Of a DNA stretch of 64,000 nucleotides, positions 1 through 64,000 are shown in pieces. The stretch is taken from positions 256,001 to 320,000 of the forward strand of contig CAXXKA010000001.1 in NCBI GenBank assembly GCA_963668625.2, read 5' to 3'. A program made the translations under genes and the position numbers. Below the pieces are notes generated by a model. The model saw nothing but the letters and a program-made list of their open reading frames with translations. It had not been told where the DNA came from and did not search any database. The stretch's first letter is position 1; each line of letters begins with the position of its first letter. Source of the stretch: an uncultured candidate division Zixibacteria bacterium (GTDB taxonomy: Bacteria; Zixibacteria; MSB-5A5; UBA10806; 4484-95).

Positions 1-148
1 AAAAAGCGTATTTACACCGAAAAAGATAAGATGACCACCTTAATGGTAATCTTAAAGCCTGATAAATAGTATATTCCACGCATCCATTTTGTTTATTTTT
101 CGTATATTATAGATGCTTTATGTTATCACTCCGTGTTTAATAACAAGT

Positions 149-177
149 TTGACTTTAATACGCCATCAATGTAGATT
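149..177 (+). promoter_or_regulatory. sigma70-type promoter for the hydrolase operon
   Basis: TTGACT(149-154)-N17-TAGATT(172-177); SD AAAGGAG precedes the ATG at 202. Confidence 0.55.
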
Positions 178-201
178 AACTGCTCGAAAGGAGAATCAAT
201 A

Positions 202-2904
202 ATGAGAGCAATAAAGTTATTAGTTTTATTACTGGTAGTTAGTGGTATTATTTTTAGTTGTGGGGAGAAACCTGTGGGTAATGTCGCGAAAAAAGTTCTG
301 GATAATGGATTAACCGTTCTTATCAAAGAGGATCACTCCTCGCCGGTAGTTTCTATCGTCACTTATGTCAGCGCCGGATATTTTAACGAGCCGGATTCGC
401 TGACCGGGATAGCGCATCTACTGGAGCACATGTATTTCAAGGGCACCGAACGCAGGGGAGTGGGCGATCTTGCCCGTGAGACCCGCGAGGCGGGAGGCTA
501 TCTAAACGCCGGTACAAGCTACGAACGCACCGCTTATTACACATCGTTGCCCTCATACTCTTTCGAACAAGGATTGGATATTCAATCGGATGCCCTGGTG
601 AACTCGGCAATCGATCCCGAGGAGTTAGCCAAAGAATCGAAAGTAGTCATACAGGAGATAAAACGCAAGCTGGATAATCCGGATGCGTTTTCGTACGAGA
701 AACTGCTCGATTTAGCTTTCGATAAACATCGCATAAGACGCTGGCGGATGGGCTACGAGGATCAGGTCGCGGGCTGGAGCCGTGACCATCTCTATACATT
801 TTACCAGGATCATTACCGCCCGGAAAATATAGTCCTGTCGGTGGTCGGTGATGTTAATACCGATGAGGCTTTCGAGTTAATCGAGAAGTACTACGGCAAT
901 ATCGAACGGGGAGAGATTAAAACCGAATACTCGCCTGTCGAGCCGCCCCAGACCCAGTTCAAATACAGACGAATGACCGGTGATGTTAACCGTAACCTTA
1001 TTTATGTCGGTTTTCATACGCCGGGTGGGTTGCATGATGATGCCTATGCGCTTATGGTCATGGACTATATCTTAAGCGGCGGCCGGGCTTCGAGATTCTA
1101 CCAGGAGATACGCGAGAAAAAACAACTCGCTCAGAGCATCAGCTCCTATTACGACATATATAAAGATTTCGGATATTTTACCGCCAGTGCCGAGCAAAAC
1201 GAACAAGAGCCGCTGGAATTACTCAAATCGGTATTCCAGGAGATCGAACGTTTGAAGATCGAATCTGTCACCGAGGCGGAATTGACCAGGGCGATTAATC
1301 AACTCGAATCGACATACCTTCACTCGTTCGAGGAGGTTAACGGTCTGGCTATCACTATGGCGATGAACGAAGCCTATGGAGATTACGCGATGGCTTTCGA
1401 ATATATCGATAAGCTTCGCAAAGTGACGCCCGCCGATATCGAGCGAGTGGCAAATAAGTATTTCGATATAACCAATGCCACGATTCTCGAATATTTGCCG
1501 AAAACCGATGAACATCAGGATTATACGGCGAAGCAGATGCAGGCGCTTATCTATGATGCCGTGGGAGAATTCAAAGCCAGGTTCGTTCCCGGTGAGGAGC
1601 AGAAATACACCGATGCGGAGGCGCTCGGAGTTGGCGGCAGTCAGTTGCCAGATAAAGAATCTCAAAGTGCAACCCTGGCAAACGGCATAACGGTAGTGTG
1701 CAAAGAGAACCATTCGGTACCGCTGGTTTCGGTAGCGGCTTATTTCAATGGGGGTACCTTCGTCGAAACTAAAGAAGACGCCGGGGTGACTTTCCTGATG
1801 GCTAAAACCGCTATCAAGGGAACCGAGAACATGACAGCTCTGGAGATAGCCGAGAAAACCGAGATTCTAGGCAGCAATATCGGTTATGATATCGATGACG
1901 ATTATTTCGGATTCACATTCGAGAGTATGTCGCGTAATTTCGAAAGCGGCTTTTCTATTTTCTCGGATGTCATCCTTAACCCGATATTCCCAGTGGATGA
2001 GATGACGAAAGAGAGGGAATATCAAATCGCCGTAATCAAACGTCAGAAAGATTCCATGAGCAGCTATCCGACCGAGCTATGCATGCAGGCTCTTTACGAG
2101 AATCATCCTTATGGACTACCCTCGGCCGGTATCGAAGAGGCCATAAATGAACTAACGATTGAAGATCTAAAAAAACGTCACCAGCGAGGAGTAAAGACCG
2201 GTAATCTGGTGATTACATTCGTCGGCGATATTACTCTCGATGAGGCAAAAAGCCTGACCGAGAAATACCTGGCCGATATGCAGCTAGGGGAACGGGACAT
2301 GATCAACGAACCGTATCCTCAGCTAAGCTCCATCCATACGAAAGTGGAGAACCGTGAGAAAGCGCAGACCGCTCAATCGTTTGCTTTTATCACCTGTAAT
2401 TATTCCAATCCCGACCATCAACCACTGAAAGTGTTGCAGAATATCGTCAGTGGTATGGGGGCGCGTCTTCACTACCAGGTACGGGAAAGCCGCTCGTTGG
2501 CATATACCGTGTATGGCTACCAGAGCGCGGCTACTCTGGCAGGATCGTTCATCTGCTATATGGCGACCTCCCCCGAGAACGCTCTGGCTGCGCGAAATAT
2601 CGCTGTTGATGTATTAACTGGTTTGAAAGATGATCCGCCGACCGAGGAAGAGTTCAAGAGATCGGTCAATTATACCGCCGGTTCGTTCAGCATTTACCTT
2701 CAAACCAACGCCCGCCAGGCTGACCTTTACAGCCGCTGGGAACTGGCCGGTAAGGGCTATAAATCCGTAGATACCTACCCTGATGATATCAGAAAGGTAA
2801 CGCAGGCACAGGTACTCGAGGTGGCCAATAAATATTTCAGTACCCCGAATTATGCCGTGGGCATGATTGAGGGCGTGGGCGCCTCGGTTAAACAGAGAGA
2901 ATAG
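202..2904 (+). CDS. M16 family (insulinase/pitrilysin-like) zinc protease, probable lipoprotein
   Basis: HLLEH inverted zincin motif; two M16 units, the second lacking the motif; lipobox-like IIFSC. Confidence 0.92.
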   Translation: MRAIKLLVLLLVVSGIIFSCGEKPVGNVAKKVLDNGLTVLIKEDHSSPVVSIVTYVSAGYFNEPDSLTGIAHLLEHMYFKGTERRGVGDLARETREAGGYLNAGTSYERTAYYTSLPSYSFEQGLDIQSDALVNSAIDPEELAKESKVVIQEIKRKLDNPDAFSYEKLLDLAFDKHRIRRWRMGYEDQVAGWSRDHLYTFYQDHYRPENIVLSVVGDVNTDEAFELIEKYYGNIERGEIKTEYSPVEPPQTQFKYRRMTGDVNRNLIYVGFHTPGGLHDDAYALMVMDYILSGGRASRFYQEIREKKQLAQSISSYYDIYKDFGYFTASAEQNEQEPLELLKSVFQEIERLKIESVTEAELTRAINQLESTYLHSFEEVNGLAITMAMNEAYGDYAMAFEYIDKLRKVTPADIERVANKYFDITNATILEYLPKTDEHQDYTAKQMQALIYDAVGEFKARFVPGEEQKYTDAEALGVGGSQLPDKESQSATLANGITVVCKENHSVPLVSVAAYFNGGTFVETKEDAGVTFLMAKTAIKGTENMTALEIAEKTEILGSNIGYDIDDDYFGFTFESMSRNFESGFSIFSDVILNPIFPVDEMTKEREYQIAVIKRQKDSMSSYPTELCMQALYENHPYGLPSAGIEEAINELTIEDLKKRHQRGVKTGNLVITFVGDITLDEAKSLTEKYLADMQLGERDMINEPYPQLSSIHTKVENREKAQTAQSFAFITCNYSNPDHQPLKVLQNIVSGMGARLHYQVRESRSLAYTVYGYQSAATLAGSFICYMATSPENALAARNIAVDVLTGLKDDPPTEEEFKRSVNYTAGSFSIYLQTNARQADLYSRWELAGKGYKSVDTYPDDIRKVTQAQVLEVANKYFSTPNYAVGMIEGVGASVKQRE

Positions 2905-3834
2905 GTGTTGCTGAAAGTATTTTACGATTCAGCTTTTTTAAAGCACAACCCGGGGGGCTGGCATCCCGAATCGCCGGCCCGCCTGGTTTCCGCCCTGGAG
3001 GCCGTTCGTCATTTGCCCCGAATTGATATCATGGAACGATGCCGTAAGGCTACTCGCGATGAGATCGAACTCGTTCATACCTCCGAATATTTCGACTATA
3101 TAAACTCCATCCCCGATGAGCAAACGATGATCGATCCGGATACGGGTTATGGGCCGGGAAGTTACACTGCCGCTCTAAAAGCCGTTGGCGCGTGTATTCA
3201 AGCGGTCGACCATGTTCTGGCGGGCGAAAGTTATCGGGCGTTTTGCGCTGTCAGGCCGCCGGGACATCATGCCTACAGTGACCGATCGAAAGGTTTCTGC
3301 GTATTTAACAATATTGCGATTGCCGCGAAATATGCCCGGGTTAAAAAGGATATGAGCCGGATCGCGATTATCGATTACGATGTTCATCACGGTAACGGCA
3401 CCCAGGAGGCGTTTTATGATTCGCCGGAGGTGCTTTTCATTTCATCTCATCAATACCCGTTTTATCCCGGTACCGGCCCGGCCTCGGATATCGGCTCGGG
3501 TAAAGGCGAGGGATACAATATCAATATCCCTTTACCATATGGAATGGAAGATGAGCAGTACCTGGAGATTTTCAAGCATCGAATCGTGCCTGAGGTGGAT
3601 AAATATAAACCTGAGCTGATAATGGTATCCTCGGGTTTCGACAGCCATCGCGATGACCCGTTGGCGGGTTTGAATCTCAGCTCGGATATTTATGGCAAGA
3701 TTACCGAAATGATCGTTGATTTAGCGAACAAACATTGTTATGGTAGAATCGTATCGGTACTCGAGGGAGGCTATAACTTGATCGCCCTGAAAGAGTCGGT
3801 GAGTAACCATCTTAAGGAGTTGGTAAATGACTGA
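2905..3834 (+). CDS. histone deacetylase / acetoin utilization deacetylase family protein
   Basis: HPESPAR, RPPGHHA, GFCVFNN, DYDVHHGNGTQ and LEGGY motifs. Confidence 0.93.
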   Translation: MLLKVFYDSAFLKHNPGGWHPESPARLVSALEAVRHLPRIDIMERCRKATRDEIELVHTSEYFDYINSIPDEQTMIDPDTGYGPGSYTAALKAVGACIQAVDHVLAGESYRAFCAVRPPGHHAYSDRSKGFCVFNNIAIAAKYARVKKDMSRIAIIDYDVHHGNGTQEAFYDSPEVLFISSHQYPFYPGTGPASDIGSGKGEGYNINIPLPYGMEDEQYLEIFKHRIVPEVDKYKPELIMVSSGFDSHRDDPLAGLNLSSDIYGKITEMIVDLANKHCYGRIVSVLEGGYNLIALKESVSNHLKELVND

Positions 3835-4597
3835 AAGAAGATACCTTAAATTCGCCTGCGCCAGTTACGAGGGGCTCGGCGTTTTACGGGATGATAAAGT
3901 ATATGAGGTGACCGGAGATTTTTTTCGGGATTTCAAAATCGGCCAAAACAGTTTTGATCTCGATGAGATAACTTTTCTGCCGCCATGTGTTCCGCAGAAA
4001 ATATTGTGTGTCGGCCTGAACTATGCCGCCCATGCCGATGAGAGCACGCTCGATGCTATTCCCGAGGAGCCGTTGTTTTTCATGAAACCGCCGTCGGCAT
4101 TGATCGGTCATAATCATAATATTATCAAACCGGCCTGGGTGAACCGGGTTGACTACGAGGGCGAGATCGCCGCCGTTATCGGAAAGCCACTGCGCAATGT
4201 CTCCGAGGACGAGGCGCTCGCCGGAGTATTCGGTTATACCTGTGTTAATGATGTTACCGCGCGTAATATGCAGAAACGCGATAAACAATGGACGCGCCCC
4301 AAGGGTTTCGATACGTTCTGCCCGATAGGCCCGTATATCGTCAGCGGCATCGATCCCTCCGATTTGAAACTTGAGACACGCTTGAACGGCAAGGTCGTTC
4401 AAAGCGCCAATACCTCGCTGATGATGCGCTCGATTGCGGAAGTCATCAGCTATATCTCCAAAGTAATGACTCTTTATCCCGGCGATATCATCTCCACTGG
4501 TACGCCTAAAGGAGTCGGCCCGATGAAAGCCGGGGATGTAGTAGAGGTTGAAATCGAAAAAATCGGCACACTTAGAAATCCGGTGATCGAACAGTGA
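3827..4597 (+). CDS. fumarylacetoacetate hydrolase family protein
   Basis: CVGLNY, FMKPPS, DYEGE, NDVTAR, KGFDTFCPIGP, PGDIISTGTP. Confidence 0.93.
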   Translation: MTERRYLKFACASYEGLGVLRDDKVYEVTGDFFRDFKIGQNSFDLDEITFLPPCVPQKILCVGLNYAAHADESTLDAIPEEPLFFMKPPSALIGHNHNIIKPAWVNRVDYEGEIAAVIGKPLRNVSEDEALAGVFGYTCVNDVTARNMQKRDKQWTRPKGFDTFCPIGPYIVSGIDPSDLKLETRLNGKVVQSANTSLMMRSIAEVISYISKVMTLYPGDIISTGTPKGVGPMKAGDVVEVEIEKIGTLRNPVIEQ

Positions 4598-6405
4598 AAT
4601 ATTTTCTTTTCGCGTTACTGTATGTTTTGATCGTATCATTATCGGCTTTCGGTGATGAGGTTTTCGCATTAAGCAATGATACGCCCGCTAATTATCATAT
4701 CGAGGCCGAACTAGATACCTCGTTGAAAATGATTTACGGACGTGAGACGATTGAATTTTTAAATCCTACAACTGAACCGCTCGACGAAATCATACTGCAT
4801 CTTTACCCGAATGCATTTCGAGATACTACTACTACGATGGCCATAGAGAGCGAGAGGATTCGATCTGATTTAAGAATAAACCGGGGATATATTAATTGCG
4901 ATTCGATTCTTGTTGATGGCGAACGAGCCGATTCTATTTTGATCGATGAAACTCTCATGCATATTTTCCCGAATGAACCTCTTCAACCCGGTAGACGGTT
5001 ATCACTCTCGCTCGTTTTCGAAATTAGAATCCCGAAAATTAGACTTCGTTATGGCTATGATGAAAATGGAAATTATCTCATATCGCACTGGCATCCCATA
5101 TTGGCGGGATACCAGCATAATAAAGCAATCGTATTTCAATATGGCGTTGATGGCGAATTTTTCTCGAATTTCGCCAACTATGAGATTAAGCTGGCGATAC
5201 CGGAGGGATATAAACTTCTTTCCACCGCCAACATTAATATTCCCGACTCGACCGTTTCGGGGCTGGCTTATTACGATCTCATAGCCGAAGGCGTGATAGA
5301 TTTCGCGTTCGCCTGCGGGCCGGGATGGCTTAATGAGGCGTACAATCATAACGGCGTTAATATCAACCTGTTTTATCTCGAGCAACACTCCGATAATATG
5401 CTTATATTGAAAAAGACTCTAAACGGATCGCTGGACTATTTCGGGGAAAAATTCTATCCATATCCTTATCCTAATTTGAGTTTCGTCGATATCTCTCCCG
5501 GCGCGGAGGGAATGGAGCTGCCGCGTATGGTGGCGATGTCATTCGAGACTCGTAATGGCGGCCCGAGCAGGATAAAGATGATAGCCATACATGAATTAGC
5601 GCATCAATGGTTTTACGCCACCGTGGCGACGAACGAGTATACCGAGCCCTGGCTGGATGAGGGAATAACCTCGTACGTTACGAATAGATGCGCTGACAAC
5701 CTGTACGGCAGAGTCAATGAGTTCGAGATAATGGGATTCGGATTGAGCCTGGAATTATTGCAGGGACTGGCCGCCAGAACCAGTGGCTATCTCGATCCGT
5801 TGAATAAGACGAGCGATGAGTTCAAATCCGGCGATTATTATATAAACGTTTACGCCCGTGCCCCGATCGTGTTACGGGCTCTCGAGGGCGTGCTGGGAAC
5901 CGGGACGTTCGATAAAGCGATGAAAGATTTTACCGATAGCCACAAATTTAAACATCCCGATAGCTACGATTTCAAGAGGGCATTGGAGCAATCCTCCGGG
6001 GTCGATCTCGAGTCGTTTTTCAATCAATACATTTTCGGTACTGCCCGGGTTGACTATAAAATCCAATCGGTCGAATCTCCGAAGTCGGATTCGTTATATA
6101 TCACCTCGGTTGATTTGCAACGTATTCATGATGGCGTGCTGCCTCAGCAGGTCGTGGTCGGTTTCAGGGATGGCAGCAAGCAGAGCAAACGTTGGGATGG
6201 TATCGATAAATACACCAGCCTATCGTTCGAATCGAACAGCCCGGCCGAGTACGCACGATTGGACACCTCGTATTATTATCTTATCGATGAGGACCTTATC
6301 AATAACTCTTATAGAATCGAACCTGATAGCGCATATACATTCGCGTTCTCCTCGCTTTTGATGACCTTAGTACAGCTAATTCTAATCATCGTTGGGTTGG
6401 TATGA
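4594..6405 (+). CDS. M1 family metallopeptidase (aminopeptidase), exported, C-terminal membrane anchor
   Basis: GMELP, HELAHQWF and WLDEG zinc motifs; signal peptide; hydrophobic C-terminus. Confidence 0.88.
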   Translation: MKYFLFALLYVLIVSLSAFGDEVFALSNDTPANYHIEAELDTSLKMIYGRETIEFLNPTTEPLDEIILHLYPNAFRDTTTTMAIESERIRSDLRINRGYINCDSILVDGERADSILIDETLMHIFPNEPLQPGRRLSLSLVFEIRIPKIRLRYGYDENGNYLISHWHPILAGYQHNKAIVFQYGVDGEFFSNFANYEIKLAIPEGYKLLSTANINIPDSTVSGLAYYDLIAEGVIDFAFACGPGWLNEAYNHNGVNINLFYLEQHSDNMLILKKTLNGSLDYFGEKFYPYPYPNLSFVDISPGAEGMELPRMVAMSFETRNGGPSRIKMIAIHELAHQWFYATVATNEYTEPWLDEGITSYVTNRCADNLYGRVNEFEIMGFGLSLELLQGLAARTSGYLDPLNKTSDEFKSGDYYINVYARAPIVLRALEGVLGTGTFDKAMKDFTDSHKFKHPDSYDFKRALEQSSGVDLESFFNQYIFGTARVDYKIQSVESPKSDSLYITSVDLQRIHDGVLPQQVVVGFRDGSKQSKRWDGIDKYTSLSFESNSPAEYARLDTSYYYLIDEDLINNSYRIEPDSAYTFAFSSLLMTLVQLILIIVGLV

Positions 6406-7232
6406 TGAAACGTTCCGGTGTCATCTCATTGTTGAAACCAACGCTGGCTTTATATATACCAAGGCTGGCATTCAGCGCGTTAATCGCGTTCCCGGTTTTC
6501 GTCTATCTCGATAGCTACTTCTCGAACTCGGCAATATCCGAGTTGCTCTGGCCGATACCCTCGGATTACGCTTTGATTGAACTGAGCTGGAATCTTAACG
6601 AACTGCTTTTATTCGCGATCCCGCTTTTACTACTCGTAATCTTTATAGGATTCATCACCAACCAGTTTATTTACGGCGGTGTTTATGGCCTGGTATATGC
6701 AGAAACGAATCTCAGCCTGCGTGATTTCTTCGCCTCCTGTGGCGGTCATTTCGGTGGTTTCGTGAAAATCGCGATTGCCGGAGGTGCTGGATTTATATTA
6801 GTTTTTCTGGCGGCTGATTTAATCGGTATGTTCATAGGCAAAGTGATTGGCCTGATCTATCGACCTCTGGGTACGATTATTACTATTGCGGTTGTCTTTA
6901 TCCTGGTTTATATCTACCTCGCGTTTCTAAGCGTTATGAGGCTAACCCAGGTTCAACACGAGATATCATCTTTGAGAAAAACCTATTCCTTATCCAAAGA
7001 AATTCTTACCGGTACCTCCCGCTATTTCATGGCGGTTAATATAATGGCCGGTTTTTTTGCGATGATTACGATTGCGATAATTTTACTGCCGCTGTTTTTG
7101 GTTTATCGCTTGCCTTTTAGCCAGGTCTTTACAATACTGATAGTGTTATTTCAGCAAATAGCGGTATTCTGGATTTGTTTTTTAGAGGTCATCCAGGTTA
7201 CCATTAATAGAAGATTCGTCAAGGAGAGTTAA
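6402..7232 (+). CDS. hypothetical polytopic membrane protein
   Basis: about 6 hydrophobic segments; overlaps the M1 stop (ATGA). Confidence 0.75.
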   Translation: MMKRSGVISLLKPTLALYIPRLAFSALIAFPVFVYLDSYFSNSAISELLWPIPSDYALIELSWNLNELLLFAIPLLLLVIFIGFITNQFIYGGVYGLVYAETNLSLRDFFASCGGHFGGFVKIAIAGGAGFILVFLAADLIGMFIGKVIGLIYRPLGTIITIAVVFILVYIYLAFLSVMRLTQVQHEISSLRKTYSLSKEILTGTSRYFMAVNIMAGFFAMITIAIILLPLFLVYRLPFSQVFTILIVLFQQIAVFWICFLEVIQVTINRRFVKES

Positions 7233-7233
7233 G

Positions 7234-7959
7234 ATGGAACTTAGATGGGATAGATTGAACTGGCAGGATATCAAAAGGCTCGTAAATGAGGGGTATGACA
7301 CGGTTCTCATTCCAGTCGGCACTATCGAGGCGCATGGCTGTATACCCCTGGGCACCGATAATATTATCCCGGAGACGATGGCTAACCGAATCGCTCCCGA
7401 TTTGAAAGTCTTGATAGCTCCGACTATAAATTATGGGATAACCCAATCGCTGATTGCCTATCCCGGCTCGCTGACTGTTTCGCCGGCAACCTTTATCAGC
7501 TACATGACCGAGATAATGAAATCGTTCGTCAAGTCAGGCATGAAAAAACTGATCGTGCTAAACGGTCATGGCGGGCAGACAAAACAGATGAAGGAAGTCG
7601 CATTCACGGTGCATACCGAGACAGAGGCTAAAGTCGCCGTTATCCAGTGGTGGGATATGGTTGCCGGTTTGGAGGAAAAGCTTTACGGCAAAACAGGCGG
7701 TCATGCCGCGTTGGATGAAACCGCGGCTCTTCAAGCCTGCGCGCCCGAAACGGTTCAGCCGGATTTATACAATCCCGATATGCATTACCGATATCAACCG
7801 GGCACTACTGTCTATCCGAACCCGGCCACGATCCTCAATTACCAGGATAATTATGGCGAGCTTGATTTCGATCAGGCTAAAGCTGATGCTTATTTCGATG
7901 AGGTTTGCGTGAAAGTTACCGATTTTATCAAAGATATTATCGAGCGCTGGGAGCGGTAA
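7234..7959 (+). CDS. creatininase / creatinine amidohydrolase family protein
   Basis: PVGTIEAHG, PLGTD, NGHGG, GGHA..DET motifs. Confidence 0.9.
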   Translation: MELRWDRLNWQDIKRLVNEGYDTVLIPVGTIEAHGCIPLGTDNIIPETMANRIAPDLKVLIAPTINYGITQSLIAYPGSLTVSPATFISYMTEIMKSFVKSGMKKLIVLNGHGGQTKQMKEVAFTVHTETEAKVAVIQWWDMVAGLEEKLYGKTGGHAALDETAALQACAPETVQPDLYNPDMHYRYQPGTTVYPNPATILNYQDNYGELDFDQAKADAYFDEVCVKVTDFIKDIIERWER

Positions 7960-7988
7960 CATATTAGTGCATAACGGGCATTATCCCG

Positions 7989-8093
7989 GCACAGTTATTG
8001 TGCGTCAACATTCGACATATTCATACGTATAACGATTAATCGAATGATTATCAATGTTTTAAAGGCATTAAACCTTTTGGCATGTGATTTGCT
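7989..8093 (+). promoter_or_regulatory. sigma54 promoter with IHF site and NtrC-like enhancer palindrome
   Basis: TGGCATGTGATTTGCT (8078-8093; GG-N10-GC); TATCAATGTTTTA (8049-8061) matches WATCAANNNNTTR; GCAC-N7-GTGC at 7989-8003. Confidence 0.7.
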
Positions 8094-8148
8094 CTAAGAG
8101 TTAACAGGATCTTTGATAACTAAACAGACGAACTTCCCCCTTTAGCAG

Positions 8149-8177
8149 TTGACAGGGATTTACGCTGATGGTACAAT
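8149..8177 (+). promoter_or_regulatory. sigma70-type promoter (extended -10)
   Basis: TTGACA-N17-TACAAT with TG at 8169-8170. Confidence 0.65.
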
Positions 8178-8325
8178 CTTCGTGGCAAGCTGTTTTCAGT
8201 CGGCGCAGGAGTATATGCGGCTGATATATATGCCGGATGAGAGAGAATAAGGATTATAATTTCTCGCTCCGGTGACATGAACAACAAAGCAAAGGTATTC
8301 GGCTTGCTGTTTAGTTGGAGGGATT

Positions 8326-9165
8326 ATGAAAGCATTCGTAACATCACTGTTGATATTAATGATAAGTTCAGGTGTACTAGCCCAGGTCAATCAGGAAATG
8401 GATGGGCCTCCCAGGGCGATTCCCCGCATACCGCCGCAGCATTATAATGTTCGATGGCTTATCGATAAGCCGACCGCTTACATGCTGCCCCGGGGTTCAT
8501 TCGATCTGGATTTCAAGACATTCCCCGGTGGAGGCGTACAGGCGGCGATAAACATAGGGCTGGCCAACAGGTTCATGATCGGCCTGGCTTACGGCGGCGC
8601 CAGTATACTCTCCGAAACAACACCCGAATGGAATCCGAAGATGGAGTTTAATATGCGCTACATGCTGATGGAGCAGTACGGCTCTATTCCGCAAATGGCG
8701 ATAGGTTTCGGCTCCTCGGGTTATGGCTTGTTCCAGGAGAAAGATACCACCATCGGTTATGAGGAGGATCGCTACCTGATCAAGTCGCCCGGATTTTATC
8801 TGAGTGTTTCCAAGGAATACCCGGTATACGCAAGCTACTTGAGTCTTCATGGAGGAGTGAACTACTCGTTGGAGAACGATATCGATGGTGACCCTGATAT
8901 CTATTTTGGAACGCTGGTGCATCTGGGCTACGATATGATTTTCATAGCCGAGTACGATGTAGCATTTAACGATAACAATACCTCCGGCATTTTCGGCCGG
9001 GGCAGGGGATATCTGAACTGCGGAGTCGCCTGGTACATAACTCCGCAACTTCAAATCGAACTAGATTTCAGGAATATACTTTTAAACCGCCGCCCGCACG
9101 GCGATGAGGATCTGGTTTTAGATAGGGAGGTTCGCCTGGTTTACCTTCAATTTTTTACTGATTGA
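8326..9165 (+). CDS. exported, probable outer-membrane beta-barrel protein (YjbH-like)
   Basis: signal peptide; LIDKPTAYMLPRG resembles the start of YjbH-type domains; alternating aromatic beta-strand pattern. Confidence 0.65.
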   Translation: MKAFVTSLLILMISSGVLAQVNQEMDGPPRAIPRIPPQHYNVRWLIDKPTAYMLPRGSFDLDFKTFPGGGVQAAINIGLANRFMIGLAYGGASILSETTPEWNPKMEFNMRYMLMEQYGSIPQMAIGFGSSGYGLFQEKDTTIGYEEDRYLIKSPGFYLSVSKEYPVYASYLSLHGGVNYSLENDIDGDPDIYFGTLVHLGYDMIFIAEYDVAFNDNNTSGIFGRGRGYLNCGVAWYITPQLQIELDFRNILLNRRPHGDEDLVLDREVRLVYLQFFTD

Positions 9166-9176
9166 TGAGGCTAGTA

Positions 9177-9698
9177 ATGTTAAAATTCAGCAAAGCCGCG
9201 GTCATCATCGCGGTTTTTTTATTAACCGCTACCAGCGGATGCTATACCAAGCTAAAATCCACCGAGGTTAAGATCGTACCGGACTCCCCGGATCAAATTT
9301 ACGAGGAGCAGGAGTATGACGGCCCGGATTGGAATTTCGGTTATGGTTGGTATAATCCCGGCTGGGGTTACGATAATTCGTATTATTACTACTATCATGT
9401 CAACTGGTGGGATGAGTGTCGTTGGTGCGGTTCGGATGATGGCAATCCTGATATCGAATTATTCGAAAACACCAAAAAAATTCCTCATCGAAGCGATCCA
9501 TACCTGCCATCCGGTGCGACTGCCGGTGGAACAGGCGGTACGGTGACTCCCTCAGTACAGGTTAAACCGACAACGCCAACTACCGACCCGGGAACATCAA
9601 CACCGATAGTACAGCCAAAATCGGAAACATCGAATAAAAATAACGGTAACAACAACAAATCTGATTCTAATAAGAAAACAAAAAAGCGTAGAAGGTAG
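9177..9698 (+). CDS. hypothetical lipoprotein (Tyr/Trp-rich core, low-complexity basic tail)
   Basis: lipobox TSGC; GAGG before the ATG at 9177 (the ORF track starts it at 9162). Confidence 0.7.
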   Translation: MLKFSKAAVIIAVFLLTATSGCYTKLKSTEVKIVPDSPDQIYEEQEYDGPDWNFGYGWYNPGWGYDNSYYYYYHVNWWDECRWCGSDDGNPDIELFENTKKIPHRSDPYLPSGATAGGTGGTVTPSVQVKPTTPTTDPGTSTPIVQPKSETSNKNNGNNNKSDSNKKTKKRRR

Positions 9699-9702
9699 TT
9701 AG

Positions 9703-10932
9703 ATGAAAAATGTAATACTATTAATAATCCTTGCTATGCCAATTCTTTCTTTTGCCCAGGTGGATAGTGATCCGGGTTTGATATATGAGATGGCTACCGA
9801 GAACAATATTTTTACCGGGGTGAGAGCGGCCGGTATGGGTGGGGCTCAAATCGCCGCGGGCGAGGACGGCTCGGCGCTCTGGTATAACCCGGCGTTACTG
9901 ACTCGTGTCAGGCGGATGGAGGTCTCGGGCTCATTGACTCATCAAAGATTTTTCAACGAAACGAGGCTGGGCAACGTCAGTGGCGAACAGTACCAGTTGA
10001 ACAAAACCAGGCTGTCATCGCTATGGGGAGTTTTCCCGGTACCGACAGAGCAGGGAGGGCTGTCTATCGCGTTCGCGGCCAACCGGGTGAAAAGTTTCGA
10101 TCGTCTGTTTCGTTACGAAAGCGAGACCGGCTGGTTAAGCCATCCCGTGGGTGAAGGTTACGGTGGGGGTGCGGATGATATCGGTAGCTTATGGGCTTAC
10201 TCGGCCGGCGCCGGTATGGAATTGTCCCGTCATGTATCGGTTGGCGCGGCTATAGATATCTATGACGGCCGTGATAAGTACAGTTATTTCATGGATGAAA
10301 TCTATCAATCCGAGCAATACATAGATGCTTTCGAATTACAGGATGATTATTCGGGATACTCCGCTCGTGTCGGTTTCGCTTATTCCGCCAGTCCGGCGTT
10401 ACATTTCGGCGCGACTATCAAGTTCCCGACATATTTGACGGTAGAGCAGGACTATTATGAAAGCGGTTACCACAGTCTCAGCGAATACAAATACAGGCTG
10501 CCTTTTAGTTTCGGTTTCGGTACGATGTTCGCCAATCGGAAATTGATATTAGCTTTCGATGTCAACTACACCGACTACACCCAGCTCGAGTACCGTTCCG
10601 GCGTGGATTACGCCGATGAACTCGCGGTGCGAAACGCTTATAAAGACGTGCTCTCGATTAGCGCAGGCGCCGAATACATGTTTCCCTCACTGGGATTAAC
10701 TATGCGAGCCGGCTACTGCCGCGATCCTATACCGTTTACCTATTACACGGTGGAGAATGATCTGGATATCTATACGGCCGGTTTCGGCTATCTACTGGAT
10801 CGTTCGCTTAAACTCGATGTGGCGGTGAACTTCTTGAACTGGGAGAGGCGCGATAACGATTTCCTGGGCACGAACACATTCGAGAAATACAAAGCCCAGA
10901 GAATTTTCGTGGGATTTACCTATAGAATCTAA
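9703..10932 (+). CDS. OmpP1/FadL/TodX family outer-membrane transporter
   Basis: RAAGMGGA..A..D.SA..YNPA N-terminal signature; C-terminal GFTYRI barrel signal. Confidence 0.82.
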   Translation: MKNVILLIILAMPILSFAQVDSDPGLIYEMATENNIFTGVRAAGMGGAQIAAGEDGSALWYNPALLTRVRRMEVSGSLTHQRFFNETRLGNVSGEQYQLNKTRLSSLWGVFPVPTEQGGLSIAFAANRVKSFDRLFRYESETGWLSHPVGEGYGGGADDIGSLWAYSAGAGMELSRHVSVGAAIDIYDGRDKYSYFMDEIYQSEQYIDAFELQDDYSGYSARVGFAYSASPALHFGATIKFPTYLTVEQDYYESGYHSLSEYKYRLPFSFGFGTMFANRKLILAFDVNYTDYTQLEYRSGVDYADELAVRNAYKDVLSISAGAEYMFPSLGLTMRAGYCRDPIPFTYYTVENDLDIYTAGFGYLLDRSLKLDVAVNFLNWERRDNDFLGTNTFEKYKAQRIFVGFTYRI

Positions 10933-10963
10933 AATTATTCTTCTTCAATTAAATTGTGTGATT

Positions 10964-11000
10964 GCCGCCGCCGGACGAGATATCCGGCGGTGGTTTTATT
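10964..11000 (+). terminator. intrinsic terminator
   Basis: GCCGCCGCCGGA/TCCGGCGGTGGT stem followed by TTTATT. Confidence 0.75.
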
Positions 11001-11128
11001 GATCCTTAAAACCCCGGTTTATCCGGTGTGTACGTTCAAAGCGAAGCGTTGCTCTCTGTTCCCCAGGCACTGCTCGGGTAACTTGCCTGCATTAGCAGTG
11101 TGGACCAACCTGCGTTTCGTAGCGAGAG

Positions 11129-11247
11129 GATATGTCCTGCCGATGTTAGGCTTAGTTCGCTGGTTTCCAAGCGCTGCTTGGAAACCTTTTTGAGCGATGT
11201 AGAATGCGCATTCTGCCGGCAAACAAGCTACGTTGCGAAGCAGTGCT
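11129..11247. repeat. dispersed structured intergenic repeat (REP/MITE-like), copy 1
   Basis: 45/51 nt identical to 54279-54329; AGCGCTGCTT...AAGCAGTGCT inverted pair; perfect hairpin at 11162-11186. Confidence 0.75.
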
Positions 11248-11391
11248 TCGCGACGAGATGGAAAAGGCCGGACAGTAGTGTGATACGGCAGTAAGGAAAT
11301 GATTCTTTCCTGCACGGTGAGTATTTCAACAATCCCTTTTACGCGGATGACAAGCGCGACTTATTTTCCTAAAACGAATTATCGCTTTTAA

Positions 11392-11419
11392 TTGACATCA
11401 CCGATTTAACTTCTATAAT
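11392..11419 (+). promoter_or_regulatory. sigma70 promoter, probably giving a leaderless transcript
   Basis: TTGACA-N16-TATAAT; the ATG at 11427 lies 7 nt after the -10 box; no SD. Confidence 0.7.
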
Positions 11420-11426
11420 TAACCGC

Positions 11427-12623
11427 ATGGAGTTTATTGCCTGTTTCATTCTAATCGTCATCCTCATCCGAGTAAAAACCCCGGTTGGTATAACCCTCGT
11501 TATCGCCTCATTAGCCTTAACCCTGATGGAGTACGGTTTCTCAGTTCGCGTCATCGATCCGTTCTGGGAGACATTGAGAGGCTGGCGCACCTGGAAAATG
11601 ATAATCACCGTGACGCTCGTTATAATTTTAGGGGATGTTCTCTCACGGCAGGGATATCTCGAGCGCATGGTGAACTCCCTGAAATCGTATATCAGTCCCA
11701 ACTGGGTTGCCAGAATTGCGCCTGCGCTTATTGGCCTGTTGCCCATGCCGGGCGGCGCGATGGTCTCAGCCCCGATAGTAGAGGAACTGGCGAAAGACTC
11801 CAAATCCACTCCCGAGGCGAAGACCGTGACCAATTACTGGTGGCGTCATGTATGGGAACCTGTCTGGCCGCTTTATCAATCGGTAATACTGGCGGCGGCT
11901 ATGTTCAATGTCTCGGTCTGGCAAATCGCGGGAATTTGCTACCCTATATCCCTGGTTTGCATCCTGGCCGGCACGTTGACTTTAAAATTGCCGCTTCCCG
12001 GCAGATTGGGCGTCAACAATGGATTCTGGCTGTTTGTTAAAGAGCTGGTTTATTCGATGTGGCCGGTTTTCTTCATAGTAGTATCAGGTATTATATTCAA
12101 TCTCGATTTGATAATCTCGCTATTGCTTTTGTTTGTCGTTTTACTCGTCTTGAAAATCACTAATTTTAAAATGATAGTTAGCAGCTTCCGCAAAGAGTTT
12201 TCATTCGATATCCTCATGATTTTCATAGGCGGGCTTTCCATGATGAATATTATCGAGATGGGGCAAGCCGGGCCGCGAACTCTGGCAGCACTTCAGGCAT
12301 GGGGAGTGCCGATTGACCTGGTGGTGTTTGTCCTGCCGTTTTTGGTTGGCCTGATTACTGGTTTGACACCCGCTTTTGTCGGGGTTGGTTTCCCGCTGGT
12401 AGCCTCGGCTTTCGCGCTTACCGGTCATGTCAATTCGGGAATTTATCTGGCTTACGCCGGTGGATTGGTTGGCATTCTAACATCACCCGTACATTTATGC
12501 CTGGTTCTAACGAAAAAGTATTTCAAGGCCGGATTCAAAGGAATATACAAGCACTTGGTAATGCCGCTTCTTATAACGGTAATTCTTGTTTTCGTAATAA
12601 AATATATCTTCTTCCCCAATTAG
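11427..12623 (+). CDS. DUF401-like membrane transporter (IT superfamily)
   Basis: polytopic; PALIGLLPMPGGAMVSAP, NYWWRHVWE and SPVHLCL motifs. Confidence 0.8.
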   Translation: MEFIACFILIVILIRVKTPVGITLVIASLALTLMEYGFSVRVIDPFWETLRGWRTWKMIITVTLVIILGDVLSRQGYLERMVNSLKSYISPNWVARIAPALIGLLPMPGGAMVSAPIVEELAKDSKSTPEAKTVTNYWWRHVWEPVWPLYQSVILAAAMFNVSVWQIAGICYPISLVCILAGTLTLKLPLPGRLGVNNGFWLFVKELVYSMWPVFFIVVSGIIFNLDLIISLLLLFVVLLVLKITNFKMIVSSFRKEFSFDILMIFIGGLSMMNIIEMGQAGPRTLAALQAWGVPIDLVVFVLPFLVGLITGLTPAFVGVGFPLVASAFALTGHVNSGIYLAYAGGLVGILTSPVHLCLVLTKKYFKAGFKGIYKHLVMPLLITVILVFVIKYIFFPN

Positions 12624-12670
12624 TTAAATCACAGGTCTTTCCAGCCGATATCAATAAAGAAAGGAGACTT

Positions 12671-12943
12671 ATGATGGGTGATTTAACCGTTATCATTCTG
12701 GCAATATTAATTATTTTCCTGTGTTGGATTATTATAAAAGTTAACGAGAAACTCGACAAATACATAAATCGTTTCAAAAAGCTGGAGGCGGCTTTGATGA
12801 AAAACGCCACCGGTCAGATTCCTATTCCAGAAAATAAGGCAAATAAAAGCGATCAGTTGCCTGATACGGATGTGCCTATGGCGGCAACCCATAACGATTT
12901 GCATCGCCACCGCCAGATGATTGCTAAAAGTAAAACCGATTGA
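12671..12943 (+). CDS. small single-pass membrane protein, hypothetical (90 aa)
   Basis: strong SD AAGGAG before the ATG at 12671; one TM segment followed by a coiled-coil-like stretch. Confidence 0.65.
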   Translation: MMGDLTVIILAILIIFLCWIIIKVNEKLDKYINRFKKLEAALMKNATGQIPIPENKANKSDQLPDTDVPMAATHNDLHRHRQMIAKSKTD

Positions 12944-13041
12944 TTCGACATTTCAACTCATACGGATTAATCTCATAATATATAATAGGTTATACTTATT
13001 TAAAGGCACAATTCATGGCTATGAAAATTTGTCCTTGCCTG

Positions 13042-13069
13042 GGAACCATTTTCAATGAATGTTGTATAA
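13042..13069 (+). promoter_or_regulatory. putative ECF-sigma autoregulatory promoter
   Basis: GGAACC-N16-GTATAA just upstream of the ECF sigma gene. Confidence 0.45.
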
Positions 13070-13097
13070 TTAAGTATGAAACCAAGCGAGGTATGTT

Positions 13098-13694
13098 TTG
13101 GATAAGATGACTGACAGAGAACTGTTTGCCCAGGTTGCCGATGATGATGAAAGATCTTTCGGGCAGTTTGTAGAGAGATATAAAAATCGTCTCTACAATT
13201 TTATTTTCCGCATCATTCCAGAAAAAGAGACTGCTGAGGATATTCTTCAGGATACATTTCTCAGGGTTTATAATCAGCGCAAAAATTACAGCCCGGATTA
13301 TGCATTATCCACATGGGTTTATACTATTGCCTTAAACCTGGTGCGCTCCGAGCTTCGTAAGCGCAAGTTAAGGAAGTATCTGAGCCTGGATTTTCTCAAG
13401 GAAGAAAGCGATGTCGAACTTCCGGATAATACCAATCCCGAACCGGGTAAGTTGAAACCGCTTTTAGATAAAGCGATCAAGGGATTGCCCGAGGAGTATC
13501 GCACGGCGTTCATATTATGTGATATCGAACGCTTGCCGTATCATGAAATCGCCGAGATTATGCGCGTACCGGTGGGGACGGTTAAGTCCCGGATAAACAG
13601 GGCGCGGACAATGCTGAGAGAGAAACTATTACCATATAAGGAGTTGAACTATGAACTGTCGAAAGGTCTTCCGCAGGCTCTCTGCTTATATTGA
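13098..13694 (+). CDS. ECF RNA polymerase sigma factor (RpoE/SigW-like)
   Basis: AEDILQDTF, STWVYTIA.N, Y.EIAEIM.VPVGTVKSRINRAR. Confidence 0.93.
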   Translation: MDKMTDRELFAQVADDDERSFGQFVERYKNRLYNFIFRIIPEKETAEDILQDTFLRVYNQRKNYSPDYALSTWVYTIALNLVRSELRKRKLRKYLSLDFLKEESDVELPDNTNPEPGKLKPLLDKAIKGLPEEYRTAFILCDIERLPYHEIAEIMRVPVGTVKSRINRARTMLREKLLPYKELNYELSKGLPQALCLY

Positions 13695-14226
13695 GGATGA
13701 CCTCTCGTCAACGGAGAGAAGCAAGATTGATATTCATTTGAAATCTTGCAGTCATTGCCGTCGGCAAGTCGCTGATTTGAGGAAAATCATCGAGACCGCC
13801 GGAGAGCTTGATCGGTTTGAGCCCGGGCCATATTTCGTAAACCGGGTACTTTGCGCGGTTGGTCAGAAAAAGAGCCCGCGTGAGATTTTATCCGGCTGGA
13901 AATATCGCCTGTCGCTTTCGGGCGTGGCGTTTGTCGTGGCCGCAAGCATGACATTCTTCATTATCGGCCCGCCTGCCACCGTGATGGTGGACAGCAATTC
14001 GGGGGCGGTCGAGATTGAAGCTGTTGACAATATGAACGCCGAGGTCTTACCCGGCAGCGATGATCGCACCACTGATGGTTTCCCTGTGCCGCCCGAGGCC
14101 CTGGAGCGCGACCTGGCGCTGGAGGAGAAACCGCTGCCCGATTCGTTGAATACCGGGCCGGAAATTTTAAGTCGCCGGTATGTGCAGCCGGTTAGTATCA
14201 GAAGTGATAGTAATAAAGCGTTTTAA
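13651..14226 (+). CDS. zinc-finger (ZAS) anti-sigma factor
   Basis: N-terminal C...HLKSCSHC motif; single TM; overlaps the sigma gene. Confidence 0.88.
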   Translation: MNCRKVFRRLSAYIEDDLSSTERSKIDIHLKSCSHCRRQVADLRKIIETAGELDRFEPGPYFVNRVLCAVGQKKSPREILSGWKYRLSLSGVAFVVAASMTFFIIGPPATVMVDSNSGAVEIEAVDNMNAEVLPGSDDRTTDGFPVPPEALERDLALEEKPLPDSLNTGPEILSRRYVQPVSIRSDSNKAF

Positions 14227-14235
14227 AGGAGTTGG

Positions 14236-15534
14236 ATGAAAAGAATCGCTAAAGATTTTTACCTTAAAGTAACAGCCATCATACTTTACACAGCGGTTAT
14301 TGGCTATGCCGGTGTGCTGGAAAATCTCGATAATGAGCTTACTGATCTGGTAGAAAAAGCTCAGCCGTACCTGGTTACGGTTGAGGCCAGGAATAATGAT
14401 CTCGATGAGGTTTTTATCGGCTCAGGCGTGCTAGTGGAGAAGGCCGGTTACGTGCTTACCACCACCTCCGTTGTGGAAAATGGTAACAGCATCAGGGTTT
14501 GCTTCGAGGGAGAACGCAGCTATAAAGCTGACATAGTTGGCGAGGATTTTCATACTGGTCTGGCTCTGTTAAAAATAGATGAAATCCATAAAGATGTACC
14601 AACGTTTGCCGATACCGGGTCGTTGAAGGACGGCTCCTGGATTATCGTAATCGGTAACTCGTATGAGATGTCCAGCGCGGTTAATCTGGGGGTATACTCG
14701 GGTACTACTGATGATGGCTTTTTACAGCTTTCGGTACAGGCGGGTCCGGGAAGCTCCGGCAGCGCCATATTGAACACTCGCGGTGAGTTGATCGGCATAC
14801 TGGTAGCTCAGGCCACCGAGACTGTTTCACTCATGATGCCCGATAAAGCTAAACTTTCGCATGCCAGTGGTGTTTCGCCTAAATCCAGCCCGTCCAATTT
14901 GGCTATGGGGTTGGAGTTACCTGCCTCAGGAACAAGCCTGGCGGTGCCTTCCTCGAAAATCACCGAGGTTATTGACCAGCTTAAACGGTATGGAGTGGTA
15001 AGGCATGGTTACCTTGGAATTCGCCAGGGGCCGCTCGATCCCGAAACTAATGAGCGGCTTGGCTTGAAAACCGCTGCGCTAGTCGTCGCTGTCATCGAGA
15101 AATCACCGGCTGAAAAAGCTGGTTTAAAACCGGGGGATGTTCTCGTATCCGTAAATGATAAAACTATTGGTAGTCCCGGACATTTATCCGACCTTATAAG
15201 AACTCACCGGCCGGGGGATGAGATAAAGCTTGGCGTAATCCGAAATGAATCAAAAATAACGGTAAGGGCGGTTCTGGCAGAGGCCAGGGATCAGGGCTAT
15301 TTCAATGCCCAGAATTTTCAGGTCGGCGAACCTGCTAATCTTTATCGTGACGTTAAGCGGTTTTCGGATAGCTTAAATAACAGAATCAGCGATGCTAAAG
15401 ATACATTTATCGAGGATCAGAGGGTTCACAATTATATCGATAAGCTGGAAAAAAAGATCGTTGATTTAGAGGGTGAAGTTGACGGTTTAACCATTAAACT
15501 TGATGAATTATATGATAAGATAAAGAATAAGTAA
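14236..15534 (+). CDS. HtrA/DegP-like trypsin + PDZ protein, catalytic His and Asp apparently substituted
   Basis: GSGVLV, GYVLTTTSVV, TGLALLKI, PGSSGS; PDZ GYLGI...SPAEKAGLKPGD; C-terminal coiled coil. Confidence 0.85.
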   Translation: MKRIAKDFYLKVTAIILYTAVIGYAGVLENLDNELTDLVEKAQPYLVTVEARNNDLDEVFIGSGVLVEKAGYVLTTTSVVENGNSIRVCFEGERSYKADIVGEDFHTGLALLKIDEIHKDVPTFADTGSLKDGSWIIVIGNSYEMSSAVNLGVYSGTTDDGFLQLSVQAGPGSSGSAILNTRGELIGILVAQATETVSLMMPDKAKLSHASGVSPKSSPSNLAMGLELPASGTSLAVPSSKITEVIDQLKRYGVVRHGYLGIRQGPLDPETNERLGLKTAALVVAVIEKSPAEKAGLKPGDVLVSVNDKTIGSPGHLSDLIRTHRPGDEIKLGVIRNESKITVRAVLAEARDQGYFNAQNFQVGEPANLYRDVKRFSDSLNNRISDAKDTFIEDQRVHNYIDKLEKKIVDLEGEVDGLTIKLDELYDKIKNK

Positions 15535-15693
15535 GCTCGGTTCTGTTAGCAAAGCTCACGTTGTTGTTATAAATAACATCTTTTTCCGCCATATCTTTAA
15601 ATATCATCATAGTTTCTAAGCTTGAATTAAATTCTGATATAATTAATAACGCAATATTTTTAGGAAATTATATTTTACAAAAACTTATTTGTA

Positions 15694-15758
15694 TAACTTG
15701 TTGTTAATAGCTATGATAGCTTTTACTCAATATATAGGTCATCGGCATGAATATTGCG
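15694..15758 (+). promoter_or_regulatory. sigma54 promoter upstream of pilA with near-consensus IHF site
   Basis: CGGCATGAATATTGCG (15743-15758; GG-N10-GC); minus-strand TAACAACAAGTTA at 15694-15706 (1 mismatch to IHF consensus); AT-rich 450-bp intergenic region. Confidence 0.65.
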
Positions 15759-15851
15759 TTTAGTTAAGTGGGAATTTGTTTTTTGTCAATTAAATAGTTG
15801 TAAGCAATACAATTTCAATACCTTACGCAGATTGGGATGAGCTTTTTTGTG

Positions 15852-15880
15852 TTGACCGGCATCACTTGATAGGTTATATT
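15852..15880 (+). promoter_or_regulatory. sigma70-type promoter upstream of pilA
   Basis: TTGACC-N17-TATATT. Confidence 0.5.
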
Positions 15881-15982
15881 TTAAATATGTCAACAATTCG
15901 CTTTCAGCCGTAGTCTGTATATTGAAATTTTGGAGAGATGAATAAAATTATAACATTAATCAATTTTTTGGAGGTTTTTTAG

Positions 15983-16387
15983 ATGTTAAAGCATTTGAGG
16001 GAACGCAAAGGTTTTACTCTCGTTGAAATTCTCATCGTTGTCGTAATGCTGGCTATTTTGTTCGCGATTGCCGTACCGATTTACGTGAACTATGTAGCTC
16101 AAGCCAGGGCGGCCGAGGCGCAGGAGGCTATCAACGCCATCAAGGCTGCGTGCAATGTATATCACGCCAGACGGGGTGTATATCCGGCAACCATCGAGCA
16201 GCTCGACCAGCTTCAGTTCGAACCATCGACTAAAGATCGATGGAATTTTAACTGGGTAGTAGCCGGTAACGGTCTCAATGAAATATCTGCTACCTCCACC
16301 GGTAGAATGCCCGGCGGCGCCGGCAAGAAGGTTACCCTTAATGTGCAGACCGGTGAGTGGCACGGTTATGGTTTCGATACTTACTAG
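15983..16387 (+). CDS. pilA: type IV major pilin
   Basis: class III signal G|FTLVE, hydrophobic helix, AVPIY; first gene of the cluster. Confidence 0.85.
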   Translation: MLKHLRERKGFTLVEILIVVVMLAILFAIAVPIYVNYVAQARAAEAQEAINAIKAACNVYHARRGVYPATIEQLDQLQFEPSTKDRWNFNWVVAGNGLNEISATSTGRMPGGAGKKVTLNVQTGEWHGYGFDTY

Positions 16388-16433
16388 ACCGATAGTTGTT
16401 GTGTAGAAAACTTATTTAGCAAGGCATTTCAAA

Positions 16434-17525
16434 GTGGAAGAATTTGAAGCAGCCGGCGGCACAGTTGTCGCCGACCCCAAGCAGTTACATATAGATGATT
16501 TACTAGAGTTTACGGCACAGCAGGGCGCATCCGACCTCCATCTTTCGATGGGATCGGTACCGATGATTCGCGTCGACGGTAAGATGCTCAAGCTGGAGCT
16601 TGAGGGCCTGACCAAGGATGATATTCAGAGGCTGGTTCTCGAATCGTTAAACCCGGAACTTAAGAAAAATTTCGAGGCAGATTTCGAGGTCGATTTCTCG
16701 CGTGAAGTCTCCGATAACACCCGTTTCAGATGTAATGTTTTTCGTCAGATTAAAGGCATTGCCGGTTCCTACAGGGTGATCCCGGCTAGTATCAGGTCGT
16801 TCGAGGACCTGGGTTTGCCGGATGTTTTAAAGCGTCTATCCCTGCTGGAAAAAGGCCTGGTTATTTTAACCGGTCCGACAGGCTCCGGTAAAACCACCTC
16901 GTTAGCGACAATGGTTGACTGGATTAATCAGAACAAAGAAAGCCATGTTATCACTATCGAGGATCCAGTGGAGTATTTCCATTCATCCAATCAGAGCCTG
17001 ATTAACCAGCGCGAACTGGGTACGACCACGCGTACGTTCTCCCGTTCCCTGAGGGCGGCTCTTCGTGAGGACCCCGATGTGATTCTGGTGGGCGAGATGC
17101 GTGATCTTGAGACTGTCAGTTTAGCCCTGACAGCGGCCGAAACGGGCCACCTCGTATTGACAACCTTGCATACCTCCTCGGCGGCCAAAACTATCGATCG
17201 TATTATCGATGTATTCCCCGGCGAGCAGAAATCGCAGGTCAGGTCCATGCTGGCGGAATCTATTGAGGCGGTTATATCGCAAACCCTGATGCCCCGCAAA
17301 GACAAGGGCAGGGTGGTTGCCTGCGAGATCATGATTGCCAACCACGCGATACGTAACCTTATTCGTGAGGGTAAGATTTACCAGATACCTTCCTCGATAC
17401 AGGCAGGCAGTAAGATCGGTATGCAATCAAAAGATCAACACCTGCTTACTCTGGTTAGCAAGGGTATTCTGGAAAAGACGGAAGCGGCTAAACATGCCGA
17501 TAACCCGAAAGTATTTATGGAATAG
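16434..17525 (+). CDS. pilT: type IV pilus retraction ATPase
   Basis: ASDLHL, GPTGSGKT, TIEDPVE, LREDPDVILVGEMRD, AIRNLIRE. Confidence 0.95.
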   Translation: MEEFEAAGGTVVADPKQLHIDDLLEFTAQQGASDLHLSMGSVPMIRVDGKMLKLELEGLTKDDIQRLVLESLNPELKKNFEADFEVDFSREVSDNTRFRCNVFRQIKGIAGSYRVIPASIRSFEDLGLPDVLKRLSLLEKGLVILTGPTGSGKTTSLATMVDWINQNKESHVITIEDPVEYFHSSNQSLINQRELGTTTRTFSRSLRAALREDPDVILVGEMRDLETVSLALTAAETGHLVLTTLHTSSAAKTIDRIIDVFPGEQKSQVRSMLAESIEAVISQTLMPRKDKGRVVACEIMIANHAIRNLIREGKIYQIPSSIQAGSKIGMQSKDQHLLTLVSKGILEKTEAAKHADNPKVFME

Positions 17526-17530
17526 GCACA

Positions 17531-17977
17531 ATGTTTAAAAAACTCCATAACAATCAGGGATTTACGCTCATTGAGTTGTTTACGGCCATGATAATATTGG
17601 CTATAACCGGCGCTGCTCTATATTTCATGGTCGAGTCGGGTTTAACGATCATGCATGAACAGGAACATCGCAGAATTGCTTTTGAGCTTGCGCAGAAAAG
17701 AATGTCAGCGTTCAAGTTCTTAAGCGATTATCATGATCCTGGGCATGGGCGTGATGTTTTTCGGGTTGGAACCACTGAAGGCACCGAGGTAATTGACGCC
17801 GATATCGGTGATTATGACGACCCCGACGAGACCGCGCTCACGGCCGAATACACGGTTGAGGTGGAACGAAGTAGTTATGGTGATTATGTCATTGTCTCCG
17901 TGGAATACAGGTGGCGGGAATTGTCCGGCGCGGAGTACAATATCTTACTAAAAGATATTTACCCCTATAAATATTAA
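17531..17977 (+). CDS. minor pilin (PilV-like)
   Basis: QG|FTLIE prepilin motif. Confidence 0.8.
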   Translation: MFKKLHNNQGFTLIELFTAMIILAITGAALYFMVESGLTIMHEQEHRRIAFELAQKRMSAFKFLSDYHDPGHGRDVFRVGTTEGTEVIDADIGDYDDPDETALTAEYTVEVERSSYGDYVIVSVEYRWRELSGAEYNILLKDIYPYKY

Positions 17978-17986
17978 TGGAGGGGA

Positions 17987-18589
17987 GTGCTAATGTTCAG
18001 ACGAATGAGAAAAAATAAAGGTTTTACGTTAGTAGAGGTGGCGGCAACGCTTCTCATCTCCGCGATTGTTATCTGGGGGATGCATTACGCTATTGTCTTT
18101 GGGATAAATCATTATAAAGCGGCGTTGTCGAAGCAGATTATGCTCGCCGAGGGCTCTACGATGCTTCGGTTTTTGGAGTATCTGGTCAGGCAGGGCAAGT
18201 CTATCGAGGTGTACGAAAGAGATGATCCGCTCAGAAGCCGGCTTGTCATAAAATTCCCCTCGAGTACGGGTACCCCTTATGTTGAATTATTCGCCAACAC
18301 CACAGATGGTTCACTCCGAATCCATGATCATAGTCCGGGACATAACGCCGCCAACAAGCGGCTTTTACCAATGTCAATTTATAACAATAATAATCATCGC
18401 AGAAATACTGAGTCATTTCAGTATAAGCTTAAGGAATTGAGATTCAGTTTCGCCGATTCGGCGGTGTTTAATGATTATGATAATATACCCCCTGATTCTC
18501 TGAATCGAGTCGTCAAAATCGATCTGGTTATGACCGATTCAGATGCAAATACAGTATCGTTAACCAGTTACCAATCCCGGTTTAACTAG
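17987..18589 (+). CDS. minor pilin (PilW-like)
   Basis: KG|FTLVE prepilin motif. Confidence 0.8.
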   Translation: MLMFRRMRKNKGFTLVEVAATLLISAIVIWGMHYAIVFGINHYKAALSKQIMLAEGSTMLRFLEYLVRQGKSIEVYERDDPLRSRLVIKFPSSTGTPYVELFANTTDGSLRIHDHSPGHNAANKRLLPMSIYNNNNHRRNTESFQYKLKELRFSFADSAVFNDYDNIPPDSLNRVVKIDLVMTDSDANTVSLTSYQSRFN

Positions 18590-18616
18590 AAGATAAACCC
18601 TAAGTTTGGAGGGAGT

Positions 18617-20221
18617 ATGATCAGAATATTAAATACCAAGCGCTTGGCGAACAGTAAAGGTTCTATACTCGTCTTCTCAGTTATCATATCGATCGCCACG
18701 GTTGCCCTGGGGATGGCCTATCTTCAGCAAGTCGAGCATCAGAGACGCCAGATATCGTTTGATATATTAAAATCACAGGCAATTCTGGCGGCACATGCAG
18801 CTATGGTTCGAGGTCAGGTTATTCATACTAATTCGCATAGAGATTACATGGAAGCGATGACCGAGTTTTATGGTGAAGACGGTATCTACTCGATAGAGTA
18901 TAGATACATCGCTAAAACCGGGGAAGTGGATTTGTTTGGTTACGGCGCTAATTCGAATTACTCTATTTATGGCGAAAGCAGCGTGAGCAGCGCTGATTTT
19001 GGCGGTGTGTCGTTTGACGAAACGGTATGGCATGACATGACCAAGCGTTCGTACGCTAACTGGCTTTATATTTCAGATAGAGAAACTCAATCATACAGGC
19101 CGCCTGGTTATGATATAATCACATTTTGGGGGCCGGATACTCTTGACGGTAAAGTACACTCGAACGATATGATTCATTTTGCCAGTGGTGGCGGTGGTTA
19201 TTGGCCCGTGTTCGAAAAAGAGGTTACCAGTTGTTCCTCAAGATTCGACCCCGAGGACGCCCCTGATGATGTTCATTTCAATGGCGGGTATCAGCTAAAT
19301 TATGTTTATTTCCCATTTCCGATTACTGCCGATTCGGTAAGGCGATATAACTGGTATTCGAATCCGAATCTTGGTGTTCCTGCGGCGCAACAAAGTTCCA
19401 AGGTTACCGAGATCGTTCTTCAGCCCAATTATTTTTTATGTCGTCATAGGAATATCTCCGCGGGTTCACGTAACCTCCATCATTTTGGCGTTAGCAACGG
19501 CCCTAATGAGTATGAAACCAGTTTAGTTCTTGCCGATGGTAATCCTTATTACACTTATACTTACCCACCGAACGGCGCCTTATTCATCGATGGTGAATTA
19601 TGGTTGGTTGGGCCGAATGGAGCAAACCATTTTAATTGCGGTAGTTCAGGCGAAGATGCGTATTATATTAATGGATTCAATAACCGCCTGACCATTGGCG
19701 CCTCCGGTGATATTATTATCGCCCAGGATGTGGTATACCGTGATTTCCTGGATGGCCCTGATTCAATGCTTTCCAATACAACTGCGGCTCTGGGATTGAT
19801 TTCCGAAAAGCATATCCTTGTATGGCGAAATGCACCGAGTTACGTTAAAATCACGGCCGGATTGGGAGCTATAGGTTATAATGTCGAGGAAGATTCATCA
19901 ATACACCGGTGGGATGCCAGGTGCCTGAACGAACCCGGCTTGATTCCCATCAATGGTGTGAATGGCACTATCTCCATTGATGCTATCAACTGTTACGGTT
20001 GGAATAATGAAAAGCAGGAACTGCTTATTTACGGATGCTTGATTCAGCGCGAACGCGGATTGGTTCATACCAATTACCATGAAGGCCTCCGAGGATATAT
20101 CTCTAAAGCTTACAAATACGATAACAGGTTTGTGCTCAACCCTCCGCCTCATTTCTTCGAGATTCAATCTATCGGTAATTATTACAGCGAAAAAGAGGAT
20201 GACTGGGGGGGGAGATACTAA
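18617..20221 (+). CDS. large PilX-like minor pilin (DUF4900-like)
   Basis: KG|SILV leader lacking Glu5; DGKVHSN, LGLIS and Y.YD.RF...PPPHF motifs. Confidence 0.72.
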   Translation: MIRILNTKRLANSKGSILVFSVIISIATVALGMAYLQQVEHQRRQISFDILKSQAILAAHAAMVRGQVIHTNSHRDYMEAMTEFYGEDGIYSIEYRYIAKTGEVDLFGYGANSNYSIYGESSVSSADFGGVSFDETVWHDMTKRSYANWLYISDRETQSYRPPGYDIITFWGPDTLDGKVHSNDMIHFASGGGGYWPVFEKEVTSCSSRFDPEDAPDDVHFNGGYQLNYVYFPFPITADSVRRYNWYSNPNLGVPAAQQSSKVTEIVLQPNYFLCRHRNISAGSRNLHHFGVSNGPNEYETSLVLADGNPYYTYTYPPNGALFIDGELWLVGPNGANHFNCGSSGEDAYYINGFNNRLTIGASGDIIIAQDVVYRDFLDGPDSMLSNTTAALGLISEKHILVWRNAPSYVKITAGLGAIGYNVEEDSSIHRWDARCLNEPGLIPINGVNGTISIDAINCYGWNNEKQELLIYGCLIQRERGLVHTNYHEGLRGYISKAYKYDNRFVLNPPPHFFEIQSIGNYYSEKEDDWGGRY

Positions 20222-20277
20222 AGCGATTTAGTAAATAAATGTTTAATGTTAATAAATAGAATAGCTGAAAGGTTAAT

Positions 20278-21327
20278 ATGGCAAGATCGGTTGTAGGCCT
20301 GGATATTGGGAGCTTTGCCATAAAGTTGGTAGAACTTGAGAACGAGGGGGGTAGATACAAGGTCAAAAATTTCTACATCAGGGATCTTTATGGGCCCGGT
20401 GAGGAATATGACAATGAAGGCCCCGGTGTCAGCAGGCTCGAGAAGGCGTTGAAAGAGACATTCGGCTCGACCAAACTCAATCCCCGCCGTTTAAAATATC
20501 TGAATCTGGGTTTAGGCGGCCCCTCCGTTTCGGTTAAACAGATTAAATCAATCTCGTTATCACCCGAGGAAATGGAATCATCGCTCGTGTTCGAGGCCAG
20601 GAAGCATCTGCCCCTGGATGAATCGGATGCAATTATCGACTCCCAGATTCTTCGCGGTGACATGGAATCGCAGGATATGGATATCTTACTGGTAGCCACC
20701 ACCAAGAAGGTTTTCGACAATCAACTAACCCTTCTGAAAAGCGTGGGAGCGAAACCTAATATCCTGGACGCCGAGGTGTTGGCGCTGGTTAACAGCTATC
20801 TGGTCACTCAGGGATCGTTAATTGGTGATGACGCGTTGGTCTTTTTGAATATCGGCGCCAAATATACGACAATTACTATCGTGGGTGAGAATAGCATGAT
20901 ATTCTCCCGTGATATCACCTGGGCCGGAATCAATTTCACCGAGGATATCAAAACCAAAATGAAAGTAGATTACGAGGAAGCCGAGGTGATAAAGCGCGAA
21001 AGAGGTATGGGCGCTATGATAGGTTCGGATGACGGTTCGACTGGTATTCGTGTCGCCCGCCGTATGGCCAGTGATCAACTGGTGGATGAGATTCGCCGGT
21101 CTATTCGCTATTATACCAAGGAAACAGGTGTGCGCGAGTTCCAGAAGGTACTTCTTTGCGGAGGTACGGCGGTATTGCCGAATCTGAACTCTCACCTGGC
21201 TCAATCGCTGAGCATGACAGTTGAAATTTACAATCCGTTTAATGGCATGATTACCCCGCCCGGCCTGGATGACCAGGTTGGAACTCGTCTGGCAGTAGCC
21301 TGCGGGCTGGCGATGAGGGAGGATTAA
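20278..21327 (+). CDS. pilM: type IV pilus assembly protein PilM
   Basis: VGLDIGSFAIKLV actin-like N-terminus; LCGG; VACGLA.R. Confidence 0.93.
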   Translation: MARSVVGLDIGSFAIKLVELENEGGRYKVKNFYIRDLYGPGEEYDNEGPGVSRLEKALKETFGSTKLNPRRLKYLNLGLGGPSVSVKQIKSISLSPEEMESSLVFEARKHLPLDESDAIIDSQILRGDMESQDMDILLVATTKKVFDNQLTLLKSVGAKPNILDAEVLALVNSYLVTQGSLIGDDALVFLNIGAKYTTITIVGENSMIFSRDITWAGINFTEDIKTKMKVDYEEAEVIKRERGMGAMIGSDDGSTGIRVARRMASDQLVDEIRRSIRYYTKETGVREFQKVLLCGGTAVLPNLNSHLAQSLSMTVEIYNPFNGMITPPGLDDQVGTRLAVACGLAMRED

Positions 21328-21328
21328 G

Positions 21329-21904
21329 ATGACTAATGTGAAGTACAAAATAAATCTTAATAAAGCCTCCAATCGCCTCGATCAATTCGAGCAGGCACAG
21401 GTACGCAGACGGATTGTCGCGTTCGGGCTTTTCTTCTTCTTACTCGTTGCCGTAACCGGTGTGGCTGTGTATTTCTCCTTGACTACGGAGAAACGAATTC
21501 AAGCTTACGAGGATGAGGTTGCCCAAATAGACTCCGAAATCGAGGCGCTTACCGCCTCCTCGCAATACCTTTCACCTCAGGATATTTTCGCCCTGGCCGA
21601 GCTGGCAAACAATCGCTTGACCTGGACGGAAAAATTCAATGTGCTGGGTAAAATATTACCTCCGGATGTTACGATTACCGAATTGTACTATGATGAGGGA
21701 TTTAACGTATTAAGAATCAAGGGTATTTCTAAGGTAAAGGCCAATACCCGCGACCTCGATCTGGTGGTTTCGATAATTAACTTGATTGAAAAAGACGATG
21801 ATTTTGCCAAAGATTTCATGGATATCAGATTCTCCTCATCGACTCGGATTAAATTCCGGGAGCAGGAATTGATAGAGTTTGAAATCGAATGCTTGGTGGG
21901 TTGA
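21329..21904 (+). CDS. pilN: PilN-like assembly protein
   Basis: KINL motif, TM, coiled coil, LPPDV.I; follows pilM. Confidence 0.8.
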   Translation: MTNVKYKINLNKASNRLDQFEQAQVRRRIVAFGLFFFLLVAVTGVAVYFSLTTEKRIQAYEDEVAQIDSEIEALTASSQYLSPQDIFALAELANNRLTWTEKFNVLGKILPPDVTITELYYDEGFNVLRIKGISKVKANTRDLDLVVSIINLIEKDDDFAKDFMDIRFSSSTRIKFREQELIEFEIECLVG

Positions 21905-21911
21905 GGTAGTT

Positions 21912-22517
21912 ATGAAGAAAAATTTGATAATCGCAATCGTACTTCTGGCCTACCTGGGAGGATTCTATTATTACTATAATCAGGTAATAGAACCTCAGCC
22001 CCGGAAGTTAAACGAACTTCGTGATAAATTGGCCGAAAAAAGACGTCAGCATTTATCGGCTCAGATCATCTCGAAGAACTTGGAAAATGTCAATATTCTA
22101 CTGGAGAATAACCTGGTCGAAAATATAAGCGATTCCCTGGCCCAGGCCGCCAGCATTCCTTTTTTGAATTATCTGACGGGTTTGATGGATGATCTGGGTA
22201 TAGTGCTTATTTCGATGAGACCCTCAACGATCTCGAGATGGGATGAGTACACGGAGGGTAATCCTATCGACCAGGAATACATTGAAATACCATATAACAT
22301 GCAGATACTGGCCAGCTATAAACAGCTCGGCAAGTTTCTGGAAAATCTGGAGCGTTCGCCCCGGTTGATCAAAGTGGCGCGTGTTCAGATTCTCAATCCC
22401 AGGGATTTCGCGTTTTACGATGGTGAGGTCAGTGGCCGACCGGATCAGCATAAGATTAACCTGATAGTCCATACAATGACAATATTGAAAGCGAGTTTTA
22501 AAGGTGGATCAAAATAG
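21912..22517 (+). CDS. pilO: PilO-like assembly protein
   Basis: TM plus coiled coil; YIEIP...SY.QLGKFL..LE..PRLI; GAGG before the ATG at 21912. Confidence 0.82.
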   Translation: MKKNLIIAIVLLAYLGGFYYYYNQVIEPQPRKLNELRDKLAEKRRQHLSAQIISKNLENVNILLENNLVENISDSLAQAASIPFLNYLTGLMDDLGIVLISMRPSTISRWDEYTEGNPIDQEYIEIPYNMQILASYKQLGKFLENLERSPRLIKVARVQILNPRDFAFYDGEVSGRPDQHKINLIVHTMTILKASFKGGSK

Positions 22518-23055
22518 TTTAATCAAGGCTATAGCTTTTGTCCTGGGAGTAGGCCTGGTGCTCATGTTAAGCTGGGGTACATACAAATCGATCACGGTTT
22601 CACGAACTGATTTCAGCAATGTGGAAACCGTCGAAACACTCGATTCGGATGTTGCCCTGGCGGCGAAAATCGATTCGCTCGAGGCCAACTGGGAACGTCG
22701 CAGCCGGTACCATTTCAATGTGGATCAGGATCCTTTGTACCTCGGTAGAACTGTAATAGGATTTACCTATGGCACCGTTGGGTTCAAAGAGTTCGATGAG
22801 GGGGGAACACCCCGACTGTCCGCGACAATGGCCGTAGCGAACGAAAAGCCAATGGCCATTATCAAGTATATGGGTAAAAGCCATGTTTTACGTACTGGAG
22901 ATACATTCGGCGATGGCTACAAAGTTGTGGATATACGTCGCCAGAAAGTTGTTGTTAGCAAAAACGGTAAATCAATCACCTTGCATAACCAACCTATAGG
23001 CGGCCCTATTCTTGAGCAGGACCTGCAAGGGACATATCATTCGACTGAATGGTAA
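22504..23055 (+). CDS. PilP/GspC-like periplasmic assembly protein
   Basis: lies between pilO and the secretin; DPL...AII...GDTF...V.DI beta-domain pattern. Confidence 0.6.
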   Translation: MDQNSLIKAIAFVLGVGLVLMLSWGTYKSITVSRTDFSNVETVETLDSDVALAAKIDSLEANWERRSRYHFNVDQDPLYLGRTVIGFTYGTVGFKEFDEGGTPRLSATMAVANEKPMAIIKYMGKSHVLRTGDTFGDGYKVVDIRRQKVVVSKNGKSITLHNQPIGGPILEQDLQGTYHSTEW

Positions 23056-23082
23056 TAATTTAGTATTTAGCGGGAGGATGTT

Positions 23083-24582
23083 TTGAAAAGACTACTGCGG
23101 ATGGGTTTTATTGCCTGTTTGGTTTTCACGGCAATGACAATCGGCGCCGGTCAACTGATCGCACAGACTAATTCGGAAATGACGAATTCACCAACAATGA
23201 AAGAGGGGCTGACACAAAATATTACGTTGGATGCCGATGATGCGTTTTTGCCTGCTGTTCTGACGGTTCTGGCTCAGAAGTCCGGCTTCAATATTGTCAC
23301 GGGCCCCGGCGTAAATAAGCAGGAACGTATCTCCGTTCATATCAAAGATACGCCAATCGAGGAAGCTATTAACCTGGTGGTAAGGGCGGCCGGATTATCC
23401 TACGAGATAATAGGTAATTCTTTTCTTGTCGCCGAGGCCAGCGCTTTAGAGCAGCAGGTAGGCCTGACAGCTCATGTGTACGACCTTCAATACGCTAATG
23501 CCACGGAGGTCAAAGAGCTGTTAACGGACTTAACCGAGAATGTTCAGGTCGATACCTCGGGCAATAGAATCCTGGTTTTATCATCACCAAAAATAGCATC
23601 CGAAATTCAGGATATAATTCAGAGAATCGATATCGCCCCGATGCAGATTATGCTCGAGGCCAGACTCATCGAGGTTGCAACCGAAGATCTGGACGAGTAC
23701 GGTATCGACTGGGAGAAGCTCTCATACCTCACTACCATATTAGCCGAGTCGCCGTTGAACGATGATGGCTCGAGCCGGGCGCCAACCGAGGTTGATTTCG
23801 GCGGTAACCTGCCGGAACTCGATAATCTTCCCGAAAGATATACTTTCGAGAAAATCGAGGGTTTCGATAATATAGCTAATTTCTCCAGGCAGTTAAACGC
23901 GTTCGATATAACGCTCGATTTCCTGGTAAAAAATAATAAAGCCAAGATTCTGGCTCATTCCAAGTTAACCACGGTTAATAATCGCGCGGCAAATATTCTT
24001 ATCGGTGAAACTCTTCGTTGGGCCGTAGTTTCCGAGCGAAATGCTATTGTCGAGACCGAGGAAGTCGGTATTCGTCTGGAGATAACTCCTACGATTAACT
24101 CCGGCGGTTATATCACGACTAAGGTCAATCCCGAGGTTTCATCGATTACCGAATTGGTACAGGGCATTTATCCCCGTAAAAAAATTCGTACCGCCAGCAC
24201 TACCGTACTGGTTAAGGACGGACAGAAAATATTCATCGGTGGTTTGCTTTCGGTTGATGATTCCAAGACGGAATTTAAAATGCCGTTATTCTCGGAGATT
24301 CCGCTTATCGGCAGGTTGTTTACTCACACCGAGTATACGACCCGCAAAACGGATCTTATTATCGAGATCACGCCCCGTATACTCGAGCGTGGTATAAATT
24401 ATACCGATGCCAGTAATTTCACCAGTGATGGTTATCAGATTCAGGGCGAAGGTTCGGTTACCGATTACAAAGCGATCGAACCGGATATCGAGGACCTGGA
24501 TAAATCGGCAAGAAATTTTAAAGATGAAATAAAAGAATTCCAGGATAGAGCGATTACTCCTAAAAGTGAAAAACAAGAGTAA
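23083..24582 (+). CDS. pilQ: secretin (PilQ/GspD family), short form
   Basis: QIMLEARLIEV, GIDW, GIRLEITPTIN, IFIGGL, IPLIGRLF, LIIEITPRI. Confidence 0.9.
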   Translation: MKRLLRMGFIACLVFTAMTIGAGQLIAQTNSEMTNSPTMKEGLTQNITLDADDAFLPAVLTVLAQKSGFNIVTGPGVNKQERISVHIKDTPIEEAINLVVRAAGLSYEIIGNSFLVAEASALEQQVGLTAHVYDLQYANATEVKELLTDLTENVQVDTSGNRILVLSSPKIASEIQDIIQRIDIAPMQIMLEARLIEVATEDLDEYGIDWEKLSYLTTILAESPLNDDGSSRAPTEVDFGGNLPELDNLPERYTFEKIEGFDNIANFSRQLNAFDITLDFLVKNNKAKILAHSKLTTVNNRAANILIGETLRWAVVSERNAIVETEEVGIRLEITPTINSGGYITTKVNPEVSSITELVQGIYPRKKIRTASTTVLVKDGQKIFIGGLLSVDDSKTEFKMPLFSEIPLIGRLFTHTEYTTRKTDLIIEITPRILERGINYTDASNFTSDGYQIQGEGSVTDYKAIEPDIEDLDKSARNFKDEIKEFQDRAITPKSEKQE

Positions 24583-24596
24583 TTAGAGGAGGTCTT

Positions 24597-27032
24597 ATGT
24601 CCCCGGGCAGGAAATTAATATTTGGAATAAGCATCGTATGCTTGTTCGCGTTATTCGCGATGTCGATATTTTCGGCATGCGATAACCGTAAGTCAATAAA
24701 TCCGCAAGTTAGTGGTACTCAAAACTTGACTATGTCACTCTCGCCCAGAAGCCTGGTAGTCCATTCGGAGACTACTCCCGACACGATCGAAATCGATGTC
24801 AGGGTTCGTAATACCGAGGGTGTCGGTATCGATAGTATTGCAGTGGATTTAACCAGGCAGCCTGAGATCGGCACTATCGTGGCCCCGGAGTTGACCTCTA
24901 ATGGCGGCCACATCAACGCCCTGTTTATAACCGATCCCGGCGCCGACCAGGAAGAAATGGTCGTCTTCACCGCAACCTCGGGTACCGATTCGGAAATTGA
25001 CACGCTTAGCATGGCCTATGCTTTCCCGACGGTTTCGATGAGTATCTTGCCGCCCGAACTGATTGTCCACTCCCTGAACAAATCGGATACTATTTATCTC
25101 GAGGTCAGGGTGAGGGATGCCGATGGTAACGGTATCGATAGCGTTGAGGTTACAATGTCAAGACAACCCGAACTCGGCACTATCATCGTTGACGAGGTTA
25201 CCACCGAGGGCGGTCTCGCCTCGGGTTACTATATTACCGATCCGGGTATTTCATCCGACACCGCAATTTATATCTCGGCTACAGCCGGTAACATGGTCGA
25301 TCTTGATACTCTTAATATCCTGGTATCGCTCCAGGGCGAGATCGACACCATGAATATCTCGCTCGGAAAAACCTCCTTGCTGGCTGATGGCGCAGATAAT
25401 ACTACGATTTACGTGTCAGTAATCGATACGACCGGTGTTCCTATCAGTGATGGAACTAAAGTCACGATTAAAAAATATGGAGCTTTATACGGCGGTCAAC
25501 TGGATTCATCGACTACTCAAACCGAAAATGGATTAGCGACATTCGTTTTAACGGCGCCGTCGATAATCGATTCCTCGGTTATTATCGAGGTTGAAACGAT
25601 TCTCGCCTATGCTACCAGTGAATCTGGAGCCGTTAAAGAGGCTCTCGCCACGATAACATATTTGCCGGGAAACCCGGTGGTACTCGATATTACCTCCAAT
25701 CCTGTCGATATGGTGGCCGGTTCAGGCACGTATCAGACTATAAGTTGTACGGTTTATGACGCTAATGGTAATTTCGTTAGAAATGGCACTCAGATAAGAT
25801 ATCAGAACCAACTTGCCTCATCTGATATAACGGCTTTGACAACTACCGAGAATGGAGCTGCTGAAGCGGTATATACGGTTGGCACCGAGGCCGGTTTCGA
25901 CGAGATAAGAGCGTTTTATAACAAGCCCGGATCGACCGATACGTTGTGGTCGGATGCGGTGTCCGTACATATTGCCTCCTCATTCCCGACGAACATTGCT
26001 CTAACTACTACCAATCCTGAGATAGAGGTTGGTGGTAATGCTACTATCGTTAAAGCGACCATGCAGGATGAAAACGGTAATCCATTAAGTGAGGGTTATG
26101 AGATCAGGTTCGAAATCACAGCCGCTCCTTCTATGATAGTTCATCCCAACAGCCCCTCATTCAGGTATGTCCCGACCGTAGATTCGGTTTGCCTCGAGAC
26201 TACGGAGATGACCAACGTGAATGGTGTAGCTTCAGTAACGATGTTCTCGGGTAATAGAGCAGGCACGGTTAGAATTAAAGCCACCTCAGTGGATGATGAA
26301 AATATCTTTAAGGAGAAACCTCTAATTACCATTCAATCCGGCCCTCCGTATATTATTGATATCTATCAATCCAATATTGCCGAGGCCGTAGAGGAGGCTA
26401 TCGTAACAGGTATTACGGCCGCGATCTGGGATTCGTTCACTAACCCGGTCGAGCCCAAAACTGCCGTCTGGTTCGGTTTAATTCCCGATTCGATCGGCTA
26501 TATCTACGGATTCGCTTATACCGGCGGTTATCAGGATGAGGAAGACACCACTATAATAATCGGTATTCCCGGTCAGGCAAGCACATGGATGTCTTACGGT
26601 TGTACGCATACATTCGATACGGTACGCGTAGTTGCCAACGCCGGTGAATTATATGACACCAGCGGAGCGATCGTGTTGGCATTGTACGATGGCGAGATAT
26701 CTCTCGACGCCAATCCAGGCGTGCTGTATGTCGCATTAGACCAAACTGAATGTTCAGATATTACTGCTCTGCTCCAGGATGGCTTAGGATGTCCAATTCA
26801 TAACGGCGTGATTCTATTTTCAGCCAGTGGTTGCGGATATATCGACGGCCAATCGATAGACACGACTGATTCGGATGGCTATGCTTATACGGAATTTTGT
26901 ATCGACTACAATCAGATTCCAGAACGCGAACCTCCGTTGCCTCCGGCCTGTGACGGTAGAGTTATAGCCAAACTGAGAGGTTATTCGGACGTTGAAGCTG
27001 AAGTCATTATTTTCTGTACTGTTGATGATTGA
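24597..27032 (+). CDS. lipoprotein with tandem Ig-like (invasin/Big_1-type) repeats
   Basis: lipobox FSAC; repeated V.D..G..(I/V).G and T..NG.A units; two closely similar N-terminal repeats ending ITDPG. Confidence 0.78.
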   Translation: MSPGRKLIFGISIVCLFALFAMSIFSACDNRKSINPQVSGTQNLTMSLSPRSLVVHSETTPDTIEIDVRVRNTEGVGIDSIAVDLTRQPEIGTIVAPELTSNGGHINALFITDPGADQEEMVVFTATSGTDSEIDTLSMAYAFPTVSMSILPPELIVHSLNKSDTIYLEVRVRDADGNGIDSVEVTMSRQPELGTIIVDEVTTEGGLASGYYITDPGISSDTAIYISATAGNMVDLDTLNILVSLQGEIDTMNISLGKTSLLADGADNTTIYVSVIDTTGVPISDGTKVTIKKYGALYGGQLDSSTTQTENGLATFVLTAPSIIDSSVIIEVETILAYATSESGAVKEALATITYLPGNPVVLDITSNPVDMVAGSGTYQTISCTVYDANGNFVRNGTQIRYQNQLASSDITALTTTENGAAEAVYTVGTEAGFDEIRAFYNKPGSTDTLWSDAVSVHIASSFPTNIALTTTNPEIEVGGNATIVKATMQDENGNPLSEGYEIRFEITAAPSMIVHPNSPSFRYVPTVDSVCLETTEMTNVNGVASVTMFSGNRAGTVRIKATSVDDENIFKEKPLITIQSGPPYIIDIYQSNIAEAVEEAIVTGITAAIWDSFTNPVEPKTAVWFGLIPDSIGYIYGFAYTGGYQDEEDTTIIIGIPGQASTWMSYGCTHTFDTVRVVANAGELYDTSGAIVLALYDGEISLDANPGVLYVALDQTECSDITALLQDGLGCPIHNGVILFSASGCGYIDGQSIDTTDSDGYAYTEFCIDYNQIPEREPPLPPACDGRVIAKLRGYSDVEAEVIIFCTVDD

Positions 27033-27051
27033 GGAAGGAAGTAAATTGTAA

Positions 27052-28758
27052 ATGCAGTTGCTTGGCGAAATACTTATTAGAGAAAACATCATTTCTGAAA
27101 AAGATGTAGAAACTGCTTTAAAAAAACAAGCCGATTACGGCGGTAAAAGACTGGGAGAGGTATTAATCGCCGAGGGTTTTATAACCGATGAGAACCTCGC
27201 GAAAGCTCTTTCCGAACAATTGTTAATTCCTCTTATAGGTCCCGAGGACCTGATAAAGATAGGTAAAGAATCGTTAGAGTATATTCCCGAGTTTTTCGCT
27301 AGGGAATATCACTGTATCCCGAGGGAGGTCGAAAACGGCGGTATTGAGGTCGTGATGGTTGATCCCGAGGATATAGTCGTAATAGACAATATCCGCAAGA
27401 TAACCTCCCTGGATGTTATCCCGGTAATAGGCGCCCAGAGTGTTATCGATGAGGCTATCGAACGCCATTACAAAGAGCTTCGGACTACCGGCGAGGTTAC
27501 CGACGCTCTTTCCGAAATGGATTTCATCGTGGCCGGCGAGGATGGGGAGATCGATGATATCGATGTCAACGACCTCAAAAAGCAGCTCGATGAAGCGCCG
27601 ATCGTTAAACTCGTTAACCTGGTAATTTCCGAGGCGATTAAAGTAAGGGCTACCGATATTCATATCGAGCCGCTGTTCGATTCGCTGCTGGTAAGGTTTC
27701 GTATTGACGGCGCTCTACAGGATATCATGACCGCTCCTTTGAAATCCGCTCACGGTGTTATCTCCAGGATCAAAGTTATGGCCAGCCTGAATATTGCCGA
27801 AAGGCGCTTGCCCCAGGATGGCCGTATATCGATCAAGATGCCCGATAAAGAAGTCGATATCAGGGTATCGATCATACCGACTGTGAGAGGCGAAAAAGTA
27901 GTGCTTCGTCTTCTGGATAAAAAAGGCTTTGCTTTTACTTTGCCTTCTCTGGGTTTCGAAGCTGAGATGCTGGATATCTTCCGTAAGTGGATCATGAAAC
28001 CCTACGGCATGGTTATAGTATCCGGCCCGACCGGTAGTGGTAAATCGACCACTCTTCACGCCGCCTTGAAAGAGGTACAGCGCGAGGAAGATAATATCGT
28101 AACCGTTGAGGACCCTGTTGAGTACCAGATCGACAGGATCAGCCAGATAGCTACGAAAGAGGATATCGGTCTGACCTTCGGCGCGTCGCTTCGTTCGATT
28201 CTCCGTCAGGATCCGGATAAAGTGCTGATAGGTGAGATTCGTGACCAGGAGACTGCCGATATCGCGATTAAGTTCGCCCTGACAGGTCACCTGGTGTTCA
28301 CTACTCTTCACGCCAATGATTCACCATCGACGATAACCAGGCTTCTGGATATCGGCGTGCCGCGTTACCTGGTGGGTTCGACCCTGAATCTTATCATGTC
28401 GCAGAGGCTGTTAAGAACCCTGTGTTCGGCCTGTAAAGAGGAGTACGAACCATCCGATGAGGAACTGGCGAAAATCGAGTTGGATCGCTCGCGAATAGCC
28501 GGTAAGAAAATATACCGTCCCAAGGGCTGTGTACGTTGCCGTAAAACCGGTTACTACGGTCGTACGGGTTTATTCGAGCTTTTGGAGGTCAAACTACCCA
28601 TCCGCAAATTGATTTTCGAGGGTAAGGACCAGGATGATATCAGGTTTGCCGCTAAAGAGCAGGGCATGGTTACCCTTCGCGATGCCGGTATACTTAAGGT
28701 GTTATCCGGGTTAACCTCCATTGAGGAAGTGGCCAGAACCACGGTTGAAGATGATTAG
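27052..28758 (+). CDS. pilB: type IV pilus assembly ATPase PilB (GspE family), copy 1
   Basis: MshEN-like LLGEILI / RLGEVLI repeats; ATDIHIEP, RLPQDGR, GPTGSGKSTT, CxxC pairs. Confidence 0.92.
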   Translation: MQLLGEILIRENIISEKDVETALKKQADYGGKRLGEVLIAEGFITDENLAKALSEQLLIPLIGPEDLIKIGKESLEYIPEFFAREYHCIPREVENGGIEVVMVDPEDIVVIDNIRKITSLDVIPVIGAQSVIDEAIERHYKELRTTGEVTDALSEMDFIVAGEDGEIDDIDVNDLKKQLDEAPIVKLVNLVISEAIKVRATDIHIEPLFDSLLVRFRIDGALQDIMTAPLKSAHGVISRIKVMASLNIAERRLPQDGRISIKMPDKEVDIRVSIIPTVRGEKVVLRLLDKKGFAFTLPSLGFEAEMLDIFRKWIMKPYGMVIVSGPTGSGKSTTLHAALKEVQREEDNIVTVEDPVEYQIDRISQIATKEDIGLTFGASLRSILRQDPDKVLIGEIRDQETADIAIKFALTGHLVFTTLHANDSPSTITRLLDIGVPRYLVGSTLNLIMSQRLLRTLCSACKEEYEPSDEELAKIELDRSRIAGKKIYRPKGCVRCRKTGYYGRTGLFELLEVKLPIRKLIFEGKDQDDIRFAAKEQGMVTLRDAGILKVLSGLTSIEEVARTTVEDD

Positions 28759-28783
28759 TAATTAACAAACTAGCAGGTTACAA

Positions 28784-30034
28784 ATGGCAACTTTTAAATA
28801 TGTAGTTAAAGACAGCAAGGGAAATAAACACGAGGGAACCGTATCGGCCACCTCGGTTGACGGCGCTGTCAACAAATTGAGAGAGGGTGGCAACACTGTC
28901 ATCTCGGTCGTTGACTCCCGTCAGGCAGCCGAGAAAGGCGGAAGTCTTTTTGATGCTATTTCCCTGTACATTTATAAGCAAAGAACAAAAGTACCTCTAA
29001 GCGCGCTTGTCTTTTTTACTCGTCAGTTAGCGACAATGTTTTCGGCTGGTCTGACTATCGAGAAATCCCTGAATAACCTCTTGTATGAGGAGGGCAATGT
29101 CAAGTTCAGAAAAGTCGTTGCCCAGCTTCTCAATGATGTCAAAAAGGGATTGTCGCTTTCGGAGGCGCTTGAACTTCACCCCGGCGTTTTCATGCCTTTA
29201 TATATCGCCCTGGTGAAAGCCGGTGAAATTTCCGGTACGCTTTCGGTCGTTCTCGAGGAGGTTGCCGACTACCTGGAGTTTATTCAGGATACACGCCGAA
29301 AAATAGTTTCGGCAATGTCTTACCCGGCATTCGTTGTGGTCTTCCTGAGCTTTCTCGTTATCGTACTGATCGTCTGGATCGTGCCGATGTTCGAGGGCGT
29401 TTACGCCAAATTCGATGCCGATTTACCGATCTATACCCAGATGCTGATGAATCTATCCAATACCGTTCGCGAAAATTTCATCCTGACTATAATGGGAGTG
29501 ATGATGTTTATTGGGTTGATGATTATTATCAACCTTACGAGAACGGGAAAATACATTTTCGACCGGATTAAGCTGGCCATACCGGTAATCAGGAATCTTA
29601 TCATAAACTCGACCATGAGCAAGATATCCCGTACGTTCGGTATGCTCCTGGGCTCCGGCGTTCCGGTGGTCGATACTATGGTGCTTGTCAGGCGGGTGGT
29701 AACGAATTCGCATTACCAGAGAGCGCTGACCAGATCGACCCAATACGTTAAGGATGGTTTTTCGATTGCCGCCTCGTTGAAGAAAACGAATGTATTTCCG
29801 AACACCCTCCTATCGCTGGCTGCCACCGGTGAGGAGACGGGTGAGATGGAGAAGATGCTGGCCAAGGCCGCCGATTTCTATGACAAACAGTTAGAGGCCG
29901 TTATTGCCAGGTTAACCTCGTTGATTGAACCTCTGTTAATCGCGATGATCGCCGTTGTGATTCTTGGAATCGTAATCGTGATTTACCTGCCGATATTCAT
30001 GTTCGGTTCGGCGATGAGAAAAGCTATTCAGTAA
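28784..30034 (+). CDS. pilC: type IV pilus platform protein PilC (GspF family), copy 1
   Basis: FTRQLATM, AGEISG, TGEETG, LIEP, YLPIF. Confidence 0.93.
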   Translation: MATFKYVVKDSKGNKHEGTVSATSVDGAVNKLREGGNTVISVVDSRQAAEKGGSLFDAISLYIYKQRTKVPLSALVFFTRQLATMFSAGLTIEKSLNNLLYEEGNVKFRKVVAQLLNDVKKGLSLSEALELHPGVFMPLYIALVKAGEISGTLSVVLEEVADYLEFIQDTRRKIVSAMSYPAFVVVFLSFLVIVLIVWIVPMFEGVYAKFDADLPIYTQMLMNLSNTVRENFILTIMGVMMFIGLMIIINLTRTGKYIFDRIKLAIPVIRNLIINSTMSKISRTFGMLLGSGVPVVDTMVLVRRVVTNSHYQRALTRSTQYVKDGFSIAASLKKTNVFPNTLLSLAATGEETGEMEKMLAKAADFYDKQLEAVIARLTSLIEPLLIAMIAVVILGIVIVIYLPIFMFGSAMRKAIQ

Positions 30035-30052
30035 TATTGAAATAATCGAATC

Positions 30053-30083
30053 GCCACCCCTTCTACGGGGTGGCATTTTTTTT
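30053..30083 (+). terminator. intrinsic terminator after pilC
   Basis: GCCACCCC-TTCTAC-GGGGTGGC followed by a T-run. Confidence 0.85.
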
Positions 30084-30797
30084 ATGCAAGATAATTTAAG
30101 CAAATACTTTCCCGGTATAAAGAACGAGATTTTCAAAGAGTATATACCATCCCTGGAGGATTACCGCTTTACTCCTGAAAAAACGAGAATTCTCTGCTTT
30201 ATAGCCGGCTCCCAGGCTTGCGGCGAATACGAAATCATGCGCGGTCTGATAAACTGGGCCTTAGATCGCGGCGTGACGATTGATACGATATATGAAATTT
30301 TATTACAGGGACATTTGTTCGTCGGGTACCCGAGGGCGCTGGAGTCTTTTTTCGTACTCGATGAGATTTGCCGGGAATCGAATTTGACCCCCGGCGCTAA
30401 GGCCGATGAATCCTGGGATCAGGTTTTATTCAGGAAGCGTGGATTAGAGACCGCCCGCAAAATTTATTCTAAAAATTTCGACCTGGTGTATAACAATATT
30501 AAAAAGCTGGCTCCCCAATTAGGCAAGGGAATGATATATGAAGGCTACGGCCGGATAATTTCCCGACCGGGCGCTGGAATCATTGACCGGGAACTGGCAA
30601 TTGTCTCGATACTGACTATCAGTGATATGCAACGTCAGGTTTACTCCCATATCCGCGGCGCCCATAATGTAGGGGCCTCCCCGGAGACAATTGCCGAGGT
30701 AATAGAGCAATGCCTCGCCTTTTGCCCCGAAAAAATAATCATCAAAGCACGCTCCACGATGGAAAAATCGCTTGGAATTTCCGCCTTTCCCGAATAA
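30084..30797 (+). CDS. carboxymuconolactone decarboxylase/AhpD-like protein
   Basis: EILLQ..LFVGYPRAL; YG.I.SRPG....RELA.V..L; HIRGA..VGAS. Confidence 0.72.
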   Translation: MQDNLSKYFPGIKNEIFKEYIPSLEDYRFTPEKTRILCFIAGSQACGEYEIMRGLINWALDRGVTIDTIYEILLQGHLFVGYPRALESFFVLDEICRESNLTPGAKADESWDQVLFRKRGLETARKIYSKNFDLVYNNIKKLAPQLGKGMIYEGYGRIISRPGAGIIDRELAIVSILTISDMQRQVYSHIRGAHNVGASPETIAEVIEQCLAFCPEKIIIKARSTMEKSLGISAFPE

Positions 30798-30826
30798 AAT
30801 AAATCTCGGAGGCGTATAATTACAAT

Positions 30827-33800
30827 ATGAGGCACTTGATTAAAATACCGCTGGCCGGGATATCGTTAATTTTATTCTTGGTTACGCTATTATTATATCT
30901 CTATTTCTTTACCAGCGTCCCCGAACAACAGTTGAACGATTGGCTGGAATATTACCTTCCCGAAAATACCGGCTATAAAGTTACCGTGGATAAAGTTTAT
31001 CGTGACTTATGGAGACAGATTAAATTCGAGGGTATTAAGGTATTTAAAATATCCGGCGATAAATCCGTTCCTATCGGTTTCGTAAATACTATTGAGGCTC
31101 AATATTCGATACGAGATATATTGTTTCAGGATTATCACTTTTCTAATTTCTCGGTTAAAGATATCGATATCTCATTAGTTCCCGATGATCGGCTGATAGA
31201 GGTCGCCGCCGATACCTCGGTTAGAAAGCCGCCGTCCCAACTAAAGCTTCCCGATGTGATAATTGATAATATCGAATTCAGAAATATCAACATACAAGCT
31301 CCGCTGGGCGGGGAGATAGTTGATTTCATCATTCCCGTTTTTTCCGGATCATTCGGTAGCGACGGCGGCCTGGTTGATTTGCAGATCGATAGTATTAACG
31401 GTAGCTGTCCGCAGAAAGAGTTCGAGGTAGAATACCTCAACGCCCGCTGTTTTATAGCTGATGACGGCTTGATGATCGAAGCATTGAATATTAAAACTTC
31501 TCGTTCACTGATAGGGATAAGCGGCAGGTTCGGCGAATTGAAATCGCCCGATTACAAGCTTGCTATTGATATCTCGCCGATTGATTTAGCCGATGTTGCC
31601 GCGCTTACCGGAGTCAAACTCGAGGGGGTATTCGAGGTGGCGGGAAGTGTCAACGGTGATTTGAAGAAGTTCGGAGGAGAGCTAAAAGGAAGCGGCTCGC
31701 TTTTCGAGAGATCATTGGATAATTTTACGATGGATTTCAGGTTTGACGATAAAATCCTGTATGTCGATTCGTATGTTGGCAACTTATTCGAATCGCCACT
31801 GGTTGGCAGCGGCCTGTTGGATTTCAATCACAAACCCGAACGTTATACTTTTGACGGTAATTTTCAAGGATTGAATCTGCAGAAGATTTCACCGGATATT
31901 TACAGCTCTTTCAGCGGTGATTTTCAATTGAACGGACAGGGATTTAGCAGCGAGTCGTTTTATATGGAGGTCGACGCCCAATTGGATTGGGCCGATATCG
32001 ATATTTACCATTTCGACAGAGTAAATGGAAAAGTCGATTTCGATCTAGAGGCTATAAATTTCCATCCGGGTTTCGCGGCTTACTATAAGCATACCACCGC
32101 CAATTTTAGCGGCAGGCTAGAATACCAGGGTGATATCGATTTACTGGGAAAGGCCCGGTTCGATGATCTGGCTGATTTCACCGGTCAAATATTCATTCAG
32201 GATTTGGATGGAGTAGGTAACGCGGATTTCGAGGTGACGGGTCCGACTTTAGATTTCACCATCGATGGCGGTTTCTATTCCGACTCATGCCGTTTCTATG
32301 GTTTAATGGCTGATTCGTTCGCTTTCGATTTGAATTTGAAATCGTTTATCAGTCATAAGGTGGGGCGAGTCGAGGGGAGATGGTTCGGTGGAGATTTATA
32401 TACGATCCCGGTGGATTCCGGTTTCTTCTCGACATCCATATCCGGCGAGAAATATTTCCTCGACAGTATTCGGGTGGAGAACGCCAACAACAAACTCGAT
32501 TTCGCCGGTTCGTTCGACAACACGCTTTTACCGCCGTCTCTGGTTATCGATACCCTGAACATGGTATTATGGAAGGATACCGTTTATACGATCACGCCTC
32601 TCGTAATTGATGTATACGAGAAAGAAGTCGAGTTCCAGGATTTCAAGCTTTACTCCGAATTAGGATCACTTGATATGATCGGCGTCATAACTTACGACGA
32701 GCAAATGGACCTGTACGTGACGACCGAAAATTTACGTATACAAACGATAGCTGCGTATTTCATTGATGATCGTTCGGTCAGCGCCTCGCTTTCGGGAGAT
32801 ATCTACGTTAACGGTGATTTCACGAATCCCGTATTCGTCTCCGATATCTGGGTGAGCGATCTTGCGGTTGACAATTACGAGCTGGGGCAGCTTAATGTTC
32901 GAGCTAATTACAGCTATGGCAGAATAGAGTTCGTACCTGCCGAGCTTGAAAATCCTCACGGATTGTACACACTAACCGGTACTTTGCCGATAAACCTGTC
33001 TTTCACCTCTGAGGAAGAGCTATTTCCACCCGAGGAGATGGATTTGGAATTTAGAGCCAGCGGTGATGCCGCTACGCTTGTTCCTATAGTCATACCATCG
33101 ATCAGGGAATTCGAGACCGTGTTCGAAATCGATATCGGTGTTAAAGGAACTTTCGATAAGCCCATAGTATCCGGAACGTATCTTCTGAATGAAGGTACTC
33201 TTTACACCATGGAACTGGTTGAGCCGTTGCGTGACGTGGTACTGGGGGGGCGCCTGGAAAACGACAAGATTTATATCGATACCCTGACTGCTTACGCTAC
33301 TCTGACTAAAGATAGTTTTTCCAAAACGATAGACCGCTACTTGAGCGCCGCCAATCTTACCGAGGAATCCAAAGGTCTGATTACCGGTTTCGGAACCGTG
33401 ACTCTTCTGGATTTGAATAACCAGTTGTATGATCTTACTATATCGGGATACAATTGCGAGTTTTATGCGGATGCTTATGATGTGCAATTGCTGACGGATC
33501 TGTTTATCACCGTCAAGGGTAAATCGCCCCCCCTGGTAGAGGGTTGGGCCGAAGTGAAAAGATTCGAGCTAAGAGATAGGTTCTCCAAATTCGCCACGGA
33601 AAGCGCTCCTGATGTCGCGGTTGAGGAGGATTCGACACTATGGGATATCAAGCTCGATATCGCCGCGCCTAATAATATCTGGATAAAGAACGCCGATGCT
33701 TTTATCGAAACCGAAGGCGCCGCCGATATGGAGTTGAGCGGCGAGTTGACTGTGACTCGTGAAAAAGGCATACTCGGCGTATTAGGCGAACTGGATGTTG

Positions 33801-34405
33801 AAAGCGAGAGAAGCTATTTCTATCTGGCTAACATGAAATTCAAGATTGAAGAAGGTTCGATGACATTCGATAATCCCGATACTCTCGATCCCCAGGTAAA
33901 CTTGAATGTGACAACGAGGGTTCTAACGCCCAGTCAACAAACAAGCTATACCGATCTCGATCTGGTTATAAGTGGGCGTCTGAGTAACTTGAAAATAGGA
34001 ACCTCAGCCGGCTCGAATTACTCGGATGAAGATATTCTGTTCGTGCTATTGGAAAATATTATTGCCACAGGCGAAGGCAACAATGTATCGGATAACCTTG
34101 CATTCATGGGCGGACGGCTTGTCTCGAGTTCGCTAAGCGATCTTGATATAGTCGATATGGTTGATATAAATATTGATCAATACGATGATGATGCCGGTGA
34201 ATCTAAAAGAGCAACCAGGTTTACTGTCTGGAAATATATATCACCTAAATTGCTGGTGAATTTTTCGACGCGAATGTCTCAGGAGAAACCCGGCCAGACA
34301 GTTGGTTTCGAGTACATACATAGTGATAATATCTCTTTCGAGGGGCGACAGGGCACGGCCGATGAGGGCGTTTCATTCGACTTAAAGCTAAGATATGAAT
34401 ATTAG
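30827..34405 (+). CDS. translocation/assembly module TamB-like protein
   Basis: N-terminal TM anchor, long beta-rich body, DUF490-like C-terminus; adjacent to an Omp85 gene. Confidence 0.8.
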   Translation: MRHLIKIPLAGISLILFLVTLLLYLYFFTSVPEQQLNDWLEYYLPENTGYKVTVDKVYRDLWRQIKFEGIKVFKISGDKSVPIGFVNTIEAQYSIRDILFQDYHFSNFSVKDIDISLVPDDRLIEVAADTSVRKPPSQLKLPDVIIDNIEFRNINIQAPLGGEIVDFIIPVFSGSFGSDGGLVDLQIDSINGSCPQKEFEVEYLNARCFIADDGLMIEALNIKTSRSLIGISGRFGELKSPDYKLAIDISPIDLADVAALTGVKLEGVFEVAGSVNGDLKKFGGELKGSGSLFERSLDNFTMDFRFDDKILYVDSYVGNLFESPLVGSGLLDFNHKPERYTFDGNFQGLNLQKISPDIYSSFSGDFQLNGQGFSSESFYMEVDAQLDWADIDIYHFDRVNGKVDFDLEAINFHPGFAAYYKHTTANFSGRLEYQGDIDLLGKARFDDLADFTGQIFIQDLDGVGNADFEVTGPTLDFTIDGGFYSDSCRFYGLMADSFAFDLNLKSFISHKVGRVEGRWFGGDLYTIPVDSGFFSTSISGEKYFLDSIRVENANNKLDFAGSFDNTLLPPSLVIDTLNMVLWKDTVYTITPLVIDVYEKEVEFQDFKLYSELGSLDMIGVITYDEQMDLYVTTENLRIQTIAAYFIDDRSVSASLSGDIYVNGDFTNPVFVSDIWVSDLAVDNYELGQLNVRANYSYGRIEFVPAELENPHGLYTLTGTLPINLSFTSEEELFPPEEMDLEFRASGDAATLVPIVIPSIREFETVFEIDIGVKGTFDKPIVSGTYLLNEGTLYTMELVEPLRDVVLGGRLENDKIYIDTLTAYATLTKDSFSKTIDRYLSAANLTEESKGLITGFGTVTLLDLNNQLYDLTISGYNCEFYADAYDVQLLTDLFITVKGKSPPLVEGWAEVKRFELRDRFSKFATESAPDVAVEEDSTLWDIKLDIAAPNNIWIKNADAFIETEGAADMELSGELTVTREKGILGVLGELDVESERSYFYLANMKFKIEEGSMTFDNPDTLDPQVNLNVTTRVLTPSQQTSYTDLDLVISGRLSNLKIGTSAGSNYSDEDILFVLLENIIATGEGNNVSDNLAFMGGRLVSSSLSDLDIVDMVDINIDQYDDDAGESKRATRFTVWKYISPKLLVNFSTRMSQEKPGQTVGFEYIHSDNISFEGRQGTADEGVSFDLKLRYEY

Positions 34406-36362
34406 ATTACTTGCCGTAACAATCTTCGTTTTATTATTTACGATTACCGGTTTCGGGCAGAATGCCAGACTACGTAAAAAGCGCGTAAACAATATCGAGA
34501 TAAAAGGTAATCGCGTTTTCTCCGAGGGGAAAATTAAAAGCATGCTTTTCACGAAAGAGAAAAAGTGGTATGCTTTCCTCAGTAAAAGAAAATATTCCGA
34601 ATCGGACGTGAAATATGATATAGAAACGATCCGCAAATTTTACGGCAGAAACGGCTATCCGTTTACTCGAGCAACCGGTGTTGCCATGTTGTCCCCGAAG
34701 GATACCTCCAAGGTACAGGTTACATTCACTATCGATGAGGGGAAGAAAGTATATCTCAGCTCAGTTCAAATCAGAGGTGGATTACCCCGGATAAATACTC
34801 AACTCAAGGATTATATCCAGAAAATCAAAACCGGCGAACCGATAAACACGGAACTTATAAAGGCTTCCGTGTATCGGATAAAAAACCTTTACGCCGATAA
34901 CGCCTACCCAATTGCAGATGTAAGCTCCGAATTAGAATATTCCCCGGACTCCTCGTATGTTGATGTTGCATTCCTGATAAACCCGGGCACGTACGTTTTA
35001 AACGGTGATATCGAGATTGCCAGGGAGGGTAGCGATAAATCGAAAGAATTCATACTACGGCGCGAGCTGGTTATCGAAAAAGGTAAACCATATGACAGGC
35101 GTAAAATGATCGAAAGCCAGCAGCGTCTGTACAGTACCGGTTTGCTGCGATTCGTTACTCTTCGGAGAACTCTGGGTTTGAAAGAGATCGAATCCGATAC
35201 CTCGGTAACGGATTTCAGACTTGTCATAAACGAACGTAAACCTCTGTTCATTAACGGCAAAATCGGCGCCGGTCAGGATGACGATTTCGGCGCGGTTTTC
35301 TCGACCTCTGCCAGTGTCGGTCATAGAAATTTGTGGGGAACCGGCAGGAAACTTATTTTAACAGGAAGTATAAGCCTTCAATTTACACAGCGTGGCGAAG
35401 AAAATGTAGATAGTCTCGAGTTTAAAGACCTCTTCTCGAAATCGTTCTGGCGTGATATCAAGTTACAAACCGTAAAAAACGCGGTAGAGCTCGATTATGT
35501 AGAACCCTGGTTTTTGGGCTATCGTATGCCGCTTTCGCTTTCGACGGAATATAAAATACGAAATAAAAATCCACTGATTGGTAAATTCTACGATCAGATA
35601 TCCGGGGAAATGCAGTTATCCCGAGAGTTGAATCTTCATACTAATATCAGTTTCTCGGCCAGGGTTGAGTTTGTCGATATCCACGATATAAAAAGTGATG
35701 AGCAGGAAATATACCGCAAGAATGGTGATAACTCTATAAGACGGAGACTTTCGTTCTATGGCCAGAGAGACACGCGCGATAATCTGCTTGCTCCGCAGAA
35801 AGGCATTTTTTCATACGTGGCACTGGATTATGTCGGCGATGTTTTAGGCGGTGATTTCAGCTATATTAAAGGCGAATTCTATTGGAGCGGTTATAAGAAT
35901 CTCGATGGCAGTAATATATTGGCAATGCGATTCAATACCGGCGTACTCGAGGAGCTTGCCATCGATGGTTCCAGTTCGGATGACAGGTTTACGCTTGGCG
36001 GTGCGAAAACTATTCGCGGATTTGCCGAAAATGATCTGGGCGTAAAATGGGGCTTGCCCGATGTCGACTCTACACAGAGTTTGTACGGTCAGCCTAAAGG
36101 CGGCAAATTGATGATGCTGGCAAACCTCGAACTTCGCCGCACATTATTCTGGCGTTTCGGAGGCACGGCTTTCCTCGATGCCGGAAACGTGTTTTATAAT
36201 GTCAAGGAGTTCAAATTGAATCGAATCGAATTGGTTGGCGGATTAGGCATTCAGTTTTTCACACCGATCGGCCCTATCAGGCTCGACCGGGGCGTACGTA
36301 TCAGAAAACCATTTGACCTGGCTGATGGCGCGACTCATCTGACTATTTTATATGCGTTCTAA
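34395..36362 (+). CDS. Omp85 (TamA/BamA) family outer-membrane protein
   Basis: POTRA motifs (IEIKGN, Y...GY, LYSTG); LGGAKTIRGF; TPIGPIRLD; terminal F. Confidence 0.88.
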   Translation: MNIRLLAVTIFVLLFTITGFGQNARLRKKRVNNIEIKGNRVFSEGKIKSMLFTKEKKWYAFLSKRKYSESDVKYDIETIRKFYGRNGYPFTRATGVAMLSPKDTSKVQVTFTIDEGKKVYLSSVQIRGGLPRINTQLKDYIQKIKTGEPINTELIKASVYRIKNLYADNAYPIADVSSELEYSPDSSYVDVAFLINPGTYVLNGDIEIAREGSDKSKEFILRRELVIEKGKPYDRRKMIESQQRLYSTGLLRFVTLRRTLGLKEIESDTSVTDFRLVINERKPLFINGKIGAGQDDDFGAVFSTSASVGHRNLWGTGRKLILTGSISLQFTQRGEENVDSLEFKDLFSKSFWRDIKLQTVKNAVELDYVEPWFLGYRMPLSLSTEYKIRNKNPLIGKFYDQISGEMQLSRELNLHTNISFSARVEFVDIHDIKSDEQEIYRKNGDNSIRRRLSFYGQRDTRDNLLAPQKGIFSYVALDYVGDVLGGDFSYIKGEFYWSGYKNLDGSNILAMRFNTGVLEELAIDGSSSDDRFTLGGAKTIRGFAENDLGVKWGLPDVDSTQSLYGQPKGGKLMMLANLELRRTLFWRFGGTAFLDAGNVFYNVKEFKLNRIELVGGLGIQFFTPIGPIRLDRGVRIRKPFDLADGATHLTILYAF

Positions 36363-37110
36363 AAAAGCAATAATAGGCATAACTTTAAGCCAGGCCAACG
36401 ATGTGAAAAAATACCGCTGGCCCTCGGTATGGGCGATGGATTATGTCGATAAGGGTTATCATTATGGTGTGGAGAAAGCCGGCGCTATACCTATTGGGCT
36501 GCACAATACCGCTTCCATCGAGATGTTAGAGGAGTATCTTGACATGGTGGATGGTATCGTATTCACCGGCGGTACCGATGTTAACTCGAATTATTTCAAT
36601 CAGCCTCGCAATAAAACATGTTCGAGATTCGTCGAACCCCGCGACCGGTTCGAGATAGAACTGGCCAAACTGGCGGTAAAACGCAAAATCCCCTTGTATT
36701 GCATTTGCCGGGGACATCAGGTACTTAATATCGCGATGAGGGGAACCCTGTATCAGGATGTAGGTTTGTTGGATGGCGAGGTGTTAAGGCATCCCGATAT
36801 ACGAGAGGGACTCGATTCGTTTCATTTTATCTCGATCGGAAAAGATACGCTCCTTTATGATATAATCAGATCTCGACGTATAAAAGTTAACTCGGCTCAT
36901 CACCAGGTTGTAGATAGATTAGGCGAGGGGCTGACTGTCGCGGCCAGGTCATCCGATGGCGTTATCGAGGCTCTCGACATGGCTGATCATCCGTTTATTC
37001 TCAGCGCTCAATGGCATCCCGAGAGAATGCAGGATAAGGATCACGCGCGAAGGATGTTTAGCGCTTTCGTGGATTCCGCAATGAAATACAAGCGTGGAAC
37101 ACTTCGCTAA
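36352..37110 (+). CDS. peptidase C26 / gamma-glutamyl-GABA hydrolase-like glutamine amidotransferase
   Basis: FTGG.D, ICRG.Q, VNSAHHQ, QWHPE. Confidence 0.9.
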   Translation: MRSKKAIIGITLSQANDVKKYRWPSVWAMDYVDKGYHYGVEKAGAIPIGLHNTASIEMLEEYLDMVDGIVFTGGTDVNSNYFNQPRNKTCSRFVEPRDRFEIELAKLAVKRKIPLYCICRGHQVLNIAMRGTLYQDVGLLDGEVLRHPDIREGLDSFHFISIGKDTLLYDIIRSRRIKVNSAHHQVVDRLGEGLTVAARSSDGVIEALDMADHPFILSAQWHPERMQDKDHARRMFSAFVDSAMKYKRGTLR

Positions 37111-37156
37111 ATAAACATGTTAATTGTGTGATGGCAGAATTTATAGGCGGGTAACA

Positions 37157-38221
37157 ATGAAGTCTGTAATCGTAGCAATGTCCGGCGGCGTGGATTCCTC
37201 CGTAGCGGCGCTGTTGCTTCAAAAGGAAGGTTATAAAATAACGGGTATTACTTTCCGCAATTTCAAGGAAAGTGATTATATGGCCGATTGGTCTCCGAAA
37301 AACTGTTGTTCGCTGGAGCATTTCAACAACGCTTACGATATTTGCGAATCGATAAATGCGCCTCATTACCTGATAAACAGTGTCGAGCCTTTCCAGCAGG
37401 AAGTTATCGACAATTTCAAGCGATCGTACCTGGCTGGTGTCACGCCCAACCCCTGTATAAGGTGTAACAGTCTCGTGCGCTGGCCCAAATTGATGAGATT
37501 CGCCGAGGAAATGAACGCCGACTTTATCGCTACCGGCCATTACGCCCGGCTAATTAAACGAGAAGATCGCATACTCATACGCAAAGCCGAATACGATAAT
37601 AAAGATCAAACATATGCTTTGTGGGGAATCAATCCCGATTATCTGAAACGTACCATATTCCCGGTGGGAGAGTACACCAAGCAGGAGATACGAGATATCG
37701 CTCGCGAGCATGATCTCCCCAGTTTCAACCTGCCCGAAAGTCAGGATATATGTTTCGTGCCCGATGGTAAGTACACCGATTTATTCGAAAGCGGCGAGCC
37801 GGGAGATATCGTAAACACACGGGGAGAGGTATTGGGGAGGCATCACGGCCTGCAAGCCTATACCATAGGCCAGAGGCGAGGCCTGGGTATATCCAATCCT
37901 GAGCCGTTATACGTAATAAGCGTGGATCGCGATTCTAACAAGCTGATAGTCGGCACGGGCGAGATGATATTCAAATCGAGGTTTACTGTAAAAGACACTA
38001 ACTGGTTTATCGGTATACCGCCGGGACAAACGCTCGATTGCCTGGCGAAAATAAGGTACCGCCATCAACCGGCGGCTTGTAGTGTACGTATCGAATCGGG
38101 GAATTCTGCCGAGGTAATATTCGATGAACCGCAAAGGGCGATTACTCCCGGACAGTCCTCGGTGTTTTATAACGGGGATATGATGCTGGGTGGCGGCGTT
38201 ATCGAAACTGTTATGGATTGA
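37157..38221 (+). CDS. mnmA: tRNA 2-thiouridine(34) synthase
   Basis: AMSGGVDSSV, TPNPCIRCN, ATGHYA, KDQTY, SQDICF, YTIGQRRG, PGQS. Confidence 0.96.
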   Translation: MKSVIVAMSGGVDSSVAALLLQKEGYKITGITFRNFKESDYMADWSPKNCCSLEHFNNAYDICESINAPHYLINSVEPFQQEVIDNFKRSYLAGVTPNPCIRCNSLVRWPKLMRFAEEMNADFIATGHYARLIKREDRILIRKAEYDNKDQTYALWGINPDYLKRTIFPVGEYTKQEIRDIAREHDLPSFNLPESQDICFVPDGKYTDLFESGEPGDIVNTRGEVLGRHHGLQAYTIGQRRGLGISNPEPLYVISVDRDSNKLIVGTGEMIFKSRFTVKDTNWFIGIPPGQTLDCLAKIRYRHQPAACSVRIESGNSAEVIFDEPQRAITPGQSSVFYNGDMMLGGGVIETVMD

Positions 38222-38254
38222 GAATAGTTTAGTGGATATAGAAATGGAGGGTAC

Positions 38255-38941
38255 ATGCTAAACCTGTCATTCTTGGGGCATTCATGTTTCCTGCTCGAAT
38301 CAAACAACCAGAAAGTTATCATCGACCCGTTTATTAGCGGTAACCCGTTGGCTAAAGTTAGCGTGAATGACGTAAAAACCGATTTCATCCTGCTGACCCA
38401 CGGCCATGGAGATCATCTGGGGGACGCTTTGGAACTGGCGAAAAGCAACGAGGCTATGATAATCTCGAACTACGAAATAGCCACTTACTGCGCCAGAAAC
38501 GGCGTGGAGAAAACCGCCGGCTTGCATATCGGCGGCGGTTCTGATTTCTCTTTCGGCTCCTTAAAATTGACCATCGCGCATCACGGCTCCACGCTGGGGG
38601 ATAGCATGGTTTACGGCGGCAATCCGGTGGGCTTCATAATCCGCATGGACGGCAAGACTATATACCACGCCGGCGATACCGGCTTATTCCTGGATATGAA
38701 ATTAATCGGTGAACTAGATAACATAGATGTTGCCCTGCTGCCTATCGGAGGTTATTTCACTATGGATATCAACGATGCGGCAAAGGCGGTCGAATTCCTT
38801 AAACCCAAAAAAGTAATACCCATGCATTACGACACTTTCGATCCGATCAAAGCCGATCCGAAAAAGTTCGCCGAGAAAGCCAGAGAGCTCGGCACGGAAT
38901 GTATAATACTCGAACCGGGACATTCATACGGTCTTGAATAA
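38255..38941 (+). CDS. metal-dependent hydrolase (UPF0173, MBL fold)
   Basis: LGHS, THGHGDH, YHAGDT, PMHY. Confidence 0.9.
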   Translation: MLNLSFLGHSCFLLESNNQKVIIDPFISGNPLAKVSVNDVKTDFILLTHGHGDHLGDALELAKSNEAMIISNYEIATYCARNGVEKTAGLHIGGGSDFSFGSLKLTIAHHGSTLGDSMVYGGNPVGFIIRMDGKTIYHAGDTGLFLDMKLIGELDNIDVALLPIGGYFTMDINDAAKAVEFLKPKKVIPMHYDTFDPIKADPKKFAEKARELGTECIILEPGHSYGLE

Positions 38942-39857
38942 GATTAACGATATTTTATCACTCGCGTTTAATCGCTTATTCGTTACGCTGATACTGATTT
39001 CGGTGTTTTCCTGCGGCTCGGTGGCGGCTACCTATATAATAGAGGCGCCAGGCAATCAGGAATCTCATATCAATAACACGCTGAATGAATATGAGGACAA
39101 GATCGAGGAGCTTTTAGGCATAATTTATGATGATACCGTTCGGGTGGTCGTGGCTGCCGATATGGTATCTTTCAGCAAGGCGCTCGGCTCGGAATTCCCC
39201 GACTGGGGTGCGGCGGCGGCTATTAAAGCCAGAAAGCTGATCGTCATTAAATCACCCTCGCATTTCAGGGTAGGTAAAAGTCTGGAGGAGTTGCTGGGAC
39301 ATGAACTGGGGCATATTATTCTGGATGACGCCTCCGGCGGGCGATGGTTGCCGCGATGGTTCGAGGAGGGGTTTTGCCAGATAGTATCCGGCGAGTGGCG
39401 TATCAACCAGGATTTACTGATAACGCGCGCCGTCTGGGGATCGGGGCTGATTCCGTTAACCGCCCTGGAGGGTGTAAACCGTTTCGGTGGCGCTAAAGCC
39501 TCGCTGGCATACTCGCAATCGTACCTGGCGATTAGCTCGTTGGTGAAAGAATTCGGAACACGTTTCTTTCACGATTTCTTCGAATATTACCGCGATTCGG
39601 GCAATTTCTATGAATCGTTTTTCAAATCGACCGGATACGAATATACCGAATGGCTGGGAATCTGGCAGAGTAAAACTGTCGAACGATATCGGTTCGTACT
39701 TTACGTGTTCGATCCGCAAGTATTATTTCCCTTGATTGCCGTATTATTTATTATATTATATTTGATTAAGAGATATATAACCCGACGGAAACTCAGACAA
39801 TGGCAGATAGAGGAGAGGATAAGAGGGGATGAGCAAGGCTATTCAGCATGGGATTGA
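38934..39857 (+). CDS. peptidase MA-like metallohydrolase
   Basis: HELGH, LPRWFEEG, AYSQS. Confidence 0.75.
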   Translation: MNKINDILSLAFNRLFVTLILISVFSCGSVAATYIIEAPGNQESHINNTLNEYEDKIEELLGIIYDDTVRVVVAADMVSFSKALGSEFPDWGAAAAIKARKLIVIKSPSHFRVGKSLEELLGHELGHIILDDASGGRWLPRWFEEGFCQIVSGEWRINQDLLITRAVWGSGLIPLTALEGVNRFGGAKASLAYSQSYLAISSLVKEFGTRFFHDFFEYYRDSGNFYESFFKSTGYEYTEWLGIWQSKTVERYRFVLYVFDPQVLFPLIAVLFIILYLIKRYITRRKLRQWQIEERIRGDEQGYSAWD

Positions 39858-40737
39858 ATATTTTTTCGTAAAACTCCTGGTAGTGATTCTTAATATCCTG
39901 CCATTAAGCATATCTATTCGTTTCGGTGATCTGATCGCTTTTATCGCCTATCGTGTTTTGGGAATTAGAAAGCAGGTAACGTTAACGAACCTGAAAAGGA
40001 CTTTCGGGGATAAATACACCGATGCCGAATACGATAAAATCGGATATCGTTCATACGTTCAGTTTGCCCGCTCGATGGTGGAATTCGGTTTGTATCCCAA
40101 ATTAAAAAGAATCGGGTTGGAGAAATATGCTACTCTGGCAAATCCCGAGGTCGTGGATGAACATCTGAAAACAGGCAAAGGCGCCATATTAATCGGCGGT
40201 CATTTCGGCAATCTCGAATTGGTGGGCGCCGCTCTTACCATGAAAAAATGGCCGGTGGATTTTCTGGTAGGCAAGCAAAGCAACAAGCTTGTCAACGCCT
40301 TATTGAATAAGCATCGAGCCATGTTCGGTGTCGGTATTATCGAAATCGGTGTCTCGGCGCGCGAGGTAATCCGGGTGCTTCGCAAGGGCAGATGGATTGC
40401 CTTTCTCTCCGATCAGGATGCCCGCCGCGATGGCACGATAGTCAATTTTCTCGGCAGACCGGCCTCGACACCCAAAGGCGCAGCCGCCTTTTCGATAATA
40501 TGCAAATGCCCGATTTACGTGGGAGCATTCGTGAGAACCGGCTTGAATCATCATACCCTGTATTTCAAGGGACCGTTCTCCATCGAAAAATCCGGTGATA
40601 AGGATAAAGACATACAACGTTTAACCCAGATATATACGGATGCCCTGGCCGAGTTTATTTACGAGCACCCCGATCATTATTTCTGGATGCATAAACGCTG
40701 GAAAACGACTTGTCCCGAGGATTATAAAAAGAAATGA
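39829..40737 (+). CDS. lipid A biosynthesis acyltransferase (LpxL/HtrB family)
   Basis: GHFGNLE, DQD, FLG, P.HYFW.HKRWK. Confidence 0.9.
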   Translation: MSKAIQHGIEYFFVKLLVVILNILPLSISIRFGDLIAFIAYRVLGIRKQVTLTNLKRTFGDKYTDAEYDKIGYRSYVQFARSMVEFGLYPKLKRIGLEKYATLANPEVVDEHLKTGKGAILIGGHFGNLELVGAALTMKKWPVDFLVGKQSNKLVNALLNKHRAMFGVGIIEIGVSAREVIRVLRKGRWIAFLSDQDARRDGTIVNFLGRPASTPKGAAAFSIICKCPIYVGAFVRTGLNHHTLYFKGPFSIEKSGDKDKDIQRLTQIYTDALAEFIYEHPDHYFWMHKRWKTTCPEDYKKK

Positions 40738-40804
40738 GGCTGCCTATTTAAAATGTGCTACAATAACCGTTTTGGTCACACTTAATCTTTCTTGATATCG
40801 TATC

Positions 40805-43144
40805 ATGAACAAAAATTACGGCTTGTTTGACGGTAGGCCGGCTTTATCATCATTAATAGTATATACTCTTGGCATTTTGATAGCCGGTTACTTGCCCTTT
40901 CATTCGACTATATATATGGCAGTCACATTATCAATTGCTATTGCTGCGCTTGTTTATCATTTAAAAAATTATTCTAAATTCTCAACCGTACTGCTTTATT
41001 TTAGCCTGATATTTGCCGGTATCACGGCTTATCAAATATCGGTTTCAGATTTCCCACCGACTCATATCAAAAATATCGTTGAAAAAGCATCGACTGTAAC
41101 TATTATTGGCGAAATCGTAGCCGAGCCGGATATCCGCTCGGATAGAACGTATATGATAATCGAGGTCGATTCGCTGATCTGGCGTAAACGTAAGTTCAAA
41201 TCTTGCGGAAATATCATGCTCAAGATTAATCATCAATCGAAAAGCTACTTGTTCAAAGATCGTCTGCGTTTTAATGGCTACCTGTTTAAACCCGGCGGCG
41301 CTCATATCCCGGGTGGATTCGATTACGAGCGTTGGTTAAGACATAAAGGCGTATTCGGCATGATGGTATTAAATGATACCTCCGTGATTCGAATACTACC
41401 CGGGCAACCGCAGCGATGGTACGAATATCTCATGTTCTGGAATCTGGAGAGGGTGTTCATTAACAAACTGGTTTCTCCTCTAAGAGAGATTTTGCTTGCC
41501 GGTTACGAACTATACCTTCCTGAAAACCAGGCTTCGCTTCTGGCCGGTTTCGTGCTGGGCGAGAAACGCGATATGCCCGATGATATCGTCAGCCTGTTCA
41601 GAGATACCGGAACGCTTCACCTGATGGCGGTGTCCGGCTCCAATGTCGCTATCATAGTGATGTTTTTCCTGGCAATAACTTACCCTCTAAAAAGACGTAT
41701 CAGGATAATTATTACGCTAATAGCTGTCGTATTTTTCTGCTTTTTAACCCGTAACGAGCCCTCAGTGGTTCGGGCTTCGGTTATGGCCTCTATTGGCTTG
41801 ATTGGCTACTATCGAAAGCCTGATCCCGATATTATCGGACTGTTAGCCTTTTCCGGTTTGATATTGCTGATTACCAGCCCGCTCTGGATTTTCAGTATTG
41901 GCTTTCAGCTTTCATTTGCCGCTTGCGGCGGTATTGTTTACCTGATGCCGAAAGTCATAGCCTTATTTACGAGGAAAAAAGGGCTGTGGGCTCGGGCTAT
42001 CGACTATATCCTGTTTACCTTCTTCACCACACTCTCCGCCCAGATAGCCGTTTTGCCGCTTACGGCGCAATATTTCAACCGAATACCAATCGTGGGAGTT
42101 ATTGCCAATATCCCGATGGTATTGCTGGCCTCGATATTGACGATTGCCGGAATCTGTTTTTTGCCGTTTATCCTGATGGGTGATTTTTTTACCTCGGTAT
42201 ATGTCTGGCCGCTTTCCAAGCTAATCTCTATCATTTTGCCGCTATTAGGATTTTTCGTGGATTTGCCTTATTCCGTTGTTGACGTTAGTTCACCGGGGTG
42301 GGGCACGATAATACTGTTTTATACCGGATTATACTTGATTGTCGAGCTTTCTTTTCACCGGCGTCTCAGCTTGAAAGCCTCAATTATAACCTTAAGCGCT
42401 ATCTCTATAGTGATATGGATAAGCTACTTATATAATCCGTTAGAGGATAGTATAACATTTGTTGACTGTGGCGATGATCGGGCGGTATTATTTTGTACAT
42501 CCTCCGGAGAAAGATATCTCTGGTATGATATTTACAATAACGATGATATAGACCATTTAGAGAACAGTTTAAAACCGTTTCTTTTTAAAACCGGCATTCG
42601 TAAAATAGATACGTTATTTACTAATAATAAAAACGATCTGAGTATATTAACCGAAAGTATAAATGTTGGGGATATAATCGAACATGAGTCGCTGATTGTA
42701 GATACCTCTATCTTGGATATTGTGTTTCCCCAATATACATCGGCGGAATCTATTTTAAATAAGAAGGTTAAACTTGTTACAGTTGAAACCGATAATAATA
42801 GCGAAACAGTAACAGATGGGTATTACTACAAGCTGTCAACATCAGGAGGGGAGTGCATTTTAGCGGGGTCCGTAAATCCTCGGTATGCCGGAGATATTGA
42901 CCATAAGGCAAAGGTTATGGAATTACCTTGGAGCGTACAGCCTTATGGCACGGTTTATAAATCGATATTGCGGAATGCACCTGATATGCTTGTCTTCAGC
43001 CCGGATAGGAATACGGAGTCATCGGTAGGGACGAAGGATAAACTGACTTATTACGACGACAGAACCTGGTCGGTGAAATTTAACGGTAGTTTTCGGATCA
43101 GGTTTAGTGATAAAATGCATGTAGACTTCATGCTTAAACCATGA
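40805..43144 (+). CDS. comEC: ComEC/Rec2 DNA-uptake channel with degenerate C-terminal domain
   Basis: DUF4131/OB region (PGGFDY); GT.HLMAVSG, PSVVRA, GFQLSF. Confidence 0.88.
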   Translation: MNKNYGLFDGRPALSSLIVYTLGILIAGYLPFHSTIYMAVTLSIAIAALVYHLKNYSKFSTVLLYFSLIFAGITAYQISVSDFPPTHIKNIVEKASTVTIIGEIVAEPDIRSDRTYMIIEVDSLIWRKRKFKSCGNIMLKINHQSKSYLFKDRLRFNGYLFKPGGAHIPGGFDYERWLRHKGVFGMMVLNDTSVIRILPGQPQRWYEYLMFWNLERVFINKLVSPLREILLAGYELYLPENQASLLAGFVLGEKRDMPDDIVSLFRDTGTLHLMAVSGSNVAIIVMFFLAITYPLKRRIRIIITLIAVVFFCFLTRNEPSVVRASVMASIGLIGYYRKPDPDIIGLLAFSGLILLITSPLWIFSIGFQLSFAACGGIVYLMPKVIALFTRKKGLWARAIDYILFTFFTTLSAQIAVLPLTAQYFNRIPIVGVIANIPMVLLASILTIAGICFLPFILMGDFFTSVYVWPLSKLISIILPLLGFFVDLPYSVVDVSSPGWGTIILFYTGLYLIVELSFHRRLSLKASIITLSAISIVIWISYLYNPLEDSITFVDCGDDRAVLFCTSSGERYLWYDIYNNDDIDHLENSLKPFLFKTGIRKIDTLFTNNKNDLSILTESINVGDIIEHESLIVDTSILDIVFPQYTSAESILNKKVKLVTVETDNNSETVTDGYYYKLSTSGGECILAGSVNPRYAGDIDHKAKVMELPWSVQPYGTVYKSILRNAPDMLVFSPDRNTESSVGTKDKLTYYDDRTWSVKFNGSFRIRFSDKMHVDFMLKP

Positions 43145-43164
43145 TGTAAAGGCGGCCAGTACTT

Positions 43165-44334
43165 ATGAGTTTTACCGGAAACCTTAAGACAGTCTCATTG
43201 CCCGATATATTTCAATTAATTTTCTCCACGAAAAAAACCGGTGTTTTATCTATCGAAAAAGGCGAGGAGAGAAAAGATATATATTTCCGAAGTGGTTTCA
43301 CTATATTTGCCGCGTCCTCATCCGAACAGGATTTATTCGGAAATATTCTACTCAAACAGGGACGAATCTCCAAGCCGGAATTGATGAAGGTTCTCAAAGA
43401 GAAAAAAGATGGTAAAAAAATAGGCGCTACTTTAGTCGAGCGAGGATTGTTTACCAGGGATGAGATCCTCGATTCGCTGCGATTACAGATCGAGGAGATC
43501 ATATACGGGTTGTTCGCCTGGAAAGACGGCGATTTCAAATTCGTCGAGGGCAAAGCTCCACCGCCGGAAACCATTCAGACTGAACTCAATCCCATGAATA
43601 TCATCATGGAGGGTACTCGTCGCATTGACGAATGGGAGGAGTTGAAAAAGATATTACCTCCCGATAACGTCATGGTCGAGTTGGAGAGAAATCCGGTATT
43701 AAAAACCGAGCAAATCCGTCTTTCTCGTAATGAGATATTGGTGATGGCGCTTATCGGTTCGGGTAAGAAGATGGCTGATATTGTCAAGGAATCGGTGCTC
43801 GATCAGTTCCTGACCTCGAAAGCTCTGGCTAATATAATGCAGGTCGGACTGATAAAGATCGGCAAAGAGGTGGTAGATCAGCAAAAACCGGCGATTGATG
43901 AAACCGAGGAGCTGATATTATTGCTTTCTAATATATATAAACATAATTTCGAGACTATCCTTCAGAGCTTGAGAGAGAAGATGGGGCCTAAGGGCGAAAA
44001 GGTTTTTACCGAGACATTCCAGTCGCATAAATCCGACTACCCGTTATTGGCCGATCATCTGACCGGTAAGCACGGCGAATTCGGATTCGAGCTTCTGTTG
44101 AAACTGGCCAAGTCCCTTCCCGATGATGCCAAGGTTCATCGTATTATAGCTAATTTCAACGACCTGCTATGCGACTATCTCAACACTATCCAGAAATACC
44201 TGGGCAAGAAGATGTTCAAGCGGACGGTCTCGCAGATGAAAATTAACACTCAGAATAATATCAACAGTAAAAAGCAACTGGCTTTAAAATGGGGGCTCGA
44301 GGATGAGTTCTCCAGAGCGTTGAGGAGTTTGTAA
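43165..44334 (+). CDS. DUF4388 domain protein
   Basis: GNL..VSLPDIFQL....KTGVL; W..G.F.F; IIMEG.RRIDEW. Confidence 0.85.
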   Translation: MSFTGNLKTVSLPDIFQLIFSTKKTGVLSIEKGEERKDIYFRSGFTIFAASSSEQDLFGNILLKQGRISKPELMKVLKEKKDGKKIGATLVERGLFTRDEILDSLRLQIEEIIYGLFAWKDGDFKFVEGKAPPPETIQTELNPMNIIMEGTRRIDEWEELKKILPPDNVMVELERNPVLKTEQIRLSRNEILVMALIGSGKKMADIVKESVLDQFLTSKALANIMQVGLIKIGKEVVDQQKPAIDETEELILLLSNIYKHNFETILQSLREKMGPKGEKVFTETFQSHKSDYPLLADHLTGKHGEFGFELLLKLAKSLPDDAKVHRIIANFNDLLCDYLNTIQKYLGKKMFKRTVSQMKINTQNNINSKKQLALKWGLEDEFSRALRSL

Positions 44335-44338
44335 TCTT

Positions 44339-44710
44339 ATGAAAAGAATCAGTCAGTTTCTGGTACCGATAGCCATACTGGCGAGTGGCAAGTCGGCTTA
44401 TGCGGGAGAGTTCTACAATTTGTATCCGCGCTGGCTCGAGCTGACATATCATGGTTTGTTGACGTTGATAATAGTCGTAGGTTTCTTCCTTTGTTTTTCG
44501 ATATTCAATAATTTCAAAGGGGGAAAAATGGGAATGCCCTGGATAATAATAATGATTGCTTTCGTGGCGGCCCTGGCTCGCATGGTGATGAGTCTCCTGT
44601 CAGTGTTCGATATTCAATACTTTCAGGCAATCGCTTTCGCGGGGCTGGATATTTTATTTTTTATATTGCTTCTGATAGGGCTTATTCTTTATAAGGTTGG
44701 ACTGGAGTGA
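44339..44710 (+). CDS. small hypothetical membrane protein
   Basis: N-terminal signal-like segment plus 3 TM segments; sits within the operon. Confidence 0.7.
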   Translation: MKRISQFLVPIAILASGKSAYAGEFYNLYPRWLELTYHGLLTLIIVVGFFLCFSIFNNFKGGKMGMPWIIIMIAFVAALARMVMSLLSVFDIQYFQAIAFAGLDILFFILLLIGLILYKVGLE

Positions 44711-44765
44711 GCAGGAGTTATTTTAATTGTTACTCAGGTGACGATACCGATAAGCAGGATTTAGT

Positions 44766-45611
44766 ATGAATGTCGATTTAGCAGAATTAGACGATAGAAT
44801 CGCAAAGTGTCAGAAGATACTTGAAACCGATCCTCAGAGCCAGATATTTGCCGCACTGGCCGAGGCCTATCGTAAGAGAAAATTGGTGGATAAGGCGTTC
44901 GAGGTTTGCAAGAAAGGCCTGACAATTCATCCCCAGTATGCCTCGGCATATATCGTGATGGCCAAGATTTTCCTCGACAGGGGGAATTTCGAGGAGGCCA
45001 ACCGTAACCTTCAAAGAGCGATCGAGAGCGGCGGCCGAACCAGATCAGTTGATTTGCTGCAATCCGAAATATTGATCAAGCTCGGGCACAGAGACAAGGC
45101 CAGGATGCTTCTAGATAAGCTGCATAAATCCGATCCCCTGAATGAAAGCGTTAAACGCCTGATGGTTAGCGTCAATGAGGATGAGGTACCTCCAGCCGGT
45201 GAGCTGAAAATGCCGGAAGCCGAGATCAATATTAGATCGACCGCACCATCATCCAGCGAGAAAAAAAGCTATACTCTATCCAATGCCCTGACGATTATAA
45301 AAGTATTACCCAGAGTTCTGGGAGTCGTGGCAGTTGCCCGGGATGGTATTGTCGTTGAAGGTCATTTTGACGGCATGTTATCGAAAGACGAGCTTGGGGC
45401 GTTGGCCTCGGGAGCTTTCGACAGCATCTCGCAGGCGATATCGAGAATCGAACTGGGGGCGCCGGAAGAAATAATGATCGAGACCGAATTTTCAAAACTG
45501 TGGATAATGGTATTCAAGAATTTGCTTATCATTATTTCCATGCGGGATGATGTCAATTTCGGTTCGATAAAATTGAAAGTAACTGAAATATTTAAAAACA
45601 CGGTTTTTTAG
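44766..45611 (+). CDS. TPR + roadblock/LC7 domain protein
   Basis: FAALAEAYRK...GL..HP.Y TPR repeats; C-terminal GVVAVARDGI roadblock fold. Confidence 0.8.
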   Translation: MNVDLAELDDRIAKCQKILETDPQSQIFAALAEAYRKRKLVDKAFEVCKKGLTIHPQYASAYIVMAKIFLDRGNFEEANRNLQRAIESGGRTRSVDLLQSEILIKLGHRDKARMLLDKLHKSDPLNESVKRLMVSVNEDEVPPAGELKMPEAEINIRSTAPSSSEKKSYTLSNALTIIKVLPRVLGVVAVARDGIVVEGHFDGMLSKDELGALASGAFDSISQAISRIELGAPEEIMIETEFSKLWIMVFKNLLIIISMRDDVNFGSIKLKVTEIFKNTVF

Positions 45612-46022
45612 GTGAAGCAAATGCTGGTAACCAAAACAGAAAATTATGTCAATAAATTTAAAACGACGCTTCAGTACCTGGTAGAGTACAGTGGGGTGAA
45701 AGGCGCGGTGATATTCGACAGCGATGGATTGGTTGTCGAACATATCAATAAGGACGGCCTGGACCCGGAAGTGCTGTCGCCTCTGGCGTTATTGATTATT
45801 GACCAGACCAGCCAGGTGCTATTCAAGATCGAAGAACCCGCCGTAAATTCGATGGTGTTGAAAAGCAGCGATAGCTGGATAACTATTGAGAGAGTTAACG
45901 ATTTAATTTTACTGGTTAGAGCCGATACCGGCACCGATGATTTGCTCAGGGTGCGCATCGGCCAATCAGTCGACATGATAAAGGCATACTTAAGAGAAAG
46001 ATATCCTCTTTTAGCCAATTGA
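45612..46022 (+). CDS. roadblock/LC7 domain protein
   Basis: GVKGAVIFDSDGLVV. Confidence 0.8.
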   Translation: MKQMLVTKTENYVNKFKTTLQYLVEYSGVKGAVIFDSDGLVVEHINKDGLDPEVLSPLALLIIDQTSQVLFKIEEPAVNSMVLKSSDSWITIERVNDLILLVRADTGTDDLLRVRIGQSVDMIKAYLRERYPLLAN

Positions 46023-46034
46023 TTTGGAGGGTTT

Positions 46035-46373
46035 ATGTATAACGTTCTCGGTGAACTGAATAAAACGACCGGTATCAAAGGTTCGATGCTGGTTGGGGCC
46101 GATGGTATAATCATCGCCGCCGATCTTGATTCCCAGCTCGAGGATGAGACTGTTGGCGCGATGTCAGCCTCCATTCTTTCAAGCGTAACCAAAGCTATGG
46201 ATAGATTAAAAGGCGAGGCGCCGTCACAGGTAACGGTTGAGGCACAAACCGGTAAGGTATTTTTAGCCGATGCCGGCGTGGGAATTCTAACGGTTATCGC
46301 CGAAAAGGAAGTGAATATAGGTTTAGTAAGACTGGAAATGAAAAACGCCATTTCTAAAATAAACGGGCAATAG
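46035..46373 (+). CDS. roadblock/LC7 domain protein
   Basis: GIKGSMLVGADGII; NIGLVRLE. Confidence 0.88.
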   Translation: MYNVLGELNKTTGIKGSMLVGADGIIIAADLDSQLEDETVGAMSASILSSVTKAMDRLKGEAPSQVTVEAQTGKVFLADAGVGILTVIAEKEVNIGLVRLEMKNAISKINGQ

Positions 46374-46382
46374 GGTGTTATA

Positions 46383-47825
46383 ATGGTCTCTATTAATTAC
46401 GCATTTAAAGAGATAATCTCTAAGATCGTTTACTACGGTCCCGGATTATCCGGAAAAACCACCAACCTTCAGCATGTTTTCAAAAAGGTGCCGAAGGATA
46501 CCCGGGGAGAATTAATCAGCCTGGCAACCGATGCCGACCGGACGCTATATTTTGATTTCCTGCCGGTAAATGTTGGCAACATTCGCGGTTTCCAGGTGAA
46601 ATTTCAGCTCTATACCGTTCCCGGACAGGTTTATTATAACGCCACCCGCAAGCTGGTTCTTCGCGGCGTTGACGGTCTCGTGTTCGTGGCCGATTCGCAG
46701 CTCGATAAGATGGATGAGAACATCGAATCGCTGAAAAACCTCGAGGAAAACCTGGCTGAATACGGTTACAACTTATCGGAGATGCCGTTCGTTATCCAGT
46801 ACAACAAGCGTGACTTACCGAATATCGCCACTATAGAGCAATTACAGCAACAGCTAAACACGAGAAACGTGCCTGTTTTCGAGGCCGTGGCAACCTCGGG
46901 CGGTGGTGTTTTCGCTACCCTCAAGGCGATCAGCAAAATCGTGATCGAGAAAGCTCAGAAAAGCAGCGCCGAACGTACCGATTCGAAAACGGCTGTTGTT
47001 GCCGCTATGGATACGTCAGCGCCAAAACCTCAACCTCAGCAAACCGCGCCACCACCTCAACCCGGCAACGAAATCGCGCCATCACCTGCAGCCGAGGTAA
47101 AACCGGAGAATGCTCCTTACGAACTGGATGATTCTCCCTCTGGCGAGGTGAAACCGCAAGTCGAACAGGCTGCCCGGGCGGAAATAAACCCCGAGCAGAG
47201 ACAGGCGGCGGAGCTTTCCTCAAACGATTCCGAGATCAAACCGAAGTCTGCCGGTCAATCGATGTCCGACCAGGTTTCACCCGGAATCGAGTCGTCATCC
47301 AGCCAGGCCATGGAATACGGAGAGTTGCCGGAGGAGGCAACCAATACTCGCATAGGAGATAAAGAGCAAACGCAGCCGGAGCCACGTACACAGGCTCAAG
47401 TCGGTGTAATGGAGAAACCGCAAATTTCCAAAGATTCGGAATTGATGACTAATGTCGTGGTATCCTCCTCACCCGATGATGAGCAACAGGTCGAGGATGT
47501 TTCGCAGCATGAGGATATCGAGGAGACTACAGAGCATGCCGCGCTTAAAGAGGACATTGAGGAGATAAACGTCCAGAAACAAGCAGTCAGGAAACATCAC
47601 CCGGACGTTTTGGATGCGGATAAATTGGATTATCTGAGAGAGAAATTGCAGCAGCCGGCTGAGGCCGAACCTCAGCTAGAACAATTCGATCAGGAGGAGA
47701 CGGTGATTTCCGATCCGAAGCAGACCGGAAACGCGTTCAGCAAACCCCAAATGGCTGAGAGCACCAAGGTAAAAGGTAAAAAGAAATCCGGTTTGTTCGG
47801 ATGGTTAAAAGGTAAAAAACAATAG
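46383..47825 (+). CDS. mglA: MglA-family small GTPase with long C-terminal extension
   Basis: KIVYYGPGLSGKTTNL, RTLYFDFLP, LYTVPGQ, FVADSQ, NKRD. Confidence 0.9.
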   Translation: MVSINYAFKEIISKIVYYGPGLSGKTTNLQHVFKKVPKDTRGELISLATDADRTLYFDFLPVNVGNIRGFQVKFQLYTVPGQVYYNATRKLVLRGVDGLVFVADSQLDKMDENIESLKNLEENLAEYGYNLSEMPFVIQYNKRDLPNIATIEQLQQQLNTRNVPVFEAVATSGGGVFATLKAISKIVIEKAQKSSAERTDSKTAVVAAMDTSAPKPQPQQTAPPPQPGNEIAPSPAAEVKPENAPYELDDSPSGEVKPQVEQAARAEINPEQRQAAELSSNDSEIKPKSAGQSMSDQVSPGIESSSSQAMEYGELPEEATNTRIGDKEQTQPEPRTQAQVGVMEKPQISKDSELMTNVVVSSSPDDEQQVEDVSQHEDIEETTEHAALKEDIEEINVQKQAVRKHHPDVLDADKLDYLREKLQQPAEAEPQLEQFDQEETVISDPKQTGNAFSKPQMAESTKVKGKKKSGLFGWLKGKKQ

Positions 47826-47844
47826 TTTTTAAGGAGGACTATCA

Positions 47845-48333
47845 GTGACTCAGGAAAACCAGGTCCTATATGAGGAAGAGATCGAGAAGATCGATCGGGT
47901 GCTTACCCGTTTGATTAAAGAAGCCGAGGCCAAATGCGCCCTTCTGGTGGATAAGGACGGGCATTTGATTACTCGCCAGGGCTTCACTCACACACTGGAT
48001 ACGACAGCTCTGGCGGCTTTATTGGCCGGCAATTTCGCCTCCACAAAAGAGATAGCCAGGTTAGTCGGCGAGCCGGAGTTTTCGGTACTCTTTCATCAAG
48101 GCAAAAGAGATCATATCCACATTTCGTTAATTGGCGAGCGTTCCATTTTGGTGGTTATTTTCGATGATCGCACTACAATCGGTATGGTGAGATTATACGC
48201 CAAAGAGATAGGAGAATCTTTACAGGAGATAATGAACAACGCCGGCCAGAAAGGCAAGGAACAGGGCTTAAAGCTCGATGAGGAATTTTCGCAGTCGGCA
48301 GAGGATAAACTGGACGATATTTTTCAGGACTAA
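47845..48333 (+). CDS. mglB: MglB roadblock-domain GTPase regulator
   Basis: LVDKDG.LI, ALAAL.AGNFA, ARLVGE.EF..LFHQG, VIFD....GMVRL; C-terminal D.LDDIF helix. Confidence 0.9.
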   Translation: MTQENQVLYEEEIEKIDRVLTRLIKEAEAKCALLVDKDGHLITRQGFTHTLDTTALAALLAGNFASTKEIARLVGEPEFSVLFHQGKRDHIHISLIGERSILVVIFDDRTTIGMVRLYAKEIGESLQEIMNNAGQKGKEQGLKLDEEFSQSAEDKLDDIFQD

Positions 48334-48351
48334 GGGAGAGTATCCTGTAAT

Positions 48352-50049
48352 ATGGGTGTAGAAATTGGGAAACTGCTGGTTCAATCAGGGAAGATTACCC
48401 AGGATCAGCTAGATCAAGCGTTACAACTTCAAGAGAAATCCGAAAACAAGCTCGGCGAGATACTGGTTAAAATCGGCGCGGTTGAGGATGAGGATGTCAT
48501 CAGTGAATTCGTCGGTAAACAACTAAATATCGGGGCGGTTCGCTTAACCGATGTCGAGCTTAATCCGGAAATCGTTAAACTGATTCCTGAGGATATCGCC
48601 AGGAAGTTTAACGTAATTGCCGTATCGCGTATCGGTAAAACCCTGATTGTCGCTATCTCGGATCCGAACAACATTTATGTTCTGGATGCTATTAAATTTA
48701 TTACGGGTTTTTACATTCAACCTGTTATCTCACCGGAATCGGCTATATCGAAATCGATAGACCGATATTATGACAACAAGGGAGCGTTCGATTCGATTAT
48801 CAAAGAGATCGATGATGAGCTCGAGGTAGTCGATACCTCCGAGGAGGAACTCGAGGAATCCGATCTTCAGGCGCAGGTGCAGGATAAACCCCTGGTCAAG
48901 CTGGTTGACTCGATTATTGCCGATGCTATAAGGCAAGGCGCTTCGGATATTCATTTCGAATGTTATGAAAAGCGTATCAGGGTCAGATACCGAGTGGATG
49001 GTACTCTTCAGGAGAGAGCCCCGATACCTTTTAAATATCGTGCCGCTATTATATCGCGTATGAAAATCATGGCCGACCTGGATATTTCCGAAAGAAGATT
49101 ACCCCAGGATGGTCGTATAAAAGTGAAAATCCAGGATAGAACGGTCGATCTTCGTGTTTCGGTACTGCCGACTATTTTCGGCGAGAAGGTCGTTATGCGT
49201 ATTCTCGATCCGAAATCGTTAATGGTCGACATGACCAAGCTTGGTTTCCCGGAACTCGGCCTGGGTAATTTCAAGAAAGCTATAAAATCGCCGTTTGGTA
49301 TGATATTGGTAACCGGTCCAACAGGTTCGGGTAAAACCACCACTCTGTATTCGGCGCTGAAAACTTTAAACAGTACGGATGTCAACCTGATGACCGCAGA
49401 GGATCCTGTCGAGTTCAATTTCGATGGTATTAACCAGGTGCTGGTTAAATCAGATATCGGCTTATCGTTTGCCGCGGCCTTAAGATCGTTTTTGCGTCAG
49501 GACCCGGATATCATCATGGTTGGTGAGATTCGTGATAAGGAAACCGCCGATATCGCGATCAAAGCGGCATTGACCGGTCACCTCGTGTTTTCGACCCTCC
49601 ATACCAATGATGCCCCTTCAACTGTAAACCGTCTTATTGATATGGGCACGCCACCATTTATGGTAGCCGCCTCGACCCGTTTGATCATGGCGCAGAGGAT
49701 GGTGAAAAAGATATGCAAATACTGCAAAGAAGAGGTGCAGGTTACTCCCGATATTCTTGATGCTCTGGGACTTAGTGGGCCGGAAGCCGATAGCTTGAAA
49801 GTCTATCGGGGCAAGGGTTGTAATAGCTGCAATAACACCGGCTATTCGGGTAGAACCGGTATTTTCGAGATTATGCCTATTTCAGGCAAAATCGAGAAGA
49901 TGATAATAAATAACGATTCCACGATGGAGTTAAGAAAGCAAGCGGTTGAAGAGGGAATGTTTACTTTACGCTCGCATGCTATCGAGAAAATGAAAGAGGG
50001 ATTAATACCGTTGGAGCAGGTAATCGCTAATTCCTCATCCAATGATTAA
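48352..50049 (+). CDS. pilB: type IV pilus assembly ATPase PilB, copy 2
   Basis: KLGEILV, ASDIH, RLPQDGR, GPTGSGKTTTLY, AEDPVE, CxxC pairs. Confidence 0.94.
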   Translation: MGVEIGKLLVQSGKITQDQLDQALQLQEKSENKLGEILVKIGAVEDEDVISEFVGKQLNIGAVRLTDVELNPEIVKLIPEDIARKFNVIAVSRIGKTLIVAISDPNNIYVLDAIKFITGFYIQPVISPESAISKSIDRYYDNKGAFDSIIKEIDDELEVVDTSEEELEESDLQAQVQDKPLVKLVDSIIADAIRQGASDIHFECYEKRIRVRYRVDGTLQERAPIPFKYRAAIISRMKIMADLDISERRLPQDGRIKVKIQDRTVDLRVSVLPTIFGEKVVMRILDPKSLMVDMTKLGFPELGLGNFKKAIKSPFGMILVTGPTGSGKTTTLYSALKTLNSTDVNLMTAEDPVEFNFDGINQVLVKSDIGLSFAAALRSFLRQDPDIIMVGEIRDKETADIAIKAALTGHLVFSTLHTNDAPSTVNRLIDMGTPPFMVAASTRLIMAQRMVKKICKYCKEEVQVTPDILDALGLSGPEADSLKVYRGKGCNSCNNTGYSGRTGIFEIMPISGKIEKMIINNDSTMELRKQAVEEGMFTLRSHAIEKMKEGLIPLEQVIANSSSND

Positions 50050-50093
50050 AAATGGTGAGAAATCAGCCGATAACCTAATAAAAGAGGACTTAT

Positions 50094-51182
50094 ATGTTAT
50101 CGCTAAGAGAATTACTCGAAATCATGGTCAAGCAGAACGCCTCTGACCTACATATCACGGTCGGCACGCCTCCGCAAATCAGGGTTGACGGTAAATTAAC
50201 TAAAACCGATCTTGATACTCTAAAGCCCGAGGACACCAAGAAATTAGCGTATAGTGTTATGAATGAGAAACAACGGTTGAAATTCGAGGAGAATTCCGAG
50301 CTGGATTTATCGTTCGGAATTAAAAATCTGTCTCGATTCCGATGTAATATATTTATGCAAAGGGGCAATGTGGCTATGGCTCTCCGCCAGATTCCCCATC
50401 GCGTGCCTACATTCGAGGAACTGGGTGTTCCCGAATCGATTGTCAAACTATCCGAGCTTCCCCGTGGCTTGATTCTAGTAACCGGACCTACCGGCTCCGG
50501 CAAATCGACGACTCTAGCCGCATTGATCGATAAAGTAAACCGCGAGCAATATAAGCATATTATTACAGTCGAGGATCCGATCGAGTATTTGCACTCGCAT
50601 CAAAATTGTATTGTAAACCAGCGCGAGGTTCATGCCGATACGCAGACATTCGCGGCCTCGCTCAAATATGCTTTAAGGCAGGACCCGGATGTCATCCTGA
50701 TAGGTGAGATGCGTGACCTGGAAACCATGGAGGCCGCCCTGACAATCTCGGAAACCGGTCACCTTGCGTTTGCCACGCTTCATACCAACTCCGCTGCTGA
50801 GGCGATCAACCGTATCATTGACGTTTTCCCGAACAATCAGCAGGAGCAGGTTAGAGTTCAGCTCTCGTTCGTGCTTCAAGCGGTAGTCACCCAGCAGCTT
50901 ATGCCGAAAGTCGGCGGCGGCCGTGTGCTTGCTCTGGAGGTACTGATCGCTACGCCGGCAATGAGGGCGGTAATCAGGGATGACAAGATTCACCAGATTT
51001 ACAGCTTGATCCAGGCCGGTCAAAAATACGGTATGAGAACGATGAACATGAGTATATTCGAATTATATAACGCCAGGAAGGTAACATACAGCGATGCTAT
51101 CTGTCATTCGGTATCTCCGGCTGAACTCGAGGAAATGATAAGTCGTAGCGCGGCAACATCAAACCAACCGGTAAAATTCTAG
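50094..51182 (+). CDS. pilT: type IV pilus retraction ATPase PilT, copy 2
   Basis: ASDLH, GPTGSGKSTT, EDPIE, LRQDPD, GHL. Confidence 0.95.
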   Translation: MLSLRELLEIMVKQNASDLHITVGTPPQIRVDGKLTKTDLDTLKPEDTKKLAYSVMNEKQRLKFEENSELDLSFGIKNLSRFRCNIFMQRGNVAMALRQIPHRVPTFEELGVPESIVKLSELPRGLILVTGPTGSGKSTTLAALIDKVNREQYKHIITVEDPIEYLHSHQNCIVNQREVHADTQTFAASLKYALRQDPDVILIGEMRDLETMEAALTISETGHLAFATLHTNSAAEAINRIIDVFPNNQQEQVRVQLSFVLQAVVTQQLMPKVGGGRVLALEVLIATPAMRAVIRDDKIHQIYSLIQAGQKYGMRTMNMSIFELYNARKVTYSDAICHSVSPAELEEMISRSAATSNQPVKF

Positions 51183-51202
51183 CGGTATGATTGGAGGTAT
51201 GC

Positions 51203-52402
51203 GTGCCGGTATTTGAATATAAAGGCAAAACTGTCGGGGGACGGGCAGTTCAAGGTGAAAGAAAAGCCAAGAGCAGAGTTGAGGTCGAAAGGTTTTTAAG
51301 ACATAATAAAATCCTGGCCTCATCTATTAATAAAAAAGCGTCTCAAATAGAGATAAAGTTCGGCACGGGTATCAAGAAAATTGAGATATCGAGATTTACT
51401 CGTCAGTTTTCAACTATGATTGGCGCGGGTTTGCCAATGGTTCAATGTCTTGAGATCTTGTCCAATCAGCTTGAATCGGCAGAATTCAGGAAGATAGCAA
51501 ATAAAGTTAAAGAGGATGTTCAATCCGGTTCGACTCTCTCGGAAGCATTGGGCAAACATAAAAAGGTTTTCGATGATCTCTATGTCAATATGGTCGAGGC
51601 CGGTGAGATCGGCGGCGCGCTCGATACTATCCTGATTCGACTCGCCGCTTATCGTGAGAAAGCCGATAAGCTGGCCCGTCAGGTAAAAGGCGCTCTGGTA
51701 TACCCGATTGTCGTGGCGGTTGTTGCCGGCGGCGTGACATTCGCTATGTTGGCATTCATCGTACCCGTATTCGCCAAGATGTTCGGTGGGCTGGGAGCGG
51801 AATTGCCCGGGCCTACGCAGGCGGTATTGGATATATCCAATTTCTTGCGGGGAAATATGGTGACTATGATCGTGATGGTAATCAGCGCTCTGGTCGCGTT
51901 TAAATTCGGCATGAAAAACCCTGGTTTCGCAATGAAATTCGATCAGTTTAAACTTAAAATGCCTCTATTGGGTGATCTTATCAGGAAAGGCGCGATCTCC
52001 AGGTTTACCAGGACACTGGGCACGCTTTTATCATCCGGTGTGTCTATTCTGGATGCTCTTGATATCACCGCCAAAACATCCGGTAACCTTGTTCTGCAGC
52101 ATGCTATTCGTAAATCGATGTATTCGATTGCCGAGGGTGAAACTATTACCCAACCGCTGAAAGAGTCGGGTGTGTTTCCGCCTATGGTTACCCAGATGAT
52201 ATCTGTCGGTGAAAAAACCGGCGGCCTGGATGAGATGTTATCGAAAATCGCGGATTTTTACGATGAGGAGGTTGATGCCGCTGTGGCAGCCTTAACCTCG
52301 ATTATCGAGCCTGTAATCATCGTGTTTATGGGCGCGGTTATCGGTGGTATCCTTATCGCAATGTACCTGCCGATGTTCGAGATCATCGGAAAGATTTCTT
52401 AA
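51203..52402 (+). CDS. pilC: type IV pilus platform protein PilC, copy 2
   Basis: FTRQFSTM, AGEIGG, VGEKTG, IEP, MYLPMF; GGAGG before the GTG at 51203. Confidence 0.94.
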   Translation: MPVFEYKGKTVGGRAVQGERKAKSRVEVERFLRHNKILASSINKKASQIEIKFGTGIKKIEISRFTRQFSTMIGAGLPMVQCLEILSNQLESAEFRKIANKVKEDVQSGSTLSEALGKHKKVFDDLYVNMVEAGEIGGALDTILIRLAAYREKADKLARQVKGALVYPIVVAVVAGGVTFAMLAFIVPVFAKMFGGLGAELPGPTQAVLDISNFLRGNMVTMIVMVISALVAFKFGMKNPGFAMKFDQFKLKMPLLGDLIRKGAISRFTRTLGTLLSSGVSILDALDITAKTSGNLVLQHAIRKSMYSIAEGETITQPLKESGVFPPMVTQMISVGEKTGGLDEMLSKIADFYDEEVDAAVAALTSIIEPVIIVFMGAVIGGILIAMYLPMFEIIGKIS

Positions 52403-52417
52403 ACAGATAAATCAATC

Positions 52418-52450
52418 GCCCCCGTCACTAATTGGCGGGGGCTTTTTTAT
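52418..52450 (+). terminator. intrinsic terminator after pilC copy 2
   Basis: GCCCCCGTCA/TGGCGGGGGC stem followed by TTTTTT. Confidence 0.8.
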
Positions 52451-52451
52451 T

Positions 52452-54161
52452 ATGAGACTAATACCTTTAATATCACATCAAAACACCGAGATACCGGGCC
52501 GGTTCTACTGGATCGTCTTATCACGGATAATTACCTACGGTTTTTTATTCGCTGCCTCGGCTTTGTTTTTAAGCTCGAACGCCGTACTGTATAAAATTCT
52601 GATTATCTATGGCATACTGGCAATATCGTTGCTTCTATACCTGTTTTTCACCAAAGCCGGTCATAACCTGAGAATACTGAAGGTCGTTATTGCTATACAG
52701 TTGGTTTTCGAATTCGCCATCGAATCGATTCTTATAAACCATGTAGGCGGTAATTTTTCGCCTCTTATTGTCCTGTTTCTTTTATCGATAGTCTCGGCTA
52801 CGCTGGTGTATGGTTTATCCGGTACGATGCTTGCGGCTACTGTCGCCGGGCTTTTTTACGCGGCGCCTATCGTATACGATTTCTCCGGCCTCTTACCGGG
52901 GATACTGGAATCGAATCAACTTGCCCGCATGGGGTTCTCCTCCGATGAGGCATTCTATACGATATTTCTGCATCTGTGCATGTTTTACCTGATAGCGTTC
53001 ATATCCGGCTATGTGGCCGAAAACCAGATATCAGCCTCGAAACAATTGCGGAAAATCAAACTGGAAACCGATGAGATACTGGAGAACATGAGCTCGGGTA
53101 TGGTTACCGTGGATGTTTTCGGACGATTGATCTATTTCAATAAGACGGCGGGCGATATCTTGCAGGTTAATCACAAGCTGGCCAAAGGCGCCTCGTTCAA
53201 ATCGATATTCCTGAAAAAATTTCCCGAGCTTTATTACAAAATCGAGTTGGCTATGTCGACCGGTTACATTGAGCATCGCAGCGAGATTTCGATTACCGTG
53301 GAGAACGAGAAGATACCGCTGGGCATCTCAACCTCGGTGCTGCGGGATGAGAGTAACGAGATTCGCGGCGTAATTACCGTATTCCAGAATTTGAGAGAGT
53401 CCAAGCAGATGGAGAAACGTTTGCGGGATGCCGACCGCCTGGCAACGGTGGGCAAGCTTTCCGCGGGTATCGCCCACGAGATACGAAATCCGCTAGCCTC
53501 GATCTCCGGCTCGGTGGAGGTGCTGAAAACCTCGCTGCAGTTAACCGATGAGCACGATAAAAAGCTTCTGGAGTTAATCTTAAAAGAATCCTCGCGTTTG
53601 AATCATATATTGACCGAGTTCCTCAGTTTCGCGCGTATCAAAAGCAATCCCGAAATCAACACCGAGATTGGACCTGTCATAGATGAGATATTGGTGCTGG
53701 CTAAATCTCATCCCAGTTATAAGGAAAATATTGAGCTCAAATATAATCGCCCTAAAGATCCGGTACGCGGCCGTGGCGGTCCTGACATGTATAAGCAATT
53801 GCTATGGAATCTCATCCTGAACAGTTTCCAGGCCATCGGTGATAATGGCGGCGCGATAATCATTACCTGCAAAAAAGTAATCGAGAAAAACGGCAAGTTC
53901 ACCACCAGACTGTCGTTTAGAGATACCGGCCCCGGAATACCTCCGAATATAAGGGCGAGGATATTCGATCCGTTTTTTTCCACCAAAAGCGATGGCACCG
54001 GGCTGGGCCTGGCGATTGTCAAACGCATTGTCGAATCGCTCGAGGGCAAGATCGAATTCGACACCGATGATGCCGGTACGACTTTCGACATTTTACTGCC
54101 CAACGGTTTCCACACCTCCTCAGGGCAAGAGGCCAAAAAATTGGCCGAGACAGCGAAATAA
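52452..54161 (+). CDS. pilS: PilS-like membrane sensor histidine kinase (TM-PAS-HisKA-HATPase)
   Basis: AHEIRNPL H-box; NL..N, DTGPGI, F.PFFSTK, GTGLGL; follows pilC; ATG at 52452. Confidence 0.82.
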   Translation: MRLIPLISHQNTEIPGRFYWIVLSRIITYGFLFAASALFLSSNAVLYKILIIYGILAISLLLYLFFTKAGHNLRILKVVIAIQLVFEFAIESILINHVGGNFSPLIVLFLLSIVSATLVYGLSGTMLAATVAGLFYAAPIVYDFSGLLPGILESNQLARMGFSSDEAFYTIFLHLCMFYLIAFISGYVAENQISASKQLRKIKLETDEILENMSSGMVTVDVFGRLIYFNKTAGDILQVNHKLAKGASFKSIFLKKFPELYYKIELAMSTGYIEHRSEISITVENEKIPLGISTSVLRDESNEIRGVITVFQNLRESKQMEKRLRDADRLATVGKLSAGIAHEIRNPLASISGSVEVLKTSLQLTDEHDKKLLELILKESSRLNHILTEFLSFARIKSNPEINTEIGPVIDEILVLAKSHPSYKENIELKYNRPKDPVRGRGGPDMYKQLLWNLILNSFQAIGDNGGAIIITCKKVIEKNGKFTTRLSFRDTGPGIPPNIRARIFDPFFSTKSDGTGLGLAIVKRIVESLEGKIEFDTDDAGTTFDILLPNGFHTSSGQEAKKLAETAK

Positions 54162-54278
54162 TAATATTATCATATCACTAACGTCCGGTGTTTTTCGATA
54201 AATTTCATATTCCTCCTTGGAATTGTTAGTGAAAGATATTTTCCGATAAAATTATATATTCAGCGTATCCTGCATCCT

Positions 54279-54397
54279 GACATGCCCTGCCGATGTTAGG
54301 CTTAGTTCCCAGATTCCCAAGCGCTGCTTCGTCATGTTGATGTAAGTGGCGGAATATTAAGTATTTACCAGTGCAGACAAGACTCCAAAGCAGCGCT
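54279..54397. repeat. dispersed structured intergenic repeat (REP/MITE-like), copy 2
   Basis: shares CCTGCCGATGTTAGGCTTAGTTC with 11136-11158; AGCGCTGCTT/AAGCAGCGCT perfect inverted pair. Confidence 0.75.
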
Positions 54398-54527
54398 ATG
54401 GAACCAGGAGGAGGTCTAATCACTCGTGCGATAACCATTTTCAACAACCCTTAAGGTGGAAACCCGGTAAGCCCGTGGAGGGACAACTAACCAATCAGAT
54501 AATTTTTACTTAAGCCATCTTTTTTTC

Positions 54528-54556
54528 TTGACGATTGAACATATGAACAGTATATT
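54528..54556 (+). promoter_or_regulatory. lexA promoter with candidate LexA operator in the spacer
   Basis: TTGACG-N17-TATATT; spacer contains TGAACATATGAACA (54536-54549). Confidence 0.65.
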
Positions 54557-54730
54557 TATTGGCAGATAAGAAATGTTTAGTAGTCGGGGGGTGCCGGTGG
54601 TGGTTTTAAAAGGCGATTTCGTGGCTGGCGGACATCCTCGTTTGCTGGTTATTGGACAATAGCTAAGAAGGTGTTGTGGTCGGCGGATATCCCCGTCAGC
54701 CACTAATAGAATTAACTCAACAAAGGAGGG

Positions 54731-55357
54731 GTGATGAAGGAACTAACTCCCCGTCAAAGAGAGATTTTCGAGTTCATCAAGCAGATGGTCGTGGAGATGG
54801 GCCGTCCGCCCTCGCTGCGTGAGATAGGCGAGAGGTTCGGTATCAACTCGACCAATGGTGTGCGCTCGGTATTGGAGGCGCTGGAGCGTAAGGGGTATAT
54901 CAAGCGCAACCGCTACCTGTCGCGCGGCATCGAGATCGTTAAAGAGGCGCCTGAGCGTATCGAGGAGTCCAACCTGGTGTCGGTACCCTGGGTTGGCCGT
55001 GTCGCGGCCGGTGTACCATTGTGGGCCGAACAGAATATCGAGGGTAATTTTTATATCGATAAATCGTTTGCCACCGGCGAGAACATTTTCGCGCTCAAAG
55101 TGGATGGCTTATCGATGCGTGACGCCGGTATCCTTGATGGCGATTTCGTGCTGGTTCGCCGTCAGCAGATGGCTCAGGCGGGCGATATCGTGGTCGCGCA
55201 GATTGATAACGAGGCGACGGTAAAGCGTTTCTTCCCGGAGAAAAAGCGTATCCGGTTAGAGGCGGAGAACCCCGATTTCGGTCCGATCATCGTAGAGAAG
55301 AACACCCCCGGTTTCATGATAGCCGGCAAGGTGATTGGTTTGATGCGCAAGATGTAG
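54731..55357 (+). CDS. lexA: SOS transcriptional repressor LexA
   Basis: LTPRQ, PPSLREI, L.ALERKGYI, GRVAAG cleavage site, SM (Ser) and ATVK (Lys) dyad. Confidence 0.96.
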   Translation: MMKELTPRQREIFEFIKQMVVEMGRPPSLREIGERFGINSTNGVRSVLEALERKGYIKRNRYLSRGIEIVKEAPERIEESNLVSVPWVGRVAAGVPLWAEQNIEGNFYIDKSFATGENIFALKVDGLSMRDAGILDGDFVLVRRQQMAQAGDIVVAQIDNEATVKRFFPEKKRIRLEAENPDFGPIIVEKNTPGFMIAGKVIGLMRKM

Positions 55358-55474
55358 TAAGCGGTGATGGCAATCGCCGGGTGTGGTAGTGTGGTGTGAT
55401 ATGGTGAGGGGTATAACAAAGCATATTATAATTGATATACAGTATTTGATTTATTGATAATGATAATAATATCC

Positions 55475-55499
55475 CGTAGGGGCGTATCGCATACGCCCC
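55475..55499 (+). repeat. GTAG-type REP element
   Basis: CGTAG then perfect hairpin GGGGCGTAT-CGC-ATACGCCCC. Confidence 0.8.
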
Positions 55500-55529
55500 A
55501 GGCAGAATGATTGAGAGCAGGGGTGAGCT

Positions 55530-56825
55530 ATGTACAACATGCGAATTGATGTTATAAGGAAAGAGTTGGAGAGAAGGTTTAGGGAAGTTGAGAAATTAGA
55601 TGAAAATGATCACACAGAAATCGAAGAAACTGTTAGTAAGTTTTTATATTTTTTGTTGTCGGATCTTCAAATAAGAGATTTTATAATTGGCCTGTCACAT
55701 TTTGATGAAGATTATATTCGTTCTGAAACCTATCAAAATATAATCGGTGAAATTAAAGGTGTCTTGAAAAATATCACTTCGGAACTTATAAAATATAAAT
55801 TTACTGGTAAAAAATTCAAAAATACTTTTAATGAGATTCATAAAGGATTAGGTAATCCTTTCAATTTGCCTAAACCTAATGTCAGGGGTAAATATATTAC
55901 TATTGATAGATATTTAAATGCGCTTAAGAAAATTGATAATTACATTATTGATTATGCAAACGAATTAGATGGGATTATAAGTACCATCAATAAGTTTATT
56001 GATCATGCTGATGATATTAATATGAATTACAATAACAATAACAATAAACTACTTAAACTATTAATGTTGTTGCAGAGCAATAAGGTGAGAATAGATTCAT
56101 ATTTGGATTACAAAGCTGAATATGAATCAGCGAGTTCTCTTTATCAATTGTTACCCTATTTAAAAACATCACATTATTGGTATTTATTAAATCTTGGTAA
56201 GAGTACTTTAGGTGAAAGCATAAAAGTTCGCACTATTTCAAGAAAATCAGAGTTTTCTGTTCAATTATTTTTAATTGATGAATGTCGTCAAGTCTACCAC
56301 GCCGTAGATGAATACCTCCTAACCGGCAAATCCAAAAGCGCTCTCATCGAACGTTTGAAAACCTATTGTATGTGGATCAGGCGAGATGATTTTCCTAAAG
56401 CTAATGCGGAAGGTAAAGAGGATAAAGTATCTAAAATAGTTTCGGAATTTATTTTCAATCAAGGGTATTTTCCTATAGTTAGATTTAGAGCGGGAAAATC
56501 AGAGCCAGATATTTTATATGAACCATCAGGTGTTGTGCATTGGGATAATTCTGTATTAATCGAGCTTAAACAATATATCGGTAAGACATATTCAAAAAAG
56601 CAATTTCAATTAGATGTCGGCCAAGCGCGAGATTATTTATCTATCGTAAAAGGCGTGAAACCTGATATAGGAGATACGGTTTATCTATTGGTCTTTTATG
56701 CCGGGACTAAACGATTCATTTTAGATGAATCATTTTCTGATGATAAGGTACAGGTAGAATTTATTTATGTAGGTGAAGGATCACCCAGCAAATTAAAAGG
56801 AGAGATTATTTACGGTAGTAAATAA
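55530..56825 (+). CDS. AT-rich hypothetical protein with C-terminal PD-(D/E)XK nuclease-like domain
   Basis: E(KED)...EPDIL...LIELKQ...GQARDY motif series; visibly more AT-rich than lexA and dinB. Confidence 0.65.
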   Translation: MYNMRIDVIRKELERRFREVEKLDENDHTEIEETVSKFLYFLLSDLQIRDFIIGLSHFDEDYIRSETYQNIIGEIKGVLKNITSELIKYKFTGKKFKNTFNEIHKGLGNPFNLPKPNVRGKYITIDRYLNALKKIDNYIIDYANELDGIISTINKFIDHADDINMNYNNNNNKLLKLLMLLQSNKVRIDSYLDYKAEYESASSLYQLLPYLKTSHYWYLLNLGKSTLGESIKVRTISRKSEFSVQLFLIDECRQVYHAVDEYLLTGKSKSALIERLKTYCMWIRRDDFPKANAEGKEDKVSKIVSEFIFNQGYFPIVRFRAGKSEPDILYEPSGVVHWDNSVLIELKQYIGKTYSKKQFQLDVGQARDYLSIVKGVKPDIGDTVYLLVFYAGTKRFILDESFSDDKVQVEFIYVGEGSPSKLKGEIIYGSK

Positions 56826-56833
56826 CAACCACC

Positions 56834-56918
56834 CGTAGGGGCAGGTCTAAGACCTGACCGTGAATTACCACCGTGTTATGATGACAGGCAGCGGGTCGAT
56901 CTTAGATCGCCCCCTACG
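56834..56918. repeat. REP doublet (REPIN-like)
   Basis: CGTAGGGGCAGGTCTAAGACCTGACCG (+) facing CGTAGGGGGCGATCTAAGATCGACCCG (-). Confidence 0.85.
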
Positions 56919-56929
56919 AGATATAAATA

Positions 56930-57448
56930 TTGATGGGTAATAAAATGTGCGATAATTCAAAATATCCAAAACGCAAATTCGTTCGTTTGAGGAATTATGA
57001 TTATTCGCAAAACGGAGCGTATTTCATAACTATATGCACTATCGATAAAAAGTATTTAATTGATTCTGATAAGATACGTGCTATCATCCAGGAGACCTGG
57101 GATAATTTACCCAAGCATTATCCTGAGGTAATTTTAGATGAATTCGTCATTATGCCGAATCACATACATGGTATTATAATAATTAATAATAATTTTTATA
57201 ATTTCGTAGGGGCTGGTCTAAGACCTGCCCGCAAACTCTCGGAAATCGTTAAATCATTCAAGTCATTTTCATCAAGAGAGATAAATAAATTACTTAGCAC
57301 CCCCGGCCAATCATTCTGGCAGCGCAATTATTATGAACATGTGATCCGTAATGAACAGGACCTTCATGAGACTCGTACATATATTCGTGAAAACCCTATC
57401 AAATGGGAAATAGATCAATACAACTTAGCACAACATCATCACTCGTAG
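56930..57448 (+). mobile_element. REP-associated tyrosine (Y1/HUH, IS200-like) transposase, RAYT
   Basis: RL..YDYS..GAYFITICT, MPNHIHGI (HUH), FKSFS, WQRNYYEHVIR, YI..NP..W; true start may be 56933 or 56945. Confidence 0.92.
57205..57231 (+). repeat. in-frame REP inside the RAYT gene
   Basis: CGTAGGGGCTGGTCTAAGACCTGCCCG; 25/27 identical to 56834-56860; encodes VGAGLRPAR. Confidence 0.85.
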
Positions 57449-57473
57449 ATTCACGGCATGCCGTGTTCCTACG
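57444..57473. repeat. palindromic GTAG-type REP at the RAYT 3' end
   Basis: CGTAG-att-CACGGCATGCCGTG-ttc-CTACG; supplies the RAYT TAG stop. Confidence 0.75.
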
Positions 57474-57534
57474 ATGTTGCGAGGCATACGATAAATGCAT
57501 TATTAATGCATCGCCCATGTAGGGGGGGCAATAC

Positions 57535-57783
57535 ATGTACCAGGATATCGAAGAACCGATAGATGTTATCGCCGTTTTTGAAAGCGGCACTATGAAACCG
57601 CTCAGGTTTCGCTGGAACGGCCGGGCGATCAAAATCAAACGGATCACCGGCTCGTGGAAATCCGATATGGGGCAGACCAGGCTGCGCTATTTCGCCGTGC
57701 TCGATCATGCCTCCAATTTCTTCCAGCTCGCTTACGATGAGCGAAACACGATCTGGGTGCTCAATAAAATCTGGGTGGAATAG
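57535..57783 (+). CDS. small DUF6504-like protein
   Basis: EPIDV...P..FRWNGR...I...W...FAV....FQL.YD.....W.L pattern; coupled to dinB. Confidence 0.7.
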   Translation: MYQDIEEPIDVIAVFESGTMKPLRFRWNGRAIKIKRITGSWKSDMGQTRLRYFAVLDHASNFFQLAYDERNTIWVLNKIWVE

Positions 57784-57785
57784 CC

Positions 57786-59021
57786 ATGGACCCGCACAAA
57801 AAATTCTGCACTAACGATAGGGGCCGTGAAAAGAATCATGAGCCCGATAAACAGCGTCTGATAATGCATATCGATATGGACGCGTTTTTCGCCTCGATAG
57901 AGATCGCCCACATGCCCTCACTGGAGGGCAAGGCCGTAATTATCGGCGGTGATCCCAACTCGCGTGGCGTGGTTACCACCTGCTCTTACGAGGCGCGCAA
58001 GTTTGGCGTGCATTCGGCCATGTCCTCGTACGAGGCAAAAAAGCGATGTCCGCACGGCATATTCCTGCACAACTCTACCGATAAGTATGGCTATGTCTCG
58101 ATGGAGATCATGAAACTACTGACAGATTTCTCGCCCCAGGTCGAACCGTTCTCGGTCGATGAGGCATTTTTGGATATCACCGAGACAGTCGATCGCTGGG
58201 GCGGCCCCGGCCCGATATCTATCGAGATCAAAAAGCGTATCTGGGATAGCCTGCGGATGACTTGCTCAATCGGCATATCGGCGGTGCGATTCGTGGCCAA
58301 GATGGCCTCGGGGGCGGAAAAACCCGATGGCCTGACTATTGTCGAGCCGGGTAAGGAAAAAGAGTTTCTCTGGCCACAACCGATCGGCAACCTCTGGGGG
58401 GTAGGCCCGAAATCGGCCGAGGCGTTTAACAAAATCGGCGTGTTCACTATCGCTGATCTGGCCAAAGTGCCTAAGCACAAGATGAAAAAATATTTCGGCA
58501 TCGTAGGCGATTCTCTTCGCGATATGGCCAACGGTATCGGTAATAACGAGATTCATTTCACGCATGATGAGTCCGAGGAGAAATCGATGGGGCATGAGCA
58601 TACGTTCGGAGCCAATGTCTCGGATATCGATAAAATACACAGCATGATGCTTCGCCTGTCAGATAAAGTATCCCGTCGTTTGCGAAGCGCCGGCTACGTG
58701 GGCAGGACAGTCACGCTCAAGGTTAAGCATGCAGATGCCCGCCTGAAAACGCGCGCCAACACGTTTAGCCGTCCCACCGACTGCGCCGTCATGATATATA
58801 ACCACGCGGTCAAGCTTCTGCAAAAGCATCGTCTGGCCGAATCGCCGATCCGCCTGGTAGGGGTATCGGTATCCAAACTCAGCCCAAAATCGGAACCGGC
58901 CCAGTGCGATTTACTTGGCAATCCAGATGAGCGTTCCGAGAAAATAGACAGTGTCATTGATACCCTGCGCAATAAGTACGGGGAACAGGCAATCACGTTT
59001 GCCGGTGAACAAATACTATAG
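57786..59021 (+). CDS. dinB: DNA polymerase IV (Y family)
   Basis: HIDMDAFFASIE, SYEARKFGV.SAM, SVDEAFLD, AKMAS..KPDG, IRLVGV. Confidence 0.95.
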   Translation: MDPHKKFCTNDRGREKNHEPDKQRLIMHIDMDAFFASIEIAHMPSLEGKAVIIGGDPNSRGVVTTCSYEARKFGVHSAMSSYEAKKRCPHGIFLHNSTDKYGYVSMEIMKLLTDFSPQVEPFSVDEAFLDITETVDRWGGPGPISIEIKKRIWDSLRMTCSIGISAVRFVAKMASGAEKPDGLTIVEPGKEKEFLWPQPIGNLWGVGPKSAEAFNKIGVFTIADLAKVPKHKMKKYFGIVGDSLRDMANGIGNNEIHFTHDESEEKSMGHEHTFGANVSDIDKIHSMMLRLSDKVSRRLRSAGYVGRTVTLKVKHADARLKTRANTFSRPTDCAVMIYNHAVKLLQKHRLAESPIRLVGVSVSKLSPKSEPAQCDLLGNPDERSEKIDSVIDTLRNKYGEQAITFAGEQIL

Positions 59022-59201
59022 TAGCCATAATGTAACATTCGATTACCTCTAATTTTTAAGCAGAACGAGTATTATCATAATTAATTAACTTAACATTAAT
59101 GTCCTTTGATGTTCATTTTTTGTCATATTTAACTTGCATCCACAGGTTTTTGTATTATTTTCACTATTTGCCGCCTTGGGGGCTAGCGGTGGAGTATTGC
59201 T

Positions 59202-60518
59202 ATGTTTGATCAGTTAACTGAAAGACTTGACTCGGTTTTTAAGAAAATCACCGGCCGAGGTGTGCTTAACGAGAAAGATGTTAAAGCCGCCATGAAAGAG
59301 GTCCGGATGGCTTTACTTGAGGCCGATGTTAACTATAAGGTAGCCAAGAATTTTATCGCCAATGTCCAGGAGCGAGCTGTTGGCCACGAGGTAACCAGTT
59401 CCATTAAACCCGGCCAGCAAGTGGTTAAGATCGTCAATGACGAGTTAGTCAAGCTTCTGGGACAACAAAACGCGCCTTTGAATTCGGCCCCACAGCCGCC
59501 AACTATTGTTATGATGGTTGGTCTTCATGGTTGCGGCAAGACGACACTTTCAGGTAAACTTTCCAAATTATTCAAAAAACGCGGCAAGCACCCTCTACTT
59601 GTAGCCGCGGACATTCATCGCCCGGCGGCCAAAAAGCAGTTGGAGATTCTGGCAAAATCACTTGATATGCCGTTCTTCACCAGCGAATCCAGCGCCCCGG
59701 ACATTTGCACGGAGTCGATCAAGTATGCCAGGGAGAAGCTCTACGATCTGGTCATACTCGATACCGCAGGCCGCCTGCAAATTGATGATGAACTGATGGC
59801 TGAGTTGGAGAGTATAAAAAAGAAAGTGAATCCCACAGAGGTATTATTCGTTGCCGATTCCATGACCGGTCAGGAGGCTGTCAATGTAGCCAAAGCGTTT
59901 CACGAACGTATCGAGGTTACGGGTGTGGCGCTTACCAAGCTGGATGGTGATGCCAGGGGCGGCGCGGCGCTGTCTATCAAATCGGTGCTGGATGTGCCGG
60001 TGAAATTCATCGGTGTGGGTGAGAAACTCGATGCTATCGAGGAGTTCCATCCCGACCGTATGGCCTCGCGAATTCTTGGTATGGGGGATGTCGTAACGCT
60101 GGTTGAGAAAGCTCAAGCGGCGGTCGATCTTGATAAAGCCAAAAAATTAGAGGAGAAACTCAAAAAGTCCGAGTTTACTTTCGAAGATTTTTTGGATCAG
60201 TTAAAACAGGTGAAGAAGATGGGACCTTTGGAATCGCTTCTCGAGATGATACCGGGCGCCGGCGGAAAGCTTAAGGGCCTTAAGGTTGACGATAAGGCGT
60301 TGCCCAGGATAGAGGCGATTATCAGTTCTATGACCACCGAGGAAAGACGCAAGCCGCAAATCATAAACGGCTCTCGCCGCAAGCGAATTGCCCGCGGCAG
60401 CGGAACTTCCGTGCATGATGTCAACGTTTTATTAAAGCAGTTCACACAAATGCAAAAGATGGTCAAGAAGATGTCGAAGTTTAATTTCAAAGGTTTTCCA
60501 CAGGGATTCCCGATATAA
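59202..60518 (+). CDS. ffh: signal recognition particle protein
   Basis: ALLEADV, G.GKTT, DTAGR, TKLDGDARGG, M-domain SRRKRIARGSG. Confidence 0.97.
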   Translation: MFDQLTERLDSVFKKITGRGVLNEKDVKAAMKEVRMALLEADVNYKVAKNFIANVQERAVGHEVTSSIKPGQQVVKIVNDELVKLLGQQNAPLNSAPQPPTIVMMVGLHGCGKTTLSGKLSKLFKKRGKHPLLVAADIHRPAAKKQLEILAKSLDMPFFTSESSAPDICTESIKYAREKLYDLVILDTAGRLQIDDELMAELESIKKKVNPTEVLFVADSMTGQEAVNVAKAFHERIEVTGVALTKLDGDARGGAALSIKSVLDVPVKFIGVGEKLDAIEEFHPDRMASRILGMGDVVTLVEKAQAAVDLDKAKKLEEKLKKSEFTFEDFLDQLKQVKKMGPLESLLEMIPGAGGKLKGLKVDDKALPRIEAIISSMTTEERRKPQIINGSRRKRIARGSGTSVHDVNVLLKQFTQMQKMVKKMSKFNFKGFPQGFPI

Positions 60519-60552
60519 ATAATGATTTAAATAAACATCGACAGGAGGATCA

Positions 60553-60903
60553 GTGGCACTTAAGATAAGGTTGCGTAGAATGGGAGCCAAAAAACGGCCA
60601 TTCTACCGCATCGTCGCAATCGATTCGCGCAAAGCGAGAGATGGCAAATTCGTAGACGTACTCGGATGGTATAACCCGATCGAGAAACCGGGCAAAGTTA
60701 AATTCCACGAGGAAAAAATCTACCAGCACCTCGACCAGGGCGCGATCATATCCGATACTGTGGCGAGCATATTCAGACAAACCGGCTTATTGGAAAAATA
60801 TTCGAAAGTCAAAAAAGGTGAGGATGTCTCCGATATGACCGTATCTGAGACTCTGAAGGAAAAAGCCAAAAAGAAAAAGAAGAAAACCGCTACTGAAGAG
60901 TAG
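60553..60903 (+). CDS. rpsP: 30S ribosomal protein S16
   Basis: KIRLRRMGAKKRPFYRIV. Confidence 0.97.
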   Translation: MALKIRLRRMGAKKRPFYRIVAIDSRKARDGKFVDVLGWYNPIEKPGKVKFHEEKIYQHLDQGAIISDTVASIFRQTGLLEKYSKVKKGEDVSDMTVSETLKEKAKKKKKKTATEE

Positions 60904-60944
60904 AGGTGCTCACGCTGAACTACACTATTCACTAAGGAGGCGAT

Positions 60945-61175
60945 ATGAAGGAATTCATCGAATTCATCGCTCGAGCGCTGGTTGACAATCCTAACAATGT
61001 CGAAGTTTCCGAGGTTGAGGGGGAGAAAACAACTGTTTACGAGTTAAGAGTTGCGCCCGAGGACCTGGGTAAGGTAATTGGGCGAAAAGGTCAGACTGCT
61101 AAAGCTATCAGAACTCTTATTGCGGCTGTTTCCGCCAAGAAAGGTAAACGGGCATTACTGGAGATTCTTGAATAG
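60945..61175 (+). CDS. khpA: KH-domain RNA-binding protein (KhpA/UPF0109)
   Basis: [18 protein letters not shown]; conserved position after rpsP. Confidence 0.92.
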
Positions 61176-61176
61176 T

Positions 61177-61695
61177 GTGAGCCCTGATGATAAAACACTG
61201 ATTGCCCTGGGGCTTATCGTAAAGCCTCGGGGTCTTTCAGGTGAGGTCCTGATCAGAGCTTATAACGAGTCTAACCCGAACATAAAAGAAAACCTGCCAG
61301 TAGTAATATCCGTTAAGGATAAAAGTATCGATGCCACGGTTGAATCGGCCAGATGGTACGGTAACCGGTTTGGGGTTAAATTCAAAAATATAAGCGGTAG
61401 GGATCAAGCGGATAATATTAAGGGCGGCGAAATTTTTACAGAAATGAAGAATTTGCCCGAGACAAAGCCTGGCGAATTCTTCGTTTTTGAATTAATCGGC
61501 CTCCTTGTTGTCGAAAAGGACGACGTGATCTTTGGCAAAATAATCGATGTAATGAGCTTACCGGCAAACGATGTCCTGATAGTCGAACATGAGGGCGAAA
61601 ACGCGCTCATACCGATGATCAAAGAGGCAATCGATGATATCGATATCGCGGCCGGACGTGTGATGGTCAGCCGGGCAAAGGAGTTCCTGACATGA
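61177..61695 (+). CDS. rimM: 16S rRNA processing protein RimM
   Basis: G.IVKPRGL.GEV, F..ELIGL, ANDVL, LIP; GTG start at 61177. Confidence 0.92.
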   Translation: MSPDDKTLIALGLIVKPRGLSGEVLIRAYNESNPNIKENLPVVISVKDKSIDATVESARWYGNRFGVKFKNISGRDQADNIKGGEIFTEMKNLPETKPGEFFVFELIGLLVVEKDDVIFGKIIDVMSLPANDVLIVEHEGENALIPMIKEAIDDIDIAAGRVMVSRAKEFLT

Positions 61696-62429
61696 GAATC
61701 GATGTCTTGAGCCTGTTTCCCGATATGATAACCGGGCCGCTTGAGCAGAGCATTATCGGCCGGGCTGTCGAAAACGGCATAATCGATTTGCACACGCACG
61801 ATATCCGCGACTATGCCACCGATAAGCATCGAGTGGTGGATGATACGCCTTTCGGCGGTGGCGCCGGCATGGTTATGATGGTCGAGCCGCTGTTTAACGC
61901 GATCAAGGCGATCGATCCGGATAACAAAGCCAGGAAAATTATCACTGACGCCTCCGGTGAGAAATTCGACCAGGTTAGCGCTAAAAAACTGATGGTCGAG
62001 GATTGGCTTTTGATTATTTGCGGACATTACAAAGGCGTGGATGAGCGAATAAAGGAGCTTTTCGATATTACGGAAATATCGGTCGGCGATTATGTCCTGA
62101 CCGGTGGAGAGTTGCCGGCGCTTATTATTATCGATTCCGTGGCCAGATTGGTGCCCGGAGTAATAAAAGAGATTGACTCTGCTCAGTCGGATGCGTTTTT
62201 TGAGGGGTTACTGGGTTATCCGGAATACACCCAGCCCAGAGAATTCATGGGGCATAAAGTTCCGGATGAATTGTTGAATGGAAATCACGAAAGGATCAGG
62301 CAATGGCGATTGGCGCAATCGCTTCTAAGAACAAGATCGAGACGACCTGATTTGTTGAAGAATAAAGATCTTGATGATGACGAAATAAAATTATTGAATC
62401 TGGAGGATAGAGATGTTAAAAACAATTGA
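61692..62429 (+). CDS. trmD: tRNA (guanine37-N1)-methyltransferase
   Basis: [32 protein letters not shown]. Confidence 0.97.
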
Positions 62430-62760
62430 GAGCAGGTACCTTAAAGACAATTTGCCAGATTTCAAATCGGGCGATAATGTCCGAGTACATGTGAAAATCA
62501 AAGAGGGCGATAAAGAAAGAGTCCAGGTTTTTCAGGGTGATGTTATCGCTAAGAAAGGTAAAGGCATTCAGGCCTCGTTCACTGTCAGGCGTATTACCTC
62601 CGGTATCGGCGTGGAAAGAATTTTCCCGTTGCACTCGCCTAATGTCACAAAGATTCAGGTGCTCCGGCAGGGTCGTGTCAGACGGTCGAAACTTTACTAT
62701 CTCAGAGATCGTACCGGTAAAGCTGCCCGTATTCCCGCTAAAGTTGCCGAGAAGAAATAG
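62413..62760 (+). CDS. rplS: 50S ribosomal protein L19
   Basis: [31 protein letters not shown]. Confidence 0.97.
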
Positions 62761-63358
62761 CTTTTTACGGGAGGGATGTATCGAGCGTAAAATTATTTGC
62801 GGCACCGATGAGGTTGGTCGAGGGCCATTAGCCGGACCTGTCGTAGCCGCCGCCGTGATACTCGATCCCGATAAGCCCATAGATGGCCTGGCCGACTCGA
62901 AAACGATATCGCCGGCCGGCCGACTGAAAATATTTTCAGAGATTTTAGATAACGCCGCTGATTTCGCGATCGCCGGCGTTTCTTGCGTTGTAATAGATAA
63001 AATCAATATCCTTCAAGCTTCGCTTCTGGCAATGAAAGTTGCTATAGAAAAATTGCGAATCCGACCTGATTTGGTTTATATCGATGGCAACAAAACCATA
63101 CCGGGGCTGGCGGTGAAGCAAAAAGCGGTCGTTGGCGGTGATAGACTTATTCCCCAGGTGTCCGCCGCCTCGATACTGGCTAAAGTTACTCGGGATACGC
63201 ACATGTTCGAGATGTCGAAAATATATCCCGAGTACAATTTCGAGAAGCATAAAGGCTATGGCACCAAAGAGCATATTGAGTTGATAAACGAATTCGGTCC
63301 CTGCGAAATCCACCGAAAGTCATTCAGCCCCATCTCTCAGTTCGAATTATTGAAGTAG
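62744..63358 (+). CDS. rnhB: ribonuclease HII
   Basis: [41 protein letters not shown]; start uncertain (in-frame TTG at 62744). Confidence 0.93.
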
Positions 63359-63612
63359 GATATTATTATACGCCGCATATCGCCGGGAAAGGATGAACAA
63401 AGGACTTCGTCCGCCCAGCGACACATGCAAATGGCTTTTTCAACAAGCCCTCCGGGTGGGGGAAAACGAGGAGCGGCTATTCTAAGCAGGTTATGCAGCC
63501 AACCATAAATACCCCATAAACAAACCTATAAAAAGTTACCCCAAACCCGAATCTTTATGGTAAAATTGCCGTAGTATCTAATCTGTTTATTCGTTATGAG
63601 GATGTAGGGAAA

Positions 63613-64000
63613 ATGGCAAAAGACTTAACGCAGGGTTCGATATCGAGGATCCTGCTTCGCTTGGCGTTCCCCGGGATTTTATCGCTTCTGGGAATAACGA
63701 TCAATCATTTCATAGATGGTATCTGGGTCGGACGAATCGGGCCGAAAGCTCTGGCGGCAATCGCCCCGGCGGCGTTCGTTATCTGGATAATATATTCGCT
63801 TGTGGATATCATGCCTATCGGGTTGATGGCGGTTATCTCACGTTACTATGGTGAAAAGCGGCCGGATAAAGCCTCCGATACATCGCAAAAGGCGCTTCAG
63901 TTCATATTTCTCCTATCCATTATATTTACATTAATTGGCGTATTTTTCTCCAAGCATATCGTGCAACTGGTCGGCTTATCAGAGGAGGTCGTGCGGCTTG
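63613..64000 (+). CDS. MATE family efflux transporter (partial, runs off the window)
   Basis: my translation: MAKDLTQGSISRILLRLAFPGILSLLGITINHFIDGIWVGRIGPKALAAI...ISRYYG, a typical MATE N-terminus. Confidence 0.88.
   Translation, partial: MAKDLTQGSISRILLRLAFPGILSLLGITINHFIDGIWVGRIGPKALAAIAPAAFVIWIIYSLVDIMPIGLMAVISRYYGEKRPDKASDTSQKALQFIFLLSIIFTLIGVFFSKHIVQLVGLSEEVVRL

Follow-up and report, generated by a model that had tools for sequence, protein, structure and literature searches.

The AT-rich DNA, about 2 kb long, that lies between lexA and a DUF6504-like gene followed by dinB carries a nuclease-like gene, a RAYT transposase gene and several REP hairpins, and it raises the question of how such DNA came to sit inside a presumed SOS operon. 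An earlier note on the window (the whole stretch of 64,000 nucleotides analysed) had proposed that a REP-bounded RAYT unit captured the nuclease and landed there as a whole.

Gene content and SOS control

The identities given previously to lexA, the nuclease-like gene, the RAYT gene, the DUF6504-like gene and dinB were all confirmed, as was their common forward orientation. The following features are used below.

54528-54556, +, sigma-70-type promoter of lexA, TTGACG-17-TATATT (10/12 consensus positions)
54535-54550, no strand assigned, probable LexA operator in the promoter spacer, an imperfect palindrome of the type CTGnACAnnTGTnCAG
54734-55357, +, lexA (TIGR00498, 219 bits; PF01726 and PF00717)
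55362-55379, +, short hairpin 3' of lexA with no U-tract (-10.4 kcal/mol)
55476-55498, +, GTAG REP of subfamily A (genome-wide, 11 pattern matches)
55530-56825, +, ORF431, swappable cargo encoding 431 aa, with a helical N-terminal region and a C-terminal PD-(D/E)XK nuclease domain
56835-56917, no strand assigned, REPIN made up of two GTAG REPs of subfamily B in inverted orientation (genome-wide, 14 pattern matches)
56933-57448, +, RAYT/TnpA-REP, subclass 2.4 (NF047646, 81.1 bits, cut-off 80; PF01797)
57206-57230, +, REP lying in frame in the RAYT gene, with the HUH motif on one side and the Tyr motif on the other (overlooked in the earlier note)
57444-57473, no strand assigned, double-foot REP (GTAG...CTAC) of subfamily C, decayed (genome-wide, 5 pattern matches)
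57535-57783, +, DUF6504-like protein of 82 aa, the fixed right anchor of the slot (23.9 bits, just below the cut-off of 24.2)
57786-59021, +, dinB, DNA polymerase IV (NF002677, 338 bits, cut-off 256; PF00817)

The insert is AT-rich as described before, with a GC content of 0.26-0.39 against about 0.45 genome-wide. The DUF6504 label is common to the ten best Atlas matches having a family, and the protein is present in 149 of 285 phylum genomes. The same order of lexA, a beta-rich protein of 80 aa and an active DinB-type polymerase is described for the operon lexA-imuB-C-polY in Geobacter sulfurreducens in PMC3765255 and PMC6511836, where the operon is reported to be damage-induced and transcribed as one unit (Jara 2003, as cited there). 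The DUF6504-like protein is likened to GSU0042 of that operon by its size, context and C-terminal Trp, and on these grounds is probably a standalone ImuB-C domain; the difference is that a variable slot with a RAYT and cargo here separates lexA from the small gene.

The -35/spacer/-10 block upstream of lexA is found again throughout the host's order, and the palindrome in it was found upstream of lexA in 22 listed loci. Related palindromes precede recA, a UvrA-like gene, a second dinB and a DEAD/DEAH helicase gene in the source genome, and the best-scoring genome match precedes no recognised SOS gene. The palindrome is likely to be a LexA operator. The hairpin already noticed at about 55362-55379 folds and lacks a U-tract, and no terminator was found between lexA and the cargo. 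A placement of the insert under the LexA promoter would accord with the likely operator and with the lack of a terminator after lexA. A candidate internal promoter in AT-rich DNA (55432-55461, 10/12 match) might drive the cargo separately; 10-of-12 sites of this kind number 22, where 13.7 would be expected for AT-rich DNA, and none of 11 lexA-nuclease spacers has a match to a stricter promoter pattern. Rfam gave no match in 53500-59300. In one DNA run, which may be the source sample, a single contig covered 54219-59820 with zero differences; the few joints in this run, which lie at repeats and have sides of less than 30 letters, were not interpreted as excision.

Occupancy of the slot in the phylum

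Comparison of loci shows a conserved lexA-DUF6504-dinB arrangement that had a short spacer ancestrally and is predicted to be an operon. Of 116 loci outside the host's order, 100 have lexA upstream of DUF6504; of 81 lexA-linked loci in other families, 77 have a slot that is short, at no more than 500 bp. None of 92 loci of other families has a RAYT in the slot, although 50 of the 51 genomes tested carry RAYTs elsewhere. In the host's order, 20 genomes could be evaluated, and by a hand tally 16 of them have a whole or partial RAYT in the slot. Because the remaining four, like most of the phylum, have a slot without RAYT, the RAYT is dispensable. The comparison of lexA-dinB loci proposed in the earlier note revealed both empty sites and variable cargo, and its view of the insert as a secondary addition holds, the insert not being fixed.

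A RAYT is also present in the slot in 9 of 19 lexA-linked loci of a further family (f16), which is not sister to the host's order on the lexA tree (p-AU 0.006). A single clade of slot RAYTs was rejected (p-AU 5e-103), as was one for f16 alone (0.0016) and for the host's order alone (0.0012); at least five unrelated RAYT lineages occupy the slot, all co-oriented. These tests show that two non-sister lineages filled the slot and that unrelated RAYTs took one another's place there.

The nuclease-like protein

Five residues of the 431-aa protein (E297, D327, E345, K347 and Q365) are invariant across 36 homologues. In its predicted structure (model pLDDT 88), residues about 296-417 match AF1548, XisH and EndoMS/NucS with Z of 7.6-9.1. 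The core fold and the E...PD...ExK motif are common, over about 105 residues, to AF1548 (1y88), XisH (2okf), EndoMS/NucS (5gke), McrC and NucC; unlike these, the protein adds a helical N-terminal region of about 280 residues that has no clear match and no family assignment. The fold as modelled and the conserved E, PD and ExK residues support membership in the PD-(D/E)XK superfamily, and the earlier designation as PD-(D/E)XK-like is well backed.

Searches of Pfam, NCBIfam and PADLOC gave no match for the protein itself. PADLOC over 11 homologues gave one weak match (E 0.002), and single members among the 36 homologues matched PDDEXK_9, NERD or BrxB weakly. The best hit of a PDB sequence search was XisH (E 0.002), and Foldseek gave no match to the nuclease at E of 0.001 or less in the PDB and viral sets. 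A second copy was not found in the source genome, nor a relative among 126 candidates from viral contigs. All close homologues with visible neighbours adjoin lexA and/or RAYT-DUF6504; the nuclease is at the slot in 8 of 285 phylum genomes (two families) and in 7 distinct metagenome loci. A distant homologue (L400) lies in what we take, by recognition of the genes, to be a menaquinone-type biosynthesis operon; neither lexA nor a RAYT is among its listed neighbouring ORFs.

Both slot genes show purifying selection; for the nuclease, dN/dS is 0.08-0.21 in homologue pairs, and identity between close relatives is about 35-50%. Since no methyltransferase is present in the slot and the sole PF01555 match is far off, a type II restriction-modification pair is unlikely. 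Most likely, the nuclease would be a stand-alone stress-induced defence effector whose diversity is kept by replacement.

Turnover of the cargo

The slot holds the 431-aa nuclease, an HNH or DUF559 protein, a PADLOC candidate, or no cargo. Nuclease- or defence-like alternatives are HNH_5 (three cases), DUF559 (two) and PDC-S39-like proteins (two), a full-length relative of the last matching the PADLOC candidate PDC-S39 at E 4e-47; Sel1, SnoaL and DUF5677 proteins are slot cargo that is not nuclease-like.

The lexA tree and the DUF+dinB tree agree with taxonomy. The nuclease tree, from which four partial rows (<240 aa) were excluded and L062 was removed as a duplicate of G006, rejects three host pairs (AU p of 0.002 or less), pointing to in-place allele swaps between genera; the pairs were defined by the lexA and DUF+dinB trees and picked after the nuclease tree had been seen. 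Purely vertical inheritance of the nuclease is rejected by these comparisons. Between G011 and L061, dS is 0.35 for the nuclease and 0.98 for lexA, and in this best-mapped swap both breakpoints lie within the nuclease gene, as does the break of a deletion in G012/G016. One genome (G010) has lost the nuclease and the 5' half of the RAYT exactly between two identical REPs, and in another (G013) a different cargo joins the RAYT at the REPIN. Among the 13 filled slots of f16, 5 have clearly matching direct repeats on both sides, which score 22-73 where the shuffled maxima were 11-12. By all these comparisons the flanking genes descend vertically while nuclease-type cargo is swapped, replaced and lost, and the nuclease and RAYT are exchanged independently of each other. 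No claim of vertical descent is made for the RAYT, because its tree within subclass 2.4 is mostly without resolution.

The RAYT gene and the REP hairpins

The Y1 HUH transposase reported earlier is a RAYT of subclass 2.4, as identified from its motifs (NHIH at aa 76, WQ at aa 129, YIRENP at aa 150), the in-frame REP, and the long and double-foot REPs nearby. Its Tyr motif is one residue away from the YIxNNP consensus. The NH[IFV]H, WQ and YIxxNP motifs of the REPtron/subclass 2.4 (Quentin et al. 2018, PMC6006769; Bertels RAYT group 4, PMC5581495) match here, as do long GTAG REPs with a G-C foot, a double-foot REP and a flanking REPIN; PMC6006769 gives as the hallmark of the subclass a REP that lies in frame, the HUH and Tyr motifs being to either side of it. 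What differs from the REPtrons described in the parts of these two reports available is the fixed lexA-operon site, the variable nuclease cargo and the replacement by other RAYT groups.

The genome has 87 GTAG hairpins against 14 in one mononucleotide shuffle. The REPs of the REPIN are 93% alike to the REP within the RAYT gene, and this subfamily B is dispersed (14 pattern matches), as for a REPtron. The RAYT stop codon overlaps the GTAG of the REP at 57444, which is decayed and has no blastn match elsewhere at E 0.05. The hairpins that the earlier note placed at the start, middle and end of the insert are real, but a REP-bounded insert was not confirmed: they belong to three subfamilies, and the outer two (55476 and 57444) resemble each other no better than shuffled sequence does, with a local score of 7 where shuffling gave up to 11. 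REP-like repeats are also found in the lexA leader, beyond the supposed cassette, and a REP is missing at 2 of 11 visible lexA-nuclease junctions (G005, G009).

Neither matching end repeats nor the same unit at other sites, the marks of a composite transposon, were found for this insert. With the outer REPs unmatched, the REP families dispersed and the nuclease found at one site only, the insert does not look like one mobile cassette; capture and landing in one piece likewise finds no support, given the missing REPs, the separate exchange of the nuclease and RAYT, and the breaks inside the nuclease gene.

Interpretation of the slot

We hold with moderate confidence that the insert is the current filling of an old variable slot within a LexA-repressed lexA-DUF6504-dinB operon, which would form an SOS-transcribed replacement hot spot, probably defensive. 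DNA damage would cause LexA cleavage and one read-through transcript for the nuclease, RAYT, DUF6504 and Pol IV, and the promoterless RAYT would be made when single-stranded DNA, its substrate, is plentiful. The RAYT may seed and reshuffle REPs around its own gene. Most cargo exchange would be homologous recombination between conserved anchors. On the left these would be lexA or the nuclease's first codons, and on the right the tail of the nuclease, the REPIN, the 3' end of the RAYT or DUF6504. Some deletions and replacements could also make use of REPs, either as additional short stretches of homology or as sites nicked by the RAYT. This reading has against it that the RAYT is dispensable, that the distant homologue L400 lies in another kind of operon, that the nuclease has no PADLOC match, that the candidate promoter at 55432-55461 could drive the cargo separately, and that part of the cargo is not nuclease-like.

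A generic tolerant hot spot, in which promoterless RAYTs and AT-rich genes persist wherever a co-oriented transcript and REPs are given, the lexA-DUF6504 gap having been hit twice and the SOS link being incidental, is somewhat unlikely. RAYTs are abundant in the phylum (0-13 per genome), several other RAYT loci of the source genome also follow an AT-rich gene, and AT-rich ORFs border 15 of 52 REP-holding gaps against 239 of 1857 other gaps (p 0.003), all as this explanation would have it. So are two observations that count against the preferred reading: most RAYTs outside the slot (97 of 145, by crude ORF calls) share the orientation of the gene upstream, a general bias, and read-through expression of RAYTs has been proposed in PMC3733652 as a general feature; and other conserved sites recur as RAYT neighbours across families, in 4 genomes each, so that hot spots are not unique to lexA. 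These neighbours, named by recognition, are presumably MoxR-like, rfaE-like, urocanate hydratase-like and carboxyltransferase-like genes. However, among 173 RAYT loci of 30 genomes, 25 of which were drawn from slot-bearing families, no site recurs nearly as often as the lexA slot, with DUF6504 a neighbour in 17 genomes and the next unrelated neighbours in 4; the slot was refilled by at least five lineages, and a screen of sequence upstream of lexA, about 330 kb in all, found no RAYT.

Integrons have a LexA-controlled integrase that acts on folded single-stranded attC sites. The slot resembles them in its SOS promoter, single-strand hairpin chemistry and variable defence-like genes at a fixed platform. 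It differs in having no tyrosine recombinase (no IntI among the five operon genes, all otherwise identified), attI/attC or array, in holding one or two cargo genes, and in several breakpoints inside genes. That RAYTs are kept as SOS-inducible single-strand recombinases, with REP hairpins used to exchange or delete the neighbouring defence nuclease, would make the slot an HUH-based integron analogue, of independent origin in two lineages and open to RAYTs of any group; we regard this as distinctly unlikely.

Still less probable is a widened form of the earlier model, an SOS-inducible gene-exchange platform at which the RAYT would catalyse excision and insertion of REP-bounded cassettes. The REP-to-REP loss in G010, the G013 junction at the REPIN and the bracketed f16 slots fit it, as does the cleavage and strand transfer by TnpA-REP near REPs in vitro described in the available part of PMC8266576. 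Deletions between direct repeats, however, require no RAYT, and the unmatched outer REPs, the breaks inside the nuclease gene and the failure to find the nuclease either at another site or among viral contigs speak against it. Very improbable is a role for the nuclease in DNA repair, as a structure-specific accessory to the Pol IV operon, in place of one in defence: the best fold matches include EndoMS/NucS, Bax1 and XisH and the placement in the SOS operon is stable in 8 genomes of two families, but the Z-scores tie with those of restriction enzymes and defence nucleases, and the low identity, intergenus swaps, frequent loss and unrelated replacements are rare for repair genes.

Significance and related systems

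Why bacteria keep RAYT genes, and when these are expressed, is called an open question in the accessible parts of 10.1101/2021.07.10.451892 and 10.1101/2024.07.17.603846. With unrelated RAYTs having been placed time and again under a LexA promoter, their expression would be expected to be induced by DNA damage, in keeping with the single-strand chemistry they perform. The slot may also help to find new genes of nuclease type, possibly directed against phages, the 431-aa family among them. Even with an incidental SOS link, it would remain a replacement hot spot that is well mapped and lies within a core operon. No description of RAYTs in lexA operons was found in the literature searched, whose supplements might contain such neighbourhoods. 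A similar case is TnpA-REP by prochlorosin genes (bioRxiv 10.1101/2020.03.09.984088), where RAYTs likewise adjoin hypervariable cargo and diversifying recombination was proposed, the cause being left unresolved by the authors; as far as the available part of that report goes, the prochlorosin case differs in its subclass (2.1), many loci, peptide cargo and absence of a LexA link.

Organization of the lexA locus

The gene set claimed for this DNA, namely lexA, a 431-aa nuclease-like orphan, a RAYT (TnpA-REP) gene, a DUF6504-like gene and dinB, is present with all five genes co-oriented, and the insert between lexA and the DUF6504-like gene (hereafter the slot) is AT-rich as described (GC of 0.31 and 0.35 for its two genes versus a median ORF GC of 0.47). 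The following features have been located:

54528-54556, sigma-70 promoter of lexA, enclosing an imperfect palindrome
55476, GTAG hairpin
55530-56825, 431-aa orphan
56835/56917, GTAG hairpins
56933-57448, RAYT gene
57206, GTAG hairpin, in frame within the RAYT
57444, GTAG hairpin

The REPs thought to bound the insert are there, but the two outer ones are no matched pair by sequence. Since, in addition, the hairpins belong to three different subfamilies (11, 14 and 5 pattern matches over the 4.3-Mb genome), the REPs do not mark off a unit by sequence. In this genome, AT-rich ORFs are commoner at gaps holding REPs (15/52) than at other gaps (239/1857). Four further loci (C1:535368-537111, C8:101123-103234, C1:579776-581138 and C4:156559-159260) have an AT-rich gene next to a RAYT or flanked by REPINs, and direct GTAG repeats bracket one of them.

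The window RAYT fits TnpA-REP subclass 2.4 by its motifs, in-frame REP and double-foot REP, which are traits of this subclass in PMC6006769; it is the sole such member among nine RAYT-family genes of the genome. Further RAYT/REP sources were drawn on (PMC5581495, PMC3733652, PMC8266576, 10.1101/2021.07.10.451892, 10.1101/2024.07.17.603846). [quoted passage not shown]

For the orphan, 58 relatives were found at E 0.001 or better, and E297, D327, E345, K347 and Q365 are invariant in an alignment of 36 homologues. In its predicted model (pLDDT 88), the N-terminal region is helical and the C-terminal domain aligns with PD-(D/E)XK proteins (Z 7.6-9.1, rmsd about 3, 100-124 residues); these tied matches point to no particular function. 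One distant homologue belongs to an uncultured Chlorobiaceae genome, where it is part of a biosynthetic operon; since neither lexA nor a RAYT is among the ORFs listed at that locus, the nuclease family is not tied to SOS.

Operator sites and read-through

The promoter palindrome precedes lexA in 22 listed loci (profile consensus CTGAACATATGTTCAG), and 42 sites in the genome reach at least 11 bits on its profile. Promoter-located sites among these include one before a second dinB, itself followed by a dnaE2-like gene, and others before genes for a UvrA-like protein and a DEAD/DEAH helicase; apart from dinB, these genes are named by recognition. The majority of the 42 sites, the top scorer included, precede no recognised SOS gene. 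A 13-of-16 operator-like site 62 bases before the start of recA was spotted by reading and is absent from the 42-site list. At C8:1100698, a perfect operator palindrome lies before a 15-codon ORF, divergent from an excisionase-like HTH gene, with no recognised SOS gene adjoining, and an operator-like site at C1:62304 precedes the gene of a 207-aa protein, which we take to resemble a SocA/Panacea-type antitoxin.

No terminator follows lexA, and 10 of 11 lexA-nuclease spacers have no run of five T. Because the lexA promoter also holds the palindrome, the slot is likely transcribed by read-through under LexA control, as judged from sequence.

Slot contents within the order and across the phylum

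The order of the host was sampled with 24 genomes, of which 20 were evaluable by hand tally; five loci are split across two contigs. Both the empty sites and the variable cargo sought in relatives were found. The slot is empty in four of the 20 genomes and holds a RAYT, whole or partial, in the other 16. An intact nuclease is present in eight, the only ones among 285 phylum genomes to have it, and is reduced to a 5' stub in G012 and G016. Other cargo takes its place in three genomes: DUF7380-DUF4209 in G007 and G015, a full-length relative of which matches PADLOC candidate PDC-S39, and a 517-aa orphan in G013. In seven distinct metagenome loci, the nuclease adjoins lexA and/or a RAYT in every case. 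No REP lies between lexA and the nuclease in G005 and G009. For non-saturated pairs only, dN/dS is 0.08-0.21 for the nuclease and 0.12-0.19 for the RAYT.

In G013 (loci L052 and L102), lexA breaks off near codon 79 and is separated by 1.86 Mb from the RAYT-DUF6504-dinB part, which lies behind an orphan gene; this interruption is either a rearrangement or an assembly break. In L063 and L067, a full RAYT is followed by a second, 3'-half RAYT beginning near a REP, which is a partial duplication at the internal REP.

Outside the order, 116 loci were surveyed from 115 of 128 DUF6504-positive genomes. One family there, f16, has filled slots: a RAYT precedes DUF6504 in 9/19 lexA-linked loci (12/24 of all), co-oriented every time, and the cargo includes HNH_5 (3), DUF559 (2) and DUF5677 (2, of which one falls below cut-off) as well as Sel1 and SnoaL-like genes. 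Clear direct repeats bracket 5 of 13 filled f16 slots. In the 92 remaining loci there is no RAYT in the slot; lexA is linked in 81, with a lexA-DUF6504 spacer of 500 bp or less in 77 (median 143). In a single-gene tree f16 is not sister to the window's order, and the slot RAYTs form at least five lineages (subclass 2.4, the G002 lineage and three from f16) and not one clade.

In f16 (e.g., L163 and L146), a conserved ORF of some 28 codons with a hydrophobic product overlaps the lexA stop codon; it lies directly 3' of lexA in 17/18 loci, slot filled or empty, and is possibly a small SOS membrane peptide. In family f12, both of the genomes examined (loci L060 and L233) encode a 622-aa membrane/TPR protein in the lexA-DUF6504 interval.

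Exchange of nuclease alleles in place

The lexA and DUF6504+DinB trees track families and genera, and the nuclease tree does not. The latter rejects G011+L064, G006+G009 and L061+G020 (p-AU 0.002, 0.002 and 8e-6, respectively; pairs picked after the nuclease tree was seen). LexA and the nuclease of G011 are 97% and 48% identical, respectively, to those of L064, and 80% and 89% to those of L061. The foreign tract of L061 starts about 15-30 codons into the nuclease gene, ends in its last codons and is flanked on both sides by G020-like DNA. These breakpoints inside the gene indicate allele replacement and not REP-to-REP movement. With this intragenic swap and the unpaired outer REPs, the proposal of the earlier note that a RAYT/REP unit and the nuclease landed as one cassette is unsupported.

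Interpretation

The slot is fixed, has been filled twice independently, and has undergone RAYT replacement and cargo swapping, and its nuclease and RAYT genes are under purifying selection; the placement of a RAYT and nuclease-type cargo under a LexA promoter is real, repeated and independent. We lean somewhat towards a joint reading of these results: DNA damage would induce a read-through transcript from which cargo and RAYT are expressed, recombination between the conserved anchors would swap the cargo with REPs as occasional junctions, and the nuclease would act as a defence effector.

That the slot is an incidental hot spot is rather unlikely, at about half the weight we give to that joint reading. 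RAYTs occur in 50/51 tested genomes (0-13 per genome), which agrees with an incidental origin and also means that empty slots do not come from want of RAYTs. Non-slot RAYTs are co-oriented with the upstream gene in 97/145, versus 14/18 for slot loci by the same crude method. Among at least 173 RAYT loci in 30 genomes (25 of them from slot-bearing families), other genes recur beside RAYTs, so that further hot spots exist. However, among the RAYT loci listed, DUF6504 adjoins the RAYT in 17 genomes versus 4 for the next unrelated genes. A platform on which RAYTs themselves drive cassettes is improbable: in G010 the post-lexA REP is fused to an identical REP within the RAYT gene, and the alternative cargo of G013 joins the RAYT at the REPIN, as such a platform would give, but the L061 tract breaks within the nuclease gene. 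A role of the nuclease in repair seems more improbable still.

Integron integrases are under SOS control. The component parts here are known already, and their arrangement is a new variant; searches of literature listings found no description of RAYTs in lexA operons. RAYTs under a LexA promoter would allow the timing of RAYT action to be tested directly. RAYTs are also reported to adjoin variable prochlorosin genes, the cause being left unsettled (10.1101/2020.03.09.984088).

Other repeats near lexA

Positions 54172-54330 belong to a dispersed repeat, which may be a MITE or a structured RNA. The genome has 86 near-full copies of it, which resemble the one in the window at about 85%, and 83 of them lie outside long ORFs. 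Its left end is sharp, other copies extend further, and it has no match in Rfam; similar sequence is frequent on other contigs of one compared DNA run. An inverted repeat of another family occupies 54309-54408, and its copies also flank a RAYT at C4:43954-44487. Within the 180-base lexA leader, two GTGG-type REP-like repeats lie at 54615-54705, with 16 more blastn matches in the genome.
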